64,000 nucleotides of DNA, taken from assembly GCF_041146345.1 (NCBI RefSeq), contig NW_027191413.1, positions 310,001 to 374,000 on the forward strand, given 5' to 3'. Made by a program: the position numbers and the translations under genes. The stretch comes from Neodothiora populina. Lineage: Eukaryota. The notes beneath the pieces are model-generated. The model made no database searches and was not told the DNA's origin. It saw nothing but the letters and a program-made list of their open reading frames with translations. Within the stretch, counting starts at the first letter, position 1. Every line of letters starts with the position of its first letter. Shown piece after piece: positions 1-64,000 of the stretch.

Positions 1-3000
1 CTTGCAGTTTGGCGAGTAGCATTTGAACTCACCATAGCAACCGCGGCAAAGCCAGCGGGAATGCAGAATGGTGCAAGCAGCCAAGCAGCGAGAGCTTCTC
101 TCCAGCCTCTGGTGGATCTGGGCCCCCAACATTATTCGGCACTAAAGGCAACTTGAAACAGGTACAGAATGGCTGTAGAAGGCGAGAGAACGCCGTGCTG
201 TTTCTCTGATCACCAAAGGTCTCACTTCTTCAATGTGCAAGTACGGAGTGTTGTTCTGTGTGTACGAGTATGCGTGTGTCAATTCGTCGTGACTCAAGAA
301 GCCATGACCTTGTTGCTAGAAACTATTCATTGTCACCGCTCTTCTTCTTCGTTAGTCGTTGTGATACGAATGCAGCCGTATTTCTGAAATTACAATCATC
401 ATGGTTGGCTTTGGTGGCCCTGGATGACCAGCCGAGGGTCAACCTTTCGTTGGCCTTTCTTGGTTGTCTCATGTAGCGTGCGACATTTTCTGCCCGTACT
501 AGAAGACTCGGCATGCTCGCCGCCCTGCCACCGCTCTTCCGCCACAGACAGTTCGGCATTCGGCAGGTGGTATGTTTGTCTCGTCTGTCACAGTGGGACG
601 AGTCATCGAAACTGCCTGCCCGTATAATGCCGATTTAGGCTCAAAGTCGCCCTCCGGTCGGGTTGCCGAACGAGCTCTGAGTGCGTGAATTCTGCCCGCA
701 TGCCGTCCGCAATATGCTCCCAAACGGGCCGAGCATGCTTGCGATTACATTTGCTGTGCTCGAGTCTGCCGATTTCAAGTTCTGTCCCATACGAATGCCT
801 GAGTCCGACAGTAACGAATTGCTTCCACTACACCATGGAAAGTGACGACAGAGCTCTAGAGCCGTCAGTTGTATTTGCTATTTTCTCGGTATCGGACGTT
901 GGCTAAAATCGAATATCTATTCATACACTATCATCTTAATAGAGATTCAAGCCTGCACCATTGATGCATAAAGCCAACCGTCTTAGCGGTCGGGTACGTC
1001 GTGGCTAACGGCTGACTTGCATTTCCCATAGCTAAACACCTAAACAACCTAAAGATCAATAGGAATCAAGCGCTCTATGACCGTTCGACAAGGGAAATTC
1101 CATCATGTCGGCATCAAACCGCAATATCCACATCTACAACGAAAACCGCTATAGGCGCTCAAATCTCGACTCTACACGATCTGGATTGACAGGTGGAGCC
1201 AAACTCCGCGAACTCTTGGTGGGGTACTTGAAATGATCATCTGTCCCACGACCCTGTTGCACGCGAGGCCAGAGGCTTAATGGGCCCCTTGAAACCATCA
1301 GAGTTGTTTGTTTAGACTGTCCCTTGTGATCTTGTGTCCTAGGGAGACCGCAAATTGTCCCTTCATCGTGATGGTCCTCTGACCTTGGTCTGCCAAACAA
1401 TCGATGGTCGTGTTTCCCATTCAGCTATTGTGTAAGGTATCCAAAAGAAAAGTATCCGTCCCTTATCCGCAATTGCCGCCATTTGGCCACTGTCGTGTGC
1501 CCAGCACCTGCAGGAGATACAAGAGGACTCTGGTTCACTACTCACAACTCGTAATCCGCAATTGACATGTACGGAGTATCTATAAAGTTCGGGTAGAGAA
1601 AAGACCGCAGAAAAATCGGCCGGCATCCACTTCCGCATCTCAAGGAGTCAGATAAGGTATAGGCAAGCCATAGACAGCTGCAGATGAATATGGAGTGTCT
1701 CGATGGTTTTGTAGCGGAATCCTCCGGAAAGGTTCCTGGCGAATCGCATGTAGCATTGTGTTTCCAGTTTTCAGCTTCTCGACATCATTGCTCATGTTGT
1801 CAGATATACTCCAGAGAAGGATTTGTTTCAATCCTACCTCACTTCGCGTCTTCTAGGCATCTTTGCAAGCGAAATATTCCGTAGCGGCAGCTGCGAGTCC
1901 TTTCGACCAAGGGAGCAAGCAGCCGTCCCAACTCATGCACATTTGGCGCCATCAGATACGTCAAGTTGTGTAATTGTAGTTGTATTTGCTATCATTGGCT
2001 CCACTCGACTGGTAGCATATTCTCAATCGTCTTGCACCTCATCTGAATCCTTGATTACCTGCCATTGAAGCGGAAACTCGACACCACATATTCATATCTG
2101 AATTGTGTGATATACACATTGCCCAGTGCATGGCCATTCATTGCTTGGCCTAGACTGAAAGTTGATGGCAATTGTCACTATTATCACCATAGACAGATCC
2201 AGATATTCTGGCTGCCTGGGACGCACGCGAATGTAGTCGTTAACAACCCAAGCTACACAGAAGTGGAAGCATTGCGGAACGACTGTGGTGCTACATCCTG
2301 AACGCATACTCCATATTCAGACTGGGTTGAACAAGCTTCCGCTATAGCCGCTCCATCTACACTACCGGAAAAAAATACCTACTCAGTCAACAATTGTTCC
2401 CCATGAAAAAGACGTACCGACGACTACGCGGCAATTTTTTTTTTCTACAATTGAGTTGAGTACACGAACCTAATCCGAACCAGCCCTAGATAACGTGTCG
2501 GACCGAACACAGGTTCATAAGATACATACATGGTTGCGCCACGCACATTGGCTGACATCTAGGCGCGCCCACATTCGCTGGTCTTGCTCATTATTTCCAG
2601 TTCGAAAATAACTCACCAAGACATGTTCGTACTTGATATTGGAGAACATATATGCAGCACAAACCCAAAATCGCGAAACCAAGCTCGACCGCACTTCAAA
2701 TCCCGAGTCTCGATCTCAACATTTTTGAGAGAAGGTTTCCATCATTTCACACGAATGACAATTCTACCGATGGTTAAACATGCAGACCAAGTCCATTTTC
2801 ACGCATTGGATTTAGCAAGAGTGTTTCCACAGCATTTACAGCACTTTGTCTCGTGAAGTATTGCTGTCGAGCTGCAGCCACAGGTCTGGAATAGCTTGAT
2901 GTCATGCAAGAAAATGTTGCCATCCACCTCACAATTATCCGTTAGTCGCCGCGCTCCCCCCATTCTTGCCAGCCGCACGGCTCCGTTGTTCCCGTATGCG

Positions 3001-4201
3001 AGAAGTCGACTTTACGATGTCACCACTCGAATCGCATCGCTTTCGCAGCACAGACTCGGCAATATTGACATATCCGCCATTTTCGTCGGTCGCGTACGCT
3101 TCAGATTGGCGAAAATCGGTTTCCTAAACTAGGTGATGTCAAAAGAATCGGAAAATGAGATATAGGCACGATACGATCCATTCCGGAAGACAGACGAGAT
3201 CTACCTGCCGTTTTTGTTTGTTACTCTGCAAGCGATAAGAGTATGCAATCATAATCTTGGTTCCAGCGAACTTTTCTAAAAAGCCCGGTGAACTACCTGA
3301 GCTGTAGTGATTGCTTTTTCCACTCAGTCAGGTCGCCGAAACGCCACTTCCCAGTGACGCTACATCAAAGTGCCAGATTGTCAAGAGCACAGAGTACGCA
3401 ACATCGATATATGGGGAGTACATGCTTCACCACAGTCTTTACCTATGGACTAGAAGGAGGTCAGTACCAGATTTGCGACAGCTGATGCAAGCACCCAGAA
3501 GGCAACGTGTCCATATCATACGTCACGTCCCGTCCATGGTATGATAAGGTAGGCAAACAAAAGGTAAATACTTTATTCTGCAGCTCTCCTTCTGTAATGG
3601 ACTTCCTCATATGTACGAGTCAAACGAGTCAGACAGACTCCATCCAACACATACCAAGGGAAATTGTTTAATTCCATCGTATTCACCGTTGTGCGACAAG
3701 GTGAGTGGCTCGAAGCAACCGAACGACTTTGCGACCAGAAATAGCGACCGGGAATAGACACCCTGCTATCATTTTATCCATGCTTCGATGCTGCAACTTC
3801 CATGTTTTTCCTCGGACCAATTCATCATCTTTGAGTTACAGTATTATACAAAGATTGTTCTACGTTTGGAGGAAATGCAACTGTATGTGCGAAGATGTGG
3901 GGGATCATGCGGGGTTCTCCAACATCTGAGTGTATACCTCACTCCGTCACCTCATAGGTCATCGCCCCTCATTCGGTGATACGGGACTCCTCGCATTGCA
4001 CATCGCCTCATCAGAACCGCGGGTAGCTACAGTATAGTGCGTGAAAATCTTGCTTGACTCTTACGCAAGATGCGACGACTCCACCTGAGCTTCAAGGTTT
4101 ATATATTCCCACCTGCACTAGGGAGTGTTTCTTATTCGCAAAGACTAGCTATATGAGTGGTAAGACGCTCGAATATACAACCACGAATCAAAGTCATAAA
4201 A

Positions 4202-5856
4202 ATGGCTCGTAATTTACCGTTCAAGGTCAGCGTCTATTCATATTACTGAACCTTTCCCTCGACGAAATGCTCGAGAACTAACGCAGCGCAGCTGAATGAC
4301 GAGGAGATATTTCGTGACAAGAGCATCGTCAACGGTGAATGGATAGAAGCGGCGTCAGGCAAGCGTTTCGACATCTTTGGTATCGAGTATCGCAACAGTG
4401 AAGTTTATTGCTTTCCTGACATATCATAGATCCTGGAAATGGCAAGGTATGGGCAACAGCCCCTGACATGGGCCCTGAAGATGTCGATGCCGCAGTTCAT
4501 GCAACACATGAAGCCTTCCAGTCCTACCGGCGAACCAACCCTCGCACCCGAGCCCAATATCTTCTGAAATGGGACGCGTTGATACGGCAGCACCGGGACG
4601 ACATCGCCCAACTCGTCACACACGAAACCGGCAAGCCGCTTGCCGAATCTCAAGGCGAATTGGACTACGCCTTGGGCTTCACGTGGTGGTTCGCTGGGGA
4701 AGCAGAGAGGGTCCAGGGAACGATATCAGTACCGAGCGCCCCCAACCGGCGTATATTCACTGTCAAGCAGCCTATTGGCGTCGCGGTAGCTTTGGTGCCA
4801 TGGAACTTTCCCATTGCCATGATTCTTCGTAAAGCAGGAGCAGCTCTTGCAGCAGGCTGTACCATGATCGTGAAGCCCTCTCCCGAAACCCCCCTCTCAG
4901 TCCTCACGCTTGCTTTGTTGGCCGAACGAGCCGGGTTTCCAAAGGGTGTTTTCAGTGTGCTTACGACATCTCTCGAAAACACACCGAGTCTGAGCGAAGC
5001 ATTGTGTCGACACAAGCTGGTCAAGAAAGTGACATTTACAGGTAGCACGGCAGTAGGCAAGCTAGTCGCACGTATCTGCGCCGACGGTCTCAAGAAAGTA
5101 ACTCTAGAACTCGGCGGTAACTGTCCTTTCCTGGTCTTTGACGATGCAGATCTCGAAGCAGCAGCCACCCACCTCATGGCATTGAAGTGGCGCCACGCAG
5201 GCCAGGCATGCATAACAGCCAACCGCGTCTACGTGCAAGAAGGCGTCTACGAGAAGTTCGCACAGATCCTCAAGGAGCGCACTCAGAAGCTCGTAATCGG
5301 CCATGGCGCAGACAGCAAAACCACGCTGGGGCCAGTCACCACGCCTAGATCACTAGACAAAGCAGCGAAGCAGGTCGCCGACGCCATAGCGAACGGCGGG
5401 CGCATCATCCTAGGCGGCGACAGACCAAACAACCAGAACGGAGTGCAGAACGGAAGCGAAGAAGCAAAAGGCCCCGAGAGCGGAGGATACTTCTTCGAAC
5501 CAACCCTCATAACCTCCGCCACGGACAAGATGCTGATCGCGCGCGAAGAGACCTTCGCCCCGGTTCTTGCGCTGTTCTCCTTCTCCACGGAAGAAGAAGC
5601 TGTCCGACGAGCAAACGACACCTTTATGGGGCTAGCCAGTTACTTCTTCACCAAGAACGTCGACCGCACATGGAGGCTGCTGGAGAATCTCGAGGCGGGC
5701 ATGATAGGCATGAACTGCGGCAATTCGTCTGCGGCAGAGTCTCCGTTCGGTGGAATCAAGGAGAGTGGTTATGGCAAGGAGAGCGGCAAGGACGTCGCTG
5801 TCAATGAGTATCTGATCACCAAGACGGGCACTTTTGTTCTGGACGGACAGTATTGA
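4202..5856 (+). CDS. UGA2: Succinate-semialdehyde dehydrogenase (NAD(P)+), ALDH5 family; exons 4202-4225, 4292-4379, 4430-5856
   Basis: ALDH motifs PWNFP, KPSPETP, FTGSTAVG, LELGGN, catalytic Cys in GQACIT, EETFAP, PFGGIKESG. Two GT-AG introns restore an N-terminus MARNLPFK/LNDEEIFRDKSIVNGEWI...RFDIF/DPGNG. Confidence 0.92.
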
Positions 5857-6730
5857 AGCGAGAGAGGATGAGAAGAAAAGGACAGTTCCGTGACGATATG
5901 ATGTGTTAGTTATGCCTCCAGCCTATGGAAGTTCAGTCGTAATGTCAACCCATTTATCCGTCCTTGCCTTGCCTGATCTAAACATACCATCCCACGTACT
6001 GATATTCACTCAGATATCTTCTCATATCTCAGTGTGCTATTATACTATACCCATATGTTCATACAAAACAAGCCACATAAGCACAACATATCGACGATAC
6101 CCAGATCCTCAAGGGCGACCCTGTCCTCTTTCTCCCAACTCCATCCGTAACCCGCCCTCCTTAGCCTAAGTGGCACTCACATCTCCTCTGTTCTCAAACC
6201 TTTATATGAATCCCGTATAGCTGTTCTTTCCCATCATAGTATGATGTGTCAGATAAACGTAAGTGACTTTGTGAAACTCATGTACATTTCGTACAACTGA
6301 AGACGGCGATACCACGGCCATGATCGTGGATCCATAGCTATGTGACAAAAGTGAGAATGAACAAGGCATACTTGCAAGCAGAGCGTATCACTGGAAGTGG
6401 CGAAAGAGTACGCATAGAGTACGCTTATGCATATCACCACCCTGCCGCGTTATAGAACAGACTACTATACCACGAGCGTGGATGGCTAGCGGATTGCATA
6501 GATGAGGAAGAGAGACGAAAAGGACAGGGTGTCCCTGTGGTCTGACTGGTGCGGAGTCAAGGCTACTAGATCACAATAGACGGTTTAGTTTGATGTGTAG
6601 AGCTGGGTTGTAAGCTGGAAGGTTTGTGTGTATTTGATGGGGGTCTATATACTGTACAGGATATATATCAATACTAGTCTATGGCTTTCAGTGGCTTCTA
6701 TGGGCCAGGGTCACACAGTAGAGCTGTACC

Positions 6731-9700
6731 TCACGCGAGTGACTTCCTCGTTCGAGCAGTGGTTCGTCTGGGGACGACGATTTCTTCTTCTTCTTCTTCT
6801 TCCTCCTCCTCTTCATCATCGTCGTCCTCAACGTCATCGTCATCAACTTGAACTCCCGCCTTGGAATCACCCATCTCCACGTCTTCGTCTTTGCAAACAG
6901 CGACCTTTCTGCCGGCGGCAGTACCTCCGTCTTTGAAGAAGCGAGACTTAAGTGATCCTATACGGCTCATTCTGGGAGTTATGACCACACGCGGAGAGCT
7001 TCGGCGCTGTTTGTTGCCTCTTCTGGTGCTGAGGGAGGGTTTTAGATATTTATCATTGTTACCGTCAGCGTCAGAATTGACATCGCTGGCGAGATCTGTC
7101 AAGTCGGATGCTGAGGGGCCTGAAGTTTCCGAGGGCGTGACGGAGGCTTTTGAAGCTTTGCCCCTGGTCCTGGCTTTCGGTTGCGATTTGGCGGGCACTT
7201 TTCGTGTTACTGGCCTTTTTCTGGGGTGGCTCGTAGCAGCGGCAGGTTGACCTTGAATGCGTCGAGATTTCGAGGGACGTGCTTCCACTATGTCGCTGTT
7301 CTGTTGCATCTCTTCTTCGTGGTCGTCGTCATCACTACCCTCGCTGTCGGTCTTGTTGGACTGGTTTAGGTGACGATGGGCAGATTGTAGGGATATGGGA
7401 CCACTAGCTTTCTTGGGAGCAGCTTCGGGCTCTGAATGCTGCTGTGTCTCTTCTTCCTCACCGTCGAGAAAGAAGCCGCCACCGCCAGCATAAGGGTCTT
7501 CTTCTGGCTCGTCTTCTTCCATCATCCGAGCCTCGACGGTTGGCTTGGGACCTGCGAGTATTGCTTCCTCTTCACCTGGCAAGAAGAAGCCGCCGCCGGC
7601 ATCACTACCGCCATCGGGGTAATCATCATTGTCGTCGTGAAGAGACGGCTCATCCTTGGGCATATCTGCATCTTCAAGTAGGTCGATGCCAGACTGGATC
7701 TTCTTCTGATGCTTTTCACGATTGACAAACGGATTGACCTCTTCCTCATTGGTCCCACCATGACTTTTGTACTCAGCTTTCATACGCTCAACGATCCTCA
7801 AGCCCATGACAAATTTCCTCCACATGTGCAGCACGAGTGCTTCGCGCTTGACATCTTCTTTTCTCTTCTGGATCTCCTGCTCAGCGCGCCAGGCGTCGAC
7901 GATGAGGGATCTGTTCTCTTCTGCGACAACGACACCAAACAGAATTGGCACAGCTCTTTGTTTGCCAAACTCAAAGCCCACACATGCTTCTGCGTAGTCG
8001 ATGTCGAGCTTTCGACACAGCTTTGCACAACCCTTGAGTTTGACATGCACTGCACCCCTAGGCACCATGGACGGGACGTAACAATCCATGTTACCAAATG
8101 CGTTTTTCGGTATACTCCTATCCGGTCCGATGGGAGGAGGTATGATCCAATCAGTCTGGTCGATCCCGTACAAACCTTGCTTGAGCTTCTCACCAGTCTC
8201 CCTCTGCGCTTCTTCCATTTCGCGTTTCCGGATCAAAGTGACTGCGCGGACGGGGACCATTTTGAGAGGCTGCTCGCCTACCTTGATGGCTCGACCTTCC
8301 TTGTGCCAGGACTCGACGGTTTTGCAAGACACGACATCCGCGCGCGAGTAGACCGGTTCAGTCTTAGCCTTGTCGCCCTTACCAGAAGTGAATTCACGTA
8401 CAGGCTTCGAATTCGGCAGAAGGGCTTCCTCGCGACGAAGATGACGTTCGAGTACGTAGTCGGCGGATTGTTTGTACCATTGTAAGCTCTCCTCTCCCAG
8501 CTTTTGTTTTCCTTCTCCGGCAGCAGCGGGTTTGAAAGGCTTGAGGTCTGTAGTGTCTTCCTTGAGCTCTGCTTCTGTGATCTTGCGTGGGTGCCGTAAG
8601 AACGGCAACAGCACAGTAGTGAACCAGTCCTGCTCCTCGTAACGGAGGACTTTGCCTCGCTTGTTGTAGATTGGTAGTCGATCTGGTTGCATCCGGAAGC
8701 CTTTGGTGCGACCAGGCAGCTGATGTTTCTTCAGATAGCGTACGGTGACGTCTTTTGCCGTTGAGTCGGCATTGTAGGCCAAAGTATAGCAAATGACCTG
8801 CTTAGAGAGATCAGACACCTTGCCACGCGGCTCAAAGGTGAAAAGTAGGTCCGGGGTGGAGGCGACCGTGGACAAGACAATACTGTCAACGGGAATGTAG
8901 GTCTTCGATACAGGGGAGAGTACTTCAGACCAATAGTGTGGAAAAGGCAGGTCGCGATCGAACTTTTTGGTTGGTCGTTTCTTCGACGCAGGAACAGCGG
9001 TAGGGGTAATGTCGATAATGGAGTCATCGTCTTCGGAAGGCGCACTGCTGAGCTCGCTCGAGTCGGACTGGTCGACGATAGATTTGCTAGATTTGGTTGA
9101 AGCTCGAGTAGGCTTCTGTGGAGGTAGAGAGTTGATTCCTGGGCGCGGCGCTCTGGATGTGGAATTGTGTTTGGGGGCAGCAATTTCTCGGACACTATCA
9201 CTGTCGCTGTCGCTGTCCGCGATGGATATGGCCGTCTTGCTGTCTGACGTCGACTTGGCTGTCGCAGTCGCAGTCGTGGCAGGTTTGGGCTTCTTAGGCG
9301 CAGCGTCCTCCGCCTTGCTCCATCCAAAGCCGACCGGTTGCAGACTCGCAACCATGCGTGTCTCGATACCGAGACCACGTATCAGTGCAGTAAAGAGCTG
9401 CGCGCCGACGTCTCTCGAGCCCTCACACCTCTTAGCTAATTTACGGAAATGCTTGATCGAGTCTATTCTCTCGCCGTGCTCTTCTTCATCGTCCTTGTTT
9501 ACGGTCCAATGGTTGATGCTATCGGCCAATCGACGCAAAGGCATGTATCCGATCTTCCTGATACCCGGTGCCGTGACAGTGAATCGCTTCTTCCAATATG
9601 CCACCAAGATTTTGAGGAGTCGCATCAATGGATCGCCTCTACTCATATTGACGACACCGTGTTCGAGTCTGTCAGCGTCAATGCCCCAGTCGCGACCGTC

Positions 9701-10483
9701 TCTCTTCTCTTTCAGCTCGTTCTTGCCCTTGGTGCCTCTCCTCTTGCCCTTCTTACCCTTTCTGGTCTCTGCCGGCTTCTTGTAGCCCATGTCGATTTGC
9801 CACCTGTCGACCTCTTTCTTGATCCCGTCTGGTAAGCTGTTGACTAGCGACTCCTGCAGCTCCTTGTCGTTGAGCCAGGAATTTCGCACGGCATTGTGGA
9901 AAATGAGAGACTGGACATGAATCATATGTGTGCGTATCCTGATCTGCCTGTCTCTCTTGCTTGGTCCCTTTTTGACGTTTTTGTTGCCTGCGGTGCCAGC
10001 TTCGGCGGCTACTGTGCCGTCGTCGTTCAGAGATACATTGATGTCTTCTATCGAGTCGTCGTCATTGTCGTTCATCGACGCCTGAGGGCCTTGATGCGAC
10101 ATGTCGACATCCTCAAAGTCCATCTCTTCCGATTCATCTCCAACCCCATCTTGTTGATCATCGTCGTCGTCAGCGTTGTCGTCTACTCTTCGACGCTTGA
10201 ATGGAGGACCGGTGGGTACATCCTCGAACTCGTCACTAGCGACATCGCTCAAGCCAGAGTAGTCCTCGTCGTCTTCATCATCATCGCCGCCGAGAGTGGC
10301 TAGGAGGGCTCTGGTTTCTTCCGCAGTCGCTCCAGGCTTAGGAGCGTCGAGTGTGTCAAAGAGCGAAGGTTTCGCTGAACCTGTCTTCGTCTTGGTAGCG
10401 GGTGCCGGCCGCTTCTTCGTGCTGGACGGTGGATTTCTTACTGGCGCAGGCGAGTGTCGTTTGCGCGGTACGTAAGGTGGCAT
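6731..10483 (-). CDS. RAD4: Rad4/XPC-family nucleotide excision repair damage sensor (transglutaminase-like + BHD1-3 domains), 1250 aa, intronless
   Basis: GSRDVGAQLFTALIRGLG, PHYWSEV, KDVTVRY, YVLERHLRREE, IPKNAFGNMDCYVPSMVPRGAVH, YAEACVGFEF are characteristic Rad4/XPC segments. Which paralogue (Rad4 vs Rad34/Rhp42-like) is not resolved. Confidence 0.9.
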   Translation of the reverse strand: MPPYVPRKRHSPAPVRNPPSSTKKRPAPATKTKTGSAKPSLFDTLDAPKPGATAEETRALLATLGGDDDEDDEDYSGLSDVASDEFEDVPTGPPFKRRRVDDNADDDDDQQDGVGDESEEMDFEDVDMSHQGPQASMNDNDDDSIEDINVSLNDDGTVAAEAGTAGNKNVKKGPSKRDRQIRIRTHMIHVQSLIFHNAVRNSWLNDKELQESLVNSLPDGIKKEVDRWQIDMGYKKPAETRKGKKGKRRGTKGKNELKEKRDGRDWGIDADRLEHGVVNMSRGDPLMRLLKILVAYWKKRFTVTAPGIRKIGYMPLRRLADSINHWTVNKDDEEEHGERIDSIKHFRKLAKRCEGSRDVGAQLFTALIRGLGIETRMVASLQPVGFGWSKAEDAAPKKPKPATTATATAKSTSDSKTAISIADSDSDSDSVREIAAPKHNSTSRAPRPGINSLPPQKPTRASTKSSKSIVDQSDSSELSSAPSEDDDSIIDITPTAVPASKKRPTKKFDRDLPFPHYWSEVLSPVSKTYIPVDSIVLSTVASTPDLLFTFEPRGKVSDLSKQVICYTLAYNADSTAKDVTVRYLKKHQLPGRTKGFRMQPDRLPIYNKRGKVLRYEEQDWFTTVLLPFLRHPRKITEAELKEDTTDLKPFKPAAAGEGKQKLGEESLQWYKQSADYVLERHLRREEALLPNSKPVREFTSGKGDKAKTEPVYSRADVVSCKTVESWHKEGRAIKVGEQPLKMVPVRAVTLIRKREMEEAQRETGEKLKQGLYGIDQTDWIIPPPIGPDRSIPKNAFGNMDCYVPSMVPRGAVHVKLKGCAKLCRKLDIDYAEACVGFEFGKQRAVPILFGVVVAEENRSLIVDAWRAEQEIQKRKEDVKREALVLHMWRKFVMGLRIVERMKAEYKSHGGTNEEEVNPFVNREKHQKKIQSGIDLLEDADMPKDEPSLHDDNDDYPDGGSDAGGGFFLPGEEEAILAGPKPTVEARMMEEDEPEEDPYAGGGGFFLDGEEEETQQHSEPEAAPKKASGPISLQSAHRHLNQSNKTDSEGSDDDDHEEEMQQNSDIVEARPSKSRRIQGQPAAATSHPRKRPVTRKVPAKSQPKARTRGKASKASVTPSETSGPSASDLTDLASDVNSDADGNNDKYLKPSLSTRRGNKQRRSSPRVVITPRMSRIGSLKSRFFKDGGTAAGRKVAVCKDEDVEMGDSKAGVQVDDDDVEDDDDEEEEEEEEEEEIVVPRRTTARTRKSLA

Positions 10484-11842
10484 TGTGGATGCCTCAGGAT
10501 CTCAGTCTCTCAAGATCGCAGAAAGGGCACAGCATGTCCAAGAACAAAAAGGCAGCTATCCGGGTGATATGAACTCAGTGGATAAGTCATTTGAGCGAGT
10601 ATAAACAATGATGATAGCTCTGAAGAAGTCATAGATTTAATCATAGATGATGGTATGGGCTGGAAGGTATCGTAATTGTAGATTGGTGCCTGGGGCAGCG
10701 ACGTCATCATCGCATCCGCTATTTCTCCACGATCTGATCTTCCCGTTACAGTAAATCACGTCGATTGGAGATCCAAACACGAAAAGATCGGGTCAATCCT
10801 GAAAGACGCGATGCGACGACACTTTTGTAATCGTGCTTTTTATGAATGCATACGTTGTAATAAGAAGTTTGCCTTCGATGCTCCTTCGATTTATTGTAAG
10901 CTCTGTAGCAAATCTTCTGCATTAAAGCATAGCCGGCAAGAATAAGCTCTTCTCACCTGTACATTATGAACAACCAAACAAAAGGTTGAAATGTGCTCCT
11001 TTGGCTCCGAGTATGAGATGTCTGTCTATCGCTTCTTACTCGAACGAATACGTTCGTCTCGCTATAGTAGGTAGGTATCGATTAGGCATGGTTATTTCAG
11101 GCCTGGTATCCTTTTTGAGGCTATCTTGCATTTCTTACACACTTTCTCACTTGATCGATTTGATGATATATTCGTCCTACGTTCTTACATCTTACAGCTA
11201 TTATATGAACCGAGTATGTTTACCTCTCCTGAAGACTGATCCTACGATGGACTTATGTGGTCTGACTACAACCATGCCGGACCATAGCAGTGGTCGAGGT
11301 GACACGCGAGAGAGAGCATACTTACTTTCAAGCTTGGCGTATAGTGTCAATATGAAAGAGATGGGCTCGACGACGACCAGTAGCTCTGATCGTTGGGCTT
11401 CCTGCAGACAAGTAGGGAGCAACACGATCCACACTCTCTTCCTACTCACCTGTCACTCATAACGCTCAACCAGGTCTCCACTACTACAACAGCACGTGCA
11501 AGCAAGGGCAAAACCAGAAGCACCTGATGATACAACCGCGCGTGTGGAGTCCTCAAACGCTCCCCACCTGCTACCGACAAGACTGAAACACAACAAGCAA
11601 AGCATGTAGCGGTGCGGTGTATATTTCCCAGCCGGGCCCCAACAGATCCTACAGATTCTCATAGATATTCACATGATATACGGGCAGATGAGAGCAGATA
11701 TTCACATGATTCGCAGAGAGAGAAAGAAAATTCAGATCGAGGAGGATAAGGTAGATGGGAGAAAGGTGAGACTTGACGTGAGTCTGCCGGGTGTCGGTAG
11801 TGCTGGCGTAGTAGTGCAATGCAGGTGTTGCATGATGAGATG

Positions 11843-11871
11843 GGGACATGCGTGGGACATGCGTGGGACAT
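11843..11871. repeat. Short tandem repeat (GGGACATGCGT) x ~2.6
   Basis: Read directly in the RAD4-OLE1 intergenic region. Confidence 0.85.
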
Positions 11872-13059
11872 AGTTCATCGTCAAGATGAAGTGAGGTTGA
11901 TAGTTTTTGGTTGAGGTGGGTTTGGAGGTGACGTATAGGTGCATGCTCTACCTACTAGGTGGCAGGGTAAGGTAGATAGGTACCTTTTGGATGATCAAGG
12001 TACGAGCCGATAAGGGAAAGTAGCTTAGCATGGGAGGTGGAGATACGTATGGTATCTGACCGTAGACAAAGACGTATGAGGTACGATAATTGCTTTGCTA
12101 CTTCCTACCGACAGTAGTGGATGAGCGTATCGAGCTAAGTCGCAGAATGCTCCGTGATCGTATGATTGGGCAACTGGAACCTCTCTCTATCCTGCTGGCT
12201 ACGCCTATAATCGGATCTAACGCGAGTCTGGTCGACTCGGAGAAAAGCTTCTGATTTATTGTACACTGTTCAAGGGTCCTCGAGGCGGAGTTCAGGGTAA
12301 ATCCGGTACATCGTCCTTTGCATTGCCATTACCATGATATCGATTTCGGCCAGGATTCGCACGTTTGTGATGCAGGTTTCAAATGCAGAGTTGATTGGAT
12401 ACATGCTGTTATCAAAAGGCGAAAGAAACGTCCAAGACAATGAAGACATGCATCCAAGACATCATCATGTACTGACTCCACAGACAGCCTCGTGCGGGGG
12501 CCGACTGTTGGGTTATTTTGCAGGCTCGCTACGCTATTGACATATTGTTGGGAGAACTTGCAGGGTGAGGGTCAGCACCACTCCAGGTAGCTTTCCGTAT
12601 GTGCAACAGGTGTACTTTTCGTGGACGACTCGGCGATACTACTACAGCGGTCAAGGCAGCGCCTTTGCAAGTCTTCTTACTGGCTGACGCAACAATTACC
12701 ACTTCTGACTTTCGTGGGGGAAGCACCATTGATACCCTGACAGAAGTTGTGAACGTACGACCTTCGGATGTCACGAGGATCTTGGGTCTACAAAACACCG
12801 TCGAGCATTGCCTCCCAGTCATAAATATCCTATGGAAAAATCATTGTTCATCACGTGTCGCACGTAGAGGACACTCGGAGTGTTGGACCTCTGTGAGGTG
12901 AGGGCTGGTGATTGTTCTGACGCTAGCCTCCACATCTGCGAGCACCTGTTTGTCCCTGTGGATTTTATCCGCCAAGCGATCTTCGGAGTCAGTCGTTTAA
13001 TTGCTTAAATGGAATCGTGTGGCCGAGCTTGTGTGTTGAGCACAACTTGAAGCAGATGA

Positions 13060-13301
13060 CCTCGGGCGCTTGCTGTTGCCATGATCTTGTGGTTTCTCGT
13101 TGCCCGATACGAAGGCGCATTGAAAGTCGGGGTGCGGCGGGGTTCATAAAAGCTTAGGATCGACCAGTCAAGTGCAATGCCAATGGTTCGGTGTTCTGCC
13201 TGGAGATTTGTGTGTGGCAGATAATTGCCTCCGTGTCCACTTGGGACCCTTTGGTCCCTTGCTCCGCTTATATGGCGGCGGTTACCACACGATTACCTCG
13301 G
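13060..13301 (+). promoter_or_regulatory. Two CCTCGG motifs (13060-13065, 13296-13301), candidate FarA/Ctf1 fatty-acid response sites upstream of OLE1
   Basis: Exact match to the CCTCGG/CCGAGG core known for FarA/FarB; a 6-mer, so chance occurrence is possible. Confidence 0.35.
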
Positions 13302-14069
13302 CGGAAACCGGATTTTGCCGTTGTGGAGCCGGATTGGGGATAGTCTGCGAGGTCGGTGGCCTTCTAGAAGGGGCGAAGAAGGACGATCTGTACCTGAAGC
13401 AGACAGAATTGTTTGCAAGCGAAGTCAAAAGGGATGGGATGGCATGGGTGGCGACTAGGTGGAGTGTATAATTTTGTACGGACAGCACACGGATTGAGGG
13501 AGTCATGGACTCGTAGACTACGGTAGCAGATACGCTCTTCGAGATCGATAAGACGCAGCGGCCGCAATGCGTGCGAAAGCCCCGGTAACACAATACTGTA
13601 CATTCTACAGAGCTACCGACAGAGTGAGTCGTGAAGAAGGCGAGTGAGCGTTGATTGTACCTGCATATGTCTTGCAACACCAGGGCCGGATTGGCGTTTG
13701 TGATTCGTGCAAGGTGAGTTCGTGGATTATGCGATGAGCGTTGGTTGAATTCCTGCAAGGCCCAACAACCTCTGGAGCCGAAGACAAACAGTGAATTCTG
13801 GCCACGTCCACAGAAGGTTTTAGTTGTACACTTAATGTCCCCACAATTTGCCTCTTTCCTTGTACTTGCACCAGCCGATCAGGTCATTGCTCACTTTCTA
13901 CAAAAACTGCTCGTCCGCTCTCCGATAGCTTCCTTTTCTCTCCCCAGCGAGCTCTTCTACCCTCTGCCCAACCCACCTACCTGTTCATTCTTTTAAAAGG
14001 ACAAGGGAATTGTTCGTTTGATTGATTTCTTCCATCTAGAGAATCAGTCTGTTCCTCACTTCCTCCGCC

Positions 14070-15646
14070 ATGCCTTCGCATCAACCTGCCGCTGGCATGA
14101 TGGCTGTCGACCCTGACTTTGTCAAGCAGCCGTCGCCAATGGCAAAGACGACGGAGCCAAACCGCAACAAGAATTACGACCCCAAGAAGTGAGTTCTGAG
14201 TCTCAACAACCCAATTGACGCGTTTTGGGTCGCTTCCAAGTAGCATTGCTGACAACTGACCTCCAGGCCTCACATCACCGACATGCCCATCACCAAGAAG
14301 AACTGGTACAAGCACGTCAACTGGCTCAACGTCTACTTCATCCTCGGCATACCGGTCATGGGTATGGTTGCCGCCGTTTGGACTCCTCTTTACCTCAAGA
14401 CATTCGTTTGGGCTTTCATCTACTACTTCGCCACTGGTCTCGGCATCACCGCCGGCTACCACCGTCTGTGGGCCCACACCTCCTACTCTGCCACCCTCCC
14501 GCTCAAGATCTTCCTTGCCGCTGTTGGTGGCGGTGCAGTCGAGGGCTCCATCCGCTGGTGGTCTCGTGACCACCGTGCTCACCACCGTTACACCGACACC
14601 GACAAGGACCCCTACTCCGTCCGCAAGGGTCTCCTGTACTCTCACCTCGGCTGGATGGTCATGAAGCAGAACCCTAAGAGAATTGGACGCACCGATATTT
14701 CTGACCTCAACGATGATCCTGTCGTTGTCTGGCAGCACCGCAACTACATCAAGGTCGTCCTCGCAATGGGTCTGATCTTCCCTACTCTCGTCGCTGGTCT
14801 CGGCTGGGGCGATTGGCTCGGCGGCTTCGTCTACGCCGGGATCCTCCGCATCTTCGTCGTCCAGCAGGCAACTTTCTGCGTCAACTCCCTTGCTCACTGG
14901 CTCGGCGAGCAACCCTTTGACGACCGCAACTCTCCCCGCGACCACATGATCACCGCTTTCGCTACTCTCGGAGAGGGATACCACAACTTCCACCACGAGT
15001 TCCCTTCGGATTACCGCAACGCCATTGTTTGGTACCAGTACGACCCCACCAAGTGGTCTATCTGGGTCTGGAAGCAACTCGGCCTCGCCTACGACCTCAA
15101 GCAATTCCGTTCCAACGAGATTGAGAAAGGTCGCGTTCAGCAGCTCCAGAAGAAGCTCGACCAGAAGCGTGCCACTCTCGATTGGGGTACTCCTCTCGAG
15201 CAGCTCCCTGTCATGGAATGGGACGACTACATCGAACAGGCCAAGAACGGCCGCGGTCTCATTGCCGTCGCTGGTGTTGTCCACGATGTCACCGATTTGT
15301 AAGTATACTGAAATATGACTAACACCACATTCCTGAGACTAACTTCCGTCACAGCATCAAGGACCACCCTGGTGGCAAGGCCATGATCAAGGCTGGTATC
15401 GGCAAGGATGCCACCGCCATGTTCAACGGTGGTGTCTACTACCACTCCAACGCCGCTCACAACCTCCTCAGCACCATGAGAGTGGGAGTCATCCGCGGTG
15501 GTTGCGAGGTTGAGATCTGGAAGAAGGCACACGCCGATAACAAGGAAGGCAAGATTGTCAAGGATGAGTTTGGCAACAGAATCGTCCGAGCAGGCGCTCA
15601 GGTGACCAAGGTCATCGAGCCCACCGCCAGCGCCGGTGCTGCTTAG
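14070..15646 (+). CDS. OLE1: Delta-9 acyl-CoA desaturase with fused C-terminal cytochrome b5; exons 14070-14188, 14267-15298, 15355-15646
   Basis: His boxes HRLWAH, HRAHH, HNFHH; b5 haem motif HPGG appears after splicing of intron 2; strong codon bias. Confidence 0.96.
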
Positions 15647-17284
15647 ATGTTTTCATCTCTTGTCCCTCTCCCCTCCTTGTTTCATTATCAATTCCCCCAC
15701 ATTTTTGCGTTTCAGCGGATTGAGGCATTTCGGCAAACATGTATTTTCCAGCGGCGTCGGCGTTCAAGCTCTATCGCTGAACAGAAAAGGCGAAGTAGAA
15801 AGCGGGCTGGTCCGAACCTTGCAATCGTTGGTGGACCGCCCACCGCCATAGATCTGATTTCCGTCATTTCTTTCATCTTGTTCCCACAGGCTTAATGTCA
15901 TTATTCACGTATATAAAGTAAAAATCATGACGCTCATGGCCCAACAACCTATGAATGACCCTAAGATATGGTACCAAGGATTTGAACATGTTTCTCGTGT
16001 GCTAAACTTGAAGTTCTATAACAACCATGCATTCGTTTCAGCTCATACACAACACGAAGACTAATGAGCAGACAGCAAAACTGCTCGCGATCCCATCTAG
16101 CCTTCTCAAAAGCGTCAAGAACATGATGACTCTGCATCGCGTCACCCCATGGCCAGCCGGCCCATTCGCATCCCGCATCCTTCTTGGTCAACGCTGAGAG
16201 CCGGCGTGACCCACTTGTAACGATCGGATCTCTCTTGCCGTACAGTCGCTTGTGTACGAGCCGCGACGCGTTTCTTCTCGTCATGGACGAGAGGATGGGA
16301 CAACGTTCGGGAGAACCGTGCTGCCATGGTCTTTGAAGTCTGCGGACGCGAAAGATTCGCCATTCGGCTGAATTTTTGACCCGCTTCTACTTTTGCACCC
16401 TCGGATGCATGTTTGAGCAATGCATCAGCAGCAGAGGGGCCCTGCCCACAGCTAAAGAAGGAAACATGTTCGATCTGGGTGGGCTTGCCATGGCGGCCAG
16501 GCAGCACTCGCTCTCTATGGAGGATTTGGGGAGGATGAGTCGACACAACCGCTTAGAAGCGTCCGTGCACCGTCGACCTTACTCGCTTGTTTGCTTCAGG
16601 GGCCGTTCCTCACAGCTTTGCTCATGCCTGTCTGTATGGCTCGCACTCCCCCTACCCTACCACCACCACCACCTCTCCTGCGCAGACGTTGTATACTTCA
16701 TCTTAATGCTCTGTGTTCATGCAAGCCACCAAGTTCTCGTAGACGTCAAGACCTGGCGAAAACGCTTCTATTCGTCTCGAGGTCTGCTAGCTATGTGATG
16801 ATGCGTCAGGCAGTACAGTTCTGAACTTCAGATTAAACCTTTTCTTGTCGTTCGTATCAGCAAACCGTTACGCGCCTCCTGTTCGAGAGACGTTATTACC
16901 AGCTCGCTCGCCCGACGCGTCTGATAACCTTGTTTTCCTCTGTTTCTTGCTATGCCTCCCCTTGACACGCTTTTACGCTCAAGCCTGGCCCGCTTGATCG
17001 ACAGTATAACGGCGGACCTCATTTCCCTCACGCGTGGAGAGGTAGGTTAGCAAGAAAAGAGGGACTATGAGCGCCACCGCGTGCATGCAATGGCTGCCAT
17101 GTGTATATATCGAGTTGCTCCTGTATGCTGTTCTGCTGTTTCATATCCTTGGTATGTTTTTGCTACTCACTATAATTCAAAGTCATTCATTCTACAATCC
17201 GCTCTTTTGATACAAAGAAAAAAAGTGCGATAAAACAATACAAAGCGGGAGGCTCTTTCGCTTGTGACATTCTTTTTTGAAGAA

Positions 17285-17285
<1 letters not shown>

Positions 17286-17335
<50 letters not shown>
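17286..17335. repeat. (ACT)~16 microsatellite just upstream of the ATG of the secreted protein
   Basis: Perfect trinucleotide run read directly. Confidence 0.95.
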
Positions 17336-17366
17336 GATCATTCCAATCAGACAGACAAAACGAGCG

Positions 17367-18578
17367 ATGCACTTTCTTTATCTTCTATCAGTGGTGACCG
17401 GGTTGGTCGCTGCTGCACCGCAGTATACTGATTCGACCGCCACTAAATCTGTGGCCACGCAAAGACAAGGTCCGACACCGACGGACATCAAGCAGGTGTT
17501 TCCCTATGACGACAGCAGCTCGCTCGACAAGAAAATCACAAACCAGGTCCCCGTGGATCCGATAGGCCGACACGAGACGTCAGGGAGACGCGAGATGCTG
17601 GAAAGACTTGGAGTACTTGGCCGCACAGGCAGCTGCGTAGGCTACGAGCAGGGGTAAGTGAACAAGCAAACCATCAGGGAACGAAAACCATTAACATACA
17701 GACAGACACGCACCCAAGACATCTCCCGACACCGCACAGGCATTCCTAGACAACCCCGTCTACAGCAAGCTCTCGACCAACTCGACGCCCCCCCAGGCTA
17801 CAGCCGTGTGTTCCAGAACCTCAACGGCAGCGTCGAGCAACCGGGCTTCATGGGCGTCGTGACCTACGAGCACTACAACACCGTAGCATGCCAGCGAGCC
17901 TGCGATGCCGCGGTTGGTTGCACAGCCTTCAACATGTACATTGAGCGATCGCCGTCGGTTGACACAGGCGCCGGATGCCCGAACCCGCCCGCAGTCTTCA
18001 ACTACCGCTGCTCGCTATGGGGCTTCGAGATCACGTCCGCGACTGCGACGATGACGGGCAGAATCTATGGGCCCATCGACGCAAACGGCACTTCTTTCCA
18101 CTCCGCTGTGCGCGGCTCAAACGGCTACGTCAAGAATGCTGCGCCGGCGCCCCAGCCTGACTTCAGAGGCCCTTTCGCGCTCGGCGGCGCCATCCAGGAA
18201 CCTCATCCTCCAGCAACGGCTGCTGCAGAAAGCAGCACCTACATAGGCCAGCGCAACTGGCCGGGGACTTTCGAACCAGCACGCTGCGCCGCAGCATGCC
18301 AGGCAACAACAGCGTACAACAAAGAAGCCGCGGCCGCGTCAGGCGCAGCCACATACACGGCGTGTAACTTCTTCAACGCCTTCGTCGTGACCAAGGATAA
18401 TGTCGCGCAGGGCACGACGTGCTATTTTTTCTCCAAAGCTTGGGATCGGAAGTATGCGACTGATGTCGGGCAGTATGATGGTGCGGGCGTGGCGTATTCG
18501 GTCTCTAGCTCGTATGGGTATGCGCTTGATGTGCCGCGTTCGGGGGTTGTGGCTCCTGTTGCTGCTGATGCCCAATAG
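17367..18578 (+). CDS. Secreted Cys-rich protein with two PAN/apple-like modules; intron 17654-17705 (or -17701); apparent frameshift at C7 run 17788-17794
   Basis: Signal peptide MHFLYLLSVVTGLVAA; modules CQRACDAAVGCTAFNMYIERSP...CSLWG and CAAAC...CNFFNAF...CYFFS; SPDTAQAFL and PPGYSRVFQNLNGS lie in different frames. Confidence 0.75.
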
Positions 18579-19302
18579 AGCTTGGAACCTTTTCTTTGGG
18601 CTGCTGCTTCTCTCTTTTTGGGCTCTATTTTTTGGGGTCGTCAATTAGATGGATGGACGCCTCGGCGGCTGCGCAAGAACTGGTAATGATGATGGATTCA
18701 CGATTTTCTTCTTCTCCTCTTTCTTCTTTTTCGGTAGTTTATACATATATAGCGTCACGCCAAATATTGGGCAAATGTCTAAATGTCTTCTGAAGCTCAC
18801 ACGAGTCCCTTGCTTTTCTCCACACCGTAGATGACGGACGATGCAAACTTCTTCGGCTAAAAGGGCGTTCCCATCAGGTTTGTTGGAGACATCAGCTGCG
18901 CTATGTGTGTGTTCGCTCTCCTAAAAGCGCGGAGACGGCACACCGCGAGTAATGCTTGTAACACGACATTCTCAGCTGTGGCTTGGTGATGTAGTGTCAA
19001 GTCACTGGACGAGAGGAGACGTCGACTCTGTGGGTCCCGTGACTTTGTCCTGTTGCTGCCGTGGTTGCGGCTCGGTATCACTGCAGTGGTGAATGGTGGT
19101 GGATCCAGCTCTAAGATCTGGCTTGAGCTGGACGTTCGTCCGATGATTCATAGATCTCTGCACAGCGTGTGTGGCCTGCATAATGCCGCTTGTCCTAGCT
19201 AGTGGCGCAGCTCTCGCACCTCGGGAGGAGATTGGACCCCCCGAATTTCACACAAGACGGCGATGCTCATAAAAAGATAATGGTCCGCAAGGCCGTCGTC
19301 CA

Positions 19303-19794
19303 TCAAGTCATGGCCGCAACCTTGCCAATGTCGGCATCCATCTTCTTCCCACTCTTCATCTCGTCCGTGGTCATCAAGCCCCCGGGAATCAAATAGACCA
19401 CGTCGTCTCTGCACCCCTTGTCCGTCTTCGAGCCCTCATACTGCGACTTATCAAGATGATACCCAACGATCAAGTCGCACCGCGCGCAAGTCTCGAAATA
19501 GCGCTTTTCGAAGCCGTCGTCTAGACGGATCACGGTGGGGTTTGCGTCGAGGGTCGTGTTTGTCAATGTTGCGTAGTGGGGGCTTGTGGACTTTTCGTCT
19601 TCCGTCTCAGAGGTGCTGGCGAGCGTGCAGATGTGTGATTTGTCTGTGGATGCTCGGGTCGGGAGGCGGTTGAGCCATGTGGTTGTTGCGAAGACGAGTT
19701 GCGTGCAGATGCAGTGGTAGGTGTGAGTTGTGGATTGCGCTGCTGCTGCTGCAGAGGAGGACCCGGGGTCTGCTGTCGTTGTTGCTGTTGACAT
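19303..19794 (-). CDS. STEEP1/CXorf56 (UPF0428)-like Zn-binding protein, 163 aa
   Basis: YHCIC...LNRLPTR..D and R.DDGFEKRY...CARCDL.VGY match the CxC...CxxC layout of the STEEP1/CXorf56 family as I recall it. Confidence 0.7.
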   Translation of the reverse strand: MSTATTTADPGSSSAAAAAQSTTHTYHCICTQLVFATTTWLNRLPTRASTDKSHICTLASTSETEDEKSTSPHYATLTNTTLDANPTVIRLDDGFEKRYFETCARCDLIVGYHLDKSQYEGSKTDKGCRDDVVYLIPGGLMTTDEMKSGKKMDADIGKVAAMT

Positions 19795-19997
19795 TTTCGA
19801 GCTTGTGTCTTTCTCGTCTTTGAAGATATCTTATAGTGATGCTGTCAGAAGACCAAAAGGCAAGTGATTGTGACATAAGATAATCATGGATTGATGTCGA
19901 AGTCGGAAGCGGAAAAACCATCCCCGAACGTCACCAAGTAAAAGTCACAATTACCTAAGGTACACAAGGCACTATATCTTGCCCCCGCTATGTGCGA

Positions 19998-20030
<33 letters not shown>
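19998..20030. repeat. (GAT)11 microsatellite in the divergent promoter between the STEEP1-like and DUF427 genes
   Basis: Perfect run read directly. Confidence 0.95.
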
Positions 20031-20031
<1 letters not shown>

Positions 20032-20228
20032 CTTTGTGCTTATTGTACTAGAGTACCCCTAGAGTATTACTTCCAGGAGATGACAAATTAGCAGCCACAG
20101 GATATGTAGACAGCAAGTCTCGGATGAATCGATTCTTCAGTGAGTGCCAACCTGCAACAGTCTAAGTAGTGAGAAGAACAGCAATCCCAGCAGCTCTGCA
20201 AGTGTCCATTCAATCATCATAGACCCAG

Positions 20229-21236
20229 ATGGCTCCACCAGATCCAAAAGAGTAAGCCAATATCTACAAGTTGTGTAACCATTGTTCCATCAGGTTCTAA
20301 CAATGTCCTTATCGAAGCCTCAAAGAGCTCGCAGTCCGACTCGCTAGAGAGGGTCCAGTGCGGACCCTGCCGACTCCACGGCGAGTCCGTCTGCTGTACA
20401 AGGGAGCCTGTCTCGCAGACACTCTAGGCACCTCGGGCGCTCTCTTCGTCTGGGAACATGACTACTACCCGCAGCTCTATCTGCCTTCAAAGGCATTCTT
20501 CGAGCCGCAAGGTTTCGAAACCCAGTTCAAGCTCGGCGATGCCATCAAGGATGCCAAAGGTCGCAAGATAGCGATCATGTGGGAGATCCTCGTGAGACCC
20601 GCTGGTAGTGGTTCGAGGGACTATGACGCTATTCGGAACAGCATTATCCACTTCGTCGACGATTTAGAGGGCCCGGGGGAGGCTCTGAGGGATATGGTCA
20701 AGGTCAATTTCGATGCAGTCGGTCAGTGCCACATTGACAAGGCAGATGGAAAAGCTGTCATGTGAGAAAGACAACTGACGTGTATACTACTACCTACAGA
20801 TCAATGGCTCGAAGAAGACACGCCCATCTTCGTGCATCCCAAGGACCCCTTCAAGCGCATCGACATTCTGACCTCTACCAGACCCATCAAGGTCTCCATT
20901 TCCGGACGTATCGTTGCCGAGACTAGCACCTCCATGCATCTCTACGAGACCGGTCTGCCCGTGCGCTTCTACATGCCTCTTACCGCAATCGATGTGTCTG
21001 TCCTGCGACCCAGCAAGACGCGCACCCAATGTCCCTACAAAGGTGAGGCTGAGTACTACAACGTCGTCATCAGTGGCGTTGAATACAAGGATGTTGTGTG
21101 GTTCTATAACCGCCCTACTATAGAGTGTTCTGCGGTTGCTGGAATGTGCTGCTTCTACAATGAGAAAGTGGACATTGCAATTCAGGAGTACGGTGGCTGG
21201 GAGAAGCTCGAAAGGCCAACGACGCATTTCGGTTGA
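20229..21236 (+). CDS. DUF427 (NTP_transf_9-like) double-domain protein; exons 20229-20251, 20318-20721, 20800-21236
   Basis: TPRRVR...VWEH.YYPQLY, WLEED.PIFVHPKDPFKRID, LYETGLPVRFY, TQCPYKGEAEYY, CFYNEKVD; two canonical introns keep the frame. Confidence 0.88.
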
Positions 21237-21307
21237 TTTTGGACGCTGTCAAAGCTAGTCTACTTGGGTTTGTAATCATAAAGCTTTCATCATAACCTGG
21301 CAGGAAG

Positions 21308-22105
21308 TCAAGAAACATTCTTCTGCAGCCATTCATCCCATTGCTCAGCTGTGAAGCTACTTGAGATGCCGTTCTCGACTAAACCATCAAAAAGCACAGT
21401 AGGCGAGACATGGATGCCGACCAAGCGACCTTGCTGCGAGACCATCAGCACATATCGATATCTGTGTAACAGAACAATTTCCTACCTTGACAAGTAATTT
21501 GAAGTCGTTAGTGACCTTGTTACCAATGTTCAGACTGCCGTCGTCGGCAGCCTTATCAGGGATCTCGAGCAACTCGTAGATCTTGCTCTCATCTAATCCC
21601 ACCGAGGCTGCGAGCTTGGCAAGGCGTTTGTAAGTGGCGTTTCTGGTCTCGTTGACGACATTGACATCAAAGTAATCGGTCTGCTTGTCGAAAAGTGCAG
21701 CGCTGAACTCCCAATACTTGCTCGGATCCGTCTTGAGGACCGCAACACCTGCCTCGTGCACCAAGGTGGAAGATGGGTGCCATGGCTGGACTTGCTGGCG
21801 GAAGATGAATTCAACCTTGTTGGAATACTTTTTCTCGACCAGGGGATAGACGGATTTGTAGACCGTATTGAACATCTTCTTGGAGAACTGGCAGCACGTA
21901 AGCTTGAGCCTATTCTTCCAAGATAAGAACACTGAAAGCTTACAGGGCAAACATAGTCAAGATCTGTGATGTTATGTCAGCGCACTTGTACTACCTGTAC
22001 TACTTGTACATGTCTTGCGATTCACCCACAAAGCTCGAGAGTATGAACACTCTTGAAGCCGCTAGCAGCGAACTTCTGTCCGGCAAACTTGGGAGCGAGA
22101 GCCAT
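21308..22105 (-). CDS. Thioredoxin-fold (DsbA-like) protein with CPFS motif; multi-exon, including a 20-nt exon 21944-21963
   Basis: MALAPKFAG...TLEL/YLDYVCP/FSKK...FRQQVQPWHPSS...GVHVSPTVLFDG...SSSFTAEQWDEWL; introns with canonical sites. Confidence 0.85.
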
Positions 22106-22890
22106 GTTTACGGTTGCAATGGAGATGGAGCTGCTCAGATGCTGTGGTTGTATACGACAGTGAAGAGTAAACACGAACAGGCGAATAGAAGTGTCAAGCA
22201 GGTTACTTCTTTGCTCGAAACTCCAGCTTGATGCTTGAAACAAATGGTGGGGTGAGCGGAGGTGGTGGGGCAGGTGGGCGACACTATTGTTGATGACGTC
22301 GGGTGCAATCGGAGAAGCACGCAATATCTAGTCATGTCCTTGCCTTATCAAGAGGCACATCTGTGCAGCATAATCTTTCAATCGCATCAGAATAGAACTA
22401 GTTGCCGCAAATATACTGTAGTCTGAAATGCATTGATATGTTGAATCAGGATCAATTCCCGGCAGTCCATTATTGCCGGTGCTACTAAAGTCCACGGGTG
22501 TGTACAAGATAAGCCAGCTCCTCAGATCGTCTGCGCCTGCCTCAATTTGTTGCAAGCAGTAAATGTACAGCACTTATGTGCTGTGAAAAGTGCTAGTCAG
22601 CCTCATATCTACACTGAGGTGGTATCTCCGTCGAAATGGAATGGAAATTATCGATCAGCAATGTGTTCGTTGCTCAGTACTGGCACAATCAAGCATTAAA
22701 GTCGGACACTAAGTTGATTTTCGCTTAGAATTGCTTAGAGTTCTTGCTGATTGTGGAGAAATTTGGGGCAGTGGAGCTATCTTTTACCCAAAGGTCATGG
22801 ATTCTACACTGCCGAGACGCACCTCCGCCAAAGCCCGTCCTTCTCTCCGACATCAGTCTTGATACTTCGAACGCAGCCATTTCTGCCGTC

Positions 22891-24194
22891 ATGGTGTCAA
22901 GATCCTGCCTCTTCATCAAGGACATTCAGTTCGCTGTCTTGGTCTCTTGTCTGGTCGGGCTCTGTGCAGCATCACCCAGTGATGGATGCACCAACTACGA
23001 TCAGCCACCTTTGAAGCCTGGCTCGCCATCTTACCACTTCAGCTTCAACTCAAGCCAGGGAGGAGGCGAGCGTCACGTGTTGCTGAATGTGCCTCGAGCT
23101 TACAGACATGGCGTTCCTGTGCCATTGATACTTGCGTTCCATGGGAAGCATCAGACACCAAAAGACTTCGAGTATCAAACACAGCTGTCAAATCCAGAAT
23201 TCGTCGAAGACGCGGTCGTAGTATATCCGGAGGGCGTCAATGTAAGTCGGCTCACTTTTTTTGATTTCATATCTGCATGGAGTGAATGTAGACGAATGCA
23301 TCTATTTCCCATTCCTACCCTCTCATGATGTGTACACATACCGGGTGGGTGTTTTGATACTAGCGGAGCATCATAATAAGTATTCCTTGACCATTATCAC
23401 TAGTGCTTAATCACATCGCTCTATTCCTGGGACAAATGACAGGTCATGCTCACACTACTTCAGGCTCAATGGACAGGCGATCCGACTGCACCTCTCACGT
23501 CGGAGATTGACGACGTGCAAATGGTGGTTGATCTGCTCGACCATTTACTTGAGAATCTCTGCGTCGACACGGCTCGAATTCATGCCTACGGATTCTCTAA
23601 TGGTGGCGGACTTGTCGATCTGCTTGCATGCGATCCCTCTACCTCTCAACGATTTGCTTCTTTCGCTGCAACCTCTCCAGCGGTGTACAAAGATGTAGCC
23701 CTTCGTGAACCCCTTTTCTCTACTTGCCCCTCGGCTATAGGCAAAGCAACGCCCATGCTTTGGTTCTTCGGCACCAAGGATCCTGTCATTGACATCGGTG
23801 GCAAGGACACACCAGACGGCGAGACATATCCTGTAGAGCAAAGGATGAAGGGCTGGGCAGGGAGAAATGGTTGCGATATCGACAGACCGAAAGTCATGAG
23901 TTTGCATGATGGGAGGGTGGAATGGACGAAGTGGAGTGGACAGAGGTATGGGAGGGATGTTGTGCAGCTATACAAGGTGAAAGGCTGGGGACACGGCGTA
24001 GCTAACTCTTGGTCCATGGACAACGATGTGAGTAAGCTCAACCACTGCATTCACTCAGAACTGATCAGGTCTAGTATCAACGATACGGTCCAACACCGTT
24101 TGACGGCACCTCTATTATTATGGATTTCTTCAAGGCTTGGCCGGCAGGAGCTATGGGAGAGCCATACGATCGTCACGAGAGAGACGAGCTATGA
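22891..24194 (+). CDS. Alpha/beta-hydrolase, CE1 feruloyl esterase C / PHB depolymerase (LpqC)-like; exons 22891-23241, 23464-24027, 24075-24194; ends RDEL
   Basis: Hydrophobic signal, PLILAFHG, VVVYPEG, DDVQ, nucleophile GFSNGGG, GTKDPVI, GWGH. Confidence 0.85.
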
Positions 24195-24960
24195 TCAAGC
24201 ACTTGAAGACCATCTAGTTTCTATATACTTTTTGACGATGTCAAAGCATCCGCCGACACGCAGACTACTTGCAGTACTGCAAGGAACTACACAGATGGAC
24301 TGCTCGTTCTGTGTATCTGCGGACACAGTACGACATTCCAACTCTGAATCAAGCGGCCTTGATCACTGAATTGATCACATAAGTTGCATTTTGAGCTTAT
24401 ACGGGAACAATCAGTTGACGATGATGTGTGAACTGCTGCTGTGTCATGTAATGGTGAATGATATCGACTGGCGGATCACGCGATTGGAAGGCCGGCGTGG
24501 TAGACCAGATAGAACGACGAATTGCGGAACCAGGTTGGGTTTGGCAGACTGTCTTGCAGATAGCATCACTGAATGTTGGCCATGGATACATGCGGTAGAA
24601 TTGATAATGTGCTTGTAATGGAGTGATAAGTCTAATATACCTGTACCTTTCTAGACCGGCCCGGTTATGATTCCAGGCTTGGCGTAGATAACGGCATAAA
24701 CGATGTTTATGGAGACCCTGTCAGACGTCGTGCAGCGATAGGCCAAAGCGAGCAACGAACAACTTCCGAATAGGAAAGCGGAGGGCGACAGCACGAATAT
24801 GTTCAGAAGTACTATTCCGTCGCCACCTGATTATAATATCTTTCGTGAAGCTAAGTCTCGAGATCTTCTTTAACTGTTTTCAGACAGCTTTATTGAAGTC
24901 TCGCTATCATCATTTCCTCCCTCATCCATATCTCTGCAAATTACGCATACGATCTTCCCA

Positions 24961-25875
24961 ATGGCGCCTTCAGCAGTCGAATCAGTCGCTCTTGAGCCCA
25001 CTAACCCAGTACTGGCTGCCAAAACAGCCAAACAAGGGGCTGCACAAGAACTAGACAAGACAAAGACTGCACTCGAACTCATCTGCCAAGGAGTTACACT
25101 ACCGGGCATTCCCAAATATGTATCTTTCGATGCCCAGCGCCGTGATATGCTCAACCACATGGCAGGCGCCTTCCGTGTGTTCGCGCGAAAGGGATACACC
25201 GAGGGCATGGCCGGCCACATTTCACTTCGTGACCCCGAGAACATCCACACTTTCTGGACGAACCCACTAGGCAAACACTTTGGTCTGCTCAAGGCCTCTG
25301 ACATGATTCTTGTCGACTATGAGGGTAACGCCATTGGCGGCAACATGAGCCGTCCGGCCAACGCTGCTGGTTTCCTTATTCACAGTGCTCTGCACAAGGC
25401 ACGCCCCGACGCCAACGCTGCTTGTCACACTCATTCGCCATATGGCAAGGCATGGTCAGCCTTTGCCAAGCCACTTGAGATGCTGAACCAGGACGTAACA
25501 TACTTCTACGGTGATGCTCAGTCTGTATACACCGAGTTCGGTGGTGTTGTCTTCACACAAGCCGAAGGCGACAGACTGGCTGCCGCTATGGGCCCCAAAG
25601 GAAAAGGCTTAATCCTAAGAAATCACGGTCTTCTCACCCTCGGATCAACAGTCGACGAAGCCGCATATCTATTCACGCTCATGGAGCGCAGTTGTCAGAT
25701 CCAGCTTGCCATCGAGGCAGCTGCCGCTAATGGGATTCCTAAGGTCTATGTTCCCGATGAATCCGCCAGGTTCACGTTCGAGACATCAAGCGACCCTGAG
25801 GCGTTGTATTGCGAGTTCCAACCGGACCTTGAGTGGGAGGATGCACAGTGCAACCGCGAGTTCCGCGACATGTGA
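24961..25875 (+). CDS. Class II aldolase/adducin-domain protein (NovR/Mug14-like), 304 aa
   Basis: EGMAGHISLRDPE, NAAGFLIHSALH.ARPD, Zn ligands HTHS and LRNHG. Confidence 0.9.
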   Translation: MAPSAVESVALEPTNPVLAAKTAKQGAAQELDKTKTALELICQGVTLPGIPKYVSFDAQRRDMLNHMAGAFRVFARKGYTEGMAGHISLRDPENIHTFWTNPLGKHFGLLKASDMILVDYEGNAIGGNMSRPANAAGFLIHSALHKARPDANAACHTHSPYGKAWSAFAKPLEMLNQDVTYFYGDAQSVYTEFGGVVFTQAEGDRLAAAMGPKGKGLILRNHGLLTLGSTVDEAAYLFTLMERSCQIQLAIEAAAANGIPKVYVPDESARFTFETSSDPEALYCEFQPDLEWEDAQCNREFRDM

Positions 25876-27394
25876 TCTGGCATACTATTTACCTTTCTTG
25901 TGCCGCGCTCTTTGCCGATGAGGTTGTTTTGCAGCAAGATATGGATTTAACAAAAAGTGTTATCTACTAGACAGAACCCACAGAGACATGTAGGGTCTGT
26001 AGGGGCTGTGAAAAGCTTCCTGTTGTCTATTCGGTCGATTCGGTAACGTAACATTTGACCGCATGGATCATGCTGCCTAGATGTGGCTTTGGCTTCACTT
26101 ATTTTTAACCGTAGCTCTATTGGAGGTAAAAGGGAGAATACATGAATTTATGATACCCGCTGCATTTCCACCTTCCTATGATCACTTGTATTTGCGACAA
26201 CGCCCCCGAAAACCCAGGGGACCAACTCTAGTATCAATGAAACATCGTGAACAGCTTGCAAGAGATGCACTTATATGCATGAGGCCAAGTATGAACGCAG
26301 GTGTACGATACCCCTGTTGCGTGTCTCAGGACTCACGTCGGAATACATGCGTGGTCAAGGATGGCGGTGTAGAGTATCAAAGTCTTACATCTGGGCTCCT
26401 GAGTCGCCATTTTATCACTTTATCCTTCCGACAACACCAGGACAGGTCATGGAAAGAGACTACCTTCACTTGTGCTCGTTGGAGTTACAATGAAGACTCG
26501 TCGAGTCTTGCACTATCCATCTATTGATAACTTTTCAATTGCACAACCCATCGTACACATGGTCTAGCTGAGCGTCAACTCGCAGTGCATGGTTGTAAGG
26601 GCAATATGGTACATCAGGGTGGCTAGACTCCCGCGCGACATCGGAGGCTTGTCAGCTTGATACCGTCCTGAGACAGACCAACGATTGATTTGGCTGGTCA
26701 ACAACATGTAGAAGTGATCGAAGTGAGACGTGTTCTGCATTATCATAAATCCTCTGTTGCATGCAGGATGAGTTGATATGGTATGCTGCAGGTACAAGAT
26801 AACCCCGGTCCGGCCAGCTTGGTCTACAGTAAAGCTGCATGTGGGGTAAGAAAGTCTGTACTTGTACAACATGAGAACAAGAATAGTTGATGAATCAGAA
26901 TAATCTCAAACACGTCTGTGACACAGAGGCTATCATTCAAGATGTCGTCGAAGGCGAAGACATTGGCTCTGAAGATATCGAGATGGCCGGGTTGCATGTG
27001 GACCAACATGTCGATGTCAAATACCTTACCAGAGATTCTTATACACGCTGGCGATGACGAATATTAGCTCAAGCACGGTCGATCCTGATTGATCCTCCGC
27101 ATTGCAGGACAATCAGATGATCAACAACTTACCATCAATTCGAGGTTACAAGTAACACATCATCTTCACAACGAATGAACCGCTCATCCACACCGCCTTG
27201 TGAAACCACAATACACATACACCATCATCCTGGCTCGAATCAGGGGCAAAAGAAGGTCCTATAAATCCCTCTTCCTCCTCGCTCTTGCCATCCTAGCTCT
27301 CACCGTGGCTTTCACACGCATCGGATCACGTCTCTCTCTCTTTCCCTCTCATTTCTCACCCCTCAGACTTCCCTCAGTCAGACCCATAACATCG

Positions 27395-29612
27395 ATGAGT
27401 ATGGCGCCCTCTAAATATCAGAAGCCTCCGCAGCCACCGCCAAGGTTCACGGCGACGCCAGAGTCACTGGCCGCGGACACGAAGCGTATATTGGACCGTT
27501 CTCGAGACCTCATGGATGGCATTGTGAAGGATGTCAAGCCCGAAGATGCTAGCTTCAAGAATGTGCTTTTGCCCATTGCCCTCGATGATAACAAACAGAC
27601 ACTCGAGACGCACATCATCGGCTTCTACCAGGCTGTGTCGGATGACGTGAAATTGCGAGATGCATCCACCGAGGCGGAGAAAGCCATGGACGAATATAGC
27701 ATTGAAGCGTCCATGCGCGATGATGTCTTCAGCCTCGTCGATGCTGCATTCAAGAAGAACGAAGACTTGGATCCCGAAAGCAAGAGACTGTTGGAGAAGG
27801 AGCACAAGGGCTATATACGTATGGGTCTTGGCGTACCAGCTGGACCCAAGAGAGATCGATTCAAGGCTATCAAGAAGAGGTTGAGTGAGCTCAGTATCAT
27901 CTTCCAGAAGAACTTGAACGAGGAACAGGGAGGCTTGTGGTTCACACCCGCCGAGCTGGAAGGTGCATCGAAAGACTTTATCAGCAACCTGAAGCAAGGA
28001 ACCGGAGAACACGAGGGCAAGGTGTGGTTGACGTTCAAGTATCCTGATCTTTTCCCTACCCTCAAGTACGTCAAGGATTCAGAAGTCAGGCGAAAGGTCT
28101 TCATTGCCAATGAGAACAAGTGCAACAAGAACGTCCCCTTGTTCAAGGAGGCCATCGAGCTACGCGACGAAGCTGCCAGAATCTTGGGCTACCCCAACCA
28201 CGCTGCTTTCAGGATCGAAGACAAGATGGCGAAGACTCCCAAGACCGTCGATGACTTTTTGGGAGCTCTGAGGAAAAGGCTTGCACCGGGTGGTGTGGAG
28301 GAAATTAAGAAGCTGAAAGAGGTCAAATCCGCGGACATGAAGAGCCGTGGACTCGAGGCACAAAACGACGGCAACTACTACCTCTGGGATCATCGATTTT
28401 ACGACACGCTCATGTTGGAGAAGGACTTCCAGCTTGACCAGGAGGCTATCGCCGAGTATTTCCCATTGGAGACGACAATCAAGGGCATGATGCAAATCTT
28501 CGAGGAGCTCTTCGGACTCGTCTTTGTCAAGGTGGAAGGAAAAGACCGCGACGCCATCTCCGAGACTGGAAAGGGCGACGACACTGTGTGGCACAAGGAT
28601 GTTCAAATCTTCAGTGTATGGGACGACGAGGGTGAAGGAAGCAGCTTCGTTGGTTACCTTTATCTTGATTTGCACCCTAGGGATGGCAAGTATGGCCACG
28701 CAGCCAACTTCAATCTCCAGAAGGGCTTCGTAGACGAGAACGGCAAACGGAGATACCCTGCCACTGCGCTTGTATGCAATTTCTCCAAGCCCACGCCAAA
28801 GAAGCCATCTCTCCTTAAGCACGATGAGGTGGTTACTCTTTTCCACGAGGTCAGTTGACATAAACATCGCTGTATTTGTACGCTTCAACTGCTAACTTCC
28901 GCAGCTTGGTCACGGCATTCACGATCTTGTCTCTCGCACCACTTTCTCCCGTTTCCACGGCACAAGTGTTGTCCGAGACTTTGTTGAAGCACCCTCTCAG
29001 ATGCTCGAGAACTGGTGCTGGACTCCGTCTCAGCTACGCTCTCTGTCCAAGCACTACTCCTACCTGTCAGACTCGTACAAGCAATCATGGGCGGAGCACT
29101 CCTCAGGAAAGACACAGCCCGCAGAAGTCCTTCCGGACAGCCTGATCGACTCCATCGTGCGCACAAGACACGTCAACGACGCGCTGTTCAACCTGCGTCA
29201 GTTGCACTTTGGCATCTTCGACATGACCGTCCACGAAGCCGAGAACAGCGAACAGATCAAGAACCTGCACGTCTCGGAGACTTACAACAAGCTCCGCAAG
29301 GACATTTCGAAGCTCGATGGACCCGAGGTCTTTGGTCAGGGTTACGACTGGGCCAATGGCCAGGCTACTTTCGGTCACTTGATCGGCGGCTACGATGCTG
29401 GGTACTACGGCTACCTCTCTTCGCAGGTCTACTCTGCGGACATGTTCCACAGTGTCTTTAAGAAGGACCCTATGAACGGCAAGGAGGGCAGACGTTATCG
29501 TCACACCGTCCTCGAGAAGGGAGGCAGTCAGGACGAAATGGAGACTCTCAAGCAGTTCTTGGGCAGAGAGCCTTCCACTGAGGCCTTTTATGCCGAGCTT
29601 GGTCTCTCATAG
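27395..29612 (+). CDS. PRD1: Peptidase M3A thimet oligopeptidase / saccharolysin (MepB/Prd1); intron 28850-28904; possible GUG-initiated extension from 27305
   Basis: YLDLHPRDGKYGHAA, FHE/LGHGIH (HExxH split by the intron), RDFVEAPSQMLENW, FGHLIGGYDAGYYGYL. Confidence 0.93.
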
Positions 29613-29908
29613 GCGGACTTTGTGAAGATTTGACGATGGGTGATATGGATAGGAGACACGTGTGTGTGTGTGGATTGATTCTCACCACCGTTCTTCTGAA
29701 TCAAAAAAAATCTTGTCCTTGAACTTTGCTTCAGGTAGCGACTGCGAACGGTGACAGTATTGGACTGTACAATAAGGAGATATATATGATCATTTCCATG
29801 ACTTTTGTGCCTCCTTGTTACTAATCTCCCTGTACTTGACATAAAAGCCCCGACAGCCCTGGCTCTAGTCGATATGCGTGATCTCTATGTTCACAGCACC
29901 TCCGCCCT

Positions 29909-30875
29909 TCAGCGCTTCAGTATGCCCATATGCAACACGAATCCACTATTCTCCCTCAATTCAGGCGTCAGCACATCATCAGGCACCCTCCACGTCCTAA
30001 AAGCGCGACCAAACTCAGCCAACCACTCCTCAAAGACATCAGGCTGCCTCAACTGCTGCGCAACGACGCACACAGTTGGCTTGTCGTCACTATTGTCATC
30101 GCTCCCCCTCATCCGACAGACATCCATGCACGTCTGCACGAACGGCTTTATCAGCGCATAATTATAGATGCAATCGCAGGCAACGACCAGATCAACTCCT
30201 TTCCGCGACGCATCATTCGATCTCAGAAGCGATTGCACGTCGTCCGTCTCCCAGTCTAGGGGCAAGACGTCGACGTTACGCGCAGCTTCGACCTTGACCC
30301 TTCGCGGAGTCTTCTGCTGGGCCCTATTGCTGCCGACTTGCGTGATGCTGTTTGCAACGATGTTCTCTCGCAGCAGCTTGAGAGCGTACGACTGGTCGGT
30401 CGCGATGTAGTGTTTTATCAGAGGCGCCAGCAGCGCCGGAACGACACCCGCTATTCCTGCCCCGATCTCCAGCACAGTAGAGTTTTGAGACAGGACTGAG
30501 GTCCTGAAGAGTAGATTATCGGGAGAAGCAAGCCATGTGGCAAAGCGCGGCGTCACTTTCCATACCACGGCGCCGGTTGTCCCGCCCTCGCGCGTCGAGT
30601 TCAGCACAGTCGGGGCTTGTCTGATGGTCAGGTCTCGTTTGCCGATTGTGAGTGCGAGAAGCGGGGCGCGGTCGTCGATTATGCCTAGGTTTTGCGACGA
30701 GGGTGTCTCTTGCGAGAAGAGGAGGAAGGTTTCTGTGTGACTTACCTGTTACCTTCCTGTTTTCTTATTTTTCTGTTGTGAGGATGGCCGCTATTCTCTT
30801 TTATGTTGTTTATTTACCTTCTGAGGCGTCTTCTACCTCGTCACCGAGTTGGGTTATTAATTCTAGGTGAGCCAT
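29909..30875 (-). CDS. RKM5: Ribosomal lysine N-methyltransferase 5-like (Methyltransf_16); exons 30875-30818, 30732-29909
   Basis: EETFLLFSQ...NLG, R.GGTTGAVVW, VLEIGAG, ATDQ, LDWE, ACDCIYN, QQLR. Confidence 0.82.
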
Positions 30876-31302
30876 GCTAGTGTTTGTGTGCAGATCAAAT
30901 CAATTCTTGATGACTTGTGAATGTGCTGGATGCAGGTTGAAGAATTGCAAGCTCCAGAGCTACAGACAGTATCATGTAATTATCCGGACGTTCGCGTACA
31001 CAGAGCTGCCACAGCTGACTTGAGAGCCACTTCAGTCAATTGATTAATTAATCTAAAAAACAATTCAAGACTCAAAAGCCAAAAGAGGGGCACAAGAGGG
31101 GCATTTTCCCTCCGTGCTCGGAGACTTGGCGGGGAGCCCAGGAACTTTTTTGTAGTGTCAAGCGTCATGGAACAGAAGGAACAGTGGAGTGGAAACAGAA
31201 AACAGAAGGGACGTGAGGCGGTTACCTTAATTTTTGGCCTGGACGCTGGACGCTGGACGGCGGACAGGCGGGCGAAGTCAAATCTCCTTCTCCCATAAGC
31301 GC

Positions 31303-31308
31303 TGACTC
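31303..31308 (+). promoter_or_regulatory. TGACTC, candidate Gcn4/CpcA element in the RKM5-MTHFR divergent promoter
   Basis: 6-mer match ~300 nt upstream of an amino-acid-pathway gene; weak on its own. Confidence 0.25.
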
Positions 31309-31603
31309 TCTATCTAAGTCTGATCCTCTCTTCTCCCTCTCTCTTTTCCTCTTCCCATATATGCAGCGAATCCTCGCAGACCGTTGGGCGCGTAAAAGAT
31401 ATTTCGGATAGTGGGTTGTTGCTGTTTTCTGTGTGATCTTAGTGTGGGAGGAGAAAAAAGATTTTATTCTGACCATCTCATTGCATTTCATTTTCATTCA
31501 TCTTCATTTCATCGCTGTCTCTTCTCGGATCTCCAGTAGTGTCTCTATAACACATTGCACAGCATCTGCAGTACTGCGGAGACCAGCTCGATAGTCCTAC
31601 ATC

Positions 31604-33531
31604 ATGCATATCTCACAGAAGCTCTCCCAGACGGCGGAGCAGAAGAAGCCTACGTACTCGTTTGAGTTCTTCCCGCCAAAGACCGCACAGGGTGTGCAGA
31701 ATCTCTATGATCGCATGGACCGCATGCACAGCTTCGGCCCTACCTTCATTGATATCACATGGGGAGCTGGTGGTCGTCACGCCTCGTTGACCTGCGAGAT
31801 GGTCAAGGTCGCCCAATCCGTCCACGGTCTCGAAACGTGCATGCACTTGACTTGCACTGATATGCCCAGGAGCAAGATCGACGATGCTCTGAAGGAGGCT
31901 TACAACGCTGGTTGCACAAACATTCTCGCCCTGAGAGGCGACCCCCCCCGTGAAAAGGAAAAGTGGGAGGCAACTACGGGTGGCTTCAGATATGCAAAGG
32001 ATCTCGTCAAATACATCAAGGAGCAGTACGGCGATCACTTCGACATTGGTGTGGCTGGATACCCCGAAGGCTGCGACGATCAGGATGACCCGGTCTTGCT
32101 CATTGAGCACTTGAAAGAGAAGGTGGACTTGGGCGGAACCTTCATTGTGACACAGATGTTCTACAATGCCGATATCTTCCTCGACTGGGTGAAGAAGGTG
32201 CGCGCTGCTGGGATCACTGTGCCTATTGTTCCAGGTATCATGCCAATTCACACCCACGCCGCTTTTATTAGAAGAGCAAACTGGACCAAGTGCGACGTCC
32301 CACAAGCCTGGTACGACGCTCTGGACCCTATCAAGAACGATGATGCTGCAGTCAGAGAGGTTGGCAAAGGTCTCATCGCGGATATGTGTCGCAAACTGCT
32401 CGACAACGGCATCTACCACCTTCACTTCTACACCATGAACTTGGCTCAATCCACCCGCATGGTGCTAGAAGAGCTTGAAATCACCCCCTCTCAACAAGAT
32501 CCATTGGAAAAGCCTCTGCCTTGGAGACCTTCACTCGGCCTGGGCCGTCGTGAGGAGAACGTCCGACCCATCTTCTGGCGCAACAGAAACAGATCATACA
32601 TTGCCCGCACTCAGGACTGGGACGAATTTCCCAATGGTCGTTGGGGTGACAGTCGATCTCCTGCATACGGTGAGCTCGATACATATGGCATCGGTCTGAA
32701 GGGTACAAATGAGCAGAACCGCAAGCTTTGGGGCGAGCCCACTTGTCTTCGCGATGTGGCCAATCTTTTCATGAGCTACATGAAGGGTGAAGTCGAGTGC
32801 TTGCCTTGGAGCGAAGCACCCATTTCTCAGGAAGCCGATCCTCTTCGTGATGACCTCGTCAACCTCAATTCCAGAGGTCTCCTGACCATCAACTCTCAGC
32901 CTCCCGTTGACGGTGCAAAGTCTTCTGACCCAGTGCTTGGATGGGGTCCCAAGAACGGCTATGTGTACCAGAAGGCCTACCTAGAGGTCTTCGTATCCCC
33001 TGAGCTGATCGCCGAACTCATCACCCGCATGGAGCGCGAGCCGGACGTTACTTATTTCGCCGTCAACTTGTCTGGTGATTTAAAGACAAACACCGCTCCT
33101 GACAGCGGTCCGAATGCTGTCACCTGGGGTGTCTTCCCAGGAAAGGAAATCGTCCAGCCAACTATCGTCGAGACTGTCTCTTTCCTTGCCTGGAAGGACG
33201 AGTTCTACCGTCTTGGACAAGACTGGAGCGCCTGTTACGATGCCACCAGCCCGAGCAGGTACATTCTCAACGAGATGATGCAGACGTGGTATCTTGTGAA
33301 CATCGGTAAGCTGTGATCCCTTACCGGAGATTTTGGAATGTACTTTGATATGTAAGACTTTGACTGACATTGCTCCTAGTCCACAACGATTTCCGCCACG
33401 AGAGAGGTATTTTCAACCTCCTCCAGGGCCTGGAGGTGCCTGATCTCGACCGTAAGATTTCATTTCCCGAGAACGCAGTCGCCAATGCCGCGAGCAATGG
33501 CGAGAAAGACGACAGCGCCGCGGCTCCCTAA
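31604..33531 (+). CDS. MET13: Methylenetetrahydrofolate reductase (catalytic + SAM-regulatory domain); intron 33306-33379
   Basis: SFEFFPPKT, ITWGAGG, MHLTCT, NILALRGDPP, VAGYPEG, VTQMFY, HFYTMN, WDEFPNGRWGDSRSP, NAVTWGVFPG; last exon VHNDF. Confidence 0.94.
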
Positions 33532-34596
33532 GTAAATGGCACCAAAGCCGACATCGATGGTAGTGCCGCAATGCCAAACGGTACACACAACACTGGTGCA
33601 GGACCTAGTGTTCAGTTCAAGGATTAGATTCCAGACTCTGAATGCTCCGCTGCTTTACACGACCACTCGCATGGGATAGCAGCGAGGGTTCAATGATGAG
33701 ACAAATAGAAAAAGAGAAAAGAAAGAAAGAAGGTGGAACAACTCGACACAGAGTGCTTCTTCAACAAGAAAGCAAAACCAGGGATAGAGAAAAGGCGAAG
33801 AAGAAAGGAAGTTTTATCCTCTCCCTTTGATCTTCATTTTCACGACTGCAGACGAAAGCATTTTCACAGGCGCAAATCACAAACGAGATGATCAAAAGGT
33901 TCTACCCAAAAGCGAGAGATACCCCATTCAACCGGGCTTTTGACAGGAAAAAAGGAAGCGGATTTTTTTTTTGTTATTATTGGTTTTTTCTCTTCTTCTT
34001 AATCTACTGTTTCTAGGTCTTCTGACCTCAAGTCTTTCGTTTTCATATTTGAATGTCTTGCTCATTTTACCTTTGTACCATGACAAGATGTGAGAATTGC
34101 TCGAAACGGGGGCGTTTGTTGAATAGACAGTTATTACAAACGATTTTGTTTCTTGGTTCAGAGTATGTATCGATGTTGCATACCTGGCTGTCTGATAGTA
34201 GATACGCGTCAGTGGCTGGCATGCGCATCATCATGTCTGTATACCAAGCGTCCCTAACATATCTTTGAATGTTCTGCAATTTCTGCAATGACACATCAAT
34301 CACTTCACGGGCTTCTAGGACATTGTTGTATCGGAAAGATGGATCGAGTCCTATCGAGTGACTATGCTATCTCTACTAAAGGTACAGGACGTGCTCATCT
34401 TCAATCCTCTGATAAACACATCCACCGCATCGCCAGCCAAATCGAATTTTTTCGTCAGGTCGTAATGATATCATAACAAAGAAAAGAAAGACTCATAGCA
34501 GCCGAGCAACTCGCTTCACAATCACACTTGCACGCATCGCACGCTGCTGCTGCTGCGAGCACCACGCATGTCGATACGTGTATAGCTGCTCATCGC

Positions 34597-34993
34597 TCAA
34601 CGGAAACAGTTCAATTTGCCAAGAGAGAAGCGGAAAGGCGCGCGTCTGACGCCGTTCTTGTCGACGATGACACCGCCGCCTGCAGAGAGCGGATCAGTAT
34701 AAAGCGCTCGCTTATCAGACGAAGAGAGAGATGGACGTACCCGCGTGCTTGCCGCCCCAGCCTTTGGTCCACATGAGACCCATATTGTCGTCTGGTTCTG
34801 GATATACCTTTGGTTCTAGAGCAAGATATTGGCCCTGGTCGTTGACGAGAGTTGTTGACGATCGGAGAGAATAGATCGCGGTTGGATTAGGTCGTGAGGG
34901 AGCTGTGGGGGTTTGCTTCTTTTTGCTGTTGTTGTTGTTCTTGCTGCGGACGTGGTAGAGACTATTTGCTTTCGCTAGCTGGGATTGGTACAT
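34597..34993 (-). CDS. Small hypothetical protein, 111 aa; exons 34993-34741, 34679-34597; ends GKLNCFR
   Basis: GTACGT donor, CTGAT branch and CAG acceptor join the 92-aa ORF to an open second exon GGGVIVDKNGVRRAPFRFSLGKLNCFR; TATA-like elements upstream. Confidence 0.6.
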
Positions 34994-36244
34994 TAGTGTT
35001 TTGGTTCGGTCGTCGTGTTATGGGCTGGGGTGGTGTTGTGTAGTGTTTTGTGAACAGGTATTATATGGAGATGGATACAAATGTTCCATTGATAGTGCAG
35101 TGGGCTAATGATAATGCAGAATACATACCCCTATGTGGTTGATATATAGCTCGTTTGAGGCAGTGTAATGTCGTCAAGAAATCCTTCGAGGTGCCGCTTG
35201 AGCCGTCAAGTAGAGTTCTTTTGTTGATCAAGATGTGGTAGTCACACAAACGTCAAAGGGTATATAGGTTGTACACAGAAGGACTCAAGGTCAAGAAAAA
35301 GCAACCAGGACGTGCGTTCTTATATTGTATTGTTCTCTACCTATTCCTCTCTGTTCTAGAAAAGTAAAATACCAACTACATCACTGACATACCCTACACG
35401 AGGAGGCGCGCGCGCAGCAGCAACAGCATGGCGCATAAGAGGCGCAGCCTACAACTTCCAACCTGTTTTCCCCCAAGATCAGGGAAGTCACGACCCTTGG
35501 CTGATGTCGTTTGCGAAAAGTTCCCTGGTGTCGTCAGTGATCATCTCGACGCCAAGGCCAAGGAGGTCGGGGGTGGTGGGGGATGACACTCGGTATGTGT
35601 TGTATGCGCCGGGCTACGTATATACCTGCCCTTGCTTTTTCTGAGAACTTCACTTTGTATTTCATACATGATGCCTTACATGTGAGATTGCTATAATTCA
35701 AAATGGCGGCAGTATTCGGTGGCACTCTTCTCGGCGTGCTGTTCAAGAAATGATATCATCTACTCCGTGCGCCTACCTGTAGTATTGCACTCGGGTGCAC
35801 GACTGCTCTTCTGTATCGACAGTCGTGTTCGATAGGATGCAGAGATTTGATTCTCGAGGCGAACTAGGCGAGGTAAATTGTGCAGCCCTGCGACATTATC
35901 ATCATGTCCCAGTGCAGGACCGGTCCATGCCCTGGAAATCGCATTGTAGCAGCAACCCGCCGAGCTCTCCTGGTTCCAAGTTGGATATATTTATCCTGTC
36001 TGGAATGAGTGTCAAAGAACGCTGCTTCAAGACAACTCGCACAGATGCAAGGATAGTGTCACGCAAATCATCAGACCCAAGCTTCCAATATAGGAACCGG
36101 CAACACTCAGCACTTGCCATCTTCGCACATGGACCGGCCGTCTATAAAGATCCTACCAAGATTCGACAATGCTTTGTGGGTTGCAGTTCCACCAAAATCG
36201 AGTCCGCGAAAGAGATATATTTGGTCACATATCAACGATATTTC

Positions 36245-36363
36245 ACGTACGACCACAGGCAGCTGAGAACTGGGCATCCCGTCTGCTCTGCCAGACATAA
36301 GCAGTTGACCGGCAGATTAGTACTACGGTGGGTGACCACGTGGGAATCCCTGCTGTTGTACGT
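36245..36363 (+). rRNA. 5S rRNA gene (dispersed copy)
   Basis: 119 nt ACGTACGACCACAGG...GGGCATCCCGTCTGCTCTGCC...ATTAGTACTACGGTGGGTGACCACGTGGGAATCCCTGCTGTTGTACGT; termini pair (ACGTACGAC/GTTGTACGT); oligo-T Pol III terminator follows; TATA-like element about 30 nt upstream. Confidence 0.95.
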
Positions 36364-38228
36364 TTTGTGTTTTTTGATGTCCACTAACACATAGTCCATT
36401 TGAAGTTACTAATCAGTCTGATGAACATGGTCTAGTCGTTTCGAAAGTGGTCTTGAGTGTTCGATAAAATTATTGGATGGACTTGTCACCGGTGGAACTA
36501 GCCACTATTTTTCATCATACATGCCCCAAGCGAGACGGGTATATATTTCTATCCAACGGTGTTATAGGTAGCCTGGCTTGGTATCAGGCATCGCTGCGAT
36601 AGTTCCTCTCGATAAGAAATTGGAATACCACCGAAGGTGAAGAATATACAGTGGTAGGCAGAGGAAGCCGAGCGGCGTGATCGTCTGTCAAGTGTTGTAC
36701 TAGAGCCCATCCTTCATCAAGAGATAGAGGGGGATTCGCCGGCGCACTACAGCGAATCATAACTTGGTCGCAAAGTAGGTTCTTTAGTGCCACCCCTCGA
36801 GCGAGCGTGATCCGAGTTCTCTACCATGGTGCTAATGTAGCCATGACCATGACCATCGCCGATAAATATCGATCCATTTTTGTAGTTTGACCACAACAAT
36901 CGATCACGGTGGTCTTGCCATGATGCTGATGGGAAACAATCAAAACATACGGGCGAGGATAAATTGAAGCGCCATTTCCTGCTATTCGCATTTTCCCTCG
37001 ATTGATCAATGCACCGAGGATGAGCCGTAGACCAGGTTAGGACTAGCGCCTTGCTAGCGCAGAAGTCAGAGTCGTCGCCTCCGTCGCCGTGATTGGTCCA
37101 GTGCGAAACTAGCGTTTGAGGCAGACAAGGGGGGTGGAGCTGCATTTCGCCACACGCCAACTCTGCGTGCGTTGCAGGTCCACAGGTCTTTGCTCCCGTC
37201 TCGCTCGACTCTGTTCGTCCACTTTCGCACCTGCCATTGCGTGCATTTTTGTCGGCCTGCCAGCTGAGATGTGTTTGTGCTCTGGGAGGTTTCTTTTTTT
37301 CCCCTTAGAAGAACATGAAGCTGTCAAGCACTCTGCCAGCTCCAGTCCGGCAAAGCGAGATACTTGATACTCTCACTCTCCCTTATCCACCCTGACGGTT
37401 TTTTGGTTCCTTTGACATGGTTTAGGCACAAGCACAAGCACAAGGGTCCAGCAACGGACGCCGCTATGCTATGCAGCGAGCCTGGCATGTCGAGCTTGTG
37501 CCCTCACAACCTAACCTAAGGTACCCTACCTAACATTGCCTTTGCAATTCGATGCCTTGCGTTCACGTGACCACCTTCTGCCTTGGCAAAAGGGCGTGTC
37601 AGTCTTTGGGTGTGGTGGATCAAGTCGTTCTCTCTCTCTTGCTCTTGATCTTGATTCAACCTTGACACCCACTACCCACTGACTTGTCGCCTTTATTTCG
37701 AAGTCGAATCTCTTGTTCGTCTGTGTCGCCTGCATCAATCGACACTCTTGCGCTTACTGTCGTCGCCACTACACACCTTTTCATCCGACCACGACCAGAC
37801 TTGCTGCACTCTTCCCTCTGCCGTCTGCTCCACCCCCTCCCCCCTTCTTGACGCTTTTCGTCCTTGAGCCACAACACAGACAACCTACATCTGTACTCGA
37901 TCTCCTGTGACTCGTGTTGATTTTCTAGTCTTCGATTCGACCGGTCTACAAATCCAGAGAGACTCGTGTTTCCTTCGTCGATAGATCCTCTGTGTTTCTC
38001 TCGACCCAAGCACGCTCTCCTCCCAAAGCTCGCGTCTTCAGGCGAGGACATAGGCGAGACTCGTGAACATTCGCGCCGTGACAGTTGGCTGCATGGAGTA
38101 GATTATTCCCAGCGGATCACCTATCGTGCGCAGGATCACCGTCATGCGTCACAGACACAGCAGACTCTTCACGACGTAACTCACCATCGGAGTTCAAACA
38201 GACCTTTTCATGAAGAAATCGACAGGCC

Positions 38229-41200
38229 ATGACAGAACCTCCTTTCTCTCTCGGTACATTTGCCGCTCGACAACAAGCCTCACTGCCTGGCTTGCTGGCT
38301 CCACCTGTCCGTTATGCACCCAGACTCACTGAACCACCCGGCTTGGACGGCACCGTCGAGGAAGAAGACGACGGAGAAATCATCTGCATCTGTGCCTACA
38401 ACTGGGACGATGGCTACACCATCCAATGCGAGACGTGCAACAAATGGAACCACATGGAATGTTACTACCCTAATGAATCAGATCGACCCGGCCCGGACCA
38501 GACACACTACTGCGTCGACTGTCAGCCTCGAGAAGTCGATGCTCGTCGGGCGAGTGCCTTGCAAAGAGAAAAGTACAACGAACAGCAACGAGAAAACGGA
38601 AACAAGAGACCAGTCTCCAAGGCTGGGCGGAAAAAGGTCAAGGACTCGTCCCTCAACGGCCCCACTGTCAACGGATGGTCGGCGGACAAACACGCCCACT
38701 TGCATGGGCGAGAACGCAAGAGTGCCAGCCCTCGCGACCTCCCACCTCCCGCAAAGAAGACCAAGACAACACATCGCTCGTCGACAGCCTTGACCAATGG
38801 TGGCCCTGGACGCAAACGCAACGGCTCGACGCTGACGCACCAACGCAGTCCGTCAAAGTCTCCTGCCGTCGATGCCAGGTACGGGCCTGTCATGCCCCTG
38901 TGCTCACAGGAGTTGTTACATCTCGACGAGTCACTCGCCGCTCATGTCAACACGGACACAAACATCTGGAACAGTATCGAGCTTACGAACTCGTTGTCTG
39001 AGTGGCTGCAAGATCCCGAAGCTGTCGAAAGAGATTGCCAGCAGAAGCAGATCGACGTCTTCAAGCGATGGGACGGTCCCTTTGAGAACATGCCCGGTAA
39101 GCCCGAGGTATCGATGCAAAGGAAAATCGACACCAAGTTCTCCGGCACTGGTCAACCTGTGATATACCCTTGCATCACCGGCGAAGAGGAGATCACGCAG
39201 CACACCTTCATCGGAGAGCTCTTGGGCCACGTAGGCTTCAAGAGCGAGTACATGGACAACCCCGAGGGTCGCTGGGAGTCCTTGCGACACTGCGAGCCTT
39301 TCGTCTTCTTCCATCCCAAGCTGCCCATCTTCATCGATGCCCGCCACGAGGGTTCGCTATACCGCTACGTACGTCGCAGCTGTCGACCCAACGTTGAGAT
39401 GCAAACCATCATCACAGAAGGCACGACGTATCATTTCTGCTTCATGGCGACAAAAGACATCATGCCAGGTGAAGAAATCACCATCGGCTGGGAGTTCGAC
39501 GACAGGATCAGGGCCATGTACGCTCAACGCACTCACATGAGTGACCAGGCCTGGGCGCCTGACGTTCGGGAAAAGATTGCTGCATGGGTATCCAATGTAC
39601 TCGCCAACTGCGGACCTTGCGCCTGCTCGGGTCAAGGCTGTCCCATGGCCTTCTTCGATCGCCGTGGTCAGGCCATACCCATTCCTCCCGAGCCTGCGCC
39701 AATCAAAGCACCAAAACGCAAGAGGAAGACGCCCCACATATCTCCCGAGGACAGTGGCCGCGCCAGCAATCATGCCAGCCGTTCTGGAAGTGAGAGTGGA
39801 GCGAGGAAAGCAGAACAACACGACGACGATCTGACCGACAGCCGCTCTGTCTCAGGCTCATACCAAGGTTCCGCGAGCCGCGACATCACTCCGGGTACCC
39901 TCACCGCTGCCGTCATGCCTGAACTATCAGAACGCGAACGAAAGAAGCTCATGCGTGAAGAAGAGATGTTCAAGAAACAGGAGGAAGAGAAAGGCAAGCA
40001 GCGAAAAAAGCGGAACAGTGGTGGATCAAATCTGAACACACCCAGCGCTGCCACTTCTGTACGTCACGATGCTTGTCTCAACCACCAATCACTCTTGCTA
40101 ATGACATCTTCACAGAGGCAACTGGGTCAACCCACCACTTCCAAATACGCCGACGCTGCAACCTCTTCTCGGAACTCCACCCATGTCTCACGGCAGTCTG
40201 GAGGTAGACGCGGGGCTAAGCAAGGGCAGTCTTCATCGAGAGGGGTCTCAAAGTCTTCATCAAAGCCCTTGCCGAAACCTGTCTACGTTGACAGTGCCAT
40301 ACAATGCGATATGGATCTTGATGAAGCCGCCGCACGACCCCTCGTCACTCCACCAAAGCGGAAGCAATATATCTCCGTTACACAACGGCTCCTCCGCCGA
40401 TGTGCGTCCAACAACTTCAAGCGAAAAGCTGATCCTGAGGAGGATGAACCCAAACGCAAACCGCCACCTCCACCAAAGCATGACATGATGGATGTTGATC
40501 GGGACGAGGGTCCAAACCACAAAGCTGATACTGCCGGTGTACTTCCTCTTTCACCCATATCTGACAAGGTCAAGGACGTGGACGCTGATGTGCCTCTTCG
40601 AGGGGATGTGTCGAAATCAAAGGTTGTCATGTCGCCAGCATTCGGTGATGATGACACAGTCATGCAAGACGCAGACCCTGACGAGGATATCAAGGATGTG
40701 GGACCATCAACACAGAAACCTTCGTCTGTGATCAAGGAAGATCACTCGAGTCCGTCAGACAAGCAATCAAATCCGGCCTCGAATCCTCCAATGGATCCAC
40801 CCCCGCCACCATGGCCCGTGAGTTCCCCGATCGAATCACCAAAGGCAATAGAGAAGACATCCGAGATCTCGGGGCCTCATCAACATGGACACATTGTCAC
40901 AGCGCCTGTTGCACCCATGTTGTCGTCAGTGTCAAGTACGGATTCTTCTCAGCCTGGTGGCTCGGCTGCGAAGTCCCCCTCGGTCACAACGCAAGGCTTG
41001 ACGCCGACTTCCATATTTCCGCCAGCTGTCAGTGCTTCGCTGAACCCGAGTCCGATCGCCCGCAAGAAAATGAGTCTGAGCGATTATACCAAGCGCTCCA
41101 AGGCACAGCGTCCAGAGTCGTCAGCCGGCGCTTCCCATCGAGAAAGCAGCCCAGCAACTAGTGTGGTCTCGACTGAAATGGCGCCGCGGGACAATATATT

Positions 41201-41447
41201 GCATGGGAGTGCTATCAGCGAAAGCCCTGCTCCCGAGTCAATTCCACCTTCATCCGCGGAGGGAAGAAAAATGGAATCGGCAGTTGATGCGAGAGAAGAG
41301 CGTCTCGACGAAGGGTCCACGTCGCACATGTCGGCCACTTTCGGCGACAATGGACTACCCACTGTCACCATGTCTCTTCCTGAAGCTACTGTGCAAGCGA
41401 CGACAACTTCATCCACTATACCCAGCACCACTGGTGCACCGGTGTGA
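38229..41447 (+). CDS. SET3: Set3/UpSET/MLL5-like PHD + pseudo-catalytic SET domain protein; probable in-frame 57-nt intron 40059-40115
   Basis: PHD ICIC...DDGYTIQCETCNKWNHMEC...CVDC; SET with RRSCRPN in place of NHSC and GEEITIGW; C-terminal KKMSLSDY. Confidence 0.88.
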   Translation: MTEPPFSLGTFAARQQASLPGLLAPPVRYAPRLTEPPGLDGTVEEEDDGEIICICAYNWDDGYTIQCETCNKWNHMECYYPNESDRPGPDQTHYCVDCQPREVDARRASALQREKYNEQQRENGNKRPVSKAGRKKVKDSSLNGPTVNGWSADKHAHLHGRERKSASPRDLPPPAKKTKTTHRSSTALTNGGPGRKRNGSTLTHQRSPSKSPAVDARYGPVMPLCSQELLHLDESLAAHVNTDTNIWNSIELTNSLSEWLQDPEAVERDCQQKQIDVFKRWDGPFENMPGKPEVSMQRKIDTKFSGTGQPVIYPCITGEEEITQHTFIGELLGHVGFKSEYMDNPEGRWESLRHCEPFVFFHPKLPIFIDARHEGSLYRYVRRSCRPNVEMQTIITEGTTYHFCFMATKDIMPGEEITIGWEFDDRIRAMYAQRTHMSDQAWAPDVREKIAAWVSNVLANCGPCACSGQGCPMAFFDRRGQAIPIPPEPAPIKAPKRKRKTPHISPEDSGRASNHASRSGSESGARKAEQHDDDLTDSRSVSGSYQGSASRDITPGTLTAAVMPELSERERKKLMREEEMFKKQEEEKGKQRKKRNSGGSNLNTPSAATSVRHDACLNHQSLLLMTSSQRQLGQPTTSKYADAATSSRNSTHVSRQSGGRRGAKQGQSSSRGVSKSSSKPLPKPVYVDSAIQCDMDLDEAAARPLVTPPKRKQYISVTQRLLRRCASNNFKRKADPEEDEPKRKPPPPPKHDMMDVDRDEGPNHKADTAGVLPLSPISDKVKDVDADVPLRGDVSKSKVVMSPAFGDDDTVMQDADPDEDIKDVGPSTQKPSSVIKEDHSSPSDKQSNPASNPPMDPPPPPWPVSSPIESPKAIEKTSEISGPHQHGHIVTAPVAPMLSSVSSTDSSQPGGSAAKSPSVTTQGLTPTSIFPPAVSASLNPSPIARKKMSLSDYTKRSKAQRPESSAGASHRESSPATSVVSTEMAPRDNILHGSAISESPAPESIPPSSAEGRKMESAVDAREERLDEGSTSHMSATFGDNGLPTVTMSLPEATVQATTTSSTIPSTTGAPV

Positions 41448-42320
41448 CGACAGCTTTGATCTGTCACTTCTTTGCCGGCACAATGTCGTCGTTTTCGTCT
41501 TCACTTTCTTCTTCGTGTAAGCATAGTATTAGCAGTCTTCATTTTTTTCTCCCAAAGAAGACGGGATGGAAGATTTGGAATGTTTTCATGACACTCTCGC
41601 CTCTCAATTACCTTTTTATGTAATGGGTACTGTATTTTCCCTCTTACCACACCTTCCCGTCCTTCTCCCAAGCGTCTACGAGCTAAAGATTTGATGGTCA
41701 TGGATGGTTTCTGTATGATTGAGTAGTGTAGACATGATGGGATATATTCTTCTTTCAGCTATGCTGGGACAATGGTCTTTTTTCTTCGCTGAGTGAGACG
41801 AATTTTCCGTAGTCTCTTTCGAAGGCAATAATGTCCTTTCAACAATTGCCACTTGAACACCTCTTTGTGTTTTGATCGTTGCTGCTTAAGTGTAGCACTA
41901 AAAAGGTGTCAAGGAGCCCCATAACGCAGTCACGGAGCATTAGGGACTGTGTGAGAACACTGATTCCAACAGTAAAGAGCAGATTTCTTTACGCTGCTTA
42001 CCCGCTTAAGTGGTGGAGTGGGCTTCCGGTGATGATAAGTCGTGTGTAAACACTGTCTGCCTTGTCTAGTATTCCTCTTCAGACACTTACTGTATGTTGC
42101 ATCGCATAGCATACTGCGCAGCCACTCAGTATGCAGCTGTGGTGAGTTTCTCAGCTTACATGAAGAACAAGGCAGAGATGAATGGCTATAATCAATGGGT
42201 CATCTGCCTCTACAATACCTTGGTATAGCGATGGAGTCGAGTCGGCCAATGCAGTGAATCTCTCTGATCGCATCGAGACCAGGTCTGGCTATTCTACCTT
42301 AACATTTACCCTGTCCCCGA

Positions 42321-42352
42321 TGCGGCTGCGGCTGCGGCTGCGGCTGCGGCTG
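42321..42352. repeat. (TGCGGC)5 hexamer repeat
   Basis: Read directly. Confidence 0.9.
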
Positions 42353-43214
42353 CCGGCTACGGCGTATTCGAGACGTAAAGTGAAATCCGGAGAAAAGTCG
42401 AACAGATCACCTCACACCACCAGACAAATCCATTTTTTTACCATTGCTTTCCTCAAACCACCGTGCTGTATCGTACATGTGACTCTCGCTCTTGGTCAGT
42501 GTCGATTGCTTATTCTAGACCTTTTTGATGTCCCATCCGGACAGGGTTTCTCGAGAGCTATGGCGAATAACGAAGCGAATATGAGTTTATTTTGTCGTGA
42601 GGTACGCGGCCCCGGCGGTGTTTGTTGATTTGAGCAGTCCGGTGCATTTATTCATCCATTTGTTCAATATTATGGAATCCTTGATGAGCCTGCTTCGCGT
42701 GCGGATACACGAGATCTGTTCGGCATCGACATCTGCATCGATCGGATCACGGGTCTATAATTCGTGCATGTGCCGCCTTATTTACTTACTGTTTCACTCT
42801 TCCCGTACGTACGCACACACGTGCGGAGTATAAGGTAGTCGTTGTATCTGGTGACAGGTCATCTGTTCAGGACAAATCAATAGTAGGTAGTGCTGATGCC
42901 GTCGCGCCCGCGGTCAGGTCCTATCTCTACAGGATAATAGTGTGTACGAGTCCCCCAGGTCATTAGTGGCTTCTCCGATTTGTTCTCGGTGAGGGTGGAC
43001 TGGGGGTCTCGTCGTTGCAGTATATCAATCTGGTAGGGGCCCGTCTATATGGTTTCGCTTCTTTTTTTCCTCCTGCTCTCTTACTCTGAATATACTTACG
43101 CTTCCTCGCTTGCGGTTGCTTATTGTTATTTATCTTGAACTCTATACACTTTGAATTGAGCTATTGACCACCTTACACACACATATAATCCAACAAGGCA
43201 CGTTGTATACTACT

Positions 43215-43928
43215 ATGGGAAGCTCTTGGCCAAACGAATTAGACCTCGAACTCTACATGAACTATCCCGACCTGCGAGATTCATTCACTACTTTGCCGAC
43301 CGAGGCTTATTACACTGAGCAAGCCCGACTACGTAAACAAAAGATCGTCGCTGCGAACCGGGCTCCAAGACCTCCATACTCGCGCTCGCAGCAGCTTCTG
43401 CGCTCTCAACTATCCTCATCGCTGCCACCAGCCTCGATAGCGAAGACCCAGAGAGAGCGATCATTGACTTCTTCCTCGACGCCTAGAAGTGGACGTCCAA
43501 CGACAGCAGCGAAACACGTTACATTTGCACCATATCCTGCCCCGCCATCGACAGCGATCAGAAGGGTCAAGTCGCTGGTAGATCTGGACTTGTACTTCCA
43601 CTGTAAAGACCTGCGCAACGACATCATAGAAGAAACAGCAGAAGAGATTGCCTCGAAGCCTACTCGACATGGCAAAAGCTTCTCGCAAGCAGAGAGAAGA
43701 CAAGAAGAAGAAGACGACGACGCAGAGCAAGACCGCGGACAGATGATCCGAGAAGCGATGCTCTTCGCCAGCACATCGCTCTCGCCGGGCTTGGTCCGCG
43801 CAGTCGATAGGCAGACAAACGTCATGACAGAGGCTCGAAGACAAAGGCAGGAACTAGTGACAGAGGAGAATCAATATCTGTCGCTTCATCCTGCTATCGC
43901 TCGTGCGTTGGCCAAAGCGAGACTGTAA
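43215..43928 (+). CDS. Hypothetical protein (237 aa) with two copies of DLxLYxxxxDLRxx
   Basis: Long open frame from ATG 43215 after a pyrimidine-rich leader; internal peptide duplication; no family recognised. Confidence 0.65.
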   Translation: MGSSWPNELDLELYMNYPDLRDSFTTLPTEAYYTEQARLRKQKIVAANRAPRPPYSRSQQLLRSQLSSSLPPASIAKTQRERSLTSSSTPRSGRPTTAAKHVTFAPYPAPPSTAIRRVKSLVDLDLYFHCKDLRNDIIEETAEEIASKPTRHGKSFSQAERRQEEEDDDAEQDRGQMIREAMLFASTSLSPGLVRAVDRQTNVMTEARRQRQELVTEENQYLSLHPAIARALAKARL

Positions 43929-44706
43929 AAAAGAAAAGTTCCCGATTTCTCCTGGACCTATTTTTTCTTCCCTTACTGCCGGATTTCGATTCCCGCGATG
44001 ACGATGATAATGAGGGGCTTCATATGCGAGTTTTCCATACAGGAGGTCAAGTCTGAGGGGAGCACCAAACAAGGTTCTCGTTACTGCCCTTCATCAGGGC
44101 GTAAAGGAAGCGTAGGCTCGAGATTGAAAGCGTGAGCAAAACACTACTTCTTGAAGTCTTGGAGTACAAAAGACTGACTTTCAAACGAACAGGACTCTAG
44201 CAGACATCCTATGACCCCAGGCATAAAGCATATAGTAGCCTACCTGCTTGGTCTTTGTCTAATCAGGCCACACTTCTGTTCCTTATTTCACTTGGACAGA
44301 ACCAAGACGGAGCGACCTACATTCGGCATCAGAACGAGATCTACCCATGACATCACGCACAGGTACTGAGAGAAGATCAGATCACTAGAAGATGTTCCGC
44401 TGTCAAGGACTCTTCTCTCTCAATTGACTGGTCAATCTCTCAAATACGTGTCGGAAGAGCTATCGTCTCAACTGATGGCGAGCAAGTTTAGTGTATACCT
44501 ACAGGGTGCCAGCATCCAGCTGACGTGGGTGCAAGGTGTGGCAAGCGGTGGGTTCGACAAAGTAATGCTCATCAGAATAAGAAGCACAGCCTGGGGCAGG
44601 CGAATAGACAAGCTGAAGGTCAGTAGTGGCTGTGGGACTTCTGATTTAACGTCTATGATGCATTACCAGAGTCTCAAGTCAAATCTGGTTGGATTACGGT
44701 ACTAAA

Positions 44707-44766
44707 AGGGCTATGATACACGATGGTAGCTACTCTAGAGGGCTATAATTACACAACGGTAGCTAC
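44707..44766. repeat. Imperfect direct repeat AGGGCTAT(G/AA)..TACAC.A.GGTAGCTAC x2
   Basis: Units at 44707-44733 and 44739-44766. Confidence 0.8.
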
Positions 44767-45129
44767 ATTATCCATCTTGTAGCTTTTCCATTACGAGACA
44801 GCTTGTCCGCCTAGACTCGTTCGCGTAGCGCTTAAACCTTTGAAGTCGAGACACTATTGACAAGCTTAGTCGGATTCGTACGTCTCCGAAATCGAGACTT
44901 CATTATAGCCTGACCCAGTTTCGAATGTTTTCGAGACTAAGGCTTCTCTGGTGAACCCGACCAAGCCCTATGAATGCGTTCGAGGAAACAGCCAATTCGT
45001 CCAGAAAGTATCCGGTCCAAAGCTGGAAGATTGGTGAAACTTCAAACACCTGTGAGTTCTCGCGCAGTCGTCGATTGAGCTCCCCCTACGAAATGGAAGG
45101 CGCAGCCACGATGGGGCACACTCACTCCC

Positions 45130-46778
45130 TCAGCCAATCCTGCGTCTCTTCTGGTCCTGTCTGCCACCCTTGCGCGACCTCTTGAGCGCCGGTTCCCCAT
45201 AGCTAGATCCAGCCTCCGACTCTCCATCGTCATGATCCATCATACCGTCCTCATCTGAGTCTTCATCATCGCTTTCAAACCGCTTGTCTTCCTCGATAGC
45301 CGTGGGAAGAACAATCGTATCTGCATCGCTGGAAGCATCGTCGGACTCCTCCTCGGCGCCTTCGTCATCGGCGAACATGTAGCGCTCTAATTCCGAGAGG
45401 CTGGATTCGTCTTCAGACTCGTCTTGAGTCGTGTCTGTCATGTCTGTGTCTGAGTCGATGTTTTCAGTGTCGACAATTGAGCGGGGTGATGTATGAGCAG
45501 AGGTGGTATCGGTTTCTGTTGGTCTCGTGACGGGCTGGCTGATGATTTCTATACGATCGCTGAGTCTGCGGGCGAATACGTATTCGACTATTTCTTGTCA
45601 GCAAGCTCCAGGCTCATATCACGAGAGATGTATCTGTAAAACTCACGAGCAGGAGCATCATGACGACTCTCCCTCAAAGCCTCAATTTCCTCAGGGGTAA
45701 AAGTCCGCCACGCAAAGAACTCTATACCATGATGATGGGGCCCCTTTGAAGAGTTCGCGTGGGCGCCGCTGATGTGTCTGTTGCATCCTCCTAGACCCCC
45801 GAAGAAGACTGGAGTCATGCCAGGTCTGGAGGCGTTGATGCCGCAGTAGGGGCATCTGAGCTCTACGTATACCCCGTCTGCCCTTCGGAGTATATGCGGC
45901 GGGAGTTTCTTTCCTGGCCTTGGAGTGCTTGTGGACTCAGTCGAGATGGAATCCTGAGGTGTGTTTTCACGGCTAGATGGGGAGCTACTGCCTGTCTGAC
46001 TGCTCTGTGCAGGAGCAGTTGCGAAGGGGGTTTTGCTGATTGGATTTGAGGATGCAGGCAGTGAGAAAAGGCGGCGCACTTCGTTTATGGATACTTCTCT
46101 GACTTTACAGAGTTGGAGAGTGCGTATCAAAGTGACCTCGTTCGGATAATTGTGCGACTCAAGTAAGTGAGCACGCATACCCATGACACCTTGAGCGTAC
46201 AGATGGCTCTTTGGACTGAAGTTTCCTTTGCAGAGATAGCATCGGATCTCGCTGAAGCCAGAGCCATCCAGGACGACGCTTGGTGCTGATGGCAGAAAGT
46301 AGTAAGGTGCTTTGGACTGTATAGCCTTGATACAGGCCAAGAGATCGTATTGTATTGCATCGTGCGGGAGGACATGAGCAGCAATACCATCACGCTGGTC
46401 GTCGCGATCAGAAACGGAAGATGACTGAGCAACTTTTTCAGTGGTAAAATCCGCAGAGGTATCACCATCTGGCAATTCTCCTCGGTCGATAGCCTAGATC
46501 ATGCTTTAGTAGAGGCACTAACAAAAATAAAAATGTGAAGCGAAAAGTGAACTTACAAGACGTTGTTGATGTATCTCATCAAGATTCTTCTCGTACTGCT
46601 CTTCCTCAGCAACAAGCTCCTTCTCAGCAACCTCAAAGACAATCTTAGCATGATCAAAGTTCTTGCGCTTCTGGGCGAGAGAATCCTGTAGTCCTTTTTG
46701 TTGCATGATCAAAGCAATGCGCGCGGCAACAATGCGTTCTTCGCGCTCGGTTTCGAGCGCATGCTCACTTTCGACCAT
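45130..46778 (-). CDS. Hypothetical protein A (~508 aa): N-terminal coiled coil, two long-spacer C2H2 modules, acidic tail and basic NLS-like end; exons 46778-46557, 46493-45647, 45587-45130
   Basis: Three separate ORF-track fragments join in frame through two canonical introns (GTAAGT..TAG, GTGAGT..CTGAC..TAG). Confidence 0.75.
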
Positions 46779-47504
46779 TTTGATGGGATCAGAAATGAAG
46801 AATGAGTTCAGGAGTGATTAAAAGGCGATGCTTTGCTGTGTGTGGTAGTGCCAATCGCGTAATTTGATCTTCTTGGACCATGTGGGATGAATGATGGAGC
46901 AAGTGATGGTAGAGAGGTCTGACCTTGTTGAGACCACATTACGCGCACTTACACCTGAGCACGCCCCTAGAGCTACATGACATGTACCAACAACAAGACT
47001 AGGTCGATGCAAACAGGAAAGCTTAGACGAAATGGGTTACATACATTAATCATGCTAGGGTGAACATCTCATCTAAAATCCCCTACCAAAAACAGTACCA
47101 TGTTCATGATTGAGATGTGGGACTTTTCCAGCTAAGACTACAGCAACACCTTATACATTAGCAAGATAACAGCATCCGGAGTGATTCAGAGCACCAAAAG
47201 TCAAGCGTTCTGGCTTCAAATATAAGAGAGACAAAAGGACTTTCTGAACGAAGGCAGCAAGATGTAAGGTTGTCCGGTTGTTAGACAATACCTTGCTCCC
47301 GGTACACCGAAATCCCAGACTATACATGCTTGTTTCCTGTCTATAACCCATTATAAGCCCTGAGAGGTATAAGTGAGCAGTATCAACCTTTGGCATCAAA
47401 AGGTTCAAGTAATTGCTGGCGAAATGCATGAGTCCATATGTGCGAAAGTGATGCTAGCTTTGGTCGAGAACCTGGTCAGTACTCCGAGCAGTTGAGCTAG
47501 AAGT

Positions 47505-48604
47505 CTACGAAGGACCTGAGCTGCTACGTCCGAGGGGTAGGCCGCCAAAGTCTCCACTAGCGAAAGTGATGTGATCAATGGGATCATCCATATCATGGTC
47601 CTCCTTGAAATCTTCGATGTTCTGGACTTCCTCATCAGCAACAATTCTGTGGAGGCAATGCTCTACGAGCATGTCTTCAGTTTCGTGGACGATGCCATGG
47701 TCCCGCTTTAGGTGCTGCTTGAAACCCCTAATCCCTTTCGCCAGTGACTCAGTAGATCTGAAAGTGTTGCTACCACATTCTGAACATCTAAGTTCAACCC
47801 ATACACCATCGGGCCTAAGCACTATGCTTGGTGCTTTACGGACAAATTGTCCGATTTTGTAGCCACGTATTTCAGCCTGGCACTTGGAAGTTGTGCTGAG
47901 ATGTTGTTGGGTCACCTCGATATCGCTGGCGTCGAGCTCATCCGGTACAGTGCGTCTGACTTTGGGAGGGCGATGGCTGCTAGTTCTTGAAAGTGTCCTC
48001 TTCGTGCATTGTGGGGTCTGAAGAGAGCGCTCCAATTTAGGATGAGTAGGTGCCCTCCTGAGCACCAGCGGGTCGTCATCGTCGTCGCTATCTGCCATCA
48101 TGTTTATGCTGACTGGACCATTATCGTTCTGGCTGATGAACAAAGGTGACTCGTCATGATCGTGACGGGCTTGTGCTTCATCACGAATGTGCGAATTGTC
48201 GTTGCAGTTGCCGAAGCAGCCGTCTCGATTGCGCTCCGCTGCAATTGAGCTCACTACAGCTTGCAAGGCATCCTTACACTCAAGCAATGCTGCTTCCTCC
48301 TTATCAGCGAGTGCTGTATGATAAACTCTTATGAGATCCTGTATAGAGGCGGTTAGTTGGCTGCCAGTGAGATTACAGCGAAGCATGTAGCCTGGCCAAG
48401 GAAAACCCTCACAAGGCGTAGCTTCTTGATACTGGACAGCTTGCGCATGGCTGCGCCTTCAATGTTGTCGTAGTCATCCTTTGCCTGCGCGAGGGCACGT
48501 TGTGCCTCTGCTAAGCGACTTTTGGCATTGTTTAATGGGTCAGAAGCCTCGATCTCCATCTTCAACAAATCAGCTAGCGCCTCGATGTACATATGATCTT
48601 CCAT
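47505..48604 (-). CDS. Hypothetical protein B (~341 aa), paralogue of A: coiled coil + one long-spacer C2H2 module; exons 48604-48413, 48338-47505
   Basis: GTGAGG..CTAAC..CAG intron joins two ORFs in frame; RPDGVWVELRCSECG...H....H module shared with A. Start codon uncertain. Confidence 0.72.
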
Positions 48605-49666
48605 CTGCACCTTCGTGAGCTGACATGTTCGATATCTGGAAGAGTACGGTAGCAGACCTTTGGCTGAGACAGCCGAGAAAGGCCTCCTCTGATCCTATGT
48701 TATCCTGTGATACTAGAAGAGCATCTATATCTGTAGCGATAGCGATTGAAGTACAAGTGGCGTACGTGAAGTCCTAATGTCTACACACCAAGGTGATCAG
48801 GACATGATCAAGTGGTGTACACGCGGACACTGATGTCAACTCATCTACAAACAGCGCATAAACAAACAAGACCCTGATCCAGGAACATGGTGTCGAGCCT
48901 GCAAGTCCCAACGATTTCGAGATACCAAGCTAGGAACTTGCAACGAACGTGGAAATCAATTGAACATTCTCGCAGCACCTACATTCTCTTATAAGCCAGC
49001 TGAGAGCCATATTAGCATTTCATCTTCTGTATCCGTGAAGTAGAGAAACCTACCTGGCTTAATCCGGTAGCTATGACATCTACTCTATTCATGTATCATG
49101 CTTTGCTCCATAACATTGTCAAACCTCCGTATGTTTTTGGATGTCAGGAGTACAGAGGTGAGGCTTATTCATAACCATGTGCAGTATCTGATGTCTTACA
49201 TATACTGTCAGGATACAACCTCAACACTGTGATGACACTACTGATCTTATTGGCTGAAGTGCAAATAGTAAAGGGAAGTGGCAAAGCTTGCCAAGGTTAA
49301 TGTGGTGCTTGGGATGTAAGATATTGTAGCTTGAAATGCTGATTTTCATTCTTTAGGCAGGAGACAATTTAATGAAAGTAACGTGCAGGCTTGAAAGCAC
49401 TGAGACCTACTAAAGGCATCTGAACGCCTTGTTATGCAGATATGCAAAAGGTTCACGACCATACGATTTTCCACCCTTGCCAACCCATTTCCCTAGTCCA
49501 AGTCCACCAAGTCCATTAATCATTATTCAATTCCCGCAATGCAAGTTCGTTATCCATTAAGCCGTCCATTTTGGTCCAAGATCGTGCTGCAGTATCGAGC
49601 CGATCTTTATGCACATTCATCGAGATGAGCGCTTTCTGCGTCCATGTGTCAAACCACTCAAGGGGT

Positions 49667-50137
49667 TTAACAGTAGATGTTGGCGGAAGTTTCGTTGACC
49701 CACTGTCCGTCGATGGCAGGGACGAAGTCGTCTGGGGTGAGGTAGGTTCCGAACATGACACAACCGACTGAAAGTACGCCTCCTGTAGTGCCATAATAAC
49801 CCTTGGGAGTAGGTGCATTGTTGGCGAAGACGACACTCTTGCAGCCAGTGACAGAATTGCATTGCTCTAGGCAGCCCTCGTAACGTTTGTTGTAAGTGTA
49901 GAAGTCAGGCTGCTCGAGGTAGTAAGAGTAAACAGTCTGGTTCATGACGGCATCCGAGGGCTTCCAGCTGTTGACGGTGCCGTTGCCAGGGTGGTCTGAT
50001 GCATGTGGAAGAGCATTGATCAGAGTGCAATTTGCAGGAATCGGAGAGAAGGCAGGTCCGCCAGCTCTAGGCTTGAGGGGCGAAGCCACTGCGAGAAGCG
50101 GCAGGACGGCAGATGTGAGGAGAATAGAGAACAGCAT
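49667..50137 (-). CDS. Small secreted Cys-containing protein, 156 aa (PAN/apple-like Cys spacing)
   Basis: Signal peptide MLFSILLTSAVLPLLAVA; CLEQC....GCKSV...C; six Cys; TATAAA upstream near 50221. Confidence 0.8.
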   Translation of the reverse strand: MLFSILLTSAVLPLLAVASPLKPRAGGPAFSPIPANCTLINALPHASDHPGNGTVNSWKPSDAVMNQTVYSYYLEQPDFYTYNKRYEGCLEQCNSVTGCKSVVFANNAPTPKGYYGTTGGVLSVGCVMFGTYLTPDDFVPAIDGQWVNETSANIYC

Positions 50138-51712
50138 GGTGATGATATGCTTGGGTTGGGTTTGATTGTAATTTAGTGTAGAGGGTATTTTTGTGATGTA
50201 GAGGAAAGCACAGGTTGAGTTTTATATGTGCTTTAGTAGCAAGTATGAACCAAGCTGAGTCGATTTATATATGGTATGTCGGGCTTAGGAGTGAAGAGGA
50301 GAAGGCTGAAGAGTGAATCAGGGTTTTGCTTGCTTCGAAAGATACAGTGTGATGAGTTGATTTACCTTCAAAACAGCGACGGGGTGATGTGCCTTTTGTA
50401 AAATGTGAAGGCTTCTTGGTTCGCGTTGCGACAGTGAGGTACCAACCAGACGTCACTGCTATATTGGGAAGCATCTGCAAGAATTTTGTATCCGTGCAGA
50501 AGCCGTCTGGGTCAAGCAGGGGAACTCTCGTGCCAGATCTCATTGCTGACTGGGCAAGTTCCTTTCCGCACAGCACACTACATGTCCGCCTTGATGATCA
50601 TTGGATGTCACAGGGCGATGAGGGCGCACTAGCAGGGTCCGTCAGGGCACTTGCATACTTCGCCCCAAAGCCAAAGCTAGAAAATCATCCGTACTGCGGC
50701 TGGCAGCCGCATATTTTCTAGCTCAGTTACATCCAAGGCCCAACCAGGGTCTCTGAAAACGCTCATGCATGACGAATACTGGATGTTCATGTTCAAGATA
50801 GCTGAGGTCAAAGTTTCCGACTGGAATGAGTCGAGTGGTATAGCTGGTGGCACGTTTACTGTTTTGGTTTCACCGCTCTGTTGCTTCTCCCGCGTGGCTT
50901 GACACGTGAGTAGATTCTCTGAGCGTGGATTGCATGGCTGGTGAAACTCACACAGGCAAGCATTGTACCTCGATCCTGAGCTATAATTGAAACTCCCGGC
51001 CTCTCCGTTACCAGCCTGCGGAATGGTATTGGACTTGTGTTCAGAAGGGTTGCCTTTTCGTGTTCAAAGGGTGAAGTAGAGACGCAACATTCCATTCTGC
51101 TATCGTGTATGCCGACTGTTCTAAAAGTGGCGTCTCTCCTGTTGTATCGTTCTCCGCACCCGTTGAGACTGAGACGTCACTCTGCAACGCTGATGAGTTC
51201 ATCTTCCGCGACCATGGCCTTTTACCTTCTCCCTTAATGCAAGGGAGTTGTCGTGAGAGAATCCAAAGCAAATATGCCCAAGTCGCGAAACGCTCGTGCA
51301 TCTCGTGACCTCATGCGAGGCTCATGAGATAGAACGCGTGTGGATTTCGTGCGGTGAAGATAAGAGAAACACACAATGATGGATATGGTACAGTGGTTGA
51401 TGGAGTACAAGACATCGAGTCGGAGATAAAATCGTGGATCACAGAATCTAAGGTAAGGTAATCAGCCAAACCCGTGTTCTGGTACGGCAAACAGGTGCTA
51501 CAGTAGGCTATGCCGGGGAAACCTCCACATCCTTATCTCCGTGCCGATATGGTCTTCTCGTCGGTTTATCGATTCATGAATCGGGATATACGATAACACA
51601 TATCTAGCTCATCCGTGGAATCCATTTGCAGCAGCAGCAGTCCTTGTATCTATCAATAGAACGTCAGCATCTGCCTCCTTGTGAGGTGTTTGGTCCATCT
51701 GCACCCCTCCAA

Positions 51713-53101
51713 ATGTCACTTTCCACACGTCCGCAAGTTCTAGATGCTACCTTCACAACGAGGTTCAGTAGCTTGAAGTCGGTAGCATTGCGTCATAGAC
51801 GCTGTGTTACTACACCTGCAATTGTCAGCAATGGCAATAATAATACCAGGATATCCTTTCAAGGCTGGGGCGTCGTTCGAGGACCGCATACACCTCAGCT
51901 CAAATCATTTGATTCTTTAGTCACACTTCCATCCCAAGTGAGATTCAAATCGCACAAGCCCAAAATGACGGAATCGTCCCAGAACCCACTGTCCGGCCTC
52001 TGGAAACCAAGCCACTTGCAGCAGCTCTTCTACGGATCCGACTCGGTGAAACAGCATCTTTTGGAGTGTCTGCCGAGCGAGACTTCCAAGGCGTTCATCA
52101 TCACTGGATCGTCTCTCGCGAACAAAACACCTCTGATCAAATCCGTTGAATCTATTCTCGGCTCCCGCCACGCGGGTACCTTCTCCGACATCAAGCAACA
52201 TGCTCCGGTAGCACAATTAGACCAAGCGACGGAGCTCGTACTCAAAGACTCCAATATCGCCACCATCATCAGCGTCGGTGGCGGAAGTCCCATCGACTCC
52301 GCCAAAGCAATCTCTCACCGTTGCAACGAGAAGAACGGCAAGTTTCTCCACCATGTCAGCATTCCTACCACCTTGAGCGCAGCGGAATGCACCATGCTAG
52401 CCGGGTTCACGAACGAAGACGGCCAGAAGACGGGTGTCAGAGGTCCGGAATTGCCTCCTCACGCCATCATCTACGACTCCAAGTTCGCGCTCGAGACACC
52501 ACCTCATCTATGGCTATCGACGGGACTGAGAGCGCTAGACCACGCAATGGAGCTCATGTACCACCCGACAGCATCAGAGATGCCCTGTCGCCAGCTCGCC
52601 CTGATAGCAGCCGGCGACCTCTTCACGAACCTCCCGAAATACAAAGCAAACCCCAAAGACGAAGACGCCATCACGCGCCTGCAACTGGCCTCGTACGCCT
52701 CCCTAGGCTTCATCGGCTACAACCTCAAAGGCGGCCTAGGACTCAGTCACGCGCTGGGCTACGCCCTCGGCTCGCCCTACAGCATCCCCCACGGCGTCAC
52801 AAGCTGCCTCACCCTCGGCCACGTCGTCAAGCTCAAGGCGAGCATGGACGCGGCCTCGGCGAGCCAGATCGCACGAATGTGCCCGTTCGTGGGCGTGCAG
52901 CGCACCGGCGACGACGCCAAGGACGGACAGGCTGTCGGACAGGCCATTCTGGATCTCGTCGAGAGCATCGGCGAGAAGACGGATTTGAAGACGTATGGAG
53001 TCGGCGAGGATCAGAAGGGGGTTATCGCGAAACTTGCGACGCAGAGTGAAAGCGGCCCGCTTTATGATGCTGTTTATAAACTTGTCGAGGGGCTTTATTA
53101 G
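51713..53101 (+). CDS. Iron-containing (type III) alcohol dehydrogenase / maleylacetate-reductase-like; in-frame ATGs at 51713 and 51965
   Basis: GGGSPIDSAK, IPTTLSAAE, ALDHAME, GLSHALG...IPHG. Confidence 0.88.
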   Translation: MSLSTRPQVLDATFTTRFSSLKSVALRHRRCVTTPAIVSNGNNNTRISFQGWGVVRGPHTPQLKSFDSLVTLPSQVRFKSHKPKMTESSQNPLSGLWKPSHLQQLFYGSDSVKQHLLECLPSETSKAFIITGSSLANKTPLIKSVESILGSRHAGTFSDIKQHAPVAQLDQATELVLKDSNIATIISVGGGSPIDSAKAISHRCNEKNGKFLHHVSIPTTLSAAECTMLAGFTNEDGQKTGVRGPELPPHAIIYDSKFALETPPHLWLSTGLRALDHAMELMYHPTASEMPCRQLALIAAGDLFTNLPKYKANPKDEDAITRLQLASYASLGFIGYNLKGGLGLSHALGYALGSPYSIPHGVTSCLTLGHVVKLKASMDAASASQIARMCPFVGVQRTGDDAKDGQAVGQAILDLVESIGEKTDLKTYGVGEDQKGVIAKLATQSESGPLYDAVYKLVEGLY

Positions 53102-53381
53102 GATGTGAGAGAGTGTGGTCGGGTGGTTATTAGCATTTGCTTCTTGCTCATAGTTACCGATAACACATGTCGCGCATCCCCTCAGGTAGAAAGTAGCAAA
53201 GCGCATTTGACATCCCACAACACCTGCGCTTGAAAGTAGAAAGTAAAGACAGACCTCCCGCGCAAAGAATCCGAACACCGTTGCTCATCGCCCACCATAG
53301 ACATACGGATACAACAAAGGGCCACCATCAGACGGAACCCTCAAAGCGAAAAGCGATAGAGAAAAGAAAGAAGAAAAATCA

Positions 53382-55394
53382 TCATCGCCACGCAGGACTA
53401 CTGCCCAACCCCCTACTGCCAGCGCCTCCACTAGCGAGACTCGGCGCGCTCTCAAACTCCATTTCCCACTCGTCGACTTCTTGAAAGAAGCGCTTTGCGT
53501 CGCTGAGATTACCGCTTAGCAGGGCCGAGCCTCCCTTTCTACTTTTATTGTTGCTGTTGTCTTTGATGGTCTCGATGCTCGTGTCCGGAGGCGTGTTGTC
53601 TTCGCTTTCGAGCTCTGTGAGAGACGACGAGTAGGTTGGGTTTGTGTTGGTCGTGGGTCTGTTGGGCGCAGCGGTGTTTTCTTTGTCTGAGGATGACAAG
53701 GACGATGTTGCGTCTGATGAAATGGTTATCGCGGCGGCGCGAGAGTAGGTTTTCTTTCCTTGGGGTTTGCCACCGCCAGAGCCCGTTCGTTGATTTCGTG
53801 CCGAGGTGACATTGGTCGAGCTCTTTTTCGTTGGCTTGGTGTTGTTGTTTCGTCGTCGAGGGTGTCCGAAGACGCTCTCGTCGCTGTGGAGTTCTGAGAG
53901 CGAAGACGAGGACGGGATGTCGTACTCGCTGCGGTCCGCTTCCGCGGCTCGTTGGATCCGGCGTTTGGGGAGCATGGCCCGCAAAGTTGCTGTTGTGAGA
54001 GGCTTCGGCTTGGCTGATGGATGGTCACGTGTGGTCCGAGTAGTATTTGGGGATATCAAAGGTCTGGGCGATGCTGCACTGAGAGACATAGGAGACGCAG
54101 GAGGAGATGAGGACATTGGATCGGCATAGGTAGAGCTGAGTTGGCTTTGATGAGGAGATTGCTGAGATGCCTCCGGAGCTGAGGCCGGAATTCTCTCGGT
54201 CAGGTCATCGTCCAATGCATCTGACTGGAGAGCAGGTGACAGCGGTGACGAAGCTCGGTGCGATGGCGGTGCTTGCGATTGTGGAACCTGAATTGCAAAT
54301 GGGAGATGGTCGCCACCTTGCTCCTCCAAAACGTCTGACTTGCGTTTTCGGGTGGATCTCGGGGTTTGTATCGGCGTTGCTCCGTACAAGCTATCTTCAT
54401 CGTCGTTTATGACAGGGGACTGCGGCTGTAGTGACTGAGAAGGTCGAGATGCGGACTTTGACCGTGAACTTCGACCGGTTGTGGGCGGAACGGGCACTTC
54501 TGCTCTGTTCGTTTTTGAGACTTGCAGAGGGGTGGATTCATCATGCGGAGCAAAATCGTCCTCGTCGTCGCTCGCTCCAAGAGAGAAATCAGAGGTGTCG
54601 TCCCCAACTTCACGCGCCAAGTCAGGATTTTGGACCATCTGCAGCAGACTGGGCTGGCGTGGTCGACGGCGAAAGTTTGGCAGTGCGAGTACACTTCTAT
54701 CAGCGCCAGGCGTGCTCTGCACCCTCAAGGTAGACTCTCGACGAGTGGCCGTCCCCGGTGCTGCCTTTTGCGCCGAGGGAGGCGCTCTCTGTGCTGTTGA
54801 CTGTGCGTGGGTTGTAGGTGAAATGTTGGTTGGTGGTAATGCGGGCGCCGCCTCGACTTCTGCTGCAGCTGCTATGTCCTTTTCGACTTGTCTACTCCTC
54901 CCCGCTTGTGTCTTTGCTGGAACAGTTGCGGGAGCATTGCCCTCTTCTAGAGCCCTGGTGTCGGCCTCCATCCGCTGCTTCAGTGCCTCGAGAACCGCAG
55001 TGTCAACCTGACTCTTGACCATCTTTTTGGCCCTACGACCTGGTCTGGCGCCTCTTAGTGGTGCATCTTTGGGCGCTGCTTCCTCTGCTCGTGTTGTTCC
55101 TATTTGGACAGCATTTTCCTCTGGTTGTACGACGCGTCTTGTTCGTGTGGTTCTAGCGGTGACAGCAGAGGCATCTTCCGGACTGGCGGGGATGGCCAAA
55201 TCGTTGCTCGCTCTCGAACGAGTGTTTCGGGTTCCCGAGGTTCTCAATTGAGGGCGTGGAGTCGTGTTCTCGCTCTCTTCTGCTGTCAACCTCGTCGTGT
55301 CTCTAGTTGCAGTGCGCGATCGCGTGGCTTTTGCTGCAGGCGCAGTCGTGGTTGACGCGCTTTTTGCAGTCGTCCTGGCGCGTTTGGGAGGCAT
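53382..55394 (-). CDS. Low-complexity nuclear protein, putative sororin (Sor1)-like cohesin regulator, 670 aa
   Basis: Disordered S/T/R-rich body, KEN box (53676-53684), C-terminal KRFFQEVDEWEMEFE resembling the sororin C-terminal motif. Confidence 0.65.
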   Translation of the reverse strand: MPPKRARTTAKSASTTTAPAAKATRSRTATRDTTRLTAEESENTTPRPQLRTSGTRNTRSRASNDLAIPASPEDASAVTARTTRTRRVVQPEENAVQIGTTRAEEAAPKDAPLRGARPGRRAKKMVKSQVDTAVLEALKQRMEADTRALEEGNAPATVPAKTQAGRSRQVEKDIAAAAEVEAAPALPPTNISPTTHAQSTAQRAPPSAQKAAPGTATRRESTLRVQSTPGADRSVLALPNFRRRPRQPSLLQMVQNPDLAREVGDDTSDFSLGASDDEDDFAPHDESTPLQVSKTNRAEVPVPPTTGRSSRSKSASRPSQSLQPQSPVINDDEDSLYGATPIQTPRSTRKRKSDVLEEQGGDHLPFAIQVPQSQAPPSHRASSPLSPALQSDALDDDLTERIPASAPEASQQSPHQSQLSSTYADPMSSSPPASPMSLSAASPRPLISPNTTRTTRDHPSAKPKPLTTATLRAMLPKRRIQRAAEADRSEYDIPSSSSLSELHSDESVFGHPRRRNNNTKPTKKSSTNVTSARNQRTGSGGGKPQGKKTYSRAAAITISSDATSSLSSSDKENTAAPNRPTTNTNPTYSSSLTELESEDNTPPDTSIETIKDNSNNKSRKGGSALLSGNLSDAKRFFQEVDEWEMEFESAPSLASGGAGSRGLGSSPAWR

Positions 55395-56125
55395 TGCGAC
55401 GCGTAGACGAAGAATGTTGATGGTCTAGCGGGACAGTTTCCTTGTCGAGCGGTAAAGAATGGTGCGCTCCAGGTGCTCACAAATGCGACAAGAAAGTCCT
55501 CGAGGCTGCAACACTTCTCTGCTCTTCTCCAACCTAATGGAACGTAACTTCTATGACGCGGCAGTGAGAGAGCGCGTTATTTTGTGCTAGCCCCATCTGG
55601 GAGTCTTGGCGCTTCTGTCTCCCCCACCATCTGTTCACGCTGTCACGCTTCGCCACCTCCATACTAAAGTGCCTCGAAGTTGTATACCATCATTCGAAGA
55701 TGATCCGGGCATAGGTAGGTTGATCGGAATGACTCAGCAAGCATCTGTCGCATAACAACAGTGTCGATGCAGACATATAGGCCCTCATCGGGTTTGGATG
55801 GAGCCTGTCCACTGGGTTCATGTTCGGGTTCACATAACTCCGCCACCTGTGGTGACGGGTACAGTAAGCGACATGACAAGTCGTGGGAGGAGCATACATC
55901 GAGTACTGTAATCTGCGGCATCGTACTACAACTGTGTCTCGCTACAGTATATGCAGCAGTAAACATCTAGCAAAATCTTCACCATTATTATTCCATTAAA
56001 CCTCTTCGATACACGAGTTCTGGTACCGCCAAGCTTCGTCCGTGCTGGTGGCAGCTCGTCTGACCATACTTTACCTTCCGTATCAGGTCAAGCTGTGTAA
56101 TTATAATCCACCACAACCTTCACTC

Positions 56126-58341
56126 ATGTCAAGGAATATTTTTGCGCCCTTGACGAATATAATCTATCGATCTCGTCCCTCCACTTCTTTTTTACATACG
56201 GCAACCATGCATCGATCCCCCGCTGCCATTCTCAAGCATCCTATCCCCAGTGACGTCGACACGTCGATCCATCAGCCAAGAGACCCCAACACCCTGAGCA
56301 ACTATAATGCCTGGAGGACTAAACATGTGACTGCAAACCTGGAAGTTGACTTCAAGGCGAGAAAGGTAGCTGGATCTGTCAAGCATGACATGAAAAGACT
56401 TGCCAAAGGCGTGCGAGAAATCGTGCTCGACACCAGGTCAGTGACGTAACAATATATCTCCCTGTGCGAAACAGCTATGAGTAGTGAATGTCATCTTTGC
56501 ATTGTCCTTGTAAAGTTCCATGCCGAGAACCTCATGGGCGAGAAGAAGGATCTGCTAGATGCAGACAAAGAAAGACAACTTGGACTGACTTGACTGAAAG
56601 TTTCATCGACGTCACCGATGTCAAGATTGCTGGAAAGAAAGCAAGCTGGAAGATTGCCGAGCGCTCTGAGCCATATGGCAGCCCCTTGACCATTGACGTG
56701 CCTGACGACATCGAGCATGCCGACCTTGAGATTGTATTGTCCACTACGGACAAGTGTACAGCGCTTCAGTGGATGACGCCAGAGCAGACTGGCAACGGCA
56801 GACACCCCTACATGTTCTCGCAATGTCAAGCCATTCATGCCCGGTCTCTCTTCCCTTGCCAGGACACTCCGGATGTGAAGGCTACATACACCTTCAACAT
56901 TCGCTCTCCCCTGCCAGTGCTTGCCTCTGGACTACCTACAGGATCGAAGTTGTTCGAGGCAGGCAAGAACGGCGAGCCAGGTACCTTGCTCTACACTTTC
57001 AACCAGGAACTCCCCATGCCTTCGTATCTATTCGCTCTTGCGTCAGGAGACCTCGCATCCGCATCCATTGGCCCTCGAAGTCAGGTCTGGACCGGTCCCG
57101 AGGAGCTCGTCAGCAGTCAGTGGGAGCTTGAGAGCACCGAAAAGTTCATCCAAGCAGCCGAGAAGATTGTGTACCCCTACGCCTGGACGACGTACAACGT
57201 CCTTGTGCTCCCTCCGTCTTTCCCATACGGTGGCATGGAGAACCCCATTTTCACTTTCGCCACCCCAACCATCATCTCAGGCGATCGTCAAAACATTGAC
57301 GTCATCGCACACGAATTGGCACATTCATGGTCCGGAAACCTTGTGAGCAATGCTAGTTGGGAGCACTTTTGGCTAAATGAGGGCTGGACTGTCTATCTTG
57401 AACGTAGGATCATGGCTGCACTCCACGGCGAACCGCACCGTGACTTCTCGGCGATTATTGGCTGGAAGGCTCTGACAGACAGCATCAACAATTACGGTGA
57501 AGACCACGAATATACCAAGCTCATTCCCGACCTCAAGGGCAAGGATCCGGACGATGCATTCTCGAGCATTCCCTACGAGAAGGGTTTCAACTTTCTTTAC
57601 CATTTAGAGAAGCTGATTGGACAGGAGAAGTGGGATAAATTTGTCCCCAGCGTGAGTCTTGCTGCTAGCTAGTAATGAAAACAGACGAGAAAGCTAACAG
57701 AGTCTTGCCAGTACTTCACCACATGGAGAGAAAAGTCCCTCGACTCCTACGACTTCAAGTCGACCCTGCTCGACTTCTTCGCGAAAGACGCCGAAGCCAG
57801 CAAGAAGCTCGCAGACCTAGACTGGGACACATGGTTCTACAAGCCCGGCTTCCCGCCCAAGCCAGACTTCGACACCTCAATGGTAGACGTGTGCTACTCC
57901 CTCGCCTCGAAATGGGAAGCCCTGAACACCGGCTCCTCTTCCTCTTCTTTCCAGCCCAAAGCAAGCGACATCGAAGGCTGGTCAGCGAACCAGAGCGTCG
58001 TCTTCCTCGAGTCGATCCAAACAATGACCTCGCCCCTGAAGCCCGAGCTGGTTGACCTAATGGGCAAAACGTACGGCTACGCACAGAGCAAAAACGTCGA
58101 GCTCGTCTCGCGATACTACGTCGTAGGCCTCAAGGCGAAAGACAAGAGCGTCTACCAGGGCGCCGCGGACCTGCTGGGCACAGTCGGGCGCATGAAGTTT
58201 GTCAGACCTCTGTACAGAGGCTTATTGGAGTGCGACGAGAAGCTCGCCAAGGCGACGTTCGAGAAGTACAAGGCGTTCTATCACCCGATCTGTAAGGGTA
58301 TGGTCGAGAAGGACTTGTACGGACACGGCAAGGGGGGTTGA
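56126..58341 (+). CDS. LAP2: Leukotriene A4 hydrolase / leucine aminopeptidase 2 (M1); exons 56126(or 56207)-56436, 56601-57651, 57712-58341
   Basis: RDPNTLSNY, FSQCQAIHARS, PYGGMENP, HELAHSW...NEG (HExxH-x18-E), PYEKG, GRMKFVRPLY. Confidence 0.94.
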
Positions 58342-58743
58342 GATCGGCTTGGATGTCATATGCAAGAAAACAAAGGACGATTTAAGCTTCTAATATAAAC
58401 ACACATGTATTCAGTAGAGAAGAACCCAATGAAGGAAGAACCCAATGAAAAGAAGAGAAAAAAGCATTAAACTTCTACCACTGAGACTACCCTCCCTTAC
58501 CTTACCTCACATACTGGTATGCCTTCCGTCCTCTGCACATGCTAGGTAGCTACCTCAATGGCTTTACTATCCCTCGTGACGGAAGAGGCAGCATTACAAC
58601 TCATCGTCACAAGGCCGCCTCGGGGATAGATCATACATACGTGCATGCATATATGGATCCTTGCCCCTCCCTTTCCCCGCATTTTGGTTCGAGGTGTGTG
58701 AATTAGTGCACTGAGTGAGTGAATGAAAGACTGAGCGATAACC

Positions 58744-58806
58744 GAGTAAGCGAGTCAATAGAGTAAGCGAGTAAGCGAGTCATCAGAGTAAGCGAGTAAG
58801 CGAGTA
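58744..58806. repeat. Interrupted (GAGTAAGC)n array between convergent LAP2 and FAA1
   Basis: Five GAGTAAGC copies with GAGTCAATA / GAGTCATCA spacers. Confidence 0.85.
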
Positions 58807-58936
58807 CCCAGCAACGGCCCTCACTCCCCTTGTCCATGACTGAATCCTGATATCTATCGCAGACTAGAAGGAAGTACTGCGTAAAGACAGAGATAAACAT
58901 GTGCAGCGAGTGGGTGAGTGATCGTCGTGGGATAAG

Positions 58937-58975
58937 TTCTTCTTCTTCTTCTTCTTCTTCTTCTTCTTCTTCTTC
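58937..58975. repeat. (TTC)13 microsatellite
   Basis: Perfect run read directly. Confidence 0.95.
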
Positions 58976-59508
58976 TTTTAGAGATGACCAGGATGACACC
59001 TCGGAGACTGCAAGACGCAGAAAAGACAACGAAGAAGAAAAAGAGTGGGGGTATATAAATCCGCATATGTATTAATCACTACCTAAGTAAAGTAAAATGC
59101 CTTTCGTTTCGCTACTTTCCTCGTTTCGCTACTTTCCTCCAGCAGGAGTACCGACTGCTCCATCTTTTGATCATCGTGTAGTGGCTTTGACTGACAGGAC
59201 TCACAAGAAAAGAACAAATAAAGCCTGGGTTGTACAAACTACACAGATTGCTGGTGTGAGCAGATAGGAAGAAAAAATAGAAAAGGGGGAGGGGGGATTG
59301 CGCCAAGACGTCCACGATTCGCTGATGATAAAACAATCCAAACAAAAATTCCATGCCCCTTTGCACAAGCTGGATCAGCAACCCAAGAACGTGCTCGAGG
59401 CACGAAGTCAGAGTGGCAAATTTGATCAGCAGGACCATGGCAAACCAGCGTCAATCGTCAGAAAAATCGTAATCAGAAAAGAGCAGTCTCGCGACTCTCT
59501 TTGCTTCT

Positions 59509-61812
59509 TCACTTCTCGCCATAGGCCACGGCAACCTCCTTCTTGTACTTCTCCAGGATGCCGCGTCTGTTCAGCTTCTGAGCAGAAGTGACAAGCTGGT
59601 TCTGGGGCGTCCATTCGTCGTCTGTAAGGACCACGCCCTCGATGATCTCAATACCGGAGAGGCCGCCCTTCTTACCGGCGGCTTGCAAGGTCTTGAGGAC
59701 AACATCATGCATTTTCTTGTCATGGCAGAGATCCTCGAGGCCGCTGCCCTTGACGCCATTCTCGGACGCCAATTGCTTGAGCTGAGGCTCGTTGGGGACG
59801 ATGATGGCGATGGGCTTGTTCTTGTGTTGGTCTGCATAGACACAGATGTTGCCGACAAGACCGGCAGATCTGTAGACTGACTCGAGCTGTGACATGGCGT
59901 TAGTGATGATAGCATTCAGAACAGTGACCATTGTACACATACCTTTTCGAGCGCAATGTACTCTCCGTTTTGCGTCTTGACCAAGTTCTTCTTACGGTCG
60001 ATGATCTTGAGCTGTCCGAGCTTGTCAAACTCGCCGATATCTCCAGTCTTGAACCAGCCGTCTTCGGTGAAAGCCGCCTTGTTCTCCTCCTCATTGTCAA
60101 GGTAACCCTCGGTGACACCACCTCCGCGGATCCAGATCTCACCCTGAGGTGGGTTGTTGGTGGAGAAGTAACCAGCATCCTCAAAATCAACGAGCTTCAT
60201 CTCAATAGAAGCAGGGATACCGCCAAGAGCCTCGTCGGTCCATGCAAGAGGGTCGGTGAGGGCACCCATGGCAGTGGTCTCAGTGAGACCGTATCCGCTG
60301 ATCATGGGAGCAATGGCCATTGAAATGAAACGCTGCGTGTCCTTGGCGACGGGACCACCACCGTTCAGGCAGATCCTCAGACGACCACCGGTAGCCTCCT
60401 TGATCTTACTGAAGACAACGGAGTCGACGACGCTCGTACCAATTCCCGTGAAGGGAATGCCGGAGTGTTGCATCATCAGGCTCTTGGTAGTCATGGCACC
60501 CCAGAACATGTTGCGGGTGATGAGTCCAGCCTTGGACACCTTTCCGACAATGCCCTTCTTGACGGTCTCCCAGACGGCAGGGACACCGACAAGAATGGAG
60601 GGCTTGAACTCACGGATATCACCGGCGCAGTTTCTGACCGAGGCATCGGAGATGGTCTTGGGGTTTCCGTAACCCATGGTACCACCCCAGAACAGACAAG
60701 CGTTTTCGAAGACGAACTCCAGGATATGTGCGAGAGGTAGGTAGGTCAGTAGACCGTCACCGGGACCGAGGTAGGGACCGACGATAACATCGACACCAGC
60801 GACTGGACAATATGTGATTAGCCGCAATATCAAGTTCTACCTCAAAAAGACACAAGACTTACTGGCGGCGACGACGTTCTTGTGCTTCAAAAGCACACCC
60901 TTGGGAGCACCAGTGCTGCCAGACGTGTACATGATACAGCAGAGATCCTCGGGTTTCGGAGGAACAGGGTCGACGGGAGACTGCTCGCCGGCCTTGATGA
61001 GTTCGTCGAAGCTCTGGACGGACAGATGCGGATGGGCTTCCTTGAGCTTCTGAACATCGGCCTCCTTGACTTCCATGTAGCTGTTGTAAACGACGTGCTG
61101 GATGGCAATGTCACCACCTTCCTTGAGCGGAGCGATGAGTTTGGTGATGAGATGAGGATCGAGGAAGATTGCCTTGGCCTTGGTCTGCTGCAGGGAGTGC
61201 TTGAGACCCTCTTCTCCGAGAGTGTCGTATGCGGTGACGATGGGCATCGACTGTGAGGAAGCGCCTGTGTTTTTAGCATGTGATCAGTACAACGTCTACG
61301 TTATCCAGAAGAGAGCAAATCATACCGTGGGCGATTGCGAGCCACCAGGGGCTGGTCGAGGCGAAGATGTGCACTCTGTCTTCGGCCTTCATGCCGAGCG
61401 ACCTGAAGCCGGCGCCGACCTTGAGGGCGAGCTTCTCGTACTCGGAGAAGCTGATGTAGTTGTAGGGGCTCAACTCGAAGTATGTCCACTTCTTGTCCTG
61501 CATCGTCTCTTTGCCGTCGATGACCTTCTTGACCTGCTTGGTCTCCTCGTGGGTCCTGATGAGTTTTCGGTGGCCGAGGGCCTTGGCATTGCCGAACTTG
61601 TTGGCGCTGCGGCGGAGGATGTCGTAGACGGTGGTGACATCGTCCGAGGGGATCAGGATGAGCTTGTCCTTTGCTGCGGGATGTCGACGGGGGATCGTCT
61701 CGCCGTCTTTTTTTGTGTAGCCCGAGGCCTCGACGGTGAAGGGGCCCTTCTTGTACGACTTTGGCTGCGGGACCATCGACTTGAGGTCGGCTCTGTTCAT
61801 GATGTCGCCCAT
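59509..61812 (-). CDS. FAA1: Long-chain fatty acyl-CoA synthetase; exons 61812-61326, 61264-60863, 60802-59943, 59886-59509
   Basis: [63 protein letters not shown]; three canonical introns. Confidence 0.94.
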
Positions 61813-64000
61813 TGTGGCTTCGTTGGAGGGAACACTGTAGGCTGCTGGATTTGCTGAGATGTAGGGTTCGAGGAAGCTCATCAAGCTGTGGGCAGGCAGG
61901 CTGTCAAAGGACATGCGCACGTAGGCGTAGGCGTAGGCAGCAGCTAGTAGGCTGACGAGTGACAGCAACGACGACGACAACAAAGACAGGGATGTGGGTG
62001 GTGGAAGAGTGAAGTAGCAGAGTAGTACACAAGGTAATTATCGAGTGGTGAGAGTTAGGATAATACACCAAATCACAGATGCCGAGACATTGGGAAAGTG
62101 CACTCAATCTCTCACTCTATACGAGGAAGGTACAGGTAGGAGGACTCTGTTACTCCGCACAGGCCAAGCTGCGATGACCTCATCGCCGAGTTTGACCGTA
62201 CCTTGAGGTAGGTAATTACCTTGCGCTTGCCTTTCGGAAACTTGGTATCCCGTGGGTAAACATGCTCGCTCTCTCTGCTGTCTTTTCCGACGAACACTAC
62301 CAGCGGAGGTTGTCTTCGCATCATGCAGACGACGTAACGCTCGAAACAACCCTGCCATTCAGGTTGTCGCCACGCTTCATCACTTCGCAAGGTAAGGTAC
62401 CTACTTGTAGACAGCAGTGAACATGGTCAAAGCTCCCTCTCGTTCCTCTTCATTGTCTCCAACCATCTACTACTCACACACACAAGCTTTTCGATCACCG
62501 TTGCCACAAGATCAGATGATGCCTCCCAAGACTTCGAGGCTTGGTACAGCATTTGGCGAGAACAACAGCCACTGGCTGGTGAGCATACAGTAGGTAGTAG
62601 TCAAAGTCAGGTATTGTAGGCAACCATCCGAGTCGAACCGTGTTCGTTGGGAACATGGCTACATCAAGTAGTTCAGATCATCCTCGTCGTCTTATCCGTT
62701 GCTTGTTCAGTATTTGGTAACACCAAGTTCCACGCAAAAGAGGCAATTTCTGCGAACGCCTCCCGGCCTCTGCGTTAATGCGTTGTCCGTATCAGGCATC
62801 GTGATTTTCTCGACATCTGTAGCATACAGTAGTATACAGTATTAAACTCGACTATATGTGTTTGAATTTCAACTGTACTGCATCTGGTGACGCAATACTG
62901 CTGCGTCTATTTCACGTAGATAATGTCATGCTCAAGTGAAGATGCAGTGATATCGTTTCCATCGCTCACACCCTTGACACAGCGCAGCCGCTCATCAAAG
63001 CTATGAATGACCTGTGAGTCTAATCATGGCTGTGTGCAGAGTCATCGAGGAACCTCAACGACCGAGTACATAGTGCTATGTGCCTCGAGGATAGAGAGAT
63101 GCAGGGCTCTTGTATATTTATAATGGTAAAGTAGTACCTTCACAAGGCAGTGATGAAATGGGTAAGGTAGATTGAATAGATGGACAGGGTGACCACTACC
63201 CATTCTGACTTGACTTTCACTTCGCTAGATCAAGTCGAATACCCCATGTGTTACCCATTATATGACCGTTTTATCTCATGCATAGGGAGTTTACCACCGA
63301 CCTCTCGAGTCTCTACACCCATTAGATTGCAATTCCTCCCACTTAACGAGGAGAACCTTAGGAGAGCACTGTGCAGGCTCTCAGAAGCGTTCTGGGCATT
63401 CTTTCTATCTGCATACAGTCCAAAATGCGACGATGTCAGGCCGGTCAGTCCAAACCTAGTGGTTCGGCGTGTGCCTTGCTCTGTCTTGCATGTTCATGTC
63501 TGGCTCTCCATAAATATTCTATCTATGACGAGGAGACGGGGAGGAATGCACAGCTAGATATACTCATTATGGACATCTTCGAGAGATTGAAGTGAACTGG
63601 AGTTAGCCTGCGGGTCTCTGCATTCCTTCTCTCTCGATTCTGCTTCTTTGAGCGTGGGACGCTATCTCGATGGATTCATGTTACTGGTCAGAAATCGTGC
63701 TTAAAGACACGAATCGGCATGTCTTTGGGAGAAGAAAGAGAGCTGAAGAACAAGAGATGTATTCACAGGGGGGACATGTCGAGTACGTTTGTAAACCACG
63801 GGGACCATTACCTTCGCTCTACTTATCGATAAGCCTAAACCAGCAGGCGGTGAACATGTCAGGCAGAACGTAAGAATAATTCTACCCCAAATTCTACAAC
63901 ATTTTTTTGGCTGCAGAAACACAACTTCCCACAAGACAAAAGCACATCCACCAAGCCTTCCCAGTGAAGCAAAAAGAAAAAAAAAATGTTCGCAGTCAAA

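Follow-up and report, generated by a model that had tools for sequence, protein, structure and literature searches.

Two adjacent genes on the minus strand of a Neodothiora populina contig, A and B, carry between them three copies of a long-spacer C2H2 module that, judging from profile comparisons, is very probably homologous to the finger of AHC1-type proteins (PF25909, zf-C2H2_AHC1). The family to which they belong is apparently undescribed in the literature, though the type of finger is already known; A and B are not a demonstrated new two-gene system, and their finger is a variant of the known AHC1 type. Both genes lie in what we call the window, the whole stretch of 64,000 nucleotides that was analysed (C6:310001-374000 of the fungal host assembly, which comprises 24 Mb in 18 contigs). 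The host is a member of the Dothideales (taxonomy look-up), and the protein of one conserved gene elsewhere on C6 shows 100% identity to one of Neodothiora populina.

The interval singled out by an earlier note on this DNA consists of these two genes, whose predicted introns are all of the GT..AG type (63, 59 and 74 nt). Gene A (exons 46778-46557, 46493-45647 and 45587-45130) has an open frame of 508 aa with two modules, and gene B (exons 48604-48413 and 48338-47505) an open frame of 341 aa with one; the splicing of both is predicted from sequence. In the one sequencing run compared with them, probably of DNA, six short pieces matched and none spanned an intron, which speaks neither for nor against expression. 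Exon 1 of A (46557..46778) encodes 74 aa of predicted helical coil and is followed by a phase-0 intron (46494..46556; 63 nt, GTAAGT..TAG) with in-frame stops. Exon 2 (45647..46493) contains modules A1 and A2, and beyond a phase-1 intron (45588..45646; 59 nt, GTGAGT..GCTGAC..TAG) exon 3 (45130..45587) encodes an acidic low-complexity tail, a basic NLS-like end (45133-45183) and the stop. The tail and the basic end had been pointed out before and are readily seen: Asp and Glu make up 29% of the last 160 aa, and KRSR and KRRR occur at the end. In gene B, exon 1 (48413..48604) encodes 64 aa of predicted coil, which continues beyond a phase-0 intron (48339..48412; 74 nt, GTGAGG..ACTAAC..CAG) into exon 2 (47505..48338), where the end of the coil is followed by a linker, module B and the stop.

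The proposal that A and B are real paralogues is borne out by BLASTP alignments of module A1 with B (E 2e-8) and of A2 with B (E 3e-8) and by the intact frames. Both first exons do end in R-L at a phase-0 intron, as had been stated. These exons give no BLASTP alignment with each other, even at E<=100, and a nucleotide comparison of A with B found no likeness at the DNA level; the duplication must therefore be old, and the kinship of the first exons is read from the position of the intron and its register.

A coiled coil had also been claimed for both proteins. With a home-made heptad score compared with 30 shuffles, the coil of B scored above all 30, as did that of the AHC1-like protein of the host (see below); the score of A, 1.24, stayed below the shuffle maximum of 1.30. 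A predicted N-terminal coil is a family-wide feature: the region before the first module exceeded all 30 shuffles in 15 of the 15 annotated relatives that could be scored, the sixteenth being unscorable since it starts within a module.

Architecture and predicted structure of the module

All three modules of the earlier note are present on the minus strand (A1, 46029..46298; A2, 45654..45899; B, 47568..47849), with family-profile scores of 60.4, 55.4 and 80.3 bits, respectively, and a search of all six frames of the window with the pattern derived from them gives three matches. The long Cys2-His1 spacer is also as described, with 20 residues in A1, 22 in A2 and 20 in B. The motif itself stood, but the domain had been reported too short: it is an extended AHC1-related C2H2 domain of about 90 aa that includes a fifth Cys (present in A1, substituted in A2), an Arg, a strand and a last helix.

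Across 260 modules, the conserved columns read P-x-[IV]-V, then D-G-x-W-V-E-L-x-C-x2-C-x2-N, a variable loop, G-x2-G-[FLM]-x2-H-x4-H, the fifth Cys, the Arg and the last helix. The four ligands are nearly invariant (Cys1 in 259/259, Cys2 in 260/260, His1 in 257/260 and His2 in 258/260), a conservation that is partly built in, because the profile was trained on modules pre-filtered for these ligands. The Asn, Gly, fifth Cys and Arg columns lay outside the pre-filter. An Asn stands three residues past Cys2 in 255/260 modules, the fifth Cys is found in 222/258 and the Arg after it in 189/254, and Gly occupies helix position -1 in 235/260 and +3 in 195/259. Five residues before Cys1 there is an aromatic column (W in 164, Y in 47 and F in 20 of 259 modules), and sixteen before it a mixed one (C in 60, Y in 57, F in 47 and W in 9 of 242). 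In the 181 of 256 modules matched by the pattern, the spacer ranges from 17 to 33 residues with a mode of 20. The net charge of a module has a median of +1, module B standing at -6.

An AF2 model of module B, made from 40 sequences (mean pLDDT 88.1), has the order strand, strand, CxxC, helix, helix, strand, helix, in which one zinc ion would be held by the CxxC and the H-x4-H. A sequence search of the PDB returned nothing under E 0.5, and the Foldseek comparison suggested by the earlier note, run with the module B model, gave no match at E<=0.001. With VIA-align no solved chain came up to Z 5, the best value being 3.0 with module B and 3.3 with the AHC1 finger. These results are no proof of a new fold. 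The weak structural neighbours of module B are C2H2 fingers (2lvh, Z 2.9, rmsd 3.1, 44 aligned; 5vmu, Z 2.6, rmsd 3.7, 52 aligned); solved BED structures are not among the matches listed, where the best Z is 3.0. The notion of a zinc-finger-type family is supported at the level of prediction, and its members are probably nuclear.

A multi-copy family of the Dothideomycetes

The search proposed by the earlier note, with a profile built from the three modules, was carried out with HMMER on 1.84 billion representatives (50% identity clusters) and retrieved 386 proteins at E<=0.001, 117 of them at E<=1e-10. The module is present in 149 of the best 150 of these 386 matches; the exception, P0093, is a classical multi-C2H2/Mab-21 protein and was removed. 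Adding P0271 and those frames of A and B that contain modules gives 152 proteins, many of them exon fragments: 47 with one module, 85 with two, 18 with three and 2 with four.

Organism names were obtained for 16 of the 32 clusters looked up and represent 13 species: Rachicladosporium sp., Zasmidium cellare, Elasticomyces elasticus, Cladosporium fusiforme, Microthyrium microscopicum, Lophium mytilinum, Lineolata rhizophorae, Glonium stellatum, Mytilinidion resinicola, Septoria linicola, Cercospora beticola and two Pseudocercospora species. Three of them were verified as Dothideomycetes, from three further orders, and we take the remaining ones to be Dothideomycetes as well. The annotation of each of the 16 named members reads hypothetical, uncharacterised or unnamed protein, and Lophium mytilinum has at least four family genes. 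The earlier note had spoken of a lineage-restricted family that it did not recognise. This stands in so far as no Pfam family matches over its cut-off in the window; the family is, however, class-wide, with 386 clusters, and it has AHC1-type kin. A literature search of titles and abstract openings, in which subscription journals were largely outside coverage, found no description of it. What can be offered for several hundred divergent "hypothetical" proteins is an ancestry open to testing and a domain definition that can be put to use, in a class with many plant-associated and stress-tolerant members.

Profile and pattern searches of the host genome, which give lower bounds, found no further family copy. 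The module pattern matched 16 times in the host, 13 of these matches scoring 9.8 bits or less. The weak host matches L003 and L007 were noise inside unrelated genes. A word-index search with exon 2 of A gave 0 of 1412 candidates, and a search for longer homologues with a family alignment (A3) gave 2 of 8000. In scans of metagenomes, module B alone retrieved 0 of 217 stretches and a family alignment (A4) 2 of 12. Among the 150 best matches, one relative carries a chromodomain over cut-off, one a PHD finger just under it and one a C1-like domain under cut-off; such fusions to chromatin readers are seldom seen and may stem from errors of gene calling.

A sequence of transposon origin, or one decaying with no function in the host, would also be expected to diverge fast and to vary in copy number, and BED fingers, which the modules resemble (see below), are found in transposases (PMC3365051). 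We nevertheless regard this explanation as very improbable indeed. There are no transposase families in the Pfam matches of the best 150 relatives, A and B are neither flanked by long or close repeats nor of RIP-like composition, the host searches revealed no additional copy, and the frames are intact, with the intron and the locus conserved in a relative (L046, see below).

Relationship to AHC1-type and other fingers

A Pfam scan of the window found nothing over cut-off; PF25909 is missing from the copy of Pfam that was used, which explains the blank result. The lead to this family came from a weak atlas match, and all atlas matches, being below 0.9, are leads only. The host's own AHC1-like gene, L010, was located elsewhere on contig C6 via a sequence motif. 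PF25909 is found in 120 of the best 120 L010 homologues, several of which are named ADA HAT complex component 1. Since the host has this separate AHC1-like gene, A and B are not AHC1 orthologues.

By hhalign, the family and the AHC1 finger matched at 96.8-96.9% (E 2e-10 to 3e-10 for a single comparison) over 69-70 columns, which run from hairpin to last helix. The match persisted at 79% (E 1.6e-5) when the four ligand columns were masked, and at 89% (E 2.4e-6) when full-length alignments of the family and the AHC1-like proteins were used, as compared with 3.8% for a control of 47 classical C2H2 fingers of the host. The AHC1 profile is a narrow one, being based on the best 120 matches, which are Dothideomycete-type. 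The family profile scored 10.0-24.4 bits on all 120 of the 120 AHC1-like proteins, while the best of 40 control ORFs scored 7.4. The reverse search was weak: on 149 family proteins the AHC1 profile had a median of 2.2 bits with 2 values above 15, and on the window modules it gave 13.9 (module B), 7.0 and -1.5 bits. PF25909 is absent in 2 of the 2 family relatives for which precomputed domains were available.

The two kinds of domain share the hairpin before the CxxC, the G-[FLM]-x-x-H-x4-H helix, a later helix with a conserved Cys (invariant in the 34 rows of the AHC1 alignment), an R-x-L strand and the last helix. The host AHC1 finger, modelled with AF2 (pLDDT 70), shows its predicted elements in the order seen in module B, the strand that precedes the last helix being two residues long. 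The proteins are also similarly built, with a coil upstream of the finger, one or more zinc modules and a disordered, often acidic tail. Within the finger, the Cys2-His1 spacer is 13 residues in AHC1 and 17-33 in the family, whose loop is about 7 residues longer; of the invariant Q-G-F-L-N-H-C-R-I run of AHC1 the family keeps only the G and the hydrophobic residue next to it, and the Asn three past Cys2 is specific to the family. Because of the longer spacer and the lost signature run, we consider the modules homologues of the AHC1-type finger rather than strict PF25909 members. This type of finger is thereby seen to be a larger domain, of roughly 70-90 aa, with no close solved structure found in our searches.

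AHC1-like proteins have one module, whereas family proteins have one to four, are multi-copy and diverge faster: in a comparison covering three species, identity to the host is 73-79% for the AHC1 finger and 28-44% for the best pairs of family modules, one family member having been taken per species, so that closer members are possible. We infer that the family arose by duplication from an AHC1-like gene. The argument for descent from AHC1, rather than the reverse, is the narrower known range of the family, the trees being unrooted and the direction not fixed by them.

Other known fingers fit less well. Classical C2H2 fingers (PF00096) share with the modules two Cys, two His and a hydrophobic residue three before His1, but their spacer is 12 residues compared with 20-22 in the window modules; the family also lacks short inter-finger linkers and has Gly at the base-reading positions, and PF00096 had no match on the window proteins in the Pfam scan. 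Rua1_C (PF14616) is, like the modules, a fungal long-spacer Cys/His domain, for which there was an atlas lead of 0.80-0.81. It is over cut-off in 1 of the best 150 relatives and has no match on the window proteins; the family profile scored 4.4 bits on the host Rua1_C exon, a partial comparison with the exon part only, as the gene is split by introns.

The BED finger (PF02892) resembles the modules in its Cx2C-xn-H-x4-H spacing and has weak to marginal Pfam matches to the family. Its signature is Cx2CxnHx3-5[H/C], preceded towards the N-terminus by two aromatics of high conservation, Trp and Phe (PMC3365051). The window modules carry the ligand part of this signature, and zf-BED is the commonest Pfam match of the family, found in 10 of 40 members at E<=0.1 and over cut-off in 7 of the best 150 relatives. 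One could thus imagine A and B to be BED-like, sequence-specific DNA-binding transcription factors, in which the coil dimerises, the tandem modules read DNA and the acidic tail activates. The acidic tail and NLS-like end of A would suit such factors, an AHC1 ancestry is compatible with them, and Ahc1's own finger is termed a DNA-binding domain, if a putative one only (PMC7786029; PMC9127870). On the other hand, zf-BED reaches at best 16.2 bits on the window modules, under the cut-off of 20.6; all its matches begin at profile positions 10-18 of 44 and so skip the first 9-17; the family has a single strongly conserved aromatic column, a C-terminal helix-strand-helix extension and no transposase context. 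The Gly at helix positions -1 and +3, which read bases in classical C2H2 fingers, and the near-neutral charge, with -6 in module B, also speak against DNA reading. On these grounds we hold the transcription factor explanation to be unlikely, though by no means negligible.

Predicted role and the history of the A/B locus

Yeast Ahc1 is a subunit of the ADA acetyltransferase complex with a putative zinc finger (PMC3159981; PMC7786029). It is specific to this complex and tethered to it by Ahc2 (PMC3159981; PMC6468242), through which it co-purifies, as an ADA subunit, with Gcn5, Ada2, Ada3 and Sgf29 (PMC3159981). One survey places Ahc1 in S. cerevisiae only (PMC9676040), so that ADA membership of the AHC1-like proteins of filamentous fungi is itself unproven. 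That A and B are subunits of a Gcn5/ADA-type complex strikes us as quite improbable.

Single C2H2 domains with extra strands can mediate protein contacts (PMC12774644). In the family, the Gly at -1 and +3 and the median charge of +1 favour contact with protein or chromatin over canonical base reading, and these contact-type features lead us to read A and B as nuclear adaptors. We put the chance that they are adaptors or regulators of chromatin or transcription at even or a little better. In such proteins the coil would serve for self-association or for docking to a chromatin complex, the modules would engage surfaces of proteins or of chromatin in a way that departs from canonical fingers, and the acidic tail of A might recruit cofactors.

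That an AHC1-like gene is conserved while its relatives change fast and occur in several copies is indicative of lineage-specific chromatin regulation, and it offers a handle on the function of the finger of Ahc1. KRAB- and ZAD-type zinc-finger repertoires evolve fast, and by analogy the family might be their fungal counterpart, an AHC1-like subunit having given rise to a Dothideomycete-wide birth-and-death family. The coil would then dock a chromatin-modifying complex, which a variable number of diverging modules would steer to lineage-specific targets, be they repeats, accessory regions or foreign proteins. We consider this a long shot.

The earlier note had further suggested that the proteins could hetero-dimerise through their coils. 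In its strong form, this would make A and B a dedicated heterodimer and a two-gene system kept adjacent. Both genes have the coil exon and the same orientation, and the longest contig given for two A-like proteins is 40,025 bp in either case and may be one and the same. The synteny comparison that the note called for was made possible by a metagenome contig, L046, on which the order of genes is that of the window: Fe-ADH (73% identical), a PAN-like secreted gene (55%), two family genes and MTHFR (82%). Both family genes start with a coil exon followed by a phase-0 intron, in the position and phase seen in B, and in all four genes the coil exon ends in [LM]-x-x-I-x5 before the intron, an agreement that speaks for the gene models and for a common origin of the coil exons. 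A tandem pair and the intron are found at the same locus in a relative, but the pairing of A with B is not mirrored in the trees.

The modules of the L046 genes join each other rather than A or B (FastTree 0.994, 270 rows; UFBoot 96, 19 rows). By raw identity, gene 1 is closer to B (46%) than to its neighbour (36%), which would fit a kept pair, but gene 2 is 28-31% identical to the modules of A, and each L046 gene has one module as against two in A. The grouping of the two genes points to turnover at the locus more than to a fixed heterodimer of A and B. Given also that copy number varies in the family, as in Lophium mytilinum, and that the adjacency of A and B is all that speaks positively for a dedicated pair, we find it decidedly doubtful. 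These comparisons are most simply read as showing a tandem locus of long standing, in which duplication or conversion has taken place repeatedly. In the trees, with modest support, A1 groups with the first modules of the family proteins P0004 and P0005, A2 with the second modules of P0005, P0011 and P0004, and module B also has relatives of its own.

AHC1-like proteins in the host and in other fungi

Besides the paralogous pair (gene A, with modules A1 and A2, and gene B, with module B), the host carries a separate AHC1-like gene, a single open frame on the forward strand (G000:C6:621.7-623.9 kb; L010:436-2601) whose 715-aa product combines a coil with a single PF25909 finger. The pair and this gene share a contig and lie ~265 kb apart. 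AHC1-like proteins bearing PF25909 are widespread in Dothideomycetes (1584 matches, among which 120 were listed), whereas in PMC9676040 Ahc1 is reported, among the species surveyed, from S. cerevisiae alone.

Variation and partners of the family module

Several family members (P numbers) join the module to another domain. In P0045 of Lophium mytilinum it is accompanied by a chromodomain (33.3 bits, above the cut-off), and in P0035 by a PHD (23.4 bits, slightly below it). P0124, also below the cut-off, contains a C1/PHD-like Cys-rich domain, which the Cys-rich domain of P0141 resembles as judged by eye. Because the otherwise conserved fifth Cys, located in the helix after H-x4-H, is replaced in the A2 lineage (window 45654-45899, reverse strand, and the second modules of P0005 and P0011), this residue is dispensable in some module copies. 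Equal longest-contig sizes within P0005/P0272 (40,025 bp) and within P0030/P0056 (2,308,982 bp) hint that each is a couple of linked paralogues in another fungus.

Neighbourhood of the pair

In L046, a metagenome-contig locus of a relative, MTHFR directly follows the second family gene; the ~12 kb that separate MTHFR from gene A in the window (33313-45130), and that include a PHD-SET gene (38214-41447), are unmatched there (comparison with L046:12305-13408). A forward-strand open frame of 257 codons (43155-43928; first ATG at 43215) gave no Pfam match above the cut-off and no counterpart across the 20 kb of L046, and is possibly an orphan gene. Also in the window, a 156-aa secreted-looking, PAN/Apple-like protein is encoded on the reverse strand (49667-50137); its PAN_4 match in the Pfam scan is weak (E 0.007, below the cut-off), and it is 55% identical to the product of the correspondingly placed gene in L046.
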